DNA from: a virus
Lineage: Duplodnaviria > Caudoviricetes
Direction: 5' to 3' (one strand)
DNA: 53,108 nucleotides
IMG/VR virus record: IMGVR_UViG_3300031975_000697
Coordinates: 1 to 53,108 of that record
The position numbers and the translations under genes were made by a program. Below the pieces are notes generated by a model. That model was not told where the DNA came from, did not search any database, and saw only the letters and a list, made by a program, of their open reading frames with translations. Shown here one piece after another: positions 1 through 53,108 of the stretch; position 1 is the first letter of the stretch, and every line of letters starts with the position of its first letter.

Positions 1-507
1 TGCGTCTGAGACCTCGCGTACGGGTACAGGGTCAATTTGGAAACGAGGCTCGCGCTCCTGTAGCGTGTCCTGCCCCTCAGCGCCACGCTGACGCGTGTGT
101 CCAGGTCAGCCGGTGTATCCGGACCTAGGAATCGGCACAGAGCCCCTCATCCATTGTGTGATCTCCGACACACTAGAGGACGTTTGTCTCCGAGTTACAT
201 GTACTACTGGTGGGAGAGGGTAGCGACCTCCGACCTTCGGGAGAGGGGGAGGCCAGGGGGTGAGGGCCTCGCTCTGGCTCGGCCTCGGGGCGCCCCTCCA
301 AGGGCGCCGCCCGGAGAGCCGCTCGAATGCGGCTCGTCGAACGGCAGCCTTCGGGGCTGCCCGATCGCAGCTCGTCCAAGAGCTGCTCTCCCGGTGGACC
401 GCCTGGAGCGGTCCCCAGAACAGCGAAGCTGTTCCAATCCAACCCATCGAAAACCCGAAGGGTTTTCTCATTGGCCGCGCCCGAGCGCGGCCCCAGAGGA
501 GACCCTC

Positions 508-801
508 ATGTGGGAACACGCGAGCAGACGCAGGCAGGAACTCCCCCCGGAGTGGGAGGAGATTCGCCTTGCCGTGCTGCGAGACGCCGAGTGGATGTGC
601 GAGCTCGGCTGGGCAGGGTGCCTAGTCGAAGCGACCGACGTCGATCACCGCAAGCGCGGAAACGACCACAGCCGCTCCAACCTCCAAGCCCTGTGCTCGG
701 AGTGCCACAAGAAGAAGACCTCCCGCGAAGGCGTGGAGGCCCGTCGCAAACTCAGAGCCCGGAGGAAGAGACCACCAGAGAGACATCCCGGGCGTAGATG
801 A
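508..801 (+). CDS. HNH endonuclease (packaging-associated)
   Basis: ATG at 508 after GAGGAG; C..C..VDH..N..LC..CH HNH motif (MCELGWAGC...DVDH...NLQALCSECH); first gene at left end. Confidence 0.85.
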   Translation: MWEHASRRRQELPPEWEEIRLAVLRDAEWMCELGWAGCLVEATDVDHRKRGNDHSRSNLQALCSECHKKKTSREGVEARRKLRARRKRPPERHPGRR

Positions 802-840
802 CGCCGGCCAGGTGCCGGCCCCACGCCCAGGAGGCACCCA

Positions 841-1335
841 ATGGCAGACAAAGGCCCCGTCCGGAAACGGGACGAGCAACGGATTCGCCGGAACAAGGAC
901 GAAGTCGAAACCGAAACGGTCACCGAGATTGGCCCTGTAGAGATTCCGGAGCTCGGTATCCCCGACGCTCACCCGTTCGTGACCGAGATGTACGAGTCGA
1001 TGAAGAAGTCGGGACAGCGCAAGTTCTTCGAGCCCACCGACTGGTCTCAGGCCAAGATCACCCTGCACTTCCTCAACAAGCTGCTCTGGTCTCCGAAGCC
1101 ATCCGCGCAGCAGCTCGCCAACGTCGTGTCGATGCTCGGGAACCTGTTGGTCACCGAGGGCGACCGCAGACGAGCGCGAGTAGAGGTCGAACGCAAGGAA
1201 GGCCCCGCTGGCGGCGCCGAGGTCAAGCCGATCACCGACGCGTACATGCAGATATTCGCCCAACAGCAGCAGACCAACCTACAGCAGATGGCGTCCGCGC
1301 CTGCTCCAGAAACCGGGTCCTCCGAGGAGGGTTGA
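841..1335 (+). CDS. terminase small subunit (putative)
   Basis: AGGAGG RBS; N-terminal GPVRKRDEQRIRRNK and C-terminal LLVTEGDRRRARVEVER resemble actinophage small terminases; position. Confidence 0.7.
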   Translation: MADKGPVRKRDEQRIRRNKDEVETETVTEIGPVEIPELGIPDAHPFVTEMYESMKKSGQRKFFEPTDWSQAKITLHFLNKLLWSPKPSAQQLANVVSMLGNLLVTEGDRRRARVEVERKEGPAGGAEVKPITDAYMQIFAQQQQTNLQQMASAPAPETGSSEEG

Positions 1336-1394
1336 GCCTCCCTCTCCGCTCCCCTCTTCGGGGTTGACCCATCCACCACCCGAAAGGAACGAAC

Positions 1395-1721
1395 ATGGCC
1401 GATCTCGGCATCAGGGCCGACCAGGACACGCTCGTCCTCTGGAAAGGCCGCGACTTCAAGTGGGCCTTCGACAATCTCGACCCCGAGACTGGCGACCCCA
1501 TCGACTTCCCAGCCGGTCGGCTGTTCTTCGAGCTCCAGACCGGGGAGACGCCCACCGAGTGGGACTTCAGCTTCAACGGCTCCCAGGCCGTCATCAAGGT
1601 CGAGTCCGACGAGGTCGCGCAGATCCCGAAGCGGACCAAATGGCAGCTCGTATTCCTCCCCGATGGCGAGGTCGCGGGCGGTGACCCGATCACCGCAGGA
1701 CTGGTCGAGGTGGTTGGCTGA
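1395..1721 (+). CDS. virion structural / minor tail-associated protein
   Basis: AAAGGA RBS; 108 aa beta-rich protein directly upstream of and coupled to the collagen-like gene. Confidence 0.55.
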
Positions 1722-4700
1722 TGAGGCTCAAGGGCTACCCGCCAGAGGGAACCCCCGTCTACTCCTACTTGACCAAGCCCACCGGCTCGATCGTCGGATC
1801 GGCCAAACTACCGGTAGGTCGGATCATGTCCCTCCCCGGCCTGCCAGGCCCCCGAGGCGATAAAGGCGAGACCGGCGAGCCTGGACCGCAAGGTCCTGAA
1901 GGACCGAAGGGGGATACGGGCGCCACTGGACCCCAAGGTCCTCAGGGCGTCCCCGGAGACGAGGGGCCGGCAGGCCCGGAGGGTCCCGAAGGTCCCCAAG
2001 GACCGCAGGGCATTTCCGGAGAGGACGGCGCGACCGGACCTCAGGGTCCTCAAGGCATACAAGGTGAGGTCGGCCCGACCGGGCCTCAAGGCATTCAAGG
2101 ACCCACTGGCCCGAAGGGAGACAAGGGAGATACCGGCGACACCGGCCCAGTCGGACCTCAAGGCCTCCAAGGCATTCAAGGCGAGGCCGGAGACACCGGC
2201 CCGCAGGGACCGGAAGGTCCCGTAGGCCCCACCGGGCCGAAAGGTGACACAGGCGATACAGGACCCGCTGGACCCCAGGGAGAGCAGGGCATACAAGGCC
2301 CAACAGGACCCAAGGGGGACACTGGTGACACAGGACCCGAAGGCCCACAAGGCCCTCAGGGTGCAACGGGACTCCAAGGCCCACAAGGCGATACAGGCCC
2401 CGTTGGTCCCAAAGGCGACACCGGGGACACAGGACCACAGGGACCGACAGGCCCGGAAGGCCCTGTAGGACCTCAAGGTCCGAAGGGTGACCAAGGCGAC
2501 ACCGGACCTCAGGGGCCGACTGGCGACGGTCTGACGATCGACGAAACGGTCGCGGACTACGCGTCGCTTCCCACGGGGCTCGGCTCCGGAGACAACGGGT
2601 ACACCGCGTTCGTACAGAGCAACGGTCGCCTCTACGTCTGGTCGGGAACCGCGTGGCCGGCAGAGGCCGAAGGCGCACAGATCCAAGGCCAGGAAGGTCC
2701 GCAGGGGCCGACCGGACCCGAGGGTCCTCAGGGGCCACAGGGAATCCAAGGCCCTGCTGGCAACGACGGGGCGCAAGGACCGGAAGGTCCGCAGGGTCCT
2801 GAAGGCCCTCCAGGAACGACCGACTACAACGAGTTGGAAAACCTCCCGGATCTCGGCACCAAGGTAGACGTATCGTCCACGCCGTACCGGGTGTATGCCA
2901 CGGACAATAATGGTGAGCAGACGACCTTCCCACATACGGTCGGTGCCCTGGAGGGCTCGGTAGTTCGTCGTGACACATCAGGTCGTGCGCAGTTCTCAAC
3001 ACCAGCAGCAAACGCCGATGCAGCTAACAAGTTGTATGTCGACGACGAGGTTGCCAAGAAAGTTGGTATAGAGCCGGTCAACGACGCCTACCCTATCGTC
3101 GACAGCGCGGCTCTAGTCTTCGACACATACCGGGTGGAGGCGACCAATCCATTGCCGCCTCTCTGGAATGACCTGGCCTACAACAACCTTAAAGGCGGGT
3201 CGACAGAGGTAACCCTGAACGGGCAGCCTTGGTCAGGCCTCGGTATCGACGACGCTTTCACCCCGGAAGCGTTCCCGGCGTCGAACAGCGGTATGTCTCC
3301 CAGCGACGTCGTTGTCATCACCGTCAACCTGCACCGGAACATCCGCTACGAGCAGCAGATCGGCATCCTCATGGGAGGGTCCTGGTACTCCGAGGATGTC
3401 ACCATCGAGGCGTACTGGGGCGGTGCGTGGCACGAGGTGTACAGCGCCGCAGGAAGCAACAGCAAGTTGCACTGTGCCAAGTACACCGAGAACGCATCTA
3501 GCCCCATCACCAACCTGCGGTACACGTTGACCAACCACCGGTCGACGTTGCTGAGGATCGTCTCTCTGTTCGCCACGTCCTACGACAGCGATCTACTGTC
3601 GGCTGCTTTCGTCAACCGCGAGGGCGGGTCGATATACGGACACATCAGCGACTATGAGAACCCGACAGACGACAGCCACCTGGCCCGAAAGGGCTACGTG
3701 GACGCCGAGATCGAGGCAATCGAGCTAACCCCCGGACCTGCCGGCGCAGACGGGGCTTCAGCCTACGAAGTCGCTGTCTCGCAGGGGTACTCGGGCACAG
3801 AAGCCCAGTGGCTATCTTCTCTGGAGGGGCCGCAAGGACCCCAAGGGCCTCAAGGCCCAGCCGGCGACGATGGAGAAGAGGGGCCTCAAGGTCCGCAAGG
3901 GCCACAGGGACCTCAAGGCATCCAGGGCATCCAAGGTCCTCAAGGTGATCCCGGCGCCGATGGCGTTGACGGAGCAACTGGCCCAGAGGGGCCACAAGGA
4001 CCGGTCGGACCTACTGGCCCGAAGGGTGACACGGGAGACCAAGGACCGCAGGGTCTAAAGGGTGACACCGGGGATACCGGACCCGAAGGCCCACAGGGGC
4101 CTAAGGGAGATACCGGCGACACCGGCCCGCAGGGCATACAAGGACCTCCGGGAGACGACGGAGCCCAAGGACCGGAAGGGCCTCAGGGACCGCAAGGGCC
4201 TACCGGGCCAGAAGGACCCGAGGGACCTCGCGGACCACGGTTCGGACTGACTCCGACAGCGGTGATCTCGTCGAACTATACCGCGTCCGTTGGCAGTTAC
4301 GTTGTCGTCAACGCAGTTGCCGCTCTGAATGTTTCGCTACCAAGCTCCCCATCTGGAGGAGACGCGGTAGGCGTATACATCTCGGACGGCACGGCAGACG
4401 TCAACCTGCTAGCACCGGGCTCGGAGCTGCTATACAACGGCAGCGGAATGACCTCGATGGTCCTCCAGGACGAGAACACCCTCGTTGGCCTATCGGTCTG
4501 GGAGTACAGCTCATCCGGGAACTTCTGGTTCCTGGTGAACTACAACACCGCTCCGTCCTCGACGGACATCGTGGATTCCACCCCGTTCGGCAGGGATCTG
4601 GTCACCGGCACCGAGTCGGATGCTCGCACCTCGTTGGGAGTGTTCGAGCAAGAGGAGATCTCCCAAGCAGCCTACGACGCTCTCGGAGCTGGAAGGCCCA

Positions 4701-4726
4701 ACAAGCTGTACATCATCACGTCATAA
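1721..4726 (+). CDS. collagen-like (Gly-X-Y) minor tail / tail fibre protein
   Basis: 1001 aa; long GPQ/GPE/GDT triplet tracts flanking a non-collagen central domain. Confidence 0.8.
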
Positions 4727-4737
4727 GGAGGCAGGCC

Positions 4738-5682
4738 GTGCCCGTGCAACTAGGCGATAAGACACCGTCGACCTTCTACTTGGGCGACAAAGTGGTACAG
4801 AGGATGTACCTAGGTGATGACATTGCATGGGTCGTCTTCTCCGGAGACTACGAAGAGAACACGCCCCGAACCGACCACCCGGTTCCGGTTGGAGCTACCC
4901 AATTCCGGGTGCGCCTGATCGGAGCTGGTGGCGGTGGTGGCGGTGGGAGAGTCTCCTCGGGTGGCCTCATCCGAGGTGGCGGCGGCGGTGGCGGCGGCGG
5001 CGCCGTCGTAGACACCGGGTGGCAGAGCATCGACCTCCTCGGAGACACCTACAGCGTGATCGTCGGCAGCAGAGGAGCGGGAGGAGCCAGCTCCAGCTCC
5101 CCCGCGAACGGATCATCCGGCACCGGCTCCACGTTCTCCAGCGGCTCTGTGTCGATCACAGCAGGAGGAGGTAGCGGCGGGCAGGCTGGCAACAGCTCGT
5201 CGTCCCCCGGAGGGCCTGGAGGCACTACAACGGTCTCCGGGATGTCTGGGCTGACCGAGAACGTCAGCGGCACCGAGGGAGGCAGCGGCGGCGTCACTTC
5301 TCAGACAGTCGGGTTCAACAGCGTCTACGAAGGAGCCGCTGGCGGCGGCGGTGCGGGCGGCCTATCAGGCGGTAGTGCACCCACTGACGGTAGGGCTGGA
5401 GGTTCCGTAGACGGAGCTCCCGGAGGCGCTGCCGGCCAGGCGAGCACTTCGTCCGGGTCTAACGGTCGAGGTGGCGACGGCCAGGACAGAGCGTTCGGAG
5501 TTATAGGCCCAGGTGGCGGCGGCGCAGGCTGCGCTGACTACTACAGCACCCAAGACGGCGGTGAAGGCGGCGACTGGGGAGGCGGTGGCGGCGGCGCCAG
5601 CGGCGGCTCCAGCTCAGGAAGCGTCACTACATCGACCGGAGGACAGGGAGGCAGGGGCTACACGCTCGTCGAGTTCTCCTGA
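4738..5682 (+). CDS. glycine-rich minor tail protein
   Basis: AAGGAGG RBS, GTG start; IGAGGGGGGG...GGQGGRGYTLVEF glycine-rich domain typical of phage tail proteins. Confidence 0.75.
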   Translation: MPVQLGDKTPSTFYLGDKVVQRMYLGDDIAWVVFSGDYEENTPRTDHPVPVGATQFRVRLIGAGGGGGGGRVSSGGLIRGGGGGGGGGAVVDTGWQSIDLLGDTYSVIVGSRGAGGASSSSPANGSSGTGSTFSSGSVSITAGGGSGGQAGNSSSSPGGPGGTTTVSGMSGLTENVSGTEGGSGGVTSQTVGFNSVYEGAAGGGGAGGLSGGSAPTDGRAGGSVDGAPGGAAGQASTSSGSNGRGGDGQDRAFGVIGPGGGGAGCADYYSTQDGGEGGDWGGGGGGASGGSSSGSVTTSTGGQGGRGYTLVEFS

Positions 5683-5697
5683 TAGAGAGGAGAATAG

Positions 5698-6522
5698 GTG
5701 GCAACGCACGTCATCTACGTGCCCGGAGCGTTCGGGTCCTACGACCAAGAGAACTTCGGCGGCACGATGCTGCAATCGCCCAACGTAGCGGTGACCCGGT
5801 CCTGGAACAACTGGACCATATCGGACAGCGCAGCTACCACCGACATGAACAACCTGTTCGACCTGATAGTCGACCAATTCATCGCTGGCGCTACGTTCGT
5901 CATCGTCGTGGGCCACTCCAGAGGGGCTCAGGTCATCTACAAGCTGCTACGAGAGCGACTGGGAGACTTGGTAGCACAGGTCGACACGGACAAGCTCCTG
6001 CTCATCTCAGCAGGTAACCCCGAGCGCAAGGGGCGCGGTAGAGCAGTTCTCCGACCGGACGACTACCCCGCCGCGTACCCCGGACCCTCGGGAGGAGGAG
6101 AAGGGGTCGGCTACGGCCTCCCCACGGGCGGCATAGACCCAGTGAAGCTGTTGGACATCTCGATGCAGTACGACGAGTGGTCCGACTACCCCAACGACTG
6201 GGACAACACCGCAGCCTCAGATGCGATCGGCAACAGTTGGCACTCGAAGTACGAGCAGGCACCGGAGCTAGGTCTAGACGGTCTACCAGTCGACTGGAAC
6301 GAGTGGACATACTGGGAAGAGGGCACCGTGACCTACATGGTCGCTCCCGCCCAGTCACTCGTAGCTGCTCCCGAGAAGTCAGCCATCGCAAGGCTACACG
6401 GAGGGGTTCCCAACAGGAACCGAATCCTGAAGGCACAACTACTTGACCAAGCACATCCTGATCGGATTGCAATCGAATCGGCCTACGACAGGCCGTATCC
6501 CATCTTAGCGAAGGTCTCCTGA
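5698..6522 (+). CDS. PE-PPE/cutinase-like alpha/beta serine hydrolase
   Basis: GHSRG nucleophile elbow, GNP motif, QYDEWSDYP motif, downstream His; GAGGAG RBS. Confidence 0.7.
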   Translation: MATHVIYVPGAFGSYDQENFGGTMLQSPNVAVTRSWNNWTISDSAATTDMNNLFDLIVDQFIAGATFVIVVGHSRGAQVIYKLLRERLGDLVAQVDTDKLLLISAGNPERKGRGRAVLRPDDYPAAYPGPSGGGEGVGYGLPTGGIDPVKLLDISMQYDEWSDYPNDWDNTAASDAIGNSWHSKYEQAPELGLDGLPVDWNEWTYWEEGTVTYMVAPAQSLVAAPEKSAIARLHGGVPNRNRILKAQLLDQAHPDRIAIESAYDRPYPILAKVS

Positions 6523-6601
6523 TCTTCGTTAGGTCTGGCCCACCTACTGAAAGGGCTTGCAGCGAGCGGTCCCCTACATCAGAGGGGAGCCCTCGCGGTA
6601 T

Positions 6602-6677
6602 AGGCGCCTAGCTCAACTGGTAGAGCAGCGGTCTCCAAAGCCGCAGGTTGGGGGTTCAAGTCCCTCGGCGTCTGCCA
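6602..6677 (+). tRNA. trnW: tRNA-Trp (CCA)
   Basis: 76-nt cloverleaf: acceptor AGGCGCC/GGCGTCT, anticodon loop CTCCAAA (CCA 6635-6637), GGTTCAAGTCC T-arm, encoded 3' CCA. Confidence 0.95.
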
Positions 6678-6682
6678 CTGAA

Positions 6683-6695
6683 CTTGACATCGAAC
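6683..6695 (+). promoter_or_regulatory. repressor operator/stoperator
   Basis: CTTGACATCGAAC between tRNA and lysA. Confidence 0.85.
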
Positions 6696-6707
6696 GAGAG
6701 GAAACGC

Positions 6708-7703
6708 ATGGGCTTTCGCACCGTATACGGCAGGACTCACTCGGAGAACGGTTGGCGCATGTGCGATTACGCGCAGTGCGATAACAACCCGATCCCCGGT
6801 ACGTCAGTCCGAATCCCGCTCCAGCGCGGCCACGCGAACATCATTCTGAAGGCGTTCGCCGCCGACCTGAACCGCATCGAGCCGGTGATGAACGCACGAG
6901 GAGGCACCGACGAGGGCGGCTGGACCAACACCAACGAAGTTGCATCCTCGAACCACCTGTCTGGCACCGCTTTCGACTACAACTGGTCTGACCACGCGTT
7001 CCGAGTCTCGTACGACGGCTGGACCTCGGAGGAGATCCGACAGGTACGAGCTCTGCTCGACTTCTACGAAGGCATCGTCTTCTGGGGCCAGGACTGGACC
7101 AACCCGCGTGATTCCATGCACTTTCAGATGAACCGAGGCACCGCCAACGACCCGAACAGACTCCAGGACTTCATCAACCGCAAGATCCGAGCAGACGGCT
7201 TCTCGACTTTCAAGGCAGGGCCGAAGGACCCGGACGCGTTCCCGCTTCCGGTTGGCTACTGCTGGGGTCCGTTGGACGGTCCCGAGTGGTCGGTCTCCGG
7301 TCTCTACGAGGGCACGCCCAAGGCGTGGAAGGACGGCCTGAAGCGTTGGCAGAAGGCCCTCGGCCTCGTCGAGTCGGGAGTCTGGGACGGAGCTACCGAG
7401 GCTGCGGCCACGGCCCTCCAGAAGGACAAGGGCTGGCCCCCGGTCGTCATGGACCGAGGCAACGGCGAAGTGACCTTCCACGGTTGCGTCTTCGAGGGCG
7501 AGTGGGACGCGGTGATCCGCAAGGGCTGGCGCCTGACGCCGGCCACTCCCCCGAACAAGAAGTTCCCGGACGACTACAGCGACCGAGAGCTCTTGATCCG
7601 ACTGGTTGAGAAGGTCGACTACATCGAGCTTCAGATGAGCGAAGGACACCCGGACTGGGACACGTTCGGAACCACGCTCAGGGACCTGGCGGCTGGCAAG
7701 TGA
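6708..7703 (+). CDS. lysA: lysin A (endolysin, M15-type peptidase plus peptidoglycan-binding region)
   Basis: ATG 6708 after GAGGA; SENGW N-terminus, SNHLSGTAFD and DSMHF Zn-peptidase motifs. Confidence 0.9.
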   Translation: MGFRTVYGRTHSENGWRMCDYAQCDNNPIPGTSVRIPLQRGHANIILKAFAADLNRIEPVMNARGGTDEGGWTNTNEVASSNHLSGTAFDYNWSDHAFRVSYDGWTSEEIRQVRALLDFYEGIVFWGQDWTNPRDSMHFQMNRGTANDPNRLQDFINRKIRADGFSTFKAGPKDPDAFPLPVGYCWGPLDGPEWSVSGLYEGTPKAWKDGLKRWQKALGLVESGVWDGATEAAATALQKDKGWPPVVMDRGNGEVTFHGCVFEGEWDAVIRKGWRLTPATPPNKKFPDDYSDRELLIRLVEKVDYIELQMSEGHPDWDTFGTTLRDLAAGK

Positions 7704-8680
7704 TCCGGCTCTGGGACGCCAACCCGACCGTCAAGAAGTGGCGGAGGGTCATGGCCGCGATGTTCTCCGGGTACGAGCGAGATCTCGGCCCACTACCAGG
7801 TGACACCGACGTATTCGGACCCCGAGCCCAGTCGTGGCAGAAGGAGTACCAGCGCCGCACTGGGCAGGAGCCCACAGGCGAAGTAAGCCGCGAGGATCTG
7901 CTGGCCCTCGGCATTTCCCCGGTCGAAGACGCCCGAGCGATGCCCTGGTTGTTCACAGTCCACGGCACCGGCATGGCCGACCCGCTCGGCCCCGGTCTCC
8001 CCGCCGATACGGCGAGGGACGTCCTCGACAAGTACCGCTGGCAGCCCATCGGCAACTACCCGGCGCAGGCGTTCCCGATGCAGCAGTCGATCGACCTCGG
8101 CTACGAGGAGCTGGTGCTCCAGATCGAGGCGAAGCTCAGCCGGGACAACGCCGACTTCGCGATGGCCGGCTACTCGCAGGGCGCCGTCGTCGTGGCGCGG
8201 GTCCTCAAGTACGAGATCCTCGCCAAGACGGGACGGCTGCACAAGTACCTGCACCGCCTCAAGAAGGTTGTGTTCTGGGGAAACCCGATGCGGCAGAGGG
8301 GCCTTGCCCACTTCGACCACTGGAAGTTCGACGTCGCTCCGGAAGATACCGGAGGGATCATGGAGGACCGACTCGAAGGACTGGAGCAGTACGACTTCGA
8401 GGTCCGCGACTACGCCCACGAAGGCGACATGTACGCGTGTCTCCGAGACGGCCAGGCCGGCGAGTGGAAGATCGCCATCCAACGCCTGATCTTCAGCGTA
8501 TCGAGCTTCATCGGAGGCGAGAACTCGCTCGTCGCTCAGTTCGCCGAGCTAGTGGCACAGCCGTTCACCGAGGTTATCGCCGCCGCACAGGCCGGCGTAG
8601 AGGCCATCTGGTTCTTCCTCAACCTCGAACAGCACGCCTACAACCGCTACCCCGCCGTGGAGTTCCTACGGCAGATCTGA
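7700..8680 (+). CDS. lysB: lysin B (mycolylarabinogalactan esterase)
   Basis: GTGA overlap with lysA; FTVHGTG, YPA, GYSQG, WGNPMR motifs. Confidence 0.9.
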   Translation: MIRLWDANPTVKKWRRVMAAMFSGYERDLGPLPGDTDVFGPRAQSWQKEYQRRTGQEPTGEVSREDLLALGISPVEDARAMPWLFTVHGTGMADPLGPGLPADTARDVLDKYRWQPIGNYPAQAFPMQQSIDLGYEELVLQIEAKLSRDNADFAMAGYSQGAVVVARVLKYEILAKTGRLHKYLHRLKKVVFWGNPMRQRGLAHFDHWKFDVAPEDTGGIMEDRLEGLEQYDFEVRDYAHEGDMYACLRDGQAGEWKIAIQRLIFSVSSFIGGENSLVAQFAELVAQPFTEVIAAAQAGVEAIWFFLNLEQHAYNRYPAVEFLRQI

Positions 8681-8697
8681 CCTGAAAGGAGGGGAGG

Positions 8698-10395
8698 GTG
8701 ACCGCTACCGCTACAGCCCCGCTGTTGCCCTCTCCCCCTCACAAGGTCGGGCCGACCTGGCAGATCCGCGAAGACGGGTCCTGGCACCTGCCCGAGAAGT
8801 CCCTTGGCTGGGGGGTTTTGGAGTGGCTAGCCAAGTACGTAAAGAGCCCTGGTGGCGACTTCGCCGGGTCTCCGTTCATGGCCACGCCTGAGCAGGCCAG
8901 GTTCATACTCTGGTGGTACGCCGTAGACAGCCGAGGCAGGTTCGTCTACCGCCAAGGCGTACTGCGCCGCATGAAGGGCTGGGGCAAGGACCCCCTGGCC
9001 GCTGCGATGTCGTTGGCTGAACTCTGTGGACCGGTGCGCTTCTCGCACTGGGACGAGTTCGGGATGCCGGTCGGCAAGGCCCAGCACGCCGCGTGGGTCC
9101 AGATCGCTGCTGTGTCAAAGGACCAGACCAAGAACACCTTCCGGATGTTCCCGGTGATGATGTCCAAGCAGCTCAAAGAGGACTACGGGCTAGAGGTCAA
9201 CAAGTTCGTCATCCACTCAGCTATCGGCGGTCAGATCGAGGCAGTCACCTCATCCCCAGCGTCGATGGAAGGCAACCGGCCCACGTTCGTCATCCGCAAC
9301 GAGACGCAGTGGTGGGGAACAGGCCCCGGTGGAGAGGTAAACGACGGCCACGAGATGGCCGACGTTATCGACGGCAACATCACCAAGATCCCCGAAGCCC
9401 GCATCCTGTCGATCTGCAACGCGCACATCCCCGGAAACGACACCGTAGCCGAGAAGGACTACGACAACTGGCGAGATGTGCAGGCCGGCAAAGTCGTCGA
9501 CACCAACAAACTTTACGACGCGCTGGAAGCCCCGGCAGATACCCCGGTGTCGGAGATCCCGCCTGAGAGCGAGGACCCCGAAGGGTACGCAGCAGGTATC
9601 GACGCGCTGCTTGATGGTCTGGCAGTAGCACGAGGAGACTCTTACTGGTTGCCGCTGGAGGGCATCCTCCAGTCGGTGTTGGACACGAACAACGCCATCA
9701 CCGAGTCCCGTCGCAAGTTCCTCAACCAGGTAAACGCCTCTGAGGACGCGTGGATTTCGCCGAACGAGTGGAACCGCTTGGCCCTGACCGACAAGATCTT
9801 CAAGCTCAAGAAGGGCGACAGGATCACTCTCGGTTTCGACGGGTCGAAGTCCAACGACTACACCGCGCTCGTAGCTTGCCGAGTCGAAGACGGGATGCTG
9901 TTCAAGATCAGAGTTTGGAACCCCGAGCTATACGGCGGGGAGGTGCCACGCGAAGACGTGGACGCTGTAGTGCGCTCGATGTTCGCCTCGTACGACGTGG
10001 TCGCGTTCCGCGCCGACGTGAAGGAGTTCGAGGCATACGTCGACCAGTGGGGCAAGGACTTCAAGAAGAAGATCAAGGTCAACGCCACGCCCGGCAATCC
10101 GATCGCGTTCGATATGCGCGGCCAGACAAAGCGATTCGCGCTCGACTGCGAGAGATTCCTAGACGCGGTCTTGGAGCGCGAGCTCAACCACGATGGCGAC
10201 CCGACTCTGACTCAGCACGTCCTCAACGCGCACAAGTACCCAACTACCTACGACGCAGAAGCCATTCGCAAAGCAAGCAAGGACAGCTCGAAGAAGATCG
10301 ACGCTGCTGTCTGCGCTGTGCTCGCTTTTGGTGCGAGACAGGACTTCCTGATGAGCAAGAAGAATCGTAGCGGGAGAGTGACGGTGATCCGATGA
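8698..10395 (+). CDS. terminase large subunit
   Basis: Walker A-like RMKGWGKD, QIAAVS, NETQ Walker B, LGFDGSKSND nuclease motif, KKIDAAV. Confidence 0.95.
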   Translation: MTATATAPLLPSPPHKVGPTWQIREDGSWHLPEKSLGWGVLEWLAKYVKSPGGDFAGSPFMATPEQARFILWWYAVDSRGRFVYRQGVLRRMKGWGKDPLAAAMSLAELCGPVRFSHWDEFGMPVGKAQHAAWVQIAAVSKDQTKNTFRMFPVMMSKQLKEDYGLEVNKFVIHSAIGGQIEAVTSSPASMEGNRPTFVIRNETQWWGTGPGGEVNDGHEMADVIDGNITKIPEARILSICNAHIPGNDTVAEKDYDNWRDVQAGKVVDTNKLYDALEAPADTPVSEIPPESEDPEGYAAGIDALLDGLAVARGDSYWLPLEGILQSVLDTNNAITESRRKFLNQVNASEDAWISPNEWNRLALTDKIFKLKKGDRITLGFDGSKSNDYTALVACRVEDGMLFKIRVWNPELYGGEVPREDVDAVVRSMFASYDVVAFRADVKEFEAYVDQWGKDFKKKIKVNATPGNPIAFDMRGQTKRFALDCERFLDAVLERELNHDGDPTLTQHVLNAHKYPTTYDAEAIRKASKDSSKKIDAAVCAVLAFGARQDFLMSKKNRSGRVTVIR

Positions 10396-11858
10396 CTAGC
10401 CCGCAGCAGCAGGGCGAGAAAGTCCCACCCGAAGAACTCCGCGACAAGATGCTGGAGGCATTCGAGAACGCACGGCGCAACTTCAACGACGACCGCGCCT
10501 ACTACGAATCCATGCGCCGGCCAGAGGCCATCGGTCTCGCAGTGCCACCTGAGATGCGCAAACTACTGGCCCACGTCGGCTACCCGCGACTCTACGTAGA
10601 CGCGCTGTCGGCGCGGCTGGAGTTGGAAGGATTCCGCCTCGGTGGAGCCGAGGAATCCGACGAGGAGCTCTGGGACTGGTTCCTGGCCAACGACCTCGAC
10701 GTCGAATCCATCCTCGGACACACCGACGCGCTGGTACACGGACAGTCGTACGTCACCGTCTCGATGCCAGATCCGAAGATCGACCTCCACGTACCGCAGG
10801 ACATCCCGATCATCAGAGTCGAGTCCCCCAACTCGCTTTACGCAGAGATCGACCCACGGACTCGCCAGGTCACCGGAGCTATCCGGGCGATCTACGACAA
10901 AGAGGGCAACGAGGTCATCTCGGCCACGCTCTACACACCCAACGACACAACTCGCTGGGACAAGGTCGAGAACGAGTGGTCACAGATCTCGCTCGTCAAC
11001 CACGGCCTGGAGATGGTCCCGGTCGTCCCGATACCGAACCGCACTCGGCTCTCGGATCTGTACGGCACGTCGGAGATCTCTCCGGAGCTGCGGTCGGTCA
11101 CCGACGCGGCTGCCAGGGTCCTGATGAACATGCAGGGCGCCGCTGAGCTTATGGCGGTCCCGCAGCGGCTCCTCTTCGGCGTCAAGCCGGGAGAGCTGGG
11201 AGTGGACCCGAACACCGGTCAGACTCTCTTCGACTCCTACTTGGCTCGCATCCTGTCTTTCGAGGACCCCGAGGGCAAGGTAGGCCAGTTTGCAGCCGCA
11301 GAGCTGCGGAACTTCACCGAGGCGCTCGACGCACTGGACAAGAAGGCAGCGGCTTACACAGGGCTGCCCCCTCAGTACCTCTCTACGCAGTCGGACCAGC
11401 CTTCTTCGGCAGAGGCCATCAAGGCGTCCGAGTCGCGGTTGGTCAAGCACGCCGAGCGGAAGGCCAAGATCTTCGGCGGCGCGTGGGAGCAGGTGATGCG
11501 AGTCGCCTACAAGGTGATGAAGGGTGGCGACATCCCGGACGAGTACTTCCGGATGGAGTCCATCTGGAGGGACCCGAGCACTCCGACGTACGCGGCCAAG
11601 GCCGACGCGGCGAGCAAGCTCTACAACCAGGGCACCGGGGTCATCCCGAAGAAGCGCGCCCGCAAGGACATGGGCTACTCCGAGGCAGAGATCACGGAGA
11701 TGGAGCAGTGGGACGAGGAAGAGAACCCGCTGGGCCTCGTGGGAACGCTGTACGGAGCAGGGACGCCCGGTTCGGGCGCTCCAGGGGGTAAGACCCCGAG
11801 CGACGTAGACAAGCCGTCTCAGCCCACAGGAGGGGCGAAAGCCGATGAGGCTGCGTGA
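10392..11858 (+). CDS. portal protein (SPP1-like)
   Basis: 488 aa after terminase; YPRLYVD, PSSAEAIKA, WRDPSTPT motifs. Confidence 0.92.
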   Translation: MTSPQQQGEKVPPEELRDKMLEAFENARRNFNDDRAYYESMRRPEAIGLAVPPEMRKLLAHVGYPRLYVDALSARLELEGFRLGGAEESDEELWDWFLANDLDVESILGHTDALVHGQSYVTVSMPDPKIDLHVPQDIPIIRVESPNSLYAEIDPRTRQVTGAIRAIYDKEGNEVISATLYTPNDTTRWDKVENEWSQISLVNHGLEMVPVVPIPNRTRLSDLYGTSEISPELRSVTDAAARVLMNMQGAAELMAVPQRLLFGVKPGELGVDPNTGQTLFDSYLARILSFEDPEGKVGQFAAAELRNFTEALDALDKKAAAYTGLPPQYLSTQSDQPSSAEAIKASESRLVKHAERKAKIFGGAWEQVMRVAYKVMKGGDIPDEYFRMESIWRDPSTPTYAAKADAASKLYNQGTGVIPKKRARKDMGYSEAEITEMEQWDEEENPLGLVGTLYGAGTPGSGAPGGKTPSDVDKPSQPTGGAKADEAA

Positions 11859-12739
11859 CGCCCGAGGAGTACGCGCTACAGCAGGCGTTCATCTCGGCGG
11901 CAGCCGCTCGGTACTCGCAGCAGTTCGGTAACTACTTCAGCCAGCCGGCACTCTCGTTCGCCGAGTGGATTCAGCTTCTCCAGTTGATATACCCGGTGGT
12001 CGAGCAGTTGCGGAATGAGTCCGCGACGTTGGCTCGGCGCTTCTACGACTCCCAGCGGGAGCAGAACCACCCGGAACTGCCCCGGAACGACAGGCCCCTG
12101 GAGGGCACGGCGTTCAAGGAGTTCGTCGAGAACATGGAGCCGGCACGCAAGAAGATGTCGAAGGCCGAATCGGGACAAGACGCACAGGGAGTGTTCGCGC
12201 TCCGCATCATCCGAGAGGTCGAGAACGCCGGTCGTCAGCAGATCATCCACGCCGTAGAGAACGACCCTGAGCCTCGCATCCTGAGGGGCTGGGCACGTGT
12301 GGCTACAGGACGAGAGACCTGTGCCTGGTGCCTGATGCTGATCTCCAGAGGGCCAACCTATCTGGGATCTGACAACGCAGGCCTACAGGGACTCGACGAG
12401 GACGACGCACAAGAGTTGTTCGACAACAACGACATCGAAACGTATTTCGAGAACATCGAGCCGCACATGCAGCAGTGGCACACAGGCTGCGACTGCAAGG
12501 TGATCCCGGTGTTTCGCCAAGAGAACTGGTTTGGGCAAGAGGCCGCAGACCGGGCTCTTGATCTGTGGAACGAAGCCACCAAAGAGGCGATACGCCTCGA
12601 AGACGAGGGACTAGTCCACAAGTCAGGAAGGAAGAAGGGCGAGCCATTCACTCGTAATGAGTTGGCTATCAACGCACTTCGACGCCGCCTTGAGCGCGGT
12701 GAGATCAACGCAAGCGAGTTCGCCGCACTAGCGGCGTAA
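11855..12739 (+). CDS. capsid maturation protease / MuF-like minor head protein
   Basis: WARV...CAWC and HTGCDC motifs; between portal and scaffold. Confidence 0.75.
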   Translation: MTPEEYALQQAFISAAAARYSQQFGNYFSQPALSFAEWIQLLQLIYPVVEQLRNESATLARRFYDSQREQNHPELPRNDRPLEGTAFKEFVENMEPARKKMSKAESGQDAQGVFALRIIREVENAGRQQIIHAVENDPEPRILRGWARVATGRETCAWCLMLISRGPTYLGSDNAGLQGLDEDDAQELFDNNDIETYFENIEPHMQQWHTGCDCKVIPVFRQENWFGQEAADRALDLWNEATKEAIRLEDEGLVHKSGRKKGEPFTRNELAINALRRRLERGEINASEFAALAA

Positions 12740-12786
12740 TTCACCGTACGAGCCCCTGGTGGGCTCTCAACTGTCCAGGAGACAAA

Positions 12787-13287
12787 ATGGCCGATACACC
12801 CGTCGAAACTCAGACCGAAGACACGACCACTGGCCTGGTGCCGGATGGCGTGAACACCTTCGGTAAGGACTACGTCCAACAGCTACGCAACGAGGCTGCG
12901 GCGCACCGCACCGCCAAGAACGAAGCGGTGGCCCAGACCCACGCGGAGGCCAAGGAGTACCTCGACGCTGTGATCGCTCAGCGAGACTCGGCTTTCGCCG
13001 AACTCGAAGGCAAGCTCGGGGCAGCCGGGGTCGAGCTCACGAAGCTCAAGACCGCGCTGGACCTGAAGGTGCCGTCCGACAAGGTGCTTCAGTTCGCCGC
13101 CATCCTCCAGGGTACCGACGAGGACTCCATCAAGGAGTCTGCCAAGTCGGCCAAGGAGCTGTTCGGAGGTTTCAAGCAGCACGACCTCCCGGTGGACCAC
13201 TCGCAGGGCTCCGGTGGTGGCTCCCCCATGCCGCTCAACGGTGATCCGGTCCTCACTGCGATCAAAGCCAAGCTCGGCATCAACTGA
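12787..13287 (+). CDS. scaffolding protein
   Basis: YVQQLRNEAAAHR coiled-coil motif; directly upstream of major capsid. Confidence 0.85.
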   Translation: MADTPVETQTEDTTTGLVPDGVNTFGKDYVQQLRNEAAAHRTAKNEAVAQTHAEAKEYLDAVIAQRDSAFAELEGKLGAAGVELTKLKTALDLKVPSDKVLQFAAILQGTDEDSIKESAKSAKELFGGFKQHDLPVDHSQGSGGGSPMPLNGDPVLTAIKAKLGIN

Positions 13288-13320
13288 CCCAAATACACAC
13301 TACCAGTTAGGAATTAAATA

Positions 13321-14277
13321 ATGGCTGCTGGCACTGACTTCGCCGTCAACCACAACCAGATCGCTCAGACGGGCGACTCGATGTTCACCGGCTACCTCGA
13401 ACCCGAGGTGGCGCAGGACTACTTCGCCGAGGCCGAGAAGACCTCGATCGTTCAGCGGGTGGCCCAGAAGATCCCGATGGGCGCTACCGGCGTCAAGATC
13501 CCGCACTGGAACGGCGACGTCTCCGCGCAGTGGATCGGTGAAGGCGACATGAAGCCCATCACCAAGGGCGACCTGACTTCCGAGTCGGTGGAACCCCACA
13601 AGATCGCCACGATCTTCATCGCCTCTGCGGAAACCGTCCGTGCGAACCCCGCGAACTACATCGGCACCATGCGGACCAAGATCGGCACCGCGATTGCGAT
13701 GGCGTTCGACAGCGCGGCGCTGTACGGCACCGACTCCCCGTTCGACAAGGCCATCGCGGACACCACGAAGGAGCAGTACCTCTCCAGCGCGACCGCGTAC
13801 GACGCTCTCGCCGTGGACGGACTGGGCCAGCTCGTGAGCCCCGCCCCGGGCAGTGCCAAGCACCGTTGGCAGGCCACTCTGTTCGACGACACCGTCGAGC
13901 CGATCCTCAACGGCGCCAAGGACCAGAACGGTCGTCCGCTGTTCATCGAGTCGACCTACGAGGGCGTCACCCCGCCTTACCGCGAGGGCCGCATCATCGG
14001 TCGTCAGACCATCCTGAGCGACCACGTCGTCAGCGACGACGGCACGGTCATCGGCTTCATGGGCGACTTCAATCAGGTCCTCTGGGGCCAGGTCGGCGGT
14101 CTGTCCTTCGACGTCAGCGACCAGGCGACCTTGAACCTCGGCACGCCGGCTGCTCCGCAGTTCGTGTCGCTGTGGCAGCACAACCTCGTCGCTGTCCGTT
14201 GCGAGGCTGAGTTCGGCCTGCTCATCAACGACGTCAACGCATTCGTCAAGCTGACCACGGTGGACCCGACTCCGTGA
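13321..14277 (+). CDS. major capsid protein (HK97 fold)
   Basis: 318 aa; AQWIGEG, HKIATI, WQHNLVAVRCEAEFG typical of L5-like capsids. Confidence 0.95.
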   Translation: MAAGTDFAVNHNQIAQTGDSMFTGYLEPEVAQDYFAEAEKTSIVQRVAQKIPMGATGVKIPHWNGDVSAQWIGEGDMKPITKGDLTSESVEPHKIATIFIASAETVRANPANYIGTMRTKIGTAIAMAFDSAALYGTDSPFDKAIADTTKEQYLSSATAYDALAVDGLGQLVSPAPGSAKHRWQATLFDDTVEPILNGAKDQNGRPLFIESTYEGVTPPYREGRIIGRQTILSDHVVSDDGTVIGFMGDFNQVLWGQVGGLSFDVSDQATLNLGTPAAPQFVSLWQHNLVAVRCEAEFGLLINDVNAFVKLTTVDPTP

Positions 14278-14283
14278 CCCTGG

Positions 14284-14296
14284 CTTGACATCGAAC
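14284..14296 (+). promoter_or_regulatory. repressor operator/stoperator
   Basis: CTTGACATCGAAC just after capsid gene. Confidence 0.85.
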
Positions 14297-14300
14297 GTAC

Positions 14301-14331
14301 GGGGGAGGCCCTTCGGGGCCTCCTCCTCGTT
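14301..14331 (+). terminator. GC-rich hairpin / probable terminator after capsid gene
   Basis: GGGGGAGGCCC-TTCG-GGGCCTCCTCC; U-tract weak. Confidence 0.6.
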
Positions 14332-14346
14332 CTGAGAGGAGGCGCT

Positions 14347-14718
14347 ATGGCGTACGCAACCGTCGACGACGTTGCCGACAGGTGGACCCGAGAGTTCACC
14401 GACGAAGAGATCGTCCTCATCGAGACGCGCCTGGAGGACATCGAGCGCAAGATCCGGCGCGTCATCCCCGACCTCGCTACCAAGGTCTCCGACCAGGAAT
14501 ACCTCGAAGACGTCAAGCAGATCGAAGCAGACGCGGTTCTGCGGCTGGTCCGCAACCCCGAGGGATACATCTCGGAGAGTGACGGCAACTACACCTACAT
14601 GCTCGCCAGGGACCTAGCCAGCGGCAAGCTGGAGATCCTCGACGAAGAGTGGGAAACGCTCGGGGTATTCAAGACCCAGTTCGCCGTGATCGTCCCGAGG
14701 CTGGTGATGCCGACGTGA
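14347..14718 (+). CDS. head-to-tail adaptor
   Basis: MAYATVDDV...RNPEGYISESDGNYTY; position after capsid. Confidence 0.85.
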   Translation: MAYATVDDVADRWTREFTDEEIVLIETRLEDIERKIRRVIPDLATKVSDQEYLEDVKQIEADAVLRLVRNPEGYISESDGNYTYMLARDLASGKLEILDEEWETLGVFKTQFAVIVPRLVMPT

Positions 14719-14882
14719 GCGCGAGCGATCGTCAACCGCCCCTCCCTTACCCGGACGACTTCACAGAGGCCGTACGCCCGGAGCACGTAAACACCACGAA
14801 GTGTGACCACGAGAACGGCATCTGCTTCTGCGTACATGACTGGCGCATCCACTGGGGCAACCTTCCGAGGAGCTCAGCATGA
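14715..14882 (+). CDS. small hypothetical protein (Cys/His-rich)
   Basis: GTGA/ATGA overlaps at both ends; CDH..C.CVHDWRIHWGN. Confidence 0.65.
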   Translation: MSASDRQPPLPYPDDFTEAVRPEHVNTTKCDHENGICFCVHDWRIHWGNLPRSSA

Positions 14883-15241
14883 GTCTCTTGGACAGGGGCA
14901 CAGAGGATGTCATCGTCTACCCGGAGGAGGTCTCCGAGAGCCCAGACGGCAACATCAAGCTCAAGCCGTCCAAGACGGGCATCCCAGCCAAGGCCAGCAT
15001 CCAGGTCCGAGGCCAGTCGGGGACCTCGTCCCGGCGCCAGGAGCAGGACAACGAGGGCTACGAGTCCGAGAAGGTCTACACGATCCGATTCTCTCGGGCT
15101 TCGGCCAAGAAGCTGGGACGGCTCGGCACCGAAACGATGGTCGAGTGGCGAGGCCGTAAGTGGTCGCTGTTCGGCGACGAGAACGTCTACAACAGCTCTC
15201 GACGCACCAGGCACGAGACGTACACGATCAAACGGTACTGA
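14879..15241 (+). CDS. head-to-tail stopper
   Basis: MSLLD..VIVYPE..DGN motif; synteny. Confidence 0.8.
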   Translation: MSLLDRGTEDVIVYPEEVSESPDGNIKLKPSKTGIPAKASIQVRGQSGTSSRRQEQDNEGYESEKVYTIRFSRASAKKLGRLGTETMVEWRGRKWSLFGDENVYNSSRRTRHETYTIKRY

Positions 15242-15564
15242 TGGCCAGGTTGATGAGCGAGAAGGCCCTCAACACGGTCGTCGCTCGGATACCGGGCGTT
15301 CACGACGCTCTCGGAGGGGTTGCTCGCAGAGTGGCCGGCGCCGCGAAAGGGCGCCTGGCAGTACACAAGTTTCAAGGGCACTCGCGCATCACGATCACCG
15401 AAGGTGACGTCGACTGGTTCGTCAACCTCGACGACTCCAGAGGAGACCACGCCGCGATGTCCATCGAGTTCGGCCACATCGTCAAGGGGAAGTACGAGGA
15501 CCCCGGAAAGCCAAAGTACGTGCCCGGGCTCTACATCCTAAGCACCGCAGCAGGTCTGGCATAA
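15241..15564 (+). CDS. neck/head-tail protein
   Basis: TGATG overlap; AAMSIEFGH...GLYIL motif. Confidence 0.7.
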   Translation: MARLMSEKALNTVVARIPGVHDALGGVARRVAGAAKGRLAVHKFQGHSRITITEGDVDWFVNLDDSRGDHAAMSIEFGHIVKGKYEDPGKPKYVPGLYILSTAAGLA

Positions 15565-15576
15565 GAGAGGAGGGAC

Positions 15577-16008
15577 GTGCCGAAGAAACGCTTTCCGAGA
15601 GTGCAGAGCATCCTCCTCCCGATCCTACGAGATGCGTTCCCCGACTGGGAACGTCACCAGATCGGCTCGTGGGTAGAGGACATCGACTTCCGCACTTTCC
15701 CGATGATAAACGTGCGCCGAATTGGCGGCGCTAGAAACAAGAAGCTGCCGTTCATACACGGCAAGCCGGTGGTGGAGATGACCGTCTACTCGGACGAGGA
15801 TGTCGAAACCGCAGAGGAGATCTACGAAGACGCACTCGACGCGATTATCGAGGCGATCAGGACCCAAAAGCTAACGCCCAAGGGCTATTTAAGTAGCTAC
15901 AACGAGAACATGGGGATGACACAGTTCAGCTCCCCGTTCATGGACTCCTGGAGGGTCCAGGGACTTCTCGAACTCGGTATTCGACCACCGAGAACAACCA
16001 ACCAGTAA
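15577..16008 (+). CDS. tail terminator
   Basis: position before major tail; INVRRIGG, GIRPP motifs. Confidence 0.8.
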   Translation: MPKKRFPRVQSILLPILRDAFPDWERHQIGSWVEDIDFRTFPMINVRRIGGARNKKLPFIHGKPVVEMTVYSDEDVETAEEIYEDALDAIIEAIRTQKLTPKGYLSSYNENMGMTQFSSPFMDSWRVQGLLELGIRPPRTTNQ

Positions 16009-16022
16009 GAGGAGACTGCCAC

Positions 16023-16610
16023 ATGGCAATGAACGATGATGCGGTGTTGACCGCTGCGGTCGGGTACGTCTACACCGGCCCTGTGGGCACTGCTGCGCCG
16101 ACCCCCACTGAGCTTCCGACGATCGACCTGGAAGACCCCAGCACGTGGACCGCGAACGGGTGGGACTCGATCGGCCACACGTCCCGAGGTGAGATGCCCG
16201 AGTTCGGCTTCGACGGAGGCAACTCCGAGGTCCGAGGCTCTTGGCAGAAGAAGAAGCTGAAGGACGTCACGACCGAAGACCCGGTCGACTACCTGACGAT
16301 GTTCCTGCACCAGTTCGACGAGGAAGCATTCTCGCTGTACTACGGCGCGAACGTCTCGACTACTCCCGGGGTGTTCGGCGTCAAGAGCGGGGCTGACCCC
16401 CTGGAGAAGGCATTCCTGGTAGTCATCCTCGACGGAGAGGAGCGCCTCGGATTCCGATCCGCACGGGCGTCCGTGAAGCGTGACGACTCGATCCAGCTCC
16501 CGATCGACGACCTGGCTGCGCTGCCCATCCGGGCGACGTTCCTGGACTACCAGAGCGATCCACTGTTCGAGTGGATCAACGAAGACCTGTTCCCCAACGC
16601 GCAGGTCTGA
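16023..16610 (+). CDS. major tail protein
   Basis: 195 aa; NDDAVLTAAVGYVY, GHTSR, GFDGG motifs. Confidence 0.92.
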   Translation: MAMNDDAVLTAAVGYVYTGPVGTAAPTPTELPTIDLEDPSTWTANGWDSIGHTSRGEMPEFGFDGGNSEVRGSWQKKKLKDVTTEDPVDYLTMFLHQFDEEAFSLYYGANVSTTPGVFGVKSGADPLEKAFLVVILDGEERLGFRSARASVKRDDSIQLPIDDLAALPIRATFLDYQSDPLFEWINEDLFPNAQV

Positions 16611-16616
16611 CTCTGA

Positions 16617-16629
16617 CTTGACACCGAAC
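16617..16629 (+). promoter_or_regulatory. repressor operator/stoperator
   Basis: CTTGACACCGAAC after major tail gene. Confidence 0.85.
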
Positions 16630-16711
16630 GGTGTCCGGGGGAGGGGTTTTCCTTGGCGGGCCTTCCCCTCCCCCGTTATCCCCCAGCCCGCCTACCTAAG
16701 AAAGGTTCGCC

Positions 16712-17080
16712 ATGAGCACATTCAAACTTGACGACATCGCCGCTGCGGCACGGCGCCGGTTCGAGCCGGTGAAGATCGAGGTCTCCGAGGGAGAGACCGT
16801 CACCCTGCCGGCGCTGCTGCGCCTGAGCCAGGACGACCGAGACGCGGTCGCCGGCCTGCTGAAGGACATCTCCGACATGGGCGGGGACGACGAAGACGAT
16901 CTCGACGACGACGCAGCAGAGCTGTTGGCCGACTCGATCACCAACGTCCTGGTCCGAGTCAGCAAGGGCGCCCGGAAGATCAGCCGAGCCATCGAGCACG
17001 AGGAACCTCTGATCCAGGTCTCGATCCTGACCGACATCCTCAACACCTGGATTTCGAGGACCCAAGCGGGGGAAGCCTGA
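16712..17080 (+). CDS. tail assembly chaperone (short form)
   Basis: between major tail and tape measure; ends ...QAGEA with GGGGGAA slippery site. Confidence 0.88.
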   Translation: MSTFKLDDIAAAARRRFEPVKIEVSEGETVTLPALLRLSQDDRDAVAGLLKDISDMGGDDEDDLDDDAAELLADSITNVLVRVSKGARKISRAIEHEEPLIQVSILTDILNTWISRTQAGEA

Positions 17081-17607
17081 GGCTCGCCGCCTTACTAGAT
17101 AAGTACGGCGAGTATCTCGTACCGGATCTGAAGCACTACTACGGGATCGACCTCCGGGAGCTGTTCTCGGAGGAAGACCCGCTCTCTCCCGCGTGGGTTC
17201 TGGCACACATCTACAACCTCCCCCTCGAATCTGCCTACGTCGCAGAGACCAGAGGTGGCCAAGAGTTCCGAGGCTGGGACGAAGAGATGTACATGCGGGC
17301 CGCTGAGCTGAACGCGCTCAGGACCCTCGTCTACGTGTTCGTGATGGCTCACATCGACCCGAGCGCACGTAAGCCAAAGCAGCCGGACCCATACCCGCTG
17401 CCCGGCAACAGAACCCGCAATCCGCAGAAGCCCAAACCGGGCTCGTTCCTGGCCGTCGCTAGCCAGATGATCGCGGCCACCCGAGAAGCGAAGAAGAGGA
17501 GAGCCGAGCAATGGCAGGAGGAGCAGGCGGCAGAGAAGTCGGACGGATCTCGATCCGAGTCGTCCCCAACCTCGACGGTTTCCGACGAAAGGTCAAGCGA
17601 GAGCTAG
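16712..17607 (+). CDS. tail assembly chaperone, -1 frameshifted long form
   Basis: GGGGGAA at 17068-17074; -1 frame open (GSLRLAALLDKYGEYLVPDLKHYYGIDLREL...) to 17607. Confidence 0.85.
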
Positions 17608-20012
17608 AGGAGATCGAGCGGACTCTCCGTGGGGATGTGGAGATCACAGCCCACATGAACTCCGCTCAGGCACGAGCCGACTTCCAACGCCTCCTCTACG
17701 GCATGCGGGCGCAAGGAGCCAAGGGCGTCACGATCGACGCCAAGGTCGAGAGATCCACACTCGACCGGCTCCAGAGTGTGATCGGAGGTTTCGGCAGAAG
17801 CGTAGGCGGTGGCGGCTTCGGTCGCATGGGCCAGTTCGCCGACACGATCGCCGTGGTTGCCGCTGTAGCAGCCGTTGCGGCCCCCGCCCTGGCACTTATC
17901 TCGGGAGCTCTCGTCAGCCTCCCAGCAGTCGCCTCAGCCGTTCTGACACCCATCGGAGCGGTGGCCCTCGGCATAGAGGGCATCAGCGCAGCGTCCCAGA
18001 CGCTTGGAGCCGAGTGGCAGAGCTTGCGCTCGGTTATGAGCAACACGTTCGAGACCAGGCTTGTGCCTATCTTCGACGACTTGCGTGCGATATTCCCGAC
18101 GCTGGAAGGCTCGCTGCCCTCCGTAGCCAACGGGCTATCCGACGTAGCGCAGTCCATCGTCGACATAGTCACCGGGGCTCCGGGGATGCAGGACATCGAA
18201 GGCACGATCAACAACATCGGTGCCGCTATCTCCGCATCGGCTCCAGGCATCGGATCGCTGACAAGCGGCCTGTTGACACTCTCGGAGAGGGTGAGCGCCA
18301 AGTTCCCCCGGCTGTCGGAGAACTTCAACCGGGCTATGGATTCGTTCGGCGGGTGGATCGACGAGATCACCGCCAAGGGTCCGGATGGCATCTCCAAGCT
18401 CGACGTCGCTATGGACTCGTTCGGCGGCACGATGGGCGAGCTCCTAGGGCTGGTAAAGGATCTGGCCAAGCAGGGCTTCGACTTCCTGACAGATCCCGAG
18501 TTCGGCGACACCATGAAGGACTTCGTTGCCGACGCCAGGACCCTGGTGGAGCAGATCGGCCCCGGTCTCAAGACCGTGTTCGAGCAGGTCGCTGGATACA
18601 TCGGCGTCATGGTCGACGGGCTCGACAAGTTTGACAAGTGGGAACCGCCGAAGTGGCTGAACCTGGACCAGGAGAAGGCCAGAGAGCAAGGCCAAGGACT
18701 AGGCGCCTTCCCCGGGCTGGCGAAGCCTGACGAGCCCTGGTTCGACGGCAAGGTCGGCAACTGGCTAGACAGCCTCGAAGAGAAGATCGAGAACCTCCCG
18801 ACCACGGTCAAACAGAACTGGAACCTGATGAAGGAGCAGTTCTCGACCCTGTTCGACGGGGTAGGCACCGGGGCCGACATGTTCAAGGCCCAGCTCAACA
18901 CACTGTGGACTGGCATCACCACCGGCGTAAACATGGCCAGGACGCAGCTCTCCAGCATATGGAGCGGACTCCAGACTGGTTGGCAGACAGCGCAAACCGC
19001 CTACAACAACGCGATCAACTCGATCCGTAACCAGGCGGGGAATGTAGTCAGCGGCGTACAGCAGGCGTTCTCTTCGATTCCCGGCGTGCTTTCCGGGATT
19101 TGGAACACGGCAGTTTCCACAGTGGCGTCCATCATCCCGAACATGCTGACTCCGTTCGTCACGGTCGGAGGTCAGATCATCTCCGAGGCAGGTACGTGGC
19201 CCGGAAGGATACTCGGCGCGATCGGTGACCTAGGAGGGCTCCTGGTCGGAGCTGGAACGGCTCTGATGAATGGTCTGCTCTCGGGTATCAAGGCCGGCTT
19301 GCAGTCGGTGCTCGACTTCGCCAGCACAATCGCAGGGAAGATCGCAGCGGTCAAGGGTCCGCTGGACTATGACCGCGTCGTCCTCACACCCGCTGGCCAG
19401 GCTCTCATGGAGGGCCTGGAGAACGGCATGGACACCGGCTTCGAGTCGGTACTGAACCGAGCCAGGACGATGGCCGGCGAGATCTCCGAAGCGATGAACG
19501 GCGGCTTCGAGGGAGTCAATTCCGAAGGTCTGCAAGAGCAGCTCAAGTCGATGCTGGACGTGATCGACCTGACGCGTAAGCAGATGAAGGTCGAGTACAA
19601 CGCGATCCCCGACGAGGACAAAGCTGCTCGTGACGTCGCCCGCAACAAGCGGGACCAGCTCCAGAGCATCCGTGACCAGCTTTCCCTCCAGAGGGAGCAG
19701 CTCGGATTCGCCGAGAAGTACGGCGAGAAGGAGCAGGAGAACAACGACATCCTCAGCGACCAGGCCACTCGCCTGATCGACGTCGGCAAGGGGCTAGCAG
19801 AGACCGTAATTGGTGCGCACGCACAGGATCTCGGTATCTCCGGGAACGGTGCGATCTCGCAGGGGATCACGCAAGGAATCGGGTTCCTGTCGCAGATGCT
19901 CTCCGGACTCATCGGAGGAGGCGGCACGACCATCCAAGTCAACTCGGTCGACGAAGCCGTTTCGGCACAGTCGCGGATCGCCGCGAAGAAGGCACTTCAG
20001 TACTACCGCTGA
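17511..20012 (+). CDS. tape measure protein
   Basis: 833 aa Ala/Gly-rich helical protein; EVGRISIRVVP N-terminus; after chaperones. Confidence 0.93.
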   Translation: MAGGAGGREVGRISIRVVPNLDGFRRKVKRELEEIERTLRGDVEITAHMNSAQARADFQRLLYGMRAQGAKGVTIDAKVERSTLDRLQSVIGGFGRSVGGGGFGRMGQFADTIAVVAAVAAVAAPALALISGALVSLPAVASAVLTPIGAVALGIEGISAASQTLGAEWQSLRSVMSNTFETRLVPIFDDLRAIFPTLEGSLPSVANGLSDVAQSIVDIVTGAPGMQDIEGTINNIGAAISASAPGIGSLTSGLLTLSERVSAKFPRLSENFNRAMDSFGGWIDEITAKGPDGISKLDVAMDSFGGTMGELLGLVKDLAKQGFDFLTDPEFGDTMKDFVADARTLVEQIGPGLKTVFEQVAGYIGVMVDGLDKFDKWEPPKWLNLDQEKAREQGQGLGAFPGLAKPDEPWFDGKVGNWLDSLEEKIENLPTTVKQNWNLMKEQFSTLFDGVGTGADMFKAQLNTLWTGITTGVNMARTQLSSIWSGLQTGWQTAQTAYNNAINSIRNQAGNVVSGVQQAFSSIPGVLSGIWNTAVSTVASIIPNMLTPFVTVGGQIISEAGTWPGRILGAIGDLGGLLVGAGTALMNGLLSGIKAGLQSVLDFASTIAGKIAAVKGPLDYDRVVLTPAGQALMEGLENGMDTGFESVLNRARTMAGEISEAMNGGFEGVNSEGLQEQLKSMLDVIDLTRKQMKVEYNAIPDEDKAARDVARNKRDQLQSIRDQLSLQREQLGFAEKYGEKEQENNDILSDQATRLIDVGKGLAETVIGAHAQDLGISGNGAISQGITQGIGFLSQMLSGLIGGGGTTIQVNSVDEAVSAQSRIAAKKALQYYR

Positions 20013-20033
20013 TAAGGCGCAGGAGGTAATCCT

Positions 20034-22010
20034 ATGGAAGACGTCGTCGTTGAGCTCAAGGGAGTCAACGGCGAGTGGTTCAACCTGACCACGGGGGACC
20101 GTGGGGTCTACTTGGGAACCGATCCCGAGGGGCTCTACGATCCCCCGGTCAAGGTGGTATACGAGGAGCCGGGCAACTACCCCGGCGCCCGATACCTGAA
20201 TCATCGGATTCTTCGGCGAGACGTCGTGTTTGGCGTCGAGATCCTGAACGATGGCAAGGGCTACAACTCCTGGCTGTCTAGGGACTCTGAGTGGCGTAAG
20301 GCGTGGGCGTTTGACCGCGACTGCGAGCTCTACATCACCACGCCAGAATCCGGCACTCGCTATCTGAAGTTGCGCCTCGGCGAATCGCCTGAGGTGAAGA
20401 TGCACACCTACCCGCAAGGTAACACGGTCAACAGGTGCGCGATGGTCTGCATCGCGGGCGACCCGTTCTGGTACGAAGAGGACGTCGTCGCAGAGGCGTA
20501 CACCACGCAGGACACCACGTTCGACCCGAACCCGCTCCCCTGGCCTTGGCCGAAGGAGGAGCTTCCGGAAGAGACGCTCACGATCAGTGTCTACCCCGGA
20601 GACGAATGGGGCAGCAACGGACTAAACCCCACCGACAACTACATCTTCCCGAAGTGGATTCTGCCCGGATCTACCGAGAAGCCAGCAGAGCCATACATTC
20701 CCGGACTTCCCTGGCTGGGAGCACCGAACTCGCCGGCCACCATCTGGACAGTCCCGGACTACTCGTTCGAGGACGACGAACTGGCCAACCGGCGCATACA
20801 GATGCCCGGTCTTATCGGAGGGCTCTGGACCAACGAGGTCCAGCGGATCTACATCGACGGGCGACCGACAGGTGGCACGTTCACTCTGAAGCTCGGCGAA
20901 GAGACCACGGACCCTATCCCGTACAACTGCAACTCCGCTGACATCAAGGCAGCGCTGGAGGCGCTGGCTGCCGTGGCCTACAACGACGTCAAGGTGACCC
21001 GAGACCGTAAGACCAACGAGGTCCAGTACATCGACGTCAGAGGAGGCGCCACCGGAGGTTCGTACCAGATCGAGTTCGACGGATATACCACGAGCCAGAT
21101 CGACTACAACGCAAACTCGTTCGAGATCTGGGCAAAGTTGAACGCCCTAGACTCGACGACCCTCTGGGACATCCGAGTCACCGAAGAGATCGTGCGCGAA
21201 GAACAGATCGTCACGCTCGTAGGAGAGCCCCAAGACGGTACGTTCACCTTGACACTGGACGGGTACACGACAGATCCCATCCCGTGGAACGCGGGTGCGA
21301 TCAGGATGCACAACGAGCTCATCAAGCTCCCGAACATCGACCTGTTCGACATCACCGTCACAAAGGACTGGAAGAGATACGCGCCGTGGAAGATTCGATT
21401 CAACGGAACGGGTCTAGCCGGCGTGGATGTGACAGAGCTGACCGGAGACCCCACAGGTCTGATCGGCGGCGCTGGGATGGACGTCGAGGTAGAGACCATT
21501 ACACAGGGCTCTCACCGCTACCGGGTCGAGTTCCTCGACGAGCTGGCGGCGTACAACCTGCCGCAGATGACCGTGGCGTCCGAGAGCTTCGAGGGCGGAA
21601 CTGACCCGGAGGTCGTCGTCACGACAGAAGTGGACGGGTCCTATCCGTTCGTCGTCGAGTTCCAGAACAACCTCGGTGGACAGAACATGGACCTGGTGAT
21701 CGGTGATGGGTCTGGCTTTACATCGTACGTAGGAACCACACCGCCGACCGTGCGGTGCAACGTGGCCCAAGAGGGCCGCACCTACCCAGGTGAGAACGCC
21801 GTCATCGACACCGATACCCGTGTGGAGCAGGTGGCTTCGGAGAACGGCGCCGAACTGTGGTCTCGGATGAACGGGGTCCGGTTCCGGCACCCGATCCCGC
21901 CGTACACCGAGCGGGGTGATTTTGAACTGACCGTCAGCGGACAACTTCCGGGGCAGCTAGTCACGCTGCGCCTGGTCCGCGCCTGGACTCGACCTTGGGG
22001 GCTTGAATGA
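20034..22010 (+). CDS. minor tail protein (distal tail-like) with internal repeats
   Basis: first gene after tape measure; 658 aa; three NEVQ..GGT/S repeats. Confidence 0.85.
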   Translation: MEDVVVELKGVNGEWFNLTTGDRGVYLGTDPEGLYDPPVKVVYEEPGNYPGARYLNHRILRRDVVFGVEILNDGKGYNSWLSRDSEWRKAWAFDRDCELYITTPESGTRYLKLRLGESPEVKMHTYPQGNTVNRCAMVCIAGDPFWYEEDVVAEAYTTQDTTFDPNPLPWPWPKEELPEETLTISVYPGDEWGSNGLNPTDNYIFPKWILPGSTEKPAEPYIPGLPWLGAPNSPATIWTVPDYSFEDDELANRRIQMPGLIGGLWTNEVQRIYIDGRPTGGTFTLKLGEETTDPIPYNCNSADIKAALEALAAVAYNDVKVTRDRKTNEVQYIDVRGGATGGSYQIEFDGYTTSQIDYNANSFEIWAKLNALDSTTLWDIRVTEEIVREEQIVTLVGEPQDGTFTLTLDGYTTDPIPWNAGAIRMHNELIKLPNIDLFDITVTKDWKRYAPWKIRFNGTGLAGVDVTELTGDPTGLIGGAGMDVEVETITQGSHRYRVEFLDELAAYNLPQMTVASESFEGGTDPEVVVTTEVDGSYPFVVEFQNNLGGQNMDLVIGDGSGFTSYVGTTPPTVRCNVAQEGRTYPGENAVIDTDTRVEQVASENGAELWSRMNGVRFRHPIPPYTERGDFELTVSGQLPGQLVTLRLVRAWTRPWGLE

Positions 22011-23809
22011 GCACTAGCGGAATCGCCTCCAGGGCCGAAGCACAGCGCACTTGGGACACCGTAAGGCAGAGGCAGCAGGACAGGGAACGAGAGCGGCTCA
22101 AGCCGCCTCGGACCCGTTTCTGGGACGGCGACTACACGCTCCGCGGTGAGCTGGTAGGAGAGCGTGGAGGGGACTTCGAGTTCGTCGAGAACGAGACGGG
22201 CACGGCCTCTGTTCAGCTCTCGCTAGACCACTACCTCGCCAAGTGGGTGATGAACCATAAGGGCAGGGCCAAGCGCAACGTCCACGTGACGTTCGAGAAG
22301 CAGGGCGCCCGGTGGTCGGGCCGGATGGTCAACTACGCGGTCATCCGGAAGGAAAGCGGGGACGCCTACCTCGAAGTCACGTTCAAACACGACTACGAAG
22401 AGGCCAAGCATATCTATTGCTGGGCCAACCCCTTCCTGAGGCCAGAAGTCCAGTTCCCCAAGCTATGGGTGATATTCGGACCGGCCAAGTGGTGTTTGCT
22501 GCTGACGCTGTTCGTGAACATCATGAGGCTGGAGTCGAGCCTTTGGACGCTTCCCGACAATCCACTGGACATCACCGAGTGGATGGGGCCTTCGTTCTTC
22601 CCCGGATTTTGGCGGCAGATCGTCAAGCCCTTCCCGTTCTTCTCGGACAACTCCAACCTGACCATCGTCTTCTCTCGGTTCCGGTCGTTCCACGACGTTG
22701 CCAAGAAGACCTTGGCCGACGCCCAGTTGACCCTAGTTCCACGCCGCTACCTGAAGGGCGAGGATAAGCACCCGTTCGCCGTAGGCTCGGGGGCCGGCAT
22801 CCTGTGGGAAGGAGACCTCGGGAAGCTCTACGAGCTGATCCCCCTCCGTCACGGCTGCCTGGTCTGGGACATCGTCGACAACTCCGGTTGGGGCACTGAA
22901 ACCGCTTTCGGCGGTTCGCTTCTCACCGGGCTAGCTCGCGCTGTTGTCCGGATCGCTCAGGACGGGACCACCGAAGGCATAGACGTATTCAGCGGAGACC
23001 CAACCTTCCCCGGTGAGTACTACTCGCCGCACTGGTTCGGCACCATGCCACAGGCTCCGTGGGTCGTCTTCGAGGAAGGTCCTCTAACCGGCATCAAGTC
23101 GTCGGAGTTCAAGTACTTCGAGGCCACGGACACCTCCGTACTGGCAGGGGGGCGCTCAGCCCCCGGCGTGAACGAGGCGATCTCAGCCGGTATCAACATC
23201 GGCGGGGATTTCATTACCTCGCTTATCAACTCGGCTATGGCAGCCGGTGGAGCATTCGGCGCCGCGATCGACCTACCGCCCCTCGGCGGGATGATGGACG
23301 CGGTCCTGAACCCGCTCTACTCAGACGTTTTCTTCGCGTTCTCCGAAACGCCCACGGTGCGCGCGGCTGGGATGAGCCTGCCGATCGCAGGCATGGAGAA
23401 CATCGTCACCGGGCTCGGGGACTACCACTACTACGAAGGGTGGGCCGAAGGGGCAGATAGGGCATTCACCCTGTCAGCGACCCTGGCTGTTCGCTCCAAG
23501 CTCTGGGCCACACGTGCTCACACGGTGCACACGATCAAGGTGTCGGACGCTGCTCCGTACTACATCGGAGAGCGCGGCTACGGCCACTTCTGGCTCGGAG
23601 ATCGCGTTGGCACAACCGTTCTGGGGAACCCGGACCCGTACGTCATCTACGTGGAGCGGGTCCAGAGGATCAGCTACGGGTGGGGTCCGGACGGTCCCAC
23701 GGGCTGGGAGCTGTCGATCGGTTACCGGGAGCCAGAGGACCCGGTGCTGAAGGTGTTCGAGTTGGTCCAGGAGCTCAACTCGTCTCTCGGACAGCTAGGC
23801 ATTCTCTGA
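22007..23809 (+). CDS. minor tail protein (hub-like)
   Basis: 600 aa; WDGDY, RWSGR, GHFWLGDRVG motifs of actinophage minor tail proteins. Confidence 0.85.
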   Translation: MSTSGIASRAEAQRTWDTVRQRQQDRERERLKPPRTRFWDGDYTLRGELVGERGGDFEFVENETGTASVQLSLDHYLAKWVMNHKGRAKRNVHVTFEKQGARWSGRMVNYAVIRKESGDAYLEVTFKHDYEEAKHIYCWANPFLRPEVQFPKLWVIFGPAKWCLLLTLFVNIMRLESSLWTLPDNPLDITEWMGPSFFPGFWRQIVKPFPFFSDNSNLTIVFSRFRSFHDVAKKTLADAQLTLVPRRYLKGEDKHPFAVGSGAGILWEGDLGKLYELIPLRHGCLVWDIVDNSGWGTETAFGGSLLTGLARAVVRIAQDGTTEGIDVFSGDPTFPGEYYSPHWFGTMPQAPWVVFEEGPLTGIKSSEFKYFEATDTSVLAGGRSAPGVNEAISAGINIGGDFITSLINSAMAAGGAFGAAIDLPPLGGMMDAVLNPLYSDVFFAFSETPTVRAAGMSLPIAGMENIVTGLGDYHYYEGWAEGADRAFTLSATLAVRSKLWATRAHTVHTIKVSDAAPYYIGERGYGHFWLGDRVGTTVLGNPDPYVIYVERVQRISYGWGPDGPTGWELSIGYREPEDPVLKVFELVQELNSSLGQLGIL

Positions 23810-23813
23810 TCCA

Positions 23814-23826
23814 CTTGACATCGAAC
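23814..23826 (+). promoter_or_regulatory. repressor operator/stoperator
   Basis: CTTGACATCGAAC intergenic. Confidence 0.85.
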
Positions 23827-23839
23827 TAAAGGACCGCCT

Positions 23840-24340
23840 ATGGAAGTCAAACGCAGCTACAAGAAGCCGAGACGATCTGAGGAGGAGGAGGCCAAGCCCC
23901 TTGACCGGGGGCCGGCTCTCCCTCCGAAGAAGCAGGAGGAGTACATCCTGGAGTGCTTGCAGATGATGCCCGTCGTGGCCGGCACAGGAGCGGTAACGCA
24001 CAGTGCTGTGCTGAAGGGCTGGGCCAAGCATCTGGTCGACGCAGGCAGCACTCACGTCGAATACCTGGAGACGCTGGCAGACGAGAACGGCTACATCCAC
24101 GTGAGCCAACTCCCCCGGCGCAAGAAGAAGCTGGTGGCCCCGATGAGAGGGCCGCGACACGGATACAACAACGCCGCTCGTTGGGTGGACGTCAACGCGA
24201 AAGCAACGCCTCCTCCGGTGGTCCAGGACCCCAGGACGATGACCGCCCAGGAGCGCGAGGCGCAGCTCGGCATCTACCGGGAGATGGGATACATCCCCGG
24301 ACCGGACGCGCGCAGAGACGTAGCAATCGAGATCAAGTAA
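23840..24340 (+). CDS. conserved tail-region protein
   Basis: AAAGGA RBS; WAKHL..G, GPRHGYNNAARWV motif; synteny. Confidence 0.7.
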   Translation: MEVKRSYKKPRRSEEEEAKPLDRGPALPPKKQEEYILECLQMMPVVAGTGAVTHSAVLKGWAKHLVDAGSTHVEYLETLADENGYIHVSQLPRRKKKLVAPMRGPRHGYNNAARWVDVNAKATPPPVVQDPRTMTAQEREAQLGIYREMGYIPGPDARRDVAIEIK

Positions 24341-24355
24341 TTGGAGGTGCCAGAG

Positions 24356-24673
24356 ATGGCAGAGAAGTTGAACGACGCTGATACACAGCCGTTCCCGGTG
24401 ATCGAGGGAGAAGAGACCCCTCCTTGGCACAGCGTCCCGTCACTGGGCTGGGATGCCAACGACGACGGCCACATCGACGAGCTGGAGTCGAATGTCCCTG
24501 AGCCGCTGGTGCTCCGGGGCGTTCTCCTTACAGTCCTCGGCCTGGTCGGGTACGCGTTCGGAGAGACGCTAGACGTCGAGTGGGTCGAGAAGGCCGTGGC
24601 CGCATACGCGGTGCTGGTTCCGCTGGTCCTATCGGTCTGGGCTCGCCGGCACGTCTCCCCCGTTGACAAGTGA
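24356..24673 (+). CDS. membrane protein, candidate holin
   Basis: GGAGG RBS; two hydrophobic segments; C-terminal WARRHVSP. Confidence 0.55.
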   Translation: MAEKLNDADTQPFPVIEGEETPPWHSVPSLGWDANDDGHIDELESNVPEPLVLRGVLLTVLGLVGYAFGETLDVEWVEKAVAAYAVLVPLVLSVWARRHVSPVDK

Positions 24674-25056
24674 GCCTCATCGAAGCGCTGGCAGCCCTCG
24701 GCGTTCCTGCCGGGGGCGTGCTCGGCATCTGGATCAAGTCGGCCTACGACCGCAGGCTGAATAAGGCCAAAGCCGAAGAGTCGCAGTCGATCGTAGAACT
24801 CAACGAGGCGCAGGAGGAGAAGCTCGGCGCTGATGCCGCAGCGGTGATCGCCAACACGGCAATGCAACTGGTTGCTCCTCTCCAGGCTCAGGTGACTGGT
24901 CTAGCGGAGCGCGTAGCGACCCTGGAGACCGAGAACGCTCTGACAAACCGCAGGCTGTCGCTGGCGATGGAGTACATCCAAGAGCTTCTGGGGTGGATCA
25001 AGATTCACGTCCCAGACCGCACGCCTCCAGGCGCCCCTCACGAGCTGAAAGTCTGA
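24670..25056 (+). CDS. membrane protein with coiled coil (possible lysis accessory)
   Basis: N-terminal TM helix then coiled coil; GTGA overlap. Confidence 0.6.
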   Translation: MSLIEALAALGVPAGGVLGIWIKSAYDRRLNKAKAEESQSIVELNEAQEEKLGADAAAVIANTAMQLVAPLQAQVTGLAERVATLETENALTNRRLSLAMEYIQELLGWIKIHVPDRTPPGAPHELKV

Positions 25057-25069
25057 ACGGAGGTAGACC

Positions 25070-26635
25070 GTGACCACGCCGCACCAGGAAGCTCCTGACG
25101 AAGCGTACGTGATCGGCGGCGGGGAGTGGAGGTACGGCCAGGACTACTCCGAGAGCCGGATCTCTGAGATGTTCTCGGTACCTCGCCCGACCAACCTCTC
25201 CGAGGCGGTAGCGGCTCTGGGGGACGCCCTGGAGATGGCTCCTGAAGGCTCCCTCGACGGGATCACGACCGCTATCTCGGGAACCGACGAGAGCAACGTC
25301 GAAGGACGAGAGAGTACCGCCGCGTCGGTCATGGCGGCGCTGGAGGACAAAGAAGATCCGTTCAAGTGGATCAGGGACCTCCGCGATGTGATCGTCCAAG
25401 GATTCACCGGGGACTCCCAGTCGGGATGGTCTGACGGGGACGTATTCCAGACGGCTGCCCAGGTGAAGCGGGAGCAGCTACAGCTCCGGGCCGGCGTAGC
25501 CGCGCTGATGGCCGACAAAGCCGCCAACAACAACTCCGGGCTCTCGTTCGAGGTCGACGTGTCCTCGTACAACCAAGTGATTCCCCCCGAGTTCAACCGG
25601 GAGTACATCGAAGGTTCCGGCTCGGTTACCAACGACGGCGACACGATCGAGCTCTCCAACGACGACCTGCTGGTGATGTACCGGTACACGCCATCGCCGT
25701 TGTTGACCGACTACAGCGAGGTATCGGTCGTTGTTCCCCGGCACGCGGGCAAGTACTTCGGATCGTACGGCGAGCGTTCGATCTTCCTCATCGCGAGAGC
25801 AGACAACACGTTCGACAACCTGTGCATCGCCAGGCTCAACGGCAACAAGGTGAGCGTCGGAAGCGTGAACGGAGGGCTAGCCGGGGGCACGTACACGTGG
25901 TTCGGTTCCGGAGGTACCGGGACTGGGCCGATCGAGGTCCCCGTGGAGCTCGGCCCGTACATCACGTTCCGGGCGGGCACCGTGGGCGGTGCTCGGGTGT
26001 TCCAGTTCCTCGTCGGCAACGACGTCGTAGCAACCTTCGTCGACAACAACAGCGTGTCGCTGATAGGCGAGGACTACAGGTGGGTCGGCTTCGGCCTCTG
26101 GAACGACGCCAACGACGGCGTGAACCGAGTGCCCAACGTCAGCCACCTATTTGCCAACGACAACGAGCCGGCGCCGATCGTGGGAACGATCGCCACGATG
26201 GTCCGCACCAACGAGCAGCAGATCCCCGTGGCCGCTGGGCAGAACAAGCTCCCTCCGGACTTCTTCGACCTACGCCAAGAGGTCTCGACGAACATGGCGG
26301 CTGACCCGGCTACCGGGATGATCCAAGTCCCTGACGACGGGCCGTACATGATCTCGATCTCGTCCCGGACGGGCACCTCGTGGGTGAACAAGTTCGTGTG
26401 GCTGCTCTACGTGGACGGCTTGCCGTTCCGGTACTTCCCGATGCCCACGGTCATGTGGGGGTCGGACGCGCTAGGCGGTACCCGTAAGCCCGACCTAGTC
26501 GGAGCTTCGCTGCCGGTGTACCTCCACGCCGACGACATAATCGAGATCGGCTACGACGCGAACGGAGACGCTGGAAACATCCTCCGTGGTTCGGTTGACA
26601 ACCTGATGACCTACGTCACCGTCGCCAAGATGTGA
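25070..26635 (+). CDS. minor tail protein (possible receptor-binding)
   Basis: GGAGG RBS; MTTPHQ..AYVIG N-terminus; YRWVGFG beta-rich domain; last left-arm gene. Confidence 0.8.
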   Translation: MTTPHQEAPDEAYVIGGGEWRYGQDYSESRISEMFSVPRPTNLSEAVAALGDALEMAPEGSLDGITTAISGTDESNVEGRESTAASVMAALEDKEDPFKWIRDLRDVIVQGFTGDSQSGWSDGDVFQTAAQVKREQLQLRAGVAALMADKAANNNSGLSFEVDVSSYNQVIPPEFNREYIEGSGSVTNDGDTIELSNDDLLVMYRYTPSPLLTDYSEVSVVVPRHAGKYFGSYGERSIFLIARADNTFDNLCIARLNGNKVSVGSVNGGLAGGTYTWFGSGGTGTGPIEVPVELGPYITFRAGTVGGARVFQFLVGNDVVATFVDNNSVSLIGEDYRWVGFGLWNDANDGVNRVPNVSHLFANDNEPAPIVGTIATMVRTNEQQIPVAAGQNKLPPDFFDLRQEVSTNMAADPATGMIQVPDDGPYMISISSRTGTSWVNKFVWLLYVDGLPFRYFPMPTVMWGSDALGGTRKPDLVGASLPVYLHADDIIEIGYDANGDAGNILRGSVDNLMTYVTVAKM

Positions 26636-26645
26636 CGAACAGAGA

Positions 26646-26687
26646 ACCCCCTACTTGGGCTTAATTGCCTTGGTAGGGGGCTTTTTT
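26646..26687 (+). terminator. intrinsic terminator ending the late operon
   Basis: CCCCCTAC...GTAGGGGG stem followed by CTTTTTT. Confidence 0.85.
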
Positions 26688-26699
26688 GCGTTCTACGGG

Positions 26700-26746
26700 T
26701 GTTGTGTACGGAGTTGCCCTAAGCAGTGATTCTCCGGTACACTTCG
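26700..26746. other. candidate attP site
   Basis: imperfect inverted repeat GTGTAC-GGAG...CTCCG-GTACAC in the only intergenic gap 5' of the serine integrase. Confidence 0.45.
26714..26743 (+). promoter_or_regulatory. putative SigA promoter for a leaderless integrase mRNA
   Basis: TTGCCC-N18-TACACT, then 6 nt to ATG 26750; no Shine-Dalgarno. Confidence 0.55.
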
Positions 26747-26749
26747 TAC

Positions 26750-28249
26750 ATGAGCACTGTGAGAGCTGTTATCGGCGCCCGAGTGTCGTATGTACAAGGT
26801 ACCGAGAAGACGTCGCACGAGACGCAGAGGACCAAAGGAGCCGCCTACGCGGAGTCCCAGGGATGGGAGGTCGTGGGATCGTTCGAGGACCTCGACGTGT
26901 CCGCGATCAAGCTCTCGCCGTGGGACCGCCCCGACCTGAAGTCGTGGCTCACCGACCGCACCGACGAGTGGGACGCTCTGATCTTCGCCAAGACCGACCG
27001 TGTGTTCCGGTCGGCGTCGGACTGCGTAAGCCTCGCGGAGTGGTGCCGGCAGCAGGGCAAGATCCTGGTGCTCGTCGATGACGGGATCAAGCTCGACTAC
27101 TTCCACCCCGAGGACGCGAAGGACGCGTTCGCCGGGGCTATGTCCAAGGTGTTCCTGATCTTGGCATCGGTGTTCGCCGAGATCGAGGGGCAGCGGTTCG
27201 TGCAGCGGGCACGGGACCGGGTGGCTTACCTCCGGAACACGGACAGGTGGGGCTACGGCATCCCGCCGTTCGGCTTCCAGGTCGTCGACCACCCGAGCGG
27301 GAATGGCAAAGCCCTGGATCACGATCTGGGAGCGCAGAAGGTGCTCCACGGCGTAGCAGACCAGCTCATAGCAGGAGGCTCGCTGACGGGGATCGTGGCG
27401 GATCTGAACGAGGCCGGCACGCTCAGCCCGCAGGACTGGAACAGAGCTCGATCCGGGAAGCCCACGAGAGGCTCTCAGTGGACCGTGGACAAGCTGAAAG
27501 CGATCCTCCGGAACCCGAGCACCCAAGGGATCAAGACGGCCAACGGGAAGCCCGTCCTCGACGACGAAGGGGAGGCGGTACGGGTGGGTCCACCGTCGTT
27601 CGACCCGGAGACGTGGTCTCGTATCCAGTCCGAGATGGACCAGAGGTCACAAGATCCTCGGAAGCGTAGGCACTCGACTAACCCGCTCCTCGGAGTGGCC
27701 AAGTGCGGAGTGTGCGGGAAGAACATGCGCCAGCGGTCGCAGACCACGCCGGCAGGGGTAACCCACCGCTACTACCTCTGCGGGAACTCGCCGAAGGCGT
27801 GCCCAGGTGTGTCGATGGTCGCGGACGACGCGGAGACCCTCGTTGCCGAGACGTTCCTGGAGGGCCACGCGGAGCGCCGGGTGAAGATCAGGGTATGGCA
27901 GCAGGGCTCGGACCACTCGGCCGAGTTGGAGCAGACGAACCAGACGATCGAGTCGCTGCGCGAGGACCGGGCTCTCGGCCTGTTCTCGACACCGGAGGAC
28001 GAGCAGATGTTCCGGTCGCAGATGGCGGCGCTCATCGCCAAGCGCGACTCTCTGTCGGACAAGCCCGTAGTGAGGGCTGGTTGGGCCGAGATCGAGTCGG
28101 ATCAGACGTACGGGGACATGTGGCCAGAAGCGACTCCGGAGGAGCGCAGAACGATGCTGATCGACGCGGGCGTACGGCTGGAGATCACCAGGCCGAATCG
28201 GTGGGACCTGCACGCCGACTACGACAAGCTCCTCGGCTCCTACGCATAG
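26750..28249 (+). CDS. int: large serine integrase
   Basis: catalytic ARVS, EDLDVS, DRVFRS, recombinase GIPPFGF, zinc ribbon CGVC...YLC...C, coiled coil. Confidence 0.95.
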   Translation: MSTVRAVIGARVSYVQGTEKTSHETQRTKGAAYAESQGWEVVGSFEDLDVSAIKLSPWDRPDLKSWLTDRTDEWDALIFAKTDRVFRSASDCVSLAEWCRQQGKILVLVDDGIKLDYFHPEDAKDAFAGAMSKVFLILASVFAEIEGQRFVQRARDRVAYLRNTDRWGYGIPPFGFQVVDHPSGNGKALDHDLGAQKVLHGVADQLIAGGSLTGIVADLNEAGTLSPQDWNRARSGKPTRGSQWTVDKLKAILRNPSTQGIKTANGKPVLDDEGEAVRVGPPSFDPETWSRIQSEMDQRSQDPRKRRHSTNPLLGVAKCGVCGKNMRQRSQTTPAGVTHRYYLCGNSPKACPGVSMVADDAETLVAETFLEGHAERRVKIRVWQQGSDHSAELEQTNQTIESLREDRALGLFSTPEDEQMFRSQMAALIAKRDSLSDKPVVRAGWAEIESDQTYGDMWPEATPEERRTMLIDAGVRLEITRPNRWDLHADYDKLLGSYA

Positions 28250-28266
28250 GCTCCCTATGCAGTTTT
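28244..28266 (+). terminator. probable terminator after integrase
   Basis: GCATAGG-CTC-CCTATGC then AGTTTT. Confidence 0.5.
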
Positions 28267-28272
28267 GGGCAC

Positions 28273-28318
28273 AAAAAAAGGACCCCCCGAGCAGCCCCGG
28301 AGGGCTGCCCAGAGGGCA
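28273..28318 (-). terminator. intrinsic terminator for leftward transcription
   Basis: GCAGCCC-CGGA-GGGCTGC stem with nearby A7 (T7 on minus strand). Confidence 0.7.
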
Positions 28319-28323
28319 CGCGA

Positions 28324-28590
28324 TCAGTTGGGGCTGACGAGTACGGGAGGCTTCCAGGGGAGGGAAGCTGGCCCACCGAATCCGAACGGGCTGGCAGCCT
28401 CCTGGCGCCAGTAAGACCCGTCCTCGAAAGGTAGCCCGTTGCAGTACGGGATCAGCGCCACGTTACCGAGACCTCCTTGGCACCAGAGGCTACCGCCGTC
28501 TGGCATGTGCGGATCTCGCTCCTGAGCGCCCGCTGGCGCGGACGTAGCCAGAGCTCCAGCGACTACCGCAGCTACAACCAGCTTCCTCAC
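28324..28590 (-). CDS. small secreted protein
   Basis: signal-peptide-like MRKLVVAAVVAGALATSAPAGA; two Cys. Confidence 0.7.
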   Translation of the reverse strand: MRKLVVAAVVAGALATSAPAGAQERDPHMPDGGSLWCQGGLGNVALIPYCNGLPFEDGSYWRQEAASPFGFGGPASLPWKPPVLVSPN

Positions 28591-28600
28591 AACTTCCCCT

Positions 28601-28795
28601 CTACTTCTTGGCGACGGTTACGGCGCCGGCTGTCCCGGCGACCGCTACCCCGAGGAAGACCAGGAAGAAGGCGAAGTCAGCCACTCCCCAGCCGTCCTCT
28701 AGGAAGATCTTCAGGTCCACTACGACGAGCAGCCAGAAGATCAGCGCGACGAACGCCAGCACCGTTGACACGGCAGCCTTAGCGAATGTGCCCAT
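28601..28795 (-). CDS. small membrane protein (2 TM)
   Basis: 64 aa, two hydrophobic helices. Confidence 0.7.
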   Translation of the reverse strand: MGTFAKAAVSTVLAFVALIFWLLVVVDLKIFLEDGWGVADFAFFLVFLGVAVAGTAGAVTVAKK

Positions 28796-28799
28796 ACAG

Positions 28800-29435
28800 C
28801 TACCGTACCGTCTCCCAGTTGCTCGCCGTCGCAGAAAGGATCTCCGATAGGTCCTTGTGCATCGCCTGGTTGATCGCTTCGAGGCACCTCCGGTTGATCT
28901 CTTGCGACAGGTCCGGGAGGTAGTTGGCCTCGACGACCTCGTCCGGGATGGTAACGATCCTCCCGTAATGAGGGGGTATCTCCTGGCCGACCCCGAACAT
29001 CAACCGCTGCGGGAAGCCGTAATACATCAACTCCTCGGCCCTCAGCTTATCCAGCTTCTCGGGCCAGATCACGTGAGCGATGCCGGCAGCCTCGATCAGC
29101 TTCTCGCAGGCGTAGCAGGGCTCCCTCGTCACGTATAGCGTGGCGCCGACTAGATCCTCTCGGTCGCAGTAGAGGAGAGCGTTCGCTTCCGCGTGAATGG
29201 CCACACAGCGAGTGGCTCCGCTAGAGTAATCGCTAACTCCCGGTTCCGCTTCCGACACTCGACGAGGGCACGTCGCACATCCTGACTTGCCCGAAGGCGC
29301 TCCGTTGTAGCCCGTTGCTCGGACTCGGCGGTCTTTGACGACGACTGCACCGACCTTGCTCCTTTCGCAGTCCGATCGGGAGGCTACTGCCTCCGCGATG
29401 ATGAGGAAGTACTCGTCCCAGTCAGGCCGTGACAT
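28800..29435 (-). CDS. deoxycytidylate (dCMP) deaminase with C-terminal extension
   Basis: RPDWDEYF, GYNG, HAEANA, PCYAC motifs. Confidence 0.92.
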   Translation of the reverse strand: MSRPDWDEYFLIIAEAVASRSDCERSKVGAVVVKDRRVRATGYNGAPSGKSGCATCPRRVSEAEPGVSDYSSGATRCVAIHAEANALLYCDREDLVGATLYVTREPCYACEKLIEAAGIAHVIWPEKLDKLRAEELMYYGFPQRLMFGVGQEIPPHYGRIVTIPDEVVEANYLPDLSQEINRRCLEAINQAMHKDLSEILSATASNWETVR

Positions 29436-29673
29436 CGCCCTCCTCCCAGTCGAATTGGACGTCGTAGATCGAAACCCATTCAGCTTCGGGAGGACCTGGC
29501 CGTCCCAGTCTGAATAGGAACAACATCGACCCGGCTCCGGGGTAGTTCAGTGCCCAGACTTTCCCGTTCCAGAGAACCCTTCGGCCCTTTAGGTAGTCGG
29601 GGTTGGCGAGCAGCCAGTCGGGGTCTTCGTACTCCGGGAACTCGACGTAGCACTCATCGCACACGGATCTCAC
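29422..29673 (-). CDS. hypothetical protein
   Basis: ORF packed in leftward operon; start uncertain. Confidence 0.6.
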   Translation of the reverse strand: MRSVCDECYVEFPEYEDPDWLLANPDYLKGRRVLWNGKVWALNYPGAGSMLFLFRLGRPGPPEAEWVSIYDVQFDWEEGDVTA

Positions 29674-29809
29674 CCGACTCCGTGAGAGTTTGCATCTGCC
29701 CGTTGATCTCGACAGACTCCTCGTACTTCCAGTAGATGGACTTGTCAGTCGGCCCGGTGTAGATCAGGTTCCACTCCGCGTCGTACAGCAGCAGCTTCCC
29801 CGGCTTCAT
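29654..29809 (-). CDS. hypothetical protein (51 aa, MKPGKLLLYDAEWNLIY...)
   Basis: translated by hand; ATGA overlap with upstream gene. Confidence 0.55.
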   Translation of the reverse strand: MKPGKLLLYDAEWNLIYTGPTDKSIYWKYEESVEINGQMQTLTESGEIRVR

Positions 29810-30006
29810 CGGCGCCGCCAGGAGCCGACGTCGTTCACCTTTGTCGACGTGAGCTCGTGCTCGAACATCTTCCTAAGATCCAAGAAGAGAGCCCGAGCAT
29901 CCTCCTCGGCCACTGCCACATAGTGGAACCCGTCTTCGTCTGTCTGCGTGGCGTACGGCTCCAGAACTCGGAGCGTTACTGTCTTGGTTGCTGTTGCTGT
30001 GCTCAT
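29806..30006 (-). CDS. hypothetical protein
   Basis: MSTATATKTV...; ATGA overlap. Confidence 0.65.
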   Translation of the reverse strand: MSTATATKTVTLRVLEPYATQTDEDGFHYVAVAEEDARALFLDLRKMFEHELTSTKVNDVGSWRRR

Positions 30007-30320
30007 CGGATCACCCGCAGGTACAGTGGGAAACCGTCTTCGGTCTCTCCTGCCTGTCTCCATTCGGAAGTCTTCTTGGCGCCGGCCTCTTCCGAGACTT
30101 CGTCGAACGCCTTCGCGTAGTCCTCGACACCGGCGTCGTACGGGAGAACTCTCTTCGAGGCCCCGCAGTACACGGTGACGGTCCCCCCAGTCGGCCTGGC
30201 CTCCACAGGCCCCGACAGCGGAGCTCCGAGGGGCAGTCTGACCTTCTTGGGCTTGTTCCGGAGCTGGTTCCACCAGCGCCTCACGAGCTCCGAGAGTAGG
30301 TCGAAGATGATGTAGATCAT
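30003..30320 (-). CDS. hypothetical protein
   Basis: 105 aa; 4-bp overlaps. Confidence 0.65.
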   Translation of the reverse strand: MIYIIFDLLSELVRRWWNQLRNKPKKVRLPLGAPLSGPVEARPTGGTVTVYCGASKRVLPYDAGVEDYAKAFDEVSEEAGAKKTSEWRQAGETEDGFPLYLRVIR

Positions 30321-30568
30321 GGTTTCCTCAGTCCTAGATGTGTTGATATGCGCCGCTTGAGCTTTGGCGGCTCCGGATCGGGCTCCAACAGGAATGCGCG
30401 GATGCGCAGCTCGTAGTCGGCCCGCTGCCTGCCAAGCACCCCTACGGGGTAGGTATTCTGTTCTATCCGAGGTTCCTCCAGGACTCCGAACTTCCTCCCG
30501 TGTAAGTGAAGCACCGGCCTGCCGAGGTCGTCCGCAACGATCTTCAGGTAGACGTCGCCGGCACTCAC
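30317..30568 (-). CDS. hypothetical protein
   Basis: GTG start with GTGA overlap. Confidence 0.65.
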   Translation of the reverse strand: MSAGDVYLKIVADDLGRPVLHLHGRKFGVLEEPRIEQNTYPVGVLGRQRADYELRIRAFLLEPDPEPPKLKRRISTHLGLRKP

Positions 30569-30753
30569 CAGAGCTTCTCCCCGGTCAGCGGCCCACAAGG
30601 CACGCCCTTCTCGTCGTGGTAGGACGGTCGAGGGCAAAGGTACCCTCCAACCGGAGCGGTACACGGGTACCGGGTGCCTGCTGCGTCGAACTCGTGATCG
30701 ACTTCGTCGTGGTCACACGTGTCGATTCCACACTTGCACAATGCGATGCTCAT
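30565..30753 (-). CDS. small Cys/His-rich hypothetical protein
   Basis: MSIALCKCGIDTCDH...; ATGA overlap. Confidence 0.6.
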   Translation of the reverse strand: MSIALCKCGIDTCDHDEVDHEFDAAGTRYPCTAPVGGYLCPRPSYHDEKGVPCGPLTGEKLW

Positions 30754-31124
30754 CGTTGGTCCAACAACTTGTCGAGTTCCTTTACGAGCGTTCCGTTCTC
30801 CATCTCCAACTCCGCGATGCGACACTCCTGCTCGTCTCGGTCAAGGTCCAGCCTGTCGGCCTCGTCGTACGCCTCGTTGCACCTCCGGACGATGTCCGGT
30901 AGCGATCCGTGGATGGCGGTGATGAACGCAGCATCTTCCTCGGATAGGAAGGACGCCACCAGCGTCCGGGTCTGCTCCTGAGTCTCGGGGTCAACCTTCA
31001 CTGCGTAGACCTTGTGCCGGCTCTGGTTGTTCGCCATCGGCTCGTGCATCCAAAAGGAGTGCTCGGCCTCTGTGGTCTTCGACCAGCCCTGGTACATCAT
31101 GTCCAGGAAGTCGCGTTCGTCCAT
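30750..31124 (-). CDS. conserved hypothetical protein
   Basis: 124 aa; DAAFITAIHG motif and C-terminal coiled coil. Confidence 0.75.
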   Translation of the reverse strand: MDERDFLDMMYQGWSKTTEAEHSFWMHEPMANNQSRHKVYAVKVDPETQEQTRTLVASFLSEEDAAFITAIHGSLPDIVRRCNEAYDEADRLDLDRDEQECRIAELEMENGTLVKELDKLLDQR

Positions 31125-31399
31125 CAGACAACTGCCCCTTCCTTCGGGTACGCCATGATCGTGGCCCGCACAGCTACCAGATCCACTTCCTCAGAGACGG
31201 ATTCCGGTAGCTCCACGAACCGCCACTGGAACGTGCCGTCGAGCCAGCCGGCGACCGTCTCGTTGGTAGTCAGCGCTTGGTACAGCCGCTCCCGGACCAT
31301 CTCGTGCTGCTTTTTTAACGACCTCAGAGAGTTCCAGTGCTTGGTGGGGTACGTGGCGATGACCGCGAACTCCTTTGGCTCCGTTTTGAACAGGCTCAC
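31124..31399 (-). CDS. hypothetical protein
   Basis: coupled ORF. Confidence 0.65.
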   Translation of the reverse strand: MSLFKTEPKEFAVIATYPTKHWNSLRSLKKQHEMVRERLYQALTTNETVAGWLDGTFQWRFVELPESVSEEVDLVAVRATIMAYPKEGAVV

Positions 31400-31677
31400 A
31401 CGTCCTCCCCTTCGTACGGAACGGCCATGAGACTGGCCTCGACGAGAACGAGGTTGTGCTCGAACAAGTTGATGTCGTCGGGATCGTCTTCGGTTCCGAT
31501 GTTGACGTGGCCCTCTGTAGAGATCTCCAATTCCACTCGGGACATGTCCGGCACGCCGCGCTTGCTGGCAGCCTTCTCGACGAGTTCCTTTGTCCTAGTG
31601 ATGAGCTCGTCCGGATTCTTGTCTACCAGTTCCTTGGTGATCAGTAACCTAACCGTCAGCTTCTTCGCCTCGCTCAT
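31396..31677 (-). CDS. hypothetical protein
   Basis: MSEAKKL...; ATGA overlap. Confidence 0.65.
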   Translation of the reverse strand: MSEAKKLTVRLLITKELVDKNPDELITRTKELVEKAASKRGVPDMSRVELEISTEGHVNIGTEDDPDDINLFEHNLVLVEASLMAVPYEGEDV

Positions 31678-31910
31678 CGCAAGAACTCCGGAGGGGTCCA
31701 TCCATCATCGACCAACTGCTGAATGACTCTGGCTCCGTTCATGTTCGGGTGTTGTTGCGGCTTGATGAGGCTGCCGAGCATTCCCACGTACCGCTCCTGT
31801 TGGTACGCCTTCTCCGCGTCAGCCTCCAGATCTGCAATGGCCTCCTCCGCGTCGTATCCCTGCTCCCGGAGGACCCTGGCCGCTGTCTTCAGCTCGTACG
31901 AGGTAGCCAT
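31674..31910 (-). CDS. hypothetical protein
   Basis: MATSYELK...GWTPP; TGATG overlap. Confidence 0.65.
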   Translation of the reverse strand: MATSYELKTAARVLREQGYDAEEAIADLEADAEKAYQQERYVGMLGSLIKPQQHPNMNGARVIQQLVDDGWTPPEFLR

Positions 31911-32095
31911 CAGAGGACCACCCCGAGGAACTTGGCCAGCTCGACACGCTTCTCGGAAAGCTCCCTTCTCCGTTCCATCGCTTGGCTGAGAGCCTCCTCT
32001 TGCCATTCGATGTCGTGACCCAGGTTCTCTATCGCTCTGTCGAGTTCGTAGATCCGTTCAGTCAGAACGTTTCTGACCTCTGTTGTGATGTTCAT
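31910..32095 (-). CDS. small coiled-coil hypothetical protein
   Basis: MNITTEVRNVL...; start overlaps operator. Confidence 0.65.
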   Translation of the reverse strand: MNITTEVRNVLTERIYELDRAIENLGHDIEWQEEALSQAMERRRELSEKRVELAKFLGVVL

Positions 32096-32102
32096 TGTCA
32101 AG
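32090..32102 (-). promoter_or_regulatory. repressor operator/stoperator
   Basis: top strand GTTCATTGTCAAG. Confidence 0.75.
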
Positions 32103-32108
32103 TTTCTC

Positions 32109-33929
32109 TCACTTCAATAGGTATGGGTCGGTGATGCCGCTGGAGTCGCCCTTGACGTAGAGCGAGCCCCACGAGCGCCCTCCGACTTCGGGGTCCGTGC
32201 CGATGATGACCGGCCCCATCTCCTCGACCATCAGCTCTCCGATGCGGTTAGCTCCCCAGTGCGCCTTCTCAGCAGGCACCGAGGCCACGACCTCGTCGTG
32301 GATAGGTAGCCGCAGATACGGCGTGAACCCCGCGTCGTGGAGACGCAGCAGAGCACCGCACGTAACGTCACGTGACGTCGACTGGATCAGGTAGTTCAAC
32401 GCCGAGTAGCCACGGTCTGCATCGACCGGGAGCCGGCGCCCCTTGGGCGTGATGATCGCACCCGAGCCAGCGGCCTCCCGCTGGAGTTTGGCGCTCAGCT
32501 TGGCCACGCCGGGGTAGGTCCGTTCGAACGCGGTCACCACCTGCTTGGCGACGGTGAACGGGATCTTGGCGTTCTTCGACAACGTCCCGGCTCCCCCGCC
32601 GTACACGGTGAGGAAGTTCGTCATCTTCCCGACGTCGCGCACAACACCCGCTGCGTCGGCGGTCATCTGGTGAAGGTCCGAGTTGTTCAGGAACGCCCGG
32701 ACCATCGTCGGATCTCCGGACAGCGCCGCCAGAACACGTAGCTCCTGCGTCTGGTAGTCGATCGAGGCCATCAGTTGGCCCTCGTCCGCTAGGAAGCACC
32801 GGCGAACCATCCAATCGCTCGCAGGGAGCGTCTGAGCGGGTATTCCGGTGATCGACATACGCGAGGTGCGAGCCTGAAGCGGGTTGATACCCGCGTGGCA
32901 TCGGTCCTGAGAGTCACGAGAGTCCAGGAACTTCCGGACCCACGTCTTCTCCCACTTGCCCCACTTCTTCGCCTCCGAGATCGCCTCTGCGAGGTCGTTT
33001 CCCTCTTCCTTGAGCCTGTCCAACAGGTCCTCGTTGACCTGCCGCTTGCCAGAGGGTGTGCGGCCTTTGATCTTCACTCCGGTACGCTCCAGAGCGTCGG
33101 CGCACTGCTCGGTCGAGTTGACGTTCTCCAGCCCGTACAGCACATCGGCTTTGGCCGCGAAGTGGTCTCGCTTCTTGAGCATGTCCTTGGACAGTTGCTC
33201 CGAGTACTCCACGTCGAGCAGGAAGCCCTTGCGCTCCATGTACGAGCAGACTTCCGAGATGCGATGCTCGTACGCGATCAGAGGCTCCGAGACAGCCGGC
33301 ACCAACGGCGCCAGCTTCGACATGAGCCGAGCCGCGAAGATCGGGTCCATGCCCGAGTAGAGCTGGTAGTCGGGGTCCTCGAACGGGATGATCTCCCAGA
33401 TCTTGGCCTTCGTGGTCTTGTGCCGGATGCGGAGCATGTTCATCAGGCCCTTCACGTTCTCGGCCTGTTCCGCGTCCACGTACTTCGCCAGCAGCTCCTC
33501 CAGTTTGTGCCCGGAGCCGCCCTCTTTACGTGCCCGAGGGTCTACTAGATGCGCCAGAATCTTCGTGTCGGTGACCTTCGGCCACATGTCCTCCATCGGC
33601 ACACTGAGCGTCCGCTCGAAGACCTGGAGGTCGAAGGCCGCGTTGTGGAGGATGAACCGCTTCACCTGGCGCAGCGCGTCGATGACAGCGCCCTCGAATA
33701 CCGATCCGTGCTCCACAGGGACTACGTAGGACTCCCGGTGATTACCGAACTGAACTAGGCGACAACGGAAGTCGTCTTGGTAGATGTTCAGCCCGGTAGT
33801 CTCCGAGTCCAGACCGAGGCACCCCAAGTTGCTTTGGATGAAGTCGCGGAAGGCGTCAAGGTCCTCCTCGCGCTCCACGACGTGGATCTCGACAGCATCG
33901 CCCTCTACCGAGTGTCGGTGCTCGATCAT
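32109..33929 (-). CDS. DNA polymerase I (family A, 3'-5' exo plus polymerase)
   Basis: DSETTG ExoI, HNAAFD ExoII, DYQTQELR motif A, KMTNFLTVYG motif B, IHDE motif C. Confidence 0.97.
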   Translation of the reverse strand: MIEHRHSVEGDAVEIHVVEREEDLDAFRDFIQSNLGCLGLDSETTGLNIYQDDFRCRLVQFGNHRESYVVPVEHGSVFEGAVIDALRQVKRFILHNAAFDLQVFERTLSVPMEDMWPKVTDTKILAHLVDPRARKEGGSGHKLEELLAKYVDAEQAENVKGLMNMLRIRHKTTKAKIWEIIPFEDPDYQLYSGMDPIFAARLMSKLAPLVPAVSEPLIAYEHRISEVCSYMERKGFLLDVEYSEQLSKDMLKKRDHFAAKADVLYGLENVNSTEQCADALERTGVKIKGRTPSGKRQVNEDLLDRLKEEGNDLAEAISEAKKWGKWEKTWVRKFLDSRDSQDRCHAGINPLQARTSRMSITGIPAQTLPASDWMVRRCFLADEGQLMASIDYQTQELRVLAALSGDPTMVRAFLNNSDLHQMTADAAGVVRDVGKMTNFLTVYGGGAGTLSKNAKIPFTVAKQVVTAFERTYPGVAKLSAKLQREAAGSGAIITPKGRRLPVDADRGYSALNYLIQSTSRDVTCGALLRLHDAGFTPYLRLPIHDEVVASVPAEKAHWGANRIGELMVEEMGPVIIGTDPEVGGRSWGSLYVKGDSSGITDPYLLK

Positions 33930-33936
33930 TGTTCTC

Positions 33937-34125
33937 CTATCTGCCTAACCGCTGCAACGAGCGCCTGAGCTGCTCGCGCTGGTCTTCGGCAACTTCCTCG
34001 TACGCCAGCCGAGCCCCGTCCAAGACCTGGATCACTTCGGAGTACCTGCCCTCGACCGAGATCAGAAGGTTCACGTTCTCGTCCCTCGGCTCACCTTCTC
34101 CGGTGAGTGCGTAATTGAGCTTCAC
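33937..34125 (-). CDS. hypothetical protein
   Basis: 62 aa ORF in operon. Confidence 0.6.
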   Translation of the reverse strand: MKLNYALTGEGEPRDENVNLLISVEGRYSEVIQVLDGARLAYEEVAEDQREQLRRSLQRLGR

Positions 34126-34289
34126 GAGAAGTCCTCGTATCGGGTTCCGACGATGACAAACTCTCGGTTCTCGACGTCCAACCGGACAGTGCAGTCGCCC
34201 GTGTAGTTGCCGAGTTCTTCGTAAAGCCGATCGACGGTGTCCCCGTCTTCGATCACGATGCGGTGAGCGGCTTCGGGAATGACCTTCAT
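34122..34289 (-). CDS. hypothetical protein (55 aa, MKVIPEAAHRIVIEDG...)
   Basis: translated by hand; 4-bp overlaps both ends. Confidence 0.6.
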   Translation of the reverse strand: MKVIPEAAHRIVIEDGDTVDRLYEELGNYTGDCTVRLDVENREFVIVGTRYEDFS

Positions 34290-34498
34290 CGGTACAACCT
34301 CTCGAACTCGTAGGCTGCGTCTTCGACGTCCTCCAGGAACGTCAACAGCTCCTTCGGGATAAGGCTCTGGACCAGCTCGGTAGCTCCGTACTTCTCCCTG
34401 GCCTTGTCGGTGGCGACGGCCACGCCGACAGCGAGAGCCATCAGGTCCATCACCTCGGCATCGAGAACCTCTTTGAAGGCGCCCTGTACCTCCATCAC
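34286..34498 (-). CDS. hypothetical protein
   Basis: 70 aa; AAGGAGG RBS. Confidence 0.65.
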   Translation of the reverse strand: MMEVQGAFKEVLDAEVMDLMALAVGVAVATDKAREKYGATELVQSLIPKELLTFLEDVEDAAYEFERLYR

Positions 34499-34665
34499 TC
34501 CTCCTTCTCGGAGATGACGAGCTTGCCGTCCTCGATCTCTAGGATCAGCTCGGACTTGCAGCTGTTCGGGAACTCGGCTGCGACGATGTCCTCCAGCTCG
34601 TCGTACGTGTCGTGAAACATCGAATCGAACTCGATCCGGAGAACCTTCTCGGACGATGTGTACAT
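34495..34665 (-). CDS. hypothetical protein (56 aa, MYTSSEKVLRIEFD...)
   Basis: translated by hand; coupled at both ends. Confidence 0.6.
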   Translation of the reverse strand: MYTSSEKVLRIEFDSMFHDTYDELEDIVAAEFPNSCKSELILEIEDGKLVISEKEE

Positions 34666-34952
34666 CAGGCTCCCTTTCGGTGGTAGATGCCCCGGACGAT
34701 GCGGGACACGGTGGCGTTGTGGATGTCGTAGATGTCTGCGATCTCGTGCTGCGTCACGCCCTTTCGATGCATGGCACGGATCGACCTGACCTCTCGGTCG
34801 GTGAGCTTCGGCCTGTTGGACTTGGGCTTCTGCGCCTTCATCACGACCATTCGACCTTCTCGGAAAGCGTTGTTCTCGGCCTCCAGCTCCTCGACGAGTT
34901 TGACTACGTCCGAGAGGATCTCGTGTGCTCTCGATACCGGGTCTTCGATCAT
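34665..34952 (-). CDS. helix-turn-helix DNA-binding protein
   Basis: KLTDREVRSIR...TQHEIADIYDIHNATVSRIVRG. Confidence 0.85.
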   Translation of the reverse strand: MIEDPVSRAHEILSDVVKLVEELEAENNAFREGRMVVMKAQKPKSNRPKLTDREVRSIRAMHRKGVTQHEIADIYDIHNATVSRIVRGIYHRKGA

Positions 34953-35131
34953 CCGGCCTCGCTGATGATGATCTCCAGGACCTCGTTCAGGTTGACGATC
35001 GCGGTGTCCCCGTTGGAGGCGGTGATCTCGAACGTCCGAGACCGGTCGTTGATCCGGTAGTCCAGGTCGGAATTGACCGTGGCAGCGAGGAATCGGCCAT
35101 CCTCGATGTAGCTGATCACTACGAACTTCAT
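34949..35131 (-). CDS. hypothetical protein
   Basis: MKFVVISYIEDG...; ATGA overlap. Confidence 0.6.
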   Translation of the reverse strand: MKFVVISYIEDGRFLAATVNSDLDYRINDRSRTFEITASNGDTAIVNLNEVLEIIISEAG

Positions 35132-35135
35132 CAGG

Positions 35136-35375
35136 TCAGCTCTCGTTGTCCCGCGCGACGGCGGCGTTGCCCCAGAACATCGCCTCTTCGAGCTTCGTGA
35201 TGGCCAGAGACTTCTCACGTCCCACCGGCAAGTGCTGGTCCAGGAACAACGCAGCACGCTCGATCGTGGCGCGAACGCTGGTGTGTTCGTTCCGCTTCTC
35301 TTCGGTCGTTGCCGGGTGGAAGGCGAATCGGTGCGAGATCTCGGACTGCGAGCTCTCGGTTGAGTGGTTGGGCAT
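35136..35375 (-). CDS. Acb2/Tad1-like helical hairpin protein (putative anti-defence nucleotide sponge)
   Basis: 79 aa; GGAGAGG RBS; RFAFH and GREKSLAITKLEEAMFWGNAAVAR signature. Confidence 0.7.
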   Translation of the reverse strand: MPNHSTESSQSEISHRFAFHPATTEEKRNEHTSVRATIERAALFLDQHLPVGREKSLAITKLEEAMFWGNAAVARDNES

Positions 35376-35459
35376 TCTTGTTTCCTCTCCTGAAAGTTGT
35401 TGGGGCGCGGCGGAAGGCATCGGCACCTCCATTAAGCGTTGTGAAGACGCACCGCTCCC

Positions 35460-35472
35460 GTTCGGTGTCAAG
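35460..35472 (-). promoter_or_regulatory. repressor operator/stoperator
   Basis: top strand GTTCGGTGTCAAG. Confidence 0.85.
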
Positions 35473-35474
35473 TG

Positions 35475-36008
35475 TCAGCGCAGGAATTGCGCCTTGCACT
35501 CGTCGTTGCGATCTCCGCTCGCGCAGAAGAATCCCTCGTACGCCTTGCCGGCCTTCGAGGTCCCGGAGCGGTAGTTCATCTTGCCGTGCCGGCAGAAGCG
35601 CTCCTCGCCGTTGGGGGCTTCCTGAGCCGCCTTGGGCGCGGACTGGGACTTACCGCCCCCTCCGCCCTTGCCGCTCTGCGAGCCCTGGCTGGCGAAGTGC
35701 TTGCCGGCCACCTGCGTCCGCTCCATGAGCTTGGCGAGCTTGGCCGCATCGCCGTCTTCGCTGACGGCCTCCAGCGCCTCGTCGAGCGTGTTGGCGTGGT
35801 AGACGATCCACGGAGCGTCGTACCCGGTGCCGCCCTTGAACGTCAGGACCCACTTGCCGTCGCCCTGCGGGACGATGGCCGGCGCCGTGGTGGCCTGCGT
35901 CTTGGTCTCACCTCCCGAGAACGACGACTGCTGCGACTCCTGCGGCGGGGCCTGAGTCTGGGCCTCGTCGTCGGCGGGGGCTGATGCGAAGGGGTCTTCG
36001 ACTGCCAA
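35475..36008 (-). CDS. conserved Cluster A-type hypothetical protein with C-terminal Cys/His cluster
   Basis: AAGGAG RBS before TTG 36008; TFKGG..YDAPWIV and CRHG..FC..C motifs. Confidence 0.75.
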   Translation of the reverse strand: MAVEDPFASAPADDEAQTQAPPQESQQSSFSGGETKTQATTAPAIVPQGDGKWVLTFKGGTGYDAPWIVYHANTLDEALEAVSEDGDAAKLAKLMERTQVAGKHFASQGSQSGKGGGGGKSQSAPKAAQEAPNGEERFCRHGKMNYRSGTSKAGKAYEGFFCASGDRNDECKAQFLR

Positions 36009-36395
36009 AGTGATCTCCTTTGTTATTACTCGTATTCCGAGACGTTGTGCCTCGGACATGCAGTGCCTAGTGCCTCTCGACTCCCCGCATATGAATGCGA
36101 GGCACACGTTGGCTCCTAGTTGCGCCATATCGGCGTTTCTTCTGAACCCGGCAGCCTTTCCATACCGGTTCCAGTTCGCAGGGTGCTTGTCCTGGAGGAC
36201 TCCGTTCCTCTCGCACCACTCCCTAGCGAATCTGTCGGCGCCTTTAGGGCAATCGCCGTGCCTGACAACCAGTTCCAAGCCCGAAGACAGTGCGTGCGCT
36301 GCCAGTAGATCCAGCGCAGACCACACAGGTGCCTTGTCATAGAACAGGCGGGAGCCGGTTATCAGGACTACGAACTGACCTACTTGATCGGACAT
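36009..36395 (-). CDS. SLOG-superfamily (DprA/YspA-like) domain, reading in-frame into the downstream gene
   Basis: [39 protein letters not shown] motifs; no stop before 35475. Confidence 0.7.
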
Positions 36396-38449
36396 GCTCC
36401 GTTGGCGCAGTCTTCGTCTACGCCGTCCGAAACTGACTTGGTTGTCGCAGCTTCGTACTGCTGCTTGGTGATCCGCTCGTACGGCGCCTGTTCGTAGGAC
36501 GCCTCCGGGAAGATCGTGGAGCCCTTGATGAGCCCCGAGAACTTCACGAGCATGTCCGCGACGTCCTTCGCCGTGTACGCCTGCGGGTCGACGTTGGCTG
36601 TGAACGAGACCGCGTTGTCTGCCCAGCACGTCTGGTAGAGCGCCTGGAACGCGAGCATCTCGTTCAGTGTCAAGTCTGCCGCCGACTGGACGATCTCCTC
36701 CGCGTCGGGTCCGTACAGCTCGACGACCTGAGCCACGAGGCTGTCCTGTGTCGGGATCGTGACAACCGTGGTGTTTTCGGCATAGAGGTCAGCTTCGACC
36801 TCGTACCCGTCCATCACATACTCGTTCACTGTGTCCCGCTGTGACTGGTCGAAGTCCGAGAACCGGATGCGGCGGTTGAAGTACTTCGAGAAGATCGGGT
36901 GAATCCCCTCGGATACTCCGGGCATCTTGGAGATGGTGCCTGTAGGCGCCACCGTCCTCTTCTTCACCGGCACCGGGATACGGAGCTGGTGAGCGAACGC
37001 CTCTGCCTCTTTGTCGACGACCTCGGACAGCCAGCGGAGCTTGTCCCGGAACCAGGGCATGTTCGGCCCGTCCGAGTACTTTCGATGGCACAGCGCCAGG
37101 AACGACGCCACGCCGAGGTGGCCTACGCCGATACGGCGGTTGCGATCGAGAACCTCCCGCGACTTCGGATCTCCCACCGGGGAGAACGTCGCACGGATGA
37201 GGAACCGCGTCATCAGCCGGTGAGCTGTCAGTAACCCAAGTTGATCCACCTTCCCGTTGTCGCGGACGAACGCCGCGAGGTTGATGTGCCCGAGGTTGCA
37301 CGGCTCCCACGGTTCGAGGGTGATCTCGCCACAGGGGTTCGTACAGACGACCTCGTTCGGCTCTCCCTGGTTGGACACCGAGAAGTCCCACATTCCCGGC
37401 TCTCCGTTGCGTACAGCGCCCTCTGCGAGGGTGGTGAGCACGTTCCGGGCTAGAGTCCCGGCCTTGGCCGTCGACAGGGGTCCTCCGTTGACCTGCTGCC
37501 AGAACTCGTCATCGACCTCGACCGAGATGTTCGTCGTCCAGTGGTCCCCGGACTCCTTCTTGCAGTTGACGAACTCGGTGATCTGAGGATCGGCCCAGTG
37601 CATCATCGCCATGCGCGCTGAGCGCCTGACGCCACCGGCCACCACACACTGTGCGATGGCGTGGTCGATCTTCATCGCGTCGATGCCAGTTAGGTGCCCT
37701 CTGACGGCGAGGGTATCGGTGCTGTACCAGTGGGTAGCGTCGCTCAAGATCTCGCAGACGTCGATCAGCATCCGAGCCAAGGGAAGAGGGCCAGAGGCCC
37801 GACCTCCGAACGTGCGGAGCTTGGTACCGGCACCGCGCACCCGGGACACGTCGTAGACGCGCCGGAAGTGGCTCACCTCGTCGCGGTAGTGGGTCTGGAT
37901 AAGATCCACCAGAGCAGCCGCCCAGCCTTCACGAGAGTCCTCGATCTGGAAGGCACCGGCCCAGTCCACGTCGTAGCGATCGGACAGGACACCGGCCTCT
38001 TTGAGTTCCTCGTAGTCGGGATGCTCGTCGTCGCAGACGATCTCGACGTACAACTCCTGTTGCACAGGCGGATAGTGTTCCAGGAATCGGTTCGAGTAGT
38101 TCGCGCCGACTCCCCCTCCTTCCATCAGGCGTAGGAACGTGAACTCGAAGTGTTCCCAGGGCTTCTCGGTCCAGCCGCTCACCCAACAGTTGAAGAGGTG
38201 CTGCGCGTTCTTGACGCCGGATGCCCAGAGGTGCCGACCTGCTGGGAGGAGTTTGAACTCCGTCATCAGGTCGATGAGTTGTTCGCGCTCCCCTTCGAGT
38301 TGGTGCCGTGAATCGACCAGAGCCAAATTACCGTCCACGACACGGCGAACCGTTTCGGGCCAAGATTCCTTACTGCCGTCTGGCTTTGTACGAGAGTAGG
38401 TCCGGTTATAGACAAGCTCTCCCGTTGGCCCCCAGTTGATCTCACTCAA
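36380..38449 (-). CDS. nrdJ: class II (adenosylcobalamin-dependent) ribonucleotide reductase
   Basis: TTG start after AAGGAGG; PAGR, GGVRRSA, TNPCGE, CNLG, APTGT, C-terminal CANGACPIK. Confidence 0.93.
36662..36674 (-). promoter_or_regulatory. intragenic stoperator (in RNR)
   Basis: top strand GTTCAGTGTCAAG. Confidence 0.65.
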
Positions 38450-38724
38450 GCTGCCTCCTTCAGGTACGCCGCCTTGGCGTATTCGCCTCCGCAGTACATG
38501 ATCTGGTCCTGCTCGTCCCAATTCTCGACCCGCATCGGCTTCTCGTGAGGGAACAGATCCGGTGCGACCTGCGCCCGGTACATCTCAGACCGAGCAGCTC
38601 CGTTGAAGCCTCCGTCGAAGATGTTGTCGAGCGGGCCCCCGTCGCCGCCGTCAGCGGAGTCCCAGGTCTTGCTCTCGTAGAGATGCTGCTGGATCTCCAG
38701 CTCGTCTAAGTGATCGTCGATCAC
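38446..38724 (-). CDS. conserved hypothetical protein
   Basis: 92 aa; NIFDG.FNG..RSEMYRA..PDLFP. Confidence 0.7.
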
Positions 38725-39428
38725 CTGTAACCCCCTGTTGAGTAGCGGTCGAAGTTGACGGCCTCGTCGTAGTCGAAGCTGTACTCGTCGCCCTCTTCCG
38801 GAGCGCCCCCGTACTGGGCCTGAGAGATCGCCTGAGCCTCTGCTCGGGTGAGTACGGTGCGAGTGCCTGGACCGTCGTCACGTTCGACGTAGCGCCGCTT
38901 GTTGGACTTGTTCATCTCGTTCGTCAGCTCGGTAAGAGCATCCGAGAGGCGCTTCTTGTCAGCTCCCGAAGAGGGGTAGGCCAGATCTGCGTAGCGGCTA
39001 ACGATGGAATCGACGTAGCGCTGGTTCCGCTTCCACATGGCCTCCAGGCCCTCCATGAGGTCGAACACCGCGTCGTAGAACCCGTCCACCGGTTCGATCA
39101 GGACACCGCGCTTCAGCAGCGACTTGACCTCGTCGACTCCGTAGCGGTAGCTGCCCTTGTAGTAGTCGTAGTCGGTTCGCTCCTGGCTGGCGATCTGGTG
39201 CCCGATGCCGACTATGGCGCGGTACTGAGGACGGTCCTCCATCTGGGAGACCTTCACCAGCGACCCCGGACGCTCCCAGAGGTGCGTGGCGATCGACTGC
39301 TCGACGTCGTCCTCCTCGACGACCCCCGGCCACTGGAAGGCGACGGAACGCGCCGCCCTCCGGATGGTCGGATAGAGGTCTTGGAGGATCGGCTCCAGCT
39401 CCTCGTAGCTGTACTCGTTCGTTGTCAA
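38721..39428 (-). CDS. sigma-factor-like HTH DNA-binding protein
   Basis: IRRAARSVAFQWPGVVEEDDVEQ region-2-like helix; syntenic with the Cluster A sigma-like gene. Confidence 0.7.
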   Translation of the reverse strand: MTTNEYSYEELEPILQDLYPTIRRAARSVAFQWPGVVEEDDVEQSIATHLWERPGSLVKVSQMEDRPQYRAIVGIGHQIASQERTDYDYYKGSYRYGVDEVKSLLKRGVLIEPVDGFYDAVFDLMEGLEAMWKRNQRYVDSIVSRYADLAYPSSGADKKRLSDALTELTNEMNKSNKRRYVERDDGPGTRTVLTRAEAQAISQAQYGGAPEEGDEYSFDYDEAVNFDRYSTGGYR

Positions 39429-39429
39429 G
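39417..39429 (-). promoter_or_regulatory. repressor operator/stoperator
   Basis: top strand GTTCGTTGTCAAG; overlaps TTG start. Confidence 0.85.
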
Positions 39430-39431
39430 TC

Positions 39432-40202
39432 CTAGACCTCCCAGGATCGTCCGTCGACCGTGAAGCGACCTTTGTCGATGGTCACGATCTCGGGCTTGAC
39501 GTACTGCGACTCGACGGTGATGATGCCGAATCCCATCTGCCAGTTTCCGGTGCCGCCCTTCAGGTAGCCGGCCTTGCGCATGTCCATGAGGTGGCCGACC
39601 TCCATGCCGTGGAGCTTGCGCTTGACCGTACCGCCGTATCCCTTCGAGTACGACCCGATGGCCAGACGGTGGGTGTGCCCCATCACGACCGACACATCGA
39701 ACCGCTTCGCGGCGTTCGTGGCCGTGTTGCCGGCGATCGGAGACATGCCGATCATGCCCCGGTGGCCGTGGGTGGAGATCCATCCCGGAGCGATGTCGTA
39801 GAACTCTGGCAGCAGCCTGATCCCGAACCCGTCGAAGTCGAGCAGGTTCTCGATGTTGAACGGGCTGTTGGCCTGAGCCAGCGCGGGGGCGTACTTCTCC
39901 AGGTACACCCGAGGCCGCTCGTCGTGGTTACCTTCGTGGACTCCGATGGGGCCGTCGTAGACGGCGCGGAGTGGCTCCAGGAACCGACGCTTGGCGGTGT
40001 CCACGTCCTCGAAGATGGAACCCTCGAACTCCGCTCGGGAGTCCTTCGTCCACCGGGACGGCTGCGGGAAGTCCATCAGATCTCCGATGTGGACTACCTC
40101 GTCGGGCTGGTACTCCCCGATGAAGCTGACGACCGCCTTGACCGCCTTCTGGTGGTCGTACGGCATCTGCGTGTCGGGGACGATAACGATGCGTTTCGTC
40201 AA
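39432..40202 (-). CDS. metallophosphoesterase (Bxb1 gp47-like, possible recombination directionality factor)
   Basis: PDTQ, HIGDLMD, GNHD, HGH, GHTH calcineurin-like motifs. Confidence 0.88.
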   Translation of the reverse strand: MTKRIVIVPDTQMPYDHQKAVKAVVSFIGEYQPDEVVHIGDLMDFPQPSRWTKDSRAEFEGSIFEDVDTAKRRFLEPLRAVYDGPIGVHEGNHDERPRVYLEKYAPALAQANSPFNIENLLDFDGFGIRLLPEFYDIAPGWISTHGHRGMIGMSPIAGNTATNAAKRFDVSVVMGHTHRLAIGSYSKGYGGTVKRKLHGMEVGHLMDMRKAGYLKGGTGNWQMGFGIITVESQYVKPEIVTIDKGRFTVDGRSWEV

Positions 40203-40203
40203 A

Positions 40204-40818
40204 CTAGTTGTCCTCCAGGGCCTCTGTGAAAGGACCTTGTCCGATTTTGTTGTAGTTGACCGGCCCTCCGTAGTTACCCCAGAGCCAGTCGTTGCACTCG
40301 GGGTACCACTTCCAGACTTCCCCGCCCGCTGATCGGGCTTTGGTGCCATCTCGCGGAATGTCCTGCTTCGACTCCCATACCCGAGGCTGGGCAGGCTGGT
40401 TGATGTGGCTCAGGAAGAACGAGTCCGACACCCTAGAAGAGGTGTGCTGCTCCAGGAGTTCTTTCTCCCAGTCCGCGATCGGCTCTGATTCCAACGCGTC
40501 CTGCGGTGCCGGAATTGTCGGGGAATCTGAGGTATCTTCTTCCTCGTAGATCCGCTCGGCGCAGCCGGCGTAGCCCGCGATGTCGGTGAACGAGTCCCGG
40601 TGGTATCCGGTGCCCTTCACCCTGGCTACCTTCACGAGGATCATCAGGTTCGCCACGTCGAGATCGGTGACCTCGATGCCGAAATAGGCGCCGAACAGCG
40701 CCGCGATGTCGCGGAAGTTTTCGCGAGGGTGGCCGTAGTTCTTGTTGCGCTCCCCGTGGATGAGCGTCTGAGCCTCTTCCAGGATCGAGTACTTCTCAGT
40801 TCCCAGGTCGATCGTCAT
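40204..40818 (-). CDS. MazG-like/all-alpha nucleotide hydrolase-type domain protein with C-terminal extension
   Basis: EAQTLIHGER..NYG.P..NF..IA, VKVAR, DSFTDIAGYA. Confidence 0.65.
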   Translation of the reverse strand: MTIDLGTEKYSILEEAQTLIHGERNKNYGHPRENFRDIAALFGAYFGIEVTDLDVANLMILVKVARVKGTGYHRDSFTDIAGYAGCAERIYEEEDTSDSPTIPAPQDALESEPIADWEKELLEQHTSSRVSDSFFLSHINQPAQPRVWESKQDIPRDGTKARSAGGEVWKWYPECNDWLWGNYGGPVNYNKIGQGPFTEALEDN

Positions 40819-41204
40819 TTGCTCTCCTCGATGATCTCGGTGAACACCGGGTCATCCCAGTAAATCCCAGGGTCGTCAGGGTAGTAGTAGGGGCCGTAAG
40901 CGCAGTTTGCTATGCTAGCGACCCATTTGGCCCTTGCGGTGTTGTACTCCCAGGCCCATCCGTCCTGGTCCACCCACTTACGCCCACGGCAGTCTCTGGT
41001 GAGCACAGCGACCTGCTCGGGCTTCTTCTGTTCCTTCTTCTTCTCGAAGACGTAAGCCCAGGTGCCCGAGGCGAACTCGGCCACTCCTTCGCCGGACTCC
41101 TTGTCTCCGATCCACAGGTGGCCTCGGCTCTCCGAGTCGGAATCCCAGTCGTCCGCATCGAACTCCAGGGCTCCGTAATCGCGTGTGACTACGGTGATGG
41201 TCAT
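40815..41204 (-). CDS. hypothetical protein
   Basis: 129 aa coupled ORF. Confidence 0.65.
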
Positions 41205-41836
41205 TGCAACCTTTCCAGCAGAGCATCCCTACCCTGCGATATGACTAGTGAGTTGACGTCCTCGCCTGGAGGACAGGGGATTACCTTTGCGTTAGGTAGC
41301 GTCTTGGCCACCTTGTTGGCGAACTCCATGCCGGGCTCGTCACCGTCAGCGAGGAGGAAGACCTCCTTGTACCCGAGGAACAACTCTCGGAAGTACGGCT
41401 TCCACGTCTGTACCCCGGGGACTCCTACGGTCGGAATCCCGCAGAGGTGTGCTGTGATGGCGTCGAACTCGCCCTCGGTGATAGCAACCCGGTCGTGGTG
41501 CTCGACTAGCGCGAAGGTGTTGAACAGCCGAGGCTTGTCCCCGGCGAGGGTCAGATACTTCGGTGTGCCGTCGTCGAGACGGCGGAACCGCAGCGTGGCT
41601 ACCGACCACTTACGCCACGGAGACCACCGCATGTACGGGATAGCCAACATCCCCCGGAACATCTCATGTCCAGGGAGTGGGTCTGCTACGTATCCCAGAC
41701 CGAACGGGCTTACCTCCGGTCTCAGAAGTCCACGACTCGCCAAATACTCGGCGCCCGGACTTCCTGGCAGACTTTCGCGGTACTGCTGCGTGGCCTTCCA
41801 CAGAAAGTCCCTCTGTGATTCTGAGAGCCTCTGCAA
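41201..41836 (-). CDS. DNA primase, TOPRIM part
   Basis: YLASRG, PKY, ITEGEFD, DGDEPG. Confidence 0.9.
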
Positions 41837-42056
41837 ACGAGACTCCTTCCTGTTCTCTGATGATCTTTATGGCATCCCCTCCTGCGTCGCAGACGAAGCA
41901 GTTGAAAGCGTTCAGCTCGAACGAGATCGACGCGGACTTGTTGGTGTCGCCGTGGAACGGGCAGAGCGTGGTGTTCCACCTCCCCCGAGCCTGCGGAGGT
42001 TCCCAGTCCGGGTGATACCGACGGATCACGTTGACGATCAACGAGTCATGTGCCAT
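41664..42056 (-). CDS. DNA primase, CHC2 zinc-finger part
   Basis: CPFHGD...FNCFVC..GGD. Confidence 0.9.
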
Positions 42057-42234
42057 ATCCTCTCCTGGCCTTGAAGGTGACGACCTGAGGGTCTTCCCCG
42101 CTCAGGGTCGATGTCACGACCACCGCCACTTCCGGAGGGGCTTCGATGACCAGCTCGTCCTTCTCGTAGTCCCAGAGCATCCTCAACGAGTCGATGACGC
42201 TGTCAGGCTTCGGATTGCCGATCATCTCGATCAT
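42046..42234 (-). CDS. hypothetical protein
   Basis: MIEMIGNPKPDS...; ATGA overlap. Confidence 0.6.
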   Translation of the reverse strand: MIEMIGNPKPDSVIDSLRMLWDYEKDELVIEAPPEVAVVVTSTLSGEDPQVVTFKARRGYGT

Positions 42235-42695
42235 GCTGCCTCCTCCATGTCCTCTACCGGGGCTCGGCGCTTGCCGATCACGCGGTGGGCCGGCGGCGTA
42301 CGCAGGTACCAATAACCACGCAGGAACGCGTCCTCTTCGTCCCTGAGATGCCCCACAACGTCCCGGTTGCACGGACCGCATAGAAGGCCCCTGACGAAAC
42401 CCGTCTCGTGGCAGTGGTCGACTGAGAGCTTCTTCTTCCCGGTGCCCTTAGCGCGCCGGCAGATGTAGCAGGCGCCGCCTTGGAAGTCGTAGATCGCCCA
42501 GTACTCCTCGGGTTCGAGGTCGTAGTACTTCTTGATCCGCTTCTCCCAGGCGGTGTCCCGCGTGCGGGCGCGCTTGGCGCGCTGGTGAGTCGTGCAGCGT
42601 TTTCCGGGAGCGTCCTTGCCGTTGCGGAGCTTGGCGACCTTCCGGGGGGAGGTGATACCCTCCTTCTTGCAGTCGACGCAGACGACTTCAGCCAC
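42231..42695 (-). CDS. endonuclease VII (Holliday junction resolvase-like)
   Basis: QGGACYIC...VDHCH..G.VRGLLCGPCN. Confidence 0.92.
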   Translation of the reverse strand: MAEVVCVDCKKEGITSPRKVAKLRNGKDAPGKRCTTHQRAKRARTRDTAWEKRIKKYYDLEPEEYWAIYDFQGGACYICRRAKGTGKKKLSVDHCHETGFVRGLLCGPCNRDVVGHLRDEEDAFLRGYWYLRTPPAHRVIGKRRAPVEDMEEAA

Positions 42696-42853
42696 TATTC
42701 AATCCACCTTCGGTTCACGATCGAGATGCACTCGTCCCAAGTGGTTTGGTGCAGAGTGGCCCACACTCCCTGCCACTCACCCTCGTAGAGAACCGTGTCC
42801 AGCAGAGCTTGGATGTGCCAAGTGCCTTGGATCTTCTTGATCCGGTACTTCAC
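42695..42853 (-). CDS. hypothetical protein (52 aa, MKYRIKKIQGTWHIQ...)
   Basis: translated by hand; GAGGAG RBS; stop overlaps Endo VII start. Confidence 0.55.
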   Translation of the reverse strand: MKYRIKKIQGTWHIQALLDTVLYEGEWQGVWATLHQTTWDECISIVNRRWIE

Positions 42854-42943
42854 GGCTTCGCTCCTCTCTGACCTCTATGACGAGCAGCCACCAACTGAGG
42901 AAACCCCAGCCGGCGACTAGCCACGCCACGAGAGCCTGCCCGC

Positions 42944-43165
42944 TCAACGGATGCCGAAGTAGGCCTTCCGCGCTGCGGCCTGACGCTTCTCTGCCTTGAC
43001 CGTCTTGCGGAAGCTGAAGACGACCCCGATACCGACGACGAGCACCGTCAACACGACCGGAATCCACAGCGGCGCCAAGACCCACAGCCAGGACCAGGCG
43101 ACGATGCCGGTCAGCTTGAGGACCAAGAACACGAGGAACAGCAGACCTCCGAGACCGATGTGCAT
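42944..43165 (-). CDS. small membrane protein
   Basis: FLVLKLTG...WSWLWVLAPLWIP motif, 2 TM. Confidence 0.8.
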   Translation of the reverse strand: MHIGLGGLLFLVFLVLKLTGIVAWSWLWVLAPLWIPVVLTVLVVGIGVVFSFRKTVKAEKRQAAARKAYFGIR

Positions 43166-43515
43166 CAGGCGACCGCCTTGGGGGTGATGTCGAACTGCGA
43201 CAGCAGCTTGATCGCCTGCTGGCGACGGGTGCCGACCCGGCTCAAAGCCGAGACGACGGACTGGATCTCGGCCTCGACGGCGGCGAAGTGCGCGCTCTCG
43301 GCGTCCAGCCAGGCTTGGAAGTAGTCGACCTTGGCCTGCTCGTAGGCAGCCTTCTGGTCGATCATGTCCTTCAGATCCTCGACAGCATCGTCGAGGCTGT
43401 GGTAGATGCCGAACAGCTCATCGGCTGCCGCGACGTTGCTCTCCAGGACGTGGGCCGCGTAGGAGAGCTCTGCGACACTCAACTTGTCGAGCGTGGGGTT
43501 GTTGGGCATGGTCAT
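43165..43515 (-). CDS. hypothetical protein
   Basis: MTMPNNPTLDK...; GAGAGGG RBS. Confidence 0.7.
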   Translation of the reverse strand: MTMPNNPTLDKLSVAELSYAAHVLESNVAAADELFGIYHSLDDAVEDLKDMIDQKAAYEQAKVDYFQAWLDAESAHFAAVEAEIQSVVSALSRVGTRRQQAIKLLSQFDITPKAVA

Positions 43516-43550
43516 GTGTTGTTGTTTCCCTCTCACTTTTTTGTGTTGTG

Positions 43551-43700
43551 CTACTTCATCATTCGCCGGACCCACCACGAGGACATCTTCTTGGTGCCCT
43601 TGTCGAGGACCGACACTTTCTCTTCTTTGGACTCGTCTTCATCGAGATCTAGTTCGATACGGGCGATCTCGTACCCGAGGATGTTGAAGCGGAGGGTCAC
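43551..43700 (-). CDS. hypothetical protein (49 aa, MTLRFNILGYEIARIEL...)
   Basis: translated by hand; GTGA overlap. Confidence 0.6.
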   Translation of the reverse strand: MTLRFNILGYEIARIELDLDEDESKEEKVSVLDKGTKKMSSWWVRRMMK

Positions 43701-43822
43701 TGGAATCCCTCCCAGTACTTGTCGATGATTTCCTCCGAGACGGACAGCGCGTGCTCGTCGAGCAGCCCTTCCTTGTCCAGGAAGACCAGGAAGTCCTCCA
43801 ATAACTGGTCGGTGGTCTCCAT
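43697..43822 (-). CDS. hypothetical protein (41 aa)
   Basis: METTDQLLEDFLVFL...; coupled both ends. Confidence 0.55.
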   Translation of the reverse strand: METTDQLLEDFLVFLDKEGLLDEHALSVSEEIIDKYWEGFQ

Positions 43823-43965
43823 CAGACCGCCTCCTCCAGGTAGTAGGGGCGCTGGTGTCGCAAGTTCGTGTACCGGGTGAATCCGCCGAACCCGTTGAAT
43901 ACGGTGATCCGCTTCTTATCGAAGTTGGCGAACTTCGGGAACTCGGTGTCGTAGTGGTGCTTCAC
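43822..43965 (-). CDS. hypothetical protein (47 aa)
   Basis: MKHHYDTEFPKF...; GTGA overlap. Confidence 0.6.
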   Translation of the reverse strand: MKHHYDTEFPKFANFDKKRITVFNGFGGFTRYTNLRHQRPYYLEEAV

Positions 43966-44216
43966 CGCGCCGCCTTGGCGAAGCGCTCCGCGATCCTCTC
44001 GACGTTCTCGGCAGAGACGTTGCGGGCCAGCCCGTTCGACAGCTCGACGCCGGCCACCTTGGTCTCGATGATCCGGGGCTTCCGGGGGTCCTCCGACTCC
44101 GGGTCGATGGCCTTGTGGGTCCACGACGTGGGCCTGGTCTGATCCAGAGCCTTGACGATCTGCTGGTGCAGCGGGTTGGCCTTGCTCTTGGCGAGGGCGT
44201 TCGGGGTAGCGGTCAT
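43962..44216 (-). CDS. hypothetical protein
   Basis: MTATPNALAK...; AGGAG RBS. Confidence 0.7.
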   Translation of the reverse strand: MTATPNALAKSKANPLHQQIVKALDQTRPTSWTHKAIDPESEDPRKPRIIETKVAGVELSNGLARNVSAENVERIAERFAKAAR

Positions 44217-44245
44217 GGTTGCCTTCTCCTGTGTGTTGTTGTGGT

Positions 44246-44800
44246 TCAGATGATCTCGAACGACATCTTGTTGCCCTCGCGTCCCGCCAACTGCCCTCGG
44301 TAGGTGTCGGCGTACACCTGGAGCCATCGGTGGTGGCACTGATCCGGGCGGATGTACTGCCGATCGCCGTAGAGGAACGTGCCGACGAACTCCGACTGGA
44401 ACTCGTAGTGGTAGGTCATCGTCTGGACCTTCTCCCAGACGCGGGAGAACGTGCGCCCGGAAGCGACCACGTCATCGACGAACAGCCAACGCTTTCCGAG
44501 GAATCCCTCGACCGGTAGCGAAGAGTGTGTGCCGTCGTTGTCCTTGCGTACGACGAGGTAGTACTTGCCCAACTTCCGAGCCAGCTCGGACACCGCAAGC
44601 GTCCCGGAAAGCCCTGTGCCGACGAGGGTGTCGTACTCCAGAGAGTCTGGAACGAAGTGGTTGAACCGTTCCATCAGCTTCGTCGGGTCGTGGACGACCT
44701 CCATGTACATACACCTGAGGTCTAGGAATGGCGGCTGCGGAGCTTCCTCCTCGCCGAACAACTGCGTGGTGTCGAAAGTAGCCTTGAGAGATACCATCAT
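44246..44800 (-). CDS. phosphoribosyltransferase
   Basis: GTGLSG, VVRK, WLFVDDVVASGRT PRPP-binding motif. Confidence 0.88.
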   Translation of the reverse strand: MMVSLKATFDTTQLFGEEEAPQPPFLDLRCMYMEVVHDPTKLMERFNHFVPDSLEYDTLVGTGLSGTLAVSELARKLGKYYLVVRKDNDGTHSSLPVEGFLGKRWLFVDDVVASGRTFSRVWEKVQTMTYHYEFQSEFVGTFLYGDRQYIRPDQCHHRWLQVYADTYRGQLAGREGNKMSFEII

Positions 44801-44806
44801 TCTTCC

Positions 44807-44819
44807 GTTCGGTGTCAAG
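44807..44819 (-). promoter_or_regulatory. repressor operator/stoperator
   Basis: top strand GTTCGGTGTCAAG. Confidence 0.85.
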
Positions 44820-44940
44820 TATTCGAGCAGCAGACGGGGCACTCCTCTGACCTGCCCCAATAGTCGTCGCTGATAATCCAACCGGCCCCGAAGGGGTCGT
44901 CGTACTCGGGATCAAAGGACCCGTGCTCTTTGCAGAGCAT
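44815..44940 (-). CDS. small Cys-rich hypothetical protein (41 aa)
   Basis: MLCKEHG...CPVCC; TGATG overlap with helicase. Confidence 0.5.
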   Translation of the reverse strand: MLCKEHGSFDPEYDDPFGAGWIISDDYWGRSEECPVCCSNT

Positions 44941-45746
44941 CAGGAAGAGTCCCTGATCTGCATCGTGTCGCCGTCGAAGTCGAGCCTGACGAAGTCCTGT
45001 CCCGAGGCGTCCATCTTGCCTCCTCGGTTCTTCACCGTGGAGACGTTGAGAGAGTCGTTGCCGAACTCAGCCGGCACCCTGTGCAGCGTCAGGATCATCT
45101 CCGGAACGCGGCTGATCTGGCCCTTGACACCCGAGAGCGGTATGGGCTTGTCAGCGTCGTTGTAAGTCCCGGTGACGTGGTGCAGTCCGATGATGCAGGC
45201 CCCCGTCTCGCGGGCCATCTCGTGGAGGTAGTCCATCATCGACTCCAGTCCAGAGAACGGGTCGTCATCCTCCTCGCCGCCCGTGCCTCCTCGGACGTTG
45301 GTGATGTTGTCCACGACGATCAGACCGGGGAAGTCCTCGTACAGCGCGTCGTAAGCCTGTATGGCGTCCTCGATCTGGCCCAGCGACGGGGATGCCCGGT
45401 AATTGAACCGGATCGGGATCTCCCCCAGTTCTCGGGAGATCTCCTCCAGGTCTCCCTCCCGGACCTTCGTCGTCGCCTTCTCCATCGTCCACTCCGCGAT
45501 GATCGCCGCCGAGCGGGACAACTGCGTGAACGCGTCGGAGTCTGCCGAGAAGTAGAGAGTCGGCACCTTCGACTTGAGCGCGTACGTCAGCACGAACGCT
45601 GACTTGCCCGTTCCGGGGCCGGCGCAGATCAAGCAGAGCTGTCCACGGAGTAGGCGCGTACCTCTCTCGTCGAGAGACTCGAACACCGTAGGTAGCGGAT
45701 CACCCGCTGATCCCTTGATGTTGAGAGACTGTTTGAGCGTGTACAT
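44940..45746 (-). CDS. DnaB/RecA-like ATPase (helicase)
   Basis: Walker A AGPGTGKS, YFSAD, IVVDN, VKNR. Confidence 0.9.
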   Translation of the reverse strand: MYTLKQSLNIKGSAGDPLPTVFESLDERGTRLLRGQLCLICAGPGTGKSAFVLTYALKSKVPTLYFSADSDAFTQLSRSAAIIAEWTMEKATTKVREGDLEEISRELGEIPIRFNYRASPSLGQIEDAIQAYDALYEDFPGLIVVDNITNVRGGTGGEEDDDPFSGLESMMDYLHEMARETGACIIGLHHVTGTYNDADKPIPLSGVKGQISRVPEMILTLHRVPAEFGNDSLNVSTVKNRGGKMDASGQDFVRLDFDGDTMQIRDSS

Positions 45747-45893
45747 TCACCAACCGACCCTTCCGATGCGGTCTACGCGGTCCGGGCGCTCCAGGTCCGC
45801 TACGCGGCGCGTGAGCGCGTCCACCAGGCGCTCCAGCCGTGCGATCCGCTGTTCGGTGTCAAGTCTCGTGGGGGGGTTGTAGATCTGCTTCAC
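45747..45893 (-). CDS. small coiled-coil hypothetical protein (48 aa)
   Basis: MKQIYNPPTRLDTEQRIARLE...; GTGA overlap. Confidence 0.55.
   Translation of the reverse strand: MKQIYNPPTRLDTEQRIARLERLVDALTRRVADLERPDRVDRIGRVGW
45851..45863 (-). promoter_or_regulatory. repressor operator/stoperator
   Basis: top strand GTTCGGTGTCAAG. Confidence 0.85.
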
Positions 45894-46198
45894 TTCGTTC
45901 CCTTTTTGATGCCGGAGTCGATGATCGCCTGGCCGCGTTCGTGAGCCGCATCCTCGGCCTTGATGCCGTCGCGGACCAGCTCGATGAGCTCGGTAGGTTG
46001 GACCTTCAGCGTCTTCCGGATCTCGTGATGGCTCATGCCGTTACGGTTCATCCGGAGAACTCCAGACGCCTCGTGGAAGGGTCCAGGCTCCCGGACCAGA
46101 TCCCGATTGCGGGGCAGGTCGATGTCTTCGCCGGCCAGCATCTCGAATGTGTCGTAGTTCTTCTTGCTCAGGTACTTGTTGAACGGGTTGGGGATCAT
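45890..46198 (-). CDS. hypothetical protein (possible HTH)
   Basis: MIPNPFNKY...; GMSHHEIRKTLKV. Confidence 0.65.
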   Translation of the reverse strand: MIPNPFNKYLSKKNYDTFEMLAGEDIDLPRNRDLVREPGPFHEASGVLRMNRNGMSHHEIRKTLKVQPTELIELVRDGIKAEDAAHERGQAIIDSGIKKGTK

Positions 46199-46440
46199 GA
46201 TGCCTTCCAGGACATGTCTGCTTGTAGTGAGTACGCCTCTCCCTGAGGCGATCTGACGACTATCTCTCGCTCCAGGTATGCCTTCTTGTGGTTCTCGGCG
46301 AACAGCAGCGCTGCTTCCTTCTTCGGGAATGGGTAGGCACACGCCACGGTGTGGACTCGTCCCTCGAACATGATCGGACCCATCTCGACCGCGAACATCG
46401 TGCCTTGTTCGATGTCAAGTTTGCGTCGATAGCTCTGCAT
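46195..46440 (-). CDS. hypothetical protein
   Basis: 81 aa; YPFP...AA..FA motif. Confidence 0.65.
   Translation of the reverse strand: MQSYRRKLDIEQGTMFAVEMGPIMFEGRVHTVACAYPFPKKEAALLFAENHKKAYLEREIVVRSPQGEAYSLQADMSWKAS
46407..46419 (-). promoter_or_regulatory. repressor operator/stoperator
   Basis: top strand GTTCGATGTCAAG. Confidence 0.85.
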
Positions 46441-46709
46441 CAGGCCCTCTGGAATAGATTTTGGAGGTATTCCAGGAGAGGGTCTGACGGCTGCGTGAAG
46501 ATAGGCTTCTCGTCGCTCCCCTCGGGAGGGAACCAGGCGTCCCAGAATCGGCCAGTCTTCGAGACTCCAGTACGGAACTCCCAGTCGGCCTTAGGAACTG
46601 CCACGCCTTCGAGGCAGTGCAGGCACCTGTAGGTTCCTGCATCCGACCACTTCATGTAGTTCGAGAACGTGACTTCGTCACAGCCTTGGCACCATTCCTG
46701 CTTCATCAC
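46440..46709 (-). CDS. zinc-ribbon hypothetical protein
   Basis: CQGC...CLHC. Confidence 0.65.
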   Translation of the reverse strand: MMKQEWCQGCDEVTFSNYMKWSDAGTYRCLHCLEGVAVPKADWEFRTGVSKTGRFWDAWFPPEGSDEKPIFTQPSDPLLEYLQNLFQRA

Positions 46710-46924
46710 TACTCCCCGAACGAGGCGAAGAAGTCCTCCGTGCTGACGTCGAGCGTGATGGTCCCGTACTCGCCGTTGGTGCCTCGGTACTCGACCTGCG
46801 TCTGCTCGAAGTCGGCTCCGTTCGTGGTCACTCCGTAGACCGCGATGACCTCGTGGATGAACTCGTACCCCAGCTCGTCGACGACGTAGTCGAGGATAAG
46901 TTCGTTGATGATGTCTTCCAGCAT
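46709..46924 (-). CDS. acidic hypothetical protein
   Basis: 71 aa; GGAG RBS. Confidence 0.65.
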   Translation of the reverse strand: MLEDIINELILDYVVDELGYEFIHEVIAVYGVTTNGADFEQTQVEYRGTNGEYGTITLDVSTEDFFASFGE

Positions 46925-46927
46925 GTC

Positions 46928-47209
46928 TCAGCTCCGTTCGGTGTCAAGTTTGTAGCCGGCGTCGATGGCGCGCTTCGCGATGCGCCTTTGGTTGAGCTTC
47001 GTGGATGAGGACAAGGCGTTGTACGCGGGATACAAGATTCGGGCCAGCTCCTCGACCGCTTGCTCGTCGGCGTCTATCCTTCCGAATCTGTTCTTGATGA
47101 CCTTGCCGTTCTCGATGATTACATCGGCCCTTTGCTCGTCGTCGTTGAACAGGTACTTCCTGTCCTCCACGTTGACGATCAATCCTTCGCTGACATTTAC
47201 AGGGCTCAT
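46928..47209 (-). CDS. hypothetical protein
   Basis: 93 aa; AGGAAGG RBS. Confidence 0.65.
   Translation of the reverse strand: MSPVNVSEGLIVNVEDRKYLFNDDEQRADVIIENGKVIKNRFGRIDADEQAVEELARILYPAYNALSSSTKLNQRRIAKRAIDAGYKLDTERS
46936..46948 (-). promoter_or_regulatory. repressor operator/stoperator
   Basis: top strand GTTCGGTGTCAAG. Confidence 0.85.
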
Positions 47210-47223
47210 GCTCTACCTTCCTC

Positions 47224-47236
47224 GTTCATTGTCAAG
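47224..47236 (-). promoter_or_regulatory. repressor operator/stoperator
   Basis: top strand GTTCATTGTCAAG, intergenic. Confidence 0.8.
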
Positions 47237-47238
47237 TC

Positions 47239-48069
47239 TCAACCCACGGCGAACTCGCACGAGGCGTTCACGTCGCAGAAGTTGCATTTGTCCGGTTCCG
47301 GGTCCGGTGGGAACTCCTCGGCCTCCAGGTGCCTCTCCAGCTCCAGGAACTCAGCGGTCACCGCTTCCTCGGTCCACTCGGTGAGATCGTATGGGAAAGT
47401 GGGCTTTCCGGGCTTTCCCTTCTTCCCAGCCATGAAGTAGTCGCCCTTCTCGACCTTCACTCCGAACATGAGCCAGATGGCTAGGGCGTACACGCCGAGC
47501 TGGAAGTCGTCACCAGGGTCGTTGCCGGTCTTGTAGTCCCGGACTCGGACCTCCCACACTCCCGGTGATACCTCTACCTCGACGACGAGGTCGATGTAGC
47601 CCCGAACGGGTATGCCTCCCAAGTTGATCGAGAAGTAGAGCTCGATGGCCGGCGTGCCTTCGGGCGTGACCCACACGCGTTCGTTCGGGTGGTTGACCGC
47701 CCAGTTGATGAGCTTCTCGACCTGCTCCAGGCCGATCTCGTAGCGGCGCTCGGTGTCCTCGAAACCTCCGTAAGGCCCAGACTTGAACCAGAACTGCCAG
47801 TTCGGTGTCACCTTGCAGAATCCGTTGGTGTACTTCTGGAATGCTTCCCGGAAGATGTCTTGCGTCTCTTCCAGCGTGAGTTTCCTCGCGGACTTCTCCC
47901 AAGCCTCCAGCGCCTCGTGGACGGCACTCCCCTGCGGCAGCCACGCTGCCGGCCTCTTCCACACCTTGTCGATGCGGGACAACTTGTACTGATACGGGCA
48001 GCGGTTGTACTGGTTGATCTGGGAAACGCTGCGGTACTTAGGCTTTGAACCTGAACCGAACTCTGCCAT
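47239..48069 (-). CDS. Cas4/RecB-family PD-(D/E)XK exonuclease
   Basis: SVSQ...CP, GSAVH, RGYID, DYKTG, QLGVY, C-terminal CNFC....C. Confidence 0.9.
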   Translation of the reverse strand: MAEFGSGSKPKYRSVSQINQYNRCPYQYKLSRIDKVWKRPAAWLPQGSAVHEALEAWEKSARKLTLEETQDIFREAFQKYTNGFCKVTPNWQFWFKSGPYGGFEDTERRYEIGLEQVEKLINWAVNHPNERVWVTPEGTPAIELYFSINLGGIPVRGYIDLVVEVEVSPGVWEVRVRDYKTGNDPGDDFQLGVYALAIWLMFGVKVEKGDYFMAGKKGKPGKPTFPYDLTEWTEEAVTAEFLELERHLEAEEFPPDPEPDKCNFCDVNASCEFAVG

Positions 48070-48076
48070 GCCTCTC

Positions 48077-48361
48077 CTAGTTCGGGAGAGGCTGGCCCCC
48101 TCCCAGCTTGTAGATCAAACATTCGGCCATGCCAAACGACATGGAGATGTCTTGTACTGTCTCGATGTAATCCGGGCAGCGAAGGCCTACGAGAGCCCGC
48201 ACCGGTGCGTATAGCTCATCGGAATCTCTGACTAGAGGACTGCGGTACACCTGCAACAACGAGCCATGCTGCTCGTACACATACAGGAGGCTGTCGACCC
48301 CGAACAGCATTTTCCCTTGCAGCTCGACGACGGAGGGTTCGCACGCCAAGGCTTCGCCCAT
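48077..48361 (-). CDS. hypothetical protein
   Basis: 94 aa ORF between repressor and exonuclease. Confidence 0.55.
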   Translation of the reverse strand: MGEALACEPSVVELQGKMLFGVDSLLYVYEQHGSLLQVYRSPLVRDSDELYAPVRALVGLRCPDYIETVQDISMSFGMAECLIYKLGGGQPLPN

Positions 48362-48389
48362 TAATCACTCACTTATCTCTTCGCCTGGT

Positions 48390-48897
48390 TTACGGCTCTA
48401 CCGGAGGAAACCTCCAGTAAACCCGTCCCTCTGGAGTGAGGGTGGTGTGTTCGTTAACGCGAATGAGAAGGTCGCCGTCTGACTTACGACGCTTACGAAA
48501 AGCGAAGCCCCCCCTTGTTGGAAACCCCCTCGATGGGTGGAATATTGGGGTCGTATTCCACCACCAGATTCTCCTCCCGGAGCTTCTGGTAGAACGCTCG
48601 AAGCCTTCTGAGCTTGTCTTCCGACATGCCCACCCCACCAGTTGCGACGTACTCGCCGTGGTCGCGCATACGGCGGTAAGGAGACGACTGGCCCTGTTCC
48701 GCTGACACCTTCCAAGGAAAGTGCTTGTGCACCATCTGACGTGGCGTCATGCGTCCCCCGTAAGTGTGGATAATCCATGAAACGTACTGGCGCGTAACAC
48801 CGTACATGTCAGCGATCTCCGACTGGGAGAATCCTTTGCCTTTCAAGTCCTCGACGATGGCAAGGGTCAACTTCTTCGGCTTCGTGCTCATATTCAT
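48390..48897 (-). pseudogene. immunity repressor (L5 gp71-like), frameshifted in a G7 run
   Basis: HTH SQSEIADMYGVTRQYVSWI; frame stops at 48493, while the conserved C-terminus (DLLIRVNEHT.LT.EGR..WRFPPVEP) continues in another frame to 48390. Confidence 0.9.
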
Positions 48898-48939
48898 TTG
48901 TTCGAGATCCTCCGTTTCGGAGTGATTAGGGCGCGTCTT

Positions 48940-48970
48940 ATGTTAGACACGCCCGCCGTACAGTGTCAAA
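48940..48970 (-). promoter_or_regulatory. putative repressor promoter with degenerate operator over -35
   Basis: minus strand TTGACA-N18-TAACAT; top strand GTACAGTGTCAAA resembles operator. Confidence 0.65.
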
Positions 48971-49278
48971 GAAACCTCCACGTGGTTATGTGCCGAAACC
49001 TCTCCCTTGAGGTTAGCCGGCACCATCTACAGCTATCGGTTCAGAGCATCCGTGGCAACGTCCCAAAATCGGGACTACCTGCTCTGCCAAGGGAGACTCT
49101 ACTCACAACTCGTCTTTCGTCCAACCACCGAAATGGCACCCGCTGTCAGCTTCCCCCCGATTGCTGTAGACGCGCATAAGCAGTTAGCAACGCCTAGTGC
49201 TAGTTGCTGTGAACATCAGCGTTTATAGCTTGATGATTTTCTGTTATCTAGCTGTGACCCTACGATGCCGTAACCGAG

Positions 49279-49578
49279 TCAGCGCTCCTCGTGTATGACG
49301 TAGCCTCCGTCCCGCCACTCGGTGAAGAAGCCGATGCTGTAGAGCAACGTCTCTGCCTCACCCTCCAGCTCTTGGAAGTCGGACAGGACCGCACTCTCTG
49401 GGAATCCGGCCATACCTTCTGCCTCGCGGACCATGTCCCGTGTCAAGTAGATCTCGTCGGACGACCCGAACTTCTCGGCGATCTCCGCGACGTGACGTAG
49501 GTAGTCGTAGATCACCTCGGTCTGCGTCTGGAGGGAGTGACCTTCTCGAATCAGGAACGGGCCGGCTGCGAGTGTCAT
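49279..49578 (-). CDS. hypothetical protein
   Basis: MTLAAGPFLIREG..., 99 aa. Confidence 0.7.
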   Translation of the reverse strand: MTLAAGPFLIREGHSLQTQTEVIYDYLRHVAEIAEKFGSSDEIYLTRDMVREAEGMAGFPESAVLSDFQELEGEAETLLYSIGFFTEWRDGGYVIHEER

Positions 49579-49709
49579 GTCTTGGTTTTGCCTTTCATCT
49601 GATGTCCTGTGATGTCGCTGTGAAACTTCGTTGCGAGGGCCAGGGACTCCGGAGAGCTGGCCCGGTGCTTCCACGAGCACGCAGAGCATCGAGCCTTGTG
49701 GCTCAGCAC
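49575..49709 (-). CDS. small CxxC/H..H zinc-finger-like protein (44 aa)
   Basis: translated by hand: HKARCSACSW...FHSDITGH; ATGA overlap. Confidence 0.5.
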   Translation of the reverse strand: MLSHKARCSACSWKHRASSPESLALATKFHSDITGHQMKGKTKT

Positions 49710-50041
49710 CACCAACGCTTCCGGCAGAACCGGCTCTTGCCTTCGTCGTCGCGGAGGTCTCTCCTAGCCTCTGAGGTCTCCTTTCGCGGCTCCTCGGAAC
49801 GCTCCCGGACAGTTCCGTTCGATGCCTCGTTAGCGTCTGCCTCCGAGCAGTACATCGGCTTCTGTCCTTGGGAGAGCCAGTGGCGCCGATCCTCGGCAGC
49901 CGAGACATGCCTTCCGGTAGCGGCCTCCACACGCTCCAGGTGCAGCCGGCACCCTGGCGAGATGGCCGAAGCCTCCGGAGGGGAGGCCAGCAGCATGGCG
50001 CCGACCGACGCGATACCGGCGAGGAACAGGTTCAGCTTCAC
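49703..50041 (-). CDS. secreted/membrane-anchored hypothetical protein
   Basis: signal-peptide-like N-terminus; ends FCRKRWWC. Confidence 0.7.
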   Translation of the reverse strand: MKLNLFLAGIASVGAMLLASPPEASAISPGCRLHLERVEAATGRHVSAAEDRRHWLSQGQKPMYCSEADANEASNGTVRERSEEPRKETSEARRDLRDDEGKSRFCRKRWWC

Positions 50042-50042
50042 G

Positions 50043-50192
50043 TCATGCCTCTCTGATGTCTTGGGTGTCTTCCCACGTATTCGCCCGGTCGCTGGCCCAC
50101 TCCCACAGGACGCGAGTCAGCCCCGGTGCGTTGCGGATCACCACACCTCGGATTCCGTGCTTGTCAACGACTCTCGTGCCGGGCGGGTACAT
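50043..50192 (-). CDS. hypothetical protein (49 aa, SH3-like)
   Basis: translated by hand: MYPPGTRVVDKHGIRGVV... Confidence 0.55.
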   Translation of the reverse strand: MYPPGTRVVDKHGIRGVVIRNAPGLTRVLWEWASDRANTWEDTQDIREA

Positions 50193-50204
50193 ATCTCATG
50201 CCTT

Positions 50205-50396
50205 TCAGAGCGAAGCGCGGACGCGACGCACCTTGCTCTCGACGGTGTTGACGGCTTCCATCAGTTGGTCGTAATCGGTGACCAGGATGCCGCCGTGGTT
50301 CAGGATCTCTTCGAGCATCGCTGTCGCCCGCCGAATCTCCCCCATCGCTACGTCTAGATCGCCCTTGGCTTCGTTGACCTCAGTTGTGATGGTCAT
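50205..50396 (-). CDS. hypothetical protein
   Basis: 63 aa coupled ORF. Confidence 0.65.
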   Translation of the reverse strand: MTITTEVNEAKGDLDVAMGEIRRATAMLEEILNHGGILVTDYDQLMEAVNTVESKVRRVRASL

Positions 50397-50665
50397 GCCT
50401 CGTCACCGAACTTCCAGTCGGTATCTCGATCGTCTTCTCCGTCGTCGATGGGTTCCTCTTCGGTGATGGTCTCTCCCAGTTCGGAATCGAGCCATTCGCT
50501 GAATCCGACGCGGTAGGCGATCGGGTCGACAGCTTCGAGCACACGAGATGCCGGGTAACTGTCCATGAAGTCTCCGTAGACCTCGTCGAGCATGTCTTTG
50601 TAGCGCACGTCCAAGTCGCCATCCTCCAGCGGCTCGCCGGTCGCGATGTCCCAGTAATCGGCCAT
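50393..50665 (-). CDS. acidic hypothetical protein
   Basis: YKDMLDEVY..SRVL..VDPIAYR motif. Confidence 0.7.
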   Translation of the reverse strand: MADYWDIATGEPLEDGDLDVRYKDMLDEVYGDFMDSYPASRVLEAVDPIAYRVGFSEWLDSELGETITEEEPIDDGEDDRDTDWKFGDEA

Positions 50666-50677
50666 GTCTTGCCCCTC

Positions 50678-50896
50678 TCAGAACTCGGAGTATTCAGCGA
50701 TGAGCTCGCAGCGTCCGTCTACCGCGCTGCCGTTCGACTTCCACACCCTGACGACGTCTTTACCGTCTTCGTGGTCGATCCGGACGATCGCTCCGACGTT
50801 CCACCCGTTGGCGGTGACGATCAGGCCAGATACCTTGCTACCCAACCGTGATGCCTGTCCGCGGGTTCCTTCCACGGTGCCTCGGTACTGTGCCAT
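50678..50896 (-). CDS. hypothetical protein
   Basis: MAQYRGTVEG..ASRLG; GAGGA RBS. Confidence 0.7.
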   Translation of the reverse strand: MAQYRGTVEGTRGQASRLGSKVSGLIVTANGWNVGAIVRIDHEDGKDVVRVWKSNGSAVDGRCELIAEYSEF

Positions 50897-50908
50897 GACT
50901 TCCTCTCA

Positions 50909-50921
50909 GTTCGATGTCAAG
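50909..50921 (-). promoter_or_regulatory. repressor operator/stoperator
   Basis: top strand GTTCGATGTCAAG. Confidence 0.85.
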
Positions 50922-50943
50922 TAGTGCTGATGTCTTTGGTTGG

Positions 50944-51462
50944 CTAGAGCTCCCAGCCCGCTTCCCGGTAGGCGCGGTCTGCCTCGTACAGAAGCCTCAT
51001 GTACTCGGTCAGCTTGGCCTCTGCGTCTGTGTGACTGACCTCTTCGATCGAGAAGTACTCGGAGATCAAGTCTCCCATCGCGAAGTCGCCTCCGAGGATG
51101 CGAAGGGCGACCGAGACGTTGACCTCGTCCCACTCTTCGGGGCTGATGTAGCCATCCGGGACGTCGTCCAAGCCTTGCCACTCCCACCACTCGCCTCCCC
51201 CTCGGACGATGGCGCAGGCTGCCTCGTAGTCCTCGCGCATGAAGCCGGACACGATCGGACCTGGCTCATATTGATAGCTCGGGTCAACTCCGTATCCGAG
51301 TCCGTAGAGCAACTGGCAGACGTTGAACTCACGCATCACAACCCTTTCCAGGCTGTACTCCCCGGAGTCGGTGATCGAGTGATAGATCGGGAATGCTTCG
51401 TTGCCGAAGGTGTCTAGCGCTTCCTCGGCCTGCTCGATGCCTCGCGTGACGGTGTCTTGCAT
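50944..51462 (-). CDS. acidic hypothetical protein
   Basis: MQDTVTRGIEQ..., 172 aa; AAGGGA RBS. Confidence 0.7.
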   Translation of the reverse strand: MQDTVTRGIEQAEEALDTFGNEAFPIYHSITDSGEYSLERVVMREFNVCQLLYGLGYGVDPSYQYEPGPIVSGFMREDYEAACAIVRGGGEWWEWQGLDDVPDGYISPEEWDEVNVSVALRILGGDFAMGDLISEYFSIEEVSHTDAEAKLTEYMRLLYEADRAYREAGWEL

Positions 51463-51568
51463 GGGTATCCCTTCAGTGCAGGTGTTTTCGATGGCTTGGG
51501 TGGTGGCTTCCACGGATCTCGGCCCATCTTGCGGGCACGCCTCATGGCCACCATCGTCTCGGCATCCA

Positions 51569-51679
51569 TCAGAGCGGTATGACTCGGTAGCTCCGCTCCC
51601 CGGTCCTGGTGTCTTCAACCAAGACTCGGATAGCTCCCCCGGTCACGTGCTGTGTGATGACTCGGTGATGTCCGTACAT
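51569..51679 (-). CDS. small hypothetical protein (36 aa)
   Basis: GGAG RBS; MYGHHRVITQHVTGGAIRVLVEDTRTGERSYRVIPL. Confidence 0.5.
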   Translation of the reverse strand: MYGHHRVITQHVTGGAIRVLVEDTRTGERSYRVIPL

Positions 51680-51681
51680 TG

Positions 51682-51867
51682 TCAAGTCTCCTCGGCGCGA
51701 ATATTCATCGAAGGCCAAACGTCATGGATCTTGCCGTCGTAGTCCATACGGACGCCGTACCGAAACTTGCCTTGGAACTCGATGGAGTCGACGACTGTGC
51801 CGCTCATGTCTTCGTCGCAGAACGTAGCCGTGACGCGGGCACCTGCCGGGTACCTTGGGTGTCTCAT
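51682..51867 (-). CDS. hypothetical protein (SH3-like)
   Basis: MRHPRYPAGARV...; ATGA overlap. Confidence 0.65.
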   Translation of the reverse strand: MRHPRYPAGARVTATFCDEDMSGTVVDSIEFQGKFRYGVRMDYDGKIHDVWPSMNIRAEET

Positions 51868-52070
51868 CGGAGCAGATCCTCGATGTGTATGCAGCCGACC
51901 CAGTCGGGGCCGAACTGCGGCGCGTAGCCGAGCACCTCGTCTTCCTGGCACGGAAACTCTGCCTGGCTCATACCTCGGTCGTCGGCGCTCGCCACCCAAG
52001 CCGGCGTAGCGATGAAAGCCGGCGCGGCCATGATGAAAGCTCCTGCTGCGATGCGCTTAGCGATGTGCAT
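51864..52070 (-). CDS. small secreted protein, first leftward early gene
   Basis: signal peptide; FPCQEDEVLGYAPQFG...GCIH. Confidence 0.75.
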   Translation of the reverse strand: MHIAKRIAAGAFIMAAPAFIATPAWVASADDRGMSQAEFPCQEDEVLGYAPQFGPDWVGCIHIEDLLR

Positions 52071-52084
52071 GTGACGTCCCCTTC

Positions 52085-52097
52085 GTTCGGTGTCAAG
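52085..52097 (-). promoter_or_regulatory. repressor operator/stoperator
   Basis: top strand GTTCGGTGTCAAG. Confidence 0.85.
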
Positions 52098-52109
52098 TCT
52101 TGCTGCGTA

Positions 52110-52183
52110 CGTGGGTAGCCGAGAATCGAACTCGGTAGCTTGCGCCAGAGGCCGGCGATCGTTCCATCGCGCCATGCCTACCC
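52110..52183 (-). ncRNA. tRNA-like structured element
   Basis: minus strand GGGTAG...CCGAG-TTCGATT-CTCGG-CTACCC: T-arm stacked on a 6-bp acceptor-like stem; no canonical anticodon arm or CCA. Confidence 0.45.
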
Positions 52184-52512
52184 TGATGTCTTAGTCACGA
52201 CCGAGTTGCGTTCCCTTAGTGGCCTTCACGTGGTTTACCACCGTTCACCAAGCCTTGCCCGGTCACCGCGCACTGTCACCACGCGTTCACCCGTTCGGGG
52301 CTCGGATCGTCACACGAAGCCTCATGGCGGTGCCCGTCACCGCTCCGCTTCGGACCGTATCTTCGCTCGATCGCTGTATGTCGTAGCTAGCGCCTAGCCA
52401 GTCAGCGGGCCTTACCGCTGCCGAAGGGATTTGCACGCGGGTCTGTGGCCTTTGATGCTATCTCTGCCTGCCGCGATCTTGCCGCTACGTTGTTCTGTTG
52501 TCTGTGTTCTCC

Positions 52513-52542
52513 ACCCTACCCGAACTGTCGTTCGGTGTCAAG
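52513..52542 (-). promoter_or_regulatory. early leftward promoter-operator unit 4
   Basis: CTTGACACCGAAC operator containing -35; N17; TAGGGT. Confidence 0.75.
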
Positions 52543-52658
52543 TGGCGGATCTCTGTGAGCTGGTCGGTCTCCGCTGGCGTCAATTCGCGTATGCAGTGCC
52601 GGAGGCCGGTACCCCCGGAGTCGGTTCGTGCGACCCGCTCTGTTCTGTTGTGGTTCCC

Positions 52659-52688
52659 ACTCTAGCACGTTGGCCGTTCGTTGTCAAG
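52659..52688 (-). promoter_or_regulatory. early leftward promoter-operator unit 3
   Basis: TTGACA-N17-(TGC)TAGAGT with operator over -35. Confidence 0.8.
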
Positions 52689-52793
52689 CGTCTGCGTCGG
52701 TGAGTTCATCTGGCTCTGTGCTGCTCCAAACCCGCTGGCTCTTGGGTTCCCCGAACGCTGCTCTCGTTGGCCTCTGTGCTGTTGTGTGTCTCC

Positions 52794-52824
52794 ACACTAG
52801 CACGGTGCTCGGTTCGTTGTCAAG
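52794..52824 (-). promoter_or_regulatory. early leftward promoter-operator unit 2
   Basis: TTGACA-N18-(TGC)TAGTGT with operator over -35. Confidence 0.8.
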
Positions 52825-52919
52825 TCCCGATCTGAGATCCGGTCTGGACTGCCTCCGAGCTGGAGATCCGCTGTTGTGTTGTCGTGGTTCACGTTGTCCG
52901 TGCTGGCCCAACAACAACG

Positions 52920-52949
52920 ACACTACACGGCGCCCCGTTCGGTGTCAAG
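52920..52949 (-). promoter_or_regulatory. early leftward promoter-operator unit 1
   Basis: TTGACA-N17-TAGTGT with operator over -35. Confidence 0.8.
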
Positions 52950-52959
52950 CCCGGCTGCA

Positions 52960-53108
52960 CACTGCCCCCCCCCCTGTGCAGGTGGGTGGGCCTGCCGGCC
53001 CCCTCCCCCTGGCCCCTAGGTGGGGCGCCCCTCCCCCGCCTCCTGCCGTGCGGGCACCGGCCCGCCTGCCCCCTGCTGCCCTGCCCTCGCTCCGGGTGGG
53101 TGCGCTGC
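52960..53108. repeat. very GC-rich, C-run-rich terminal region
   Basis: C10 at 52965-52974 plus many C3-C5 runs. Confidence 0.6.

Follow-up and report, generated by a model that had tools for sequence, protein, structure and literature searches.

A covarying tRNA-like RNA fold ahead of the first early gene of L5-like mycobacteriophages, located in L5 at the mapped 3' limit of the abundant Pleft RNA

The right end of the DNA analyzed here (the window, a complete virus record of 53,108 bases, arranged as in the L5-like mycobacteriophages of Cluster A) carries a tRNA-like structure (TLS) of 72 nt on the minus strand, at positions 52112..52183. Comparison of its copies indicates that the fold is real rather than a product of chance, and that it has been kept by compensatory evolution in many Cluster A (L5-like) phages. 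As judged from these sequences, the TLS is an RNA domain that imitates two parts of a tRNA, the stack of acceptor and T arm and the elbow of D loop and T loop, and lacks an anticodon loop. In phage L5, the TLS is found where the abundant Pleft RNA has its mapped 3' boundary, as given in the available text of Dedrick et al. (2017, PMC5712189). The abundant and toxic Pleft RNA was already known from that text; for the covarying tRNA-like fold at the end of the L5 leader RNA, the searchable literature yielded no description.

The limits of the element were set by a covariance model (R1, see below) together with covariation, and include the discriminator A at 52112. In 5' to 3' order, it consists of GGGTAG, GCA-UGGC, GCGAU-GGAACG-AUCGC, CGGCCUC, UGGC-GCAA-GCUA, CCGAG-UUCGAUU-CUCGG, CUACCC and A, followed by CG. 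The acceptor-like stem is formed by GGGTAG (52178..52183) and CTACCC (52118-52113), the latter strand (52113..52118) being defined by both sequence and covariation; the pairing corresponds to columns 5-10 with 115-120 of alignment A2. Next comes a D-like arm (52151..52177) with the outer pairs G7-C33 and C8-G32, an unpaired and invariant UGGC, and a 5-bp hairpin, GCGAU/AUCGC (52170-52155), with the loop GGAACG. This loop was invariant as GGAAYG in 23/23 copies, and by analogy its GG could act as G18-G19 of the tRNA D loop. The place of the anticodon arm is taken by a small third arm, UGGC-GCAA-GCUA (52136..52147), which consists of 4 bp and a tetraloop in the window, Twister and locus L013, and is missing from Timshel, Sheen and HINdeR. 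It is homologous to the base (columns 42-43/95-96 and 49-51/92-94) of the third arm of the L5/D29-type copies, an arm that is long, branched, covarying and often GNRA-capped; a 7-nt anticodon loop was found in none of the 23 copies. The T arm (52119..52135) shows the tRNA consensus G53, U54 U55 C56 R57 A58 and C61, with G-TTCGATT-C invariant in all 23 copies and G at position 57 in each. Its stack on the acceptor comprises 6+5 = 11 bp in the window and most copies, compared to the canonical 12, and 6+6 in Timshel and HINdeR. The discriminator is A in 19 of the 23 copies, G in three and T in one, and the base 3' of it is C in every copy, with no CCA encoded in the window. On the 5' side, G1-G2 is invariant and the -1 base is variable (A, C or T).

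The earlier note, made from the window sequence alone, had quoted the element correctly on the minus strand, where G1 lies at 52183, CTACCC at 52118-52113 and A at 52112, followed by CG without CCA. The GGGTAG/CTACCC stem, the GCGAT-GGAACG-ATCGC hairpin and the CCGAG-TTCGATT-CTCGG T arm were likewise as described there. It had also denied the element proper D and anticodon arms: the anticodon loop is indeed absent, whereas a covarying D-like arm with a GG loop and a small third arm do exist. The stretch CGGCCTCTGGCGCAAGCTA, which it had left as unstructured, in fact holds the 3' strand of the D-like arm and the 4-bp stem with the GCAA tetraloop.

From the single sequence alone the TLS was undetectable, and the comparative evidence was decisive. 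The minimum free energy of the element was -30.2 kcal/mol compared to a mean of -27.6 for shuffled sequences (z = -0.83), with 42 of 200 shuffles folding equally well. ARAGORN (tRNA and tmRNA modes) made no call at the TLS in the window nor in the right ends of 12 relatives; the sole tRNA that it found in the window was a tRNA-Trp in the left arm (6602-6677), a genuine tRNA that Rfam scored at 63.3 bits. At the TLS, Rfam gave nothing at the gathering score, and a search at E<=10 over 51900-53108 returned only a chance TCV_Pr match elsewhere and none at the TLS. The Rfam tRNA model had no match at E<=1 in 11 loci.

A sensitive blastn search with the TLS located it at the same position in 13 phage records, RefSeq/GenBank duplicates included (phages Twister, WalterMcMickey, Topanga, Edison31, Timshel, HINdeR, Sheen and ArcherNM), with Twister sharing 77% identity with the window over the element. 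In every fetched locus, it lay immediately upstream of the first leftward gene. Pooling the window, the blastn loci, 26 loci from two IMG/VR pattern scans and L5 yielded 23 distinct copies of 63-111 nt. Independently of the fold drawn by inspection, RNAalifold applied to the MAFFT alignment predicted 19 pairs, and 13 of these had undergone compensatory changes. In the cloverleaf-like fold, standard pairs occupied 97.8% of 644 cells across the 23 copies, and 21 of the 32 pairs had changed on both sides. Not one of 500 column shuffles matched the real alignment on any of five measures. When the partners were shifted by 1-3 columns, pairing fell to 34-53%. Over this control the fold has an advantage, its structure having been drawn by inspection from the same sequences that were counted; judging from the alignment, such a bias does not account for so many independent types of compensatory pair.

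The acceptor occurred as GGGTAG/CTACCC, GGGCAG/CTGCCC, GGACAG/CTGTCC and GGACGG/CCGTCC. All three pairs of the D-like outer helix had changed on both sides, as had four of the five pairs of the D-like hairpin (versions GCGAT/ATCGC, GGGCA/TGCCC, GGTGT/ACACC, GCAGT/ACTGC and GGGAT/ATCCC); in the T stem, present in nine versions, four of five pairs were compensatory. Compensatory changes in 21/32 pairs imply that selection acts on the fold. The covariance model R1, built from the alignment, had a single match in the window at E<=10, namely at 52183-52112 (71.4 bits, E ~1e-12). Another pairing, suggested by the minimum-free-energy fold of the window and joining the invariant GGC with a 3' GCC, was rejected: it formed in 53% of the cells and lacked covariation, for which reason columns 11-13 were paired with 36-38. 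Thus, the covariation check across Cluster A right ends that had been suggested in the beginning gave a positive answer in 23 copies, and the tRNA mimic with acceptor and T arm proposed for the early leader is borne out by covariation, not by the single sequence.

The same data bear on the reading of the element as a functionless, decaying remnant of a tRNA gene, or as part of a longer coding sequence (ORF 51864-52175). Genuine tRNA genes do occur in Cluster A phages, and the reading frame of the first gene can be followed back to an ATG at 52175, inside the TLS. However, this ATG is found in just 3 of the 23 copies, the length differences among the copies (63-111 nt) are not multiples of three, and the annotated first genes of the relatives begin downstream of the TLS. 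With the compensatory changes in 21 of the 32 pairs standing against both a remnant and a coding function, we consider this reading hardly credible.

Comparison with known RNA classes gave a mixed picture. As in tRNA, the T arm has a 5-bp stem and a 7-nt loop with U54 U55 C56 R57 A58 and G53-C61. A tRNA anticodon arm has a 5-bp stem and a 7-nt loop, in place of which the window has the 4-bp stem with the GCAA tetraloop, and the 12-bp stack of a 7-bp acceptor and the T stem is likewise lacking in the window TLS. With tRNA and the tRNA-like domain of tmRNA, the element shares the consensus T arm, the acceptor helix with a discriminator and the GG in a D-like loop; unlike them, it has a 6-bp acceptor and a nested D-like arm, and neither an anticodon loop nor a tag reading frame. 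YrlA RNAs, as described in the available text of Chen et al. (2014, PMC4201824), mimic the T arm and D arm, occur in M. smegmatis and in some mycobacteriophages, and are encoded beside a Ro60 (TROVE) gene, with a Ro-binding stem. The TLS has the elbow mimicry in common with YrlA, differs from it in arm layout and has no Rfam match. Moreover, a search of the complete 53,108-base genome for TROVE (PF05731) found no match, while the control search was positive in 2 of 14 control genomes. Overall, the TLS belongs to none of the three classes tRNA, tmRNA and YrlA.

The first leftward (early) gene (51864..52070, minus strand; 68 aa, MHIAKRIAAGAF...) begins with an ATG at 52070 after the ribosome-binding site GAAGGGGA. 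Between this gene and the TLS, 15 bases beyond the latter, lies a stoperator-type repressor site, CTTGACACCGAAC (52085..52097, minus strand), and in 21 of the 23 copies a stoperator was present 0-25 nt downstream of the TLS. The 13-base stoperator-type site, CTTGACAMCGAAC, had 20 matches in the window with at most one mismatch, compared to 0.13 expected. Seventeen of the 20 were oriented along the local transcription (four plus-strand sites at or below 23826 and 13 minus-strand sites at or above 35460), and three did not fit a simple split into arms (16373 minus, 16617 plus and 32090 minus). Upstream of the TLS extends a non-coding leader (52184..52949, minus strand) with four stoperator/promoter-like units (TTGACA with TAGTGT, TAGTGT, TAGAGT and TAGGGT) at 52949-52937, 52824-52812, 52688-52676 and 52542-52530; by analogy with L5, it is presumably the body of an abundant leader RNA. 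About 20 nt ahead of the TLS, the leader contains a conserved motif, GGGAACGCAAC (52205..52215, minus strand), of which ACGC, C and GGT were invariant in 9/9 aligned right ends from four genera, variant TLS forms included. The tRNA-Trp of the left arm has a similar setting, being followed 5 nt on by a stoperator and then by a ribosome-binding site and gene, a layout which implies that operon punctuation of the tRNA type is already within the design of this genome. The right end of the window shared 68-74% identity with right ends of Mycobacterium phages among the matches listed (491 matches), and megablast of it against the phage collection gave no match, so that a near-identical relative is lacking there. 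The L5-like layout of the window was read from the similarity of the right end, the tRNA-Trp of the left arm and the stoperator-type sites.

Long-type copies of the TLS were found in 112 phage records, all of Mycobacterium or Fromanvirus, including L5, D29, RedRock, Turbido and Trixie. Rebeuca, Trike, Goose and PurpleHaze have weak matches to R1 (17.6-19.5 bits) at the corresponding site, and variant modules were seen when these four were aligned with Rockstar, Veracruz, Microwolf and Bxz2. In the Microwolfvirus, Veracruzvirus and Rebeuca-type variants, only the acceptor and T arm appear to be kept, the inner arms being quite different. Their acceptors are GGATCGG/CCGATCC or GGGATGA/TCATCCC, with a 7+5 bp stack in PurpleHaze, Microwolf, Bxz2 and Veracruz, and all the variant modules are preceded by the conserved motif GGNAACGCRRC. 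These variant forms were found in 93 and 47 records. Overall, the predicted core common to all variant forms is the acceptor and the T arm. In the right ends of three Backyardiganvirus phages and Bxb1, R1 had no match at E<=1 (E<=10 in one search) and a scan for T-loop-like motifs found none beside the first gene, which, at the search sensitivity used, implies that the family is not universal in the cluster.

The window shows all the features by which the right-end TLS family was defined, i.e., a GGRYRG acceptor, UGGCG-stem-GGAAYG-stem, G-UUCGAUU-C and the position before the first gene. A pattern scan of 185,579 species' genomes, with spacer lengths of 10-40 only, returned 33 loci. The sole member among them was located on a contig of Mycolicibacterium houstonense (L044, 48.7 bits); it is identical to an IMG/VR locus (L008) and presumably a prophage. 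The remaining 32 loci scored at most 27.3 bits or had no match to R1, and a host-encoded counterpart with this pattern and these spacers was found in none of the 185,579 genomes. The corresponding scan of metagenomes gave 53 loci, the best at 28.8 bits, and no members. The model therefore separated members (at least 48.7 bits) from the pattern-matched non-members of the genomes and metagenomes (at most 28.8 bits). Among the matches listed, none had an annotation beneath the TLS apart from a hypothetical protein on the opposite strand in Trike, and two of the listed records carry no annotation at all. The searchable literature, taken apart from the older L5/D29 papers and a catalogue of 10,006 candidate RNAs (PMC10690425), gave no description of the TLS in the text available.

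A functional clue comes from L5, D29 and StarStuff, of which the window phage is a distant relative. According to the available text of Dedrick et al. (2017, PMC5712189), these three phages produce an extremely abundant and stable non-coding RNA of ~500 nt from the promoter Pleft, and in L5 it is the most abundant phage transcript. The leader of the window occupies the same locus and presumably belongs to the same transcript class. In L5, the Pleft transcription start site is at 51,672, and ~90% of the transcripts are lost within 51,140-51,190, where no canonical terminator is present and where the authors call the formation of the 3' end unclear (PMC5712189). As far as the available text of that paper goes, it describes no tRNA-like fold, and the word "tRNA" in it refers to the five tRNA genes of D29. 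The L5 TLS extends from 51,226 (G1) to 51,134 (discriminator), coordinates that were checked against the sequences of probes A and C as printed in the accessible part of the paper. From the transcription start reported there, the distance is 539 nt to the discriminator and 446 nt to the base before G1; the reported ~500 nt falls between 446, the size expected from an RNase P cut, and 539, that expected from a cut at the 3' side. The earlier idea that the element is a processing signal for the early transcript agrees with this position of the L5 homologue at the 3' boundary of the Pleft RNA as given in that text; the cleavage itself we infer.

The Northern hybridizations in the accessible text (PMC5712189) say more on the side of the cut. 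Probe C (51,171-51,230), which covers approximately the 5' two-thirds of the L5 TLS and lies almost wholly inside it, is among the probes that detected the ~500-nt RNA (the text groups probes C-F), and so is the 5'-most probe G, while probe B (51,023-51,082) detected weak longer RNAs only. Species of ~100 nt were seen as well, and according to the text the smaller RNAs have the same 5' end. Taken together, the text on these Northerns favors a TLS retained on the 3' end of the RNA over its excision by RNase P.

Such an excision, of the kind known from mascRNA, would consist in an RNase P cut between 52184 and 52183 that leaves a leader 3' end and a free TLS RNA of ~72 nt. An acceptor/T-arm minihelix with an elbow is a classical substrate of RNase P, and the invariance of G1-G2 fits this reading, as does the ~100-nt species on the L5 Northerns, as far as their description is available (PMC5712189). 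The unconserved -1 base does not; neither do the detection, by the TLS-internal probe C, of a ~500-nt RNA that also carries probe G, and the shared 5' end of the smaller species. Moreover, the L5 RNA-seq boundary in the available text (51,140-51,190; end of probe A at 51,133) is on the 3' side of the TLS, not at 51,227.

D29 offered a second view of the same boundary. An RNA-seq preprint on this phage (10.1101/2025.11.21.689395) reports a sharp peak just upstream of gene 89, and the word tRNA is absent from its available text. In our D29 locus (L018), the TLS occupies 794-690 (minus strand) and would likewise lie where the Pleft RNA ends. The sequence of the locus was present in 13 public RNA runs from four studies, four runs of which were examined. 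These runs are assembled contigs, from which RNA ends, strand, level and non-templated CCA are unreadable, and where uncovered parts or depth steps between contigs count as no evidence. Contigs at 739-1200 (without mismatches) and 1-843 span the leader into the TLS. The summed contig depth, peaking upstream of ~800, drops between ~850 and 700, across the TLS, which is a weak hint. Among the contig ends listed, those joined to adapters were located close to the expected 5' end in two studies (1200-1202) and, in one run, at 802 and 828, just upstream of the 5' end of the TLS. The last two precede G1 by 8 and 34 nt; they would be consistent with RNA ends formed 5' of the TLS and, with the depth peak, speak for RNase P. 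However, contig ends are unable to establish RNA ends, and the D29 contigs do not discriminate a cut on the 5' side from one on the 3' side. Overall, an RNase P cut with release of the TLS seems unlikely, albeit the most serious of the alternatives.

Another explanation is that the fold halts ~90% of the polymerases before the early genes while it is being transcribed, by structure-dependent pausing, termination or attenuation. The boundary is described as the place of termination of ~90% of the transcripts in the available text of Dedrick et al. (2017, PMC5712189), and the G+C-rich T-arm and acceptor helices do close at the 3' end. On the other hand, the terminator scan found none at the TLS, which is not followed by a U tract. 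A plain hairpin would suffice for such a role, with no need for a conserved T-loop sequence, GG loop or four-way junction, and the variants retain the tRNA core, not a terminator shape. We regard this explanation as very improbable.

On balance, we think it probable that the TLS is the 3'-terminal domain of the leader RNA, at which host tRNA-processing enzymes form and protect the RNA end and split off the early mRNA. The element would make up the last ~72 nt of a long non-coding leader, whose transcription starts at the early promoter(s) of the right genome end and proceeds leftward. Host RNase Z, or RNase E together with 3' exonucleases, would cut directly after the discriminator (52112 in the window), possibly followed by the addition of CCA, and the compact tRNA-like terminus would resist 3'-to-5' decay of the leader RNA. 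The same cut would free a short-lived mRNA of the early genes. A 3' cut with a protected end would explain the abundant, stable leader RNA, and the cut would also account for the ~90% drop in RNA without a terminator. The acceptor and T arm, i.e., the part shared by all the variant forms, are the minimal substrate needed by RNase P, RNase Z and the CCA-adding enzyme.

The proposed role has known counterparts. In MALAT1-mascRNA, MEN-beta and tRNA punctuation, a tRNA-shaped module ends a very abundant non-coding RNA, and like these, the TLS could take the place of a terminator by attracting enzymes that process tRNA ends. The MALAT1 module is cut by RNase P on its 5' side and leaves, whereas the L5 Northern text in its accessible part suggests that the TLS stays. 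The TLS further differs from the mascRNA-type families in its occurrence in a bacterial phage and in having no Rfam match. The 3' TLSs of plant viruses (TYMV, BMV and TMV types) end the genomic RNA with CCA, have pseudoknotted acceptor arms and are aminoacylated. There, too, a 3'-terminal tRNA mimic protects the end of a viral RNA and engages host tRNA enzymes; unlike them, the phage TLS is part of a transcript of a DNA phage and has a plain acceptor helix, no encoded CCA and no Rfam match. We propose that the phage TLS works like the known tRNA-like processing and protection modules, i.e., tRNA punctuation, mascRNA and the plant-virus 3' TLS.

Genetic data exist for the same part of L5. In the available text (PMC5712189), the leader region is toxic when expressed in E. 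coli and M. smegmatis, and deletions of 51,195-51,619 and 51,195-51,407 were unobtainable, whereas that of 51,407-51,619 was obtained. By these coordinates, both unobtainable deletions take out nt 1-32 of the TLS and the viable one spares it. A role of the TLS at the 3' end would explain the failed deletion of this part of the leader; however, essentiality is not assignable to the TLS because the unobtainable deletions also take ~180 nt of other conserved leader.

The toxicity would be accounted for if the TLS were chiefly a tRNA mimic acting in trans, which, as part of a very abundant RNA, binds or titrates a tRNA-binding protein of the host. Candidate targets are a processing or modification enzyme, the CCA-adding enzyme, a tRNA-directed toxin and a defense nuclease. 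Such action would fit a toxic region whose RNA is the most abundant phage transcript, as the available L5 text has it (PMC5712189), and protein-binding tRNA mimics are known, e.g., YrlA (PMC4201824, in the part available). It would also fit the conservation of the elbow and acceptor features with the other arms free to vary. However, the leader toxicity is not mapped to the TLS in the accessible L5 text, no Ro60/TROVE gene is present in the genome, and the fixed place ahead of the first gene is better explained by a role in cis. The missing anticodon loop argues specifically against a decoy for anticodon nucleases, whose target the element cannot mimic, and so weakens the earlier suggestion of a decoy for tRNA-targeting defenses in this form. 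We therefore rate a trans-acting mimic as decidedly unlikely. A related thought, which combines the analogy to tRNA maturation with such effects and which we hold to be just as improbable, is that the 3' end of the leader RNA undergoes maturation of the tRNA type (a cut after the discriminator, CCA tailing and perhaps modification or even charging) and that the RNA then floods the tRNA machinery of the host or absorbs toxins directed at the acceptor end. If this look-alike reading were true, the TLS would underlie the stability of the RNA, its toxicity and the need for it in lytic growth, and very large amounts of the RNA would be present within minutes of infection. As a side observation, the RNase P, trans-acting and terminator explanations are compatible with the favored reading of a 3'-terminal domain processed or protected by host tRNA enzymes and are not mutually exclusive with it.

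L5 and D29 are reference mycobacteriophages, and Pleft is a widely used strong promoter. The presence of a covariation-backed tRNA-like domain at the boundary of the Pleft RNA leads to a testable hypothesis, that of end processing and protection of the tRNA type. The TLS is a defined target for mutagenesis and a candidate answer to the stated open question of how the 3' end of the L5 RNA is formed. It adds an RNA family absent from Rfam and unannotated in the phage records listed, a family in which the tRNA core appears to have been kept while the other arms were swapped or lost.

Upstream of the tRNA-like structure (TLS), the minus-strand leader of the window carries four tandem units (52949–52530), each combining a stoperator, a 13-base repressor-type site, with promoter-like hexamers: TTGACA, followed after a gap of 17–18 nt by TAGTGT, TAGTGT, TAGAGT or TAGGGT. 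The units are spaced approximately 125–146 nt apart, and only the third passes a simple sigma-70 scan. The L5 leader has three similar units. Elsewhere in the window, a genuine tRNA-Trp with an encoded CCA lies on the plus strand (region 6602–6695). A stoperator begins 5 nt after the tRNA, and a ribosome-binding site and then a gene come next, so that the order of tRNA-Trp, stoperator and gene matches that of TLS, stoperator and gene at the right end.

Among bacterial genomes, a pattern scan covering 185,579 species found a sole TLS family member, on a Mycolicibacterium houstonense contig (L044, 692–769), the same copy as in the IMG/VR locus L008. It has the acceptor GGACGG/CCGTCC and, 15 nt downstream, a stoperator-like CTTGACATGCAAC; the copy presumably belongs to a Cluster A-like prophage.

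In L5/D29-type phages (leaders of L007 and L018; L5, D29), copies of a short motif, CTGAGCTTTG(G/A)T, stand just upstream of, within and just downstream of the TLS, the internal copy lying in the third-arm loop in D29. In the long-type copies, which have an expanded third arm at the anticodon-arm position (L004 1048–1148, L015–L033), that arm repeats the layout of the D-like arm, UGGCG plus a hairpin, and has an invariant GGCAUCA internal loop and tetraloops that are mostly GNRA; CUAUGG sits at the junction. This arrangement hints at a tertiary contact of the tetraloop-receptor kind.

The TLS position is occupied by variant tRNA-like modules in PurpleHaze (L072 1070–1152), Microwolf (L074) and Bxz2 (L075); in Rockstar (L076) and Veracruz (L077); and in Rebeuca (L068), Trike (L069) and Goose (L078). 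The acceptor in their predicted folds has either 7 bp, combined with a T stem of 5 bp, or 6 bp, and the inner arms differ; in Rebeuca, ACCA is encoded after the acceptor. Such variants occur in 93 and 47 phage records. Approximately 20 nt upstream of the TLS (window 52215–52205, minus strand), the motif GGNAACGCRRC(A)GGGT is kept in right ends of four genera (window, L068, L072, L074–L078, L001), even where the downstream TLS has a quite different form. The motif could mark a further element of the leader RNA that is structured or binds protein.
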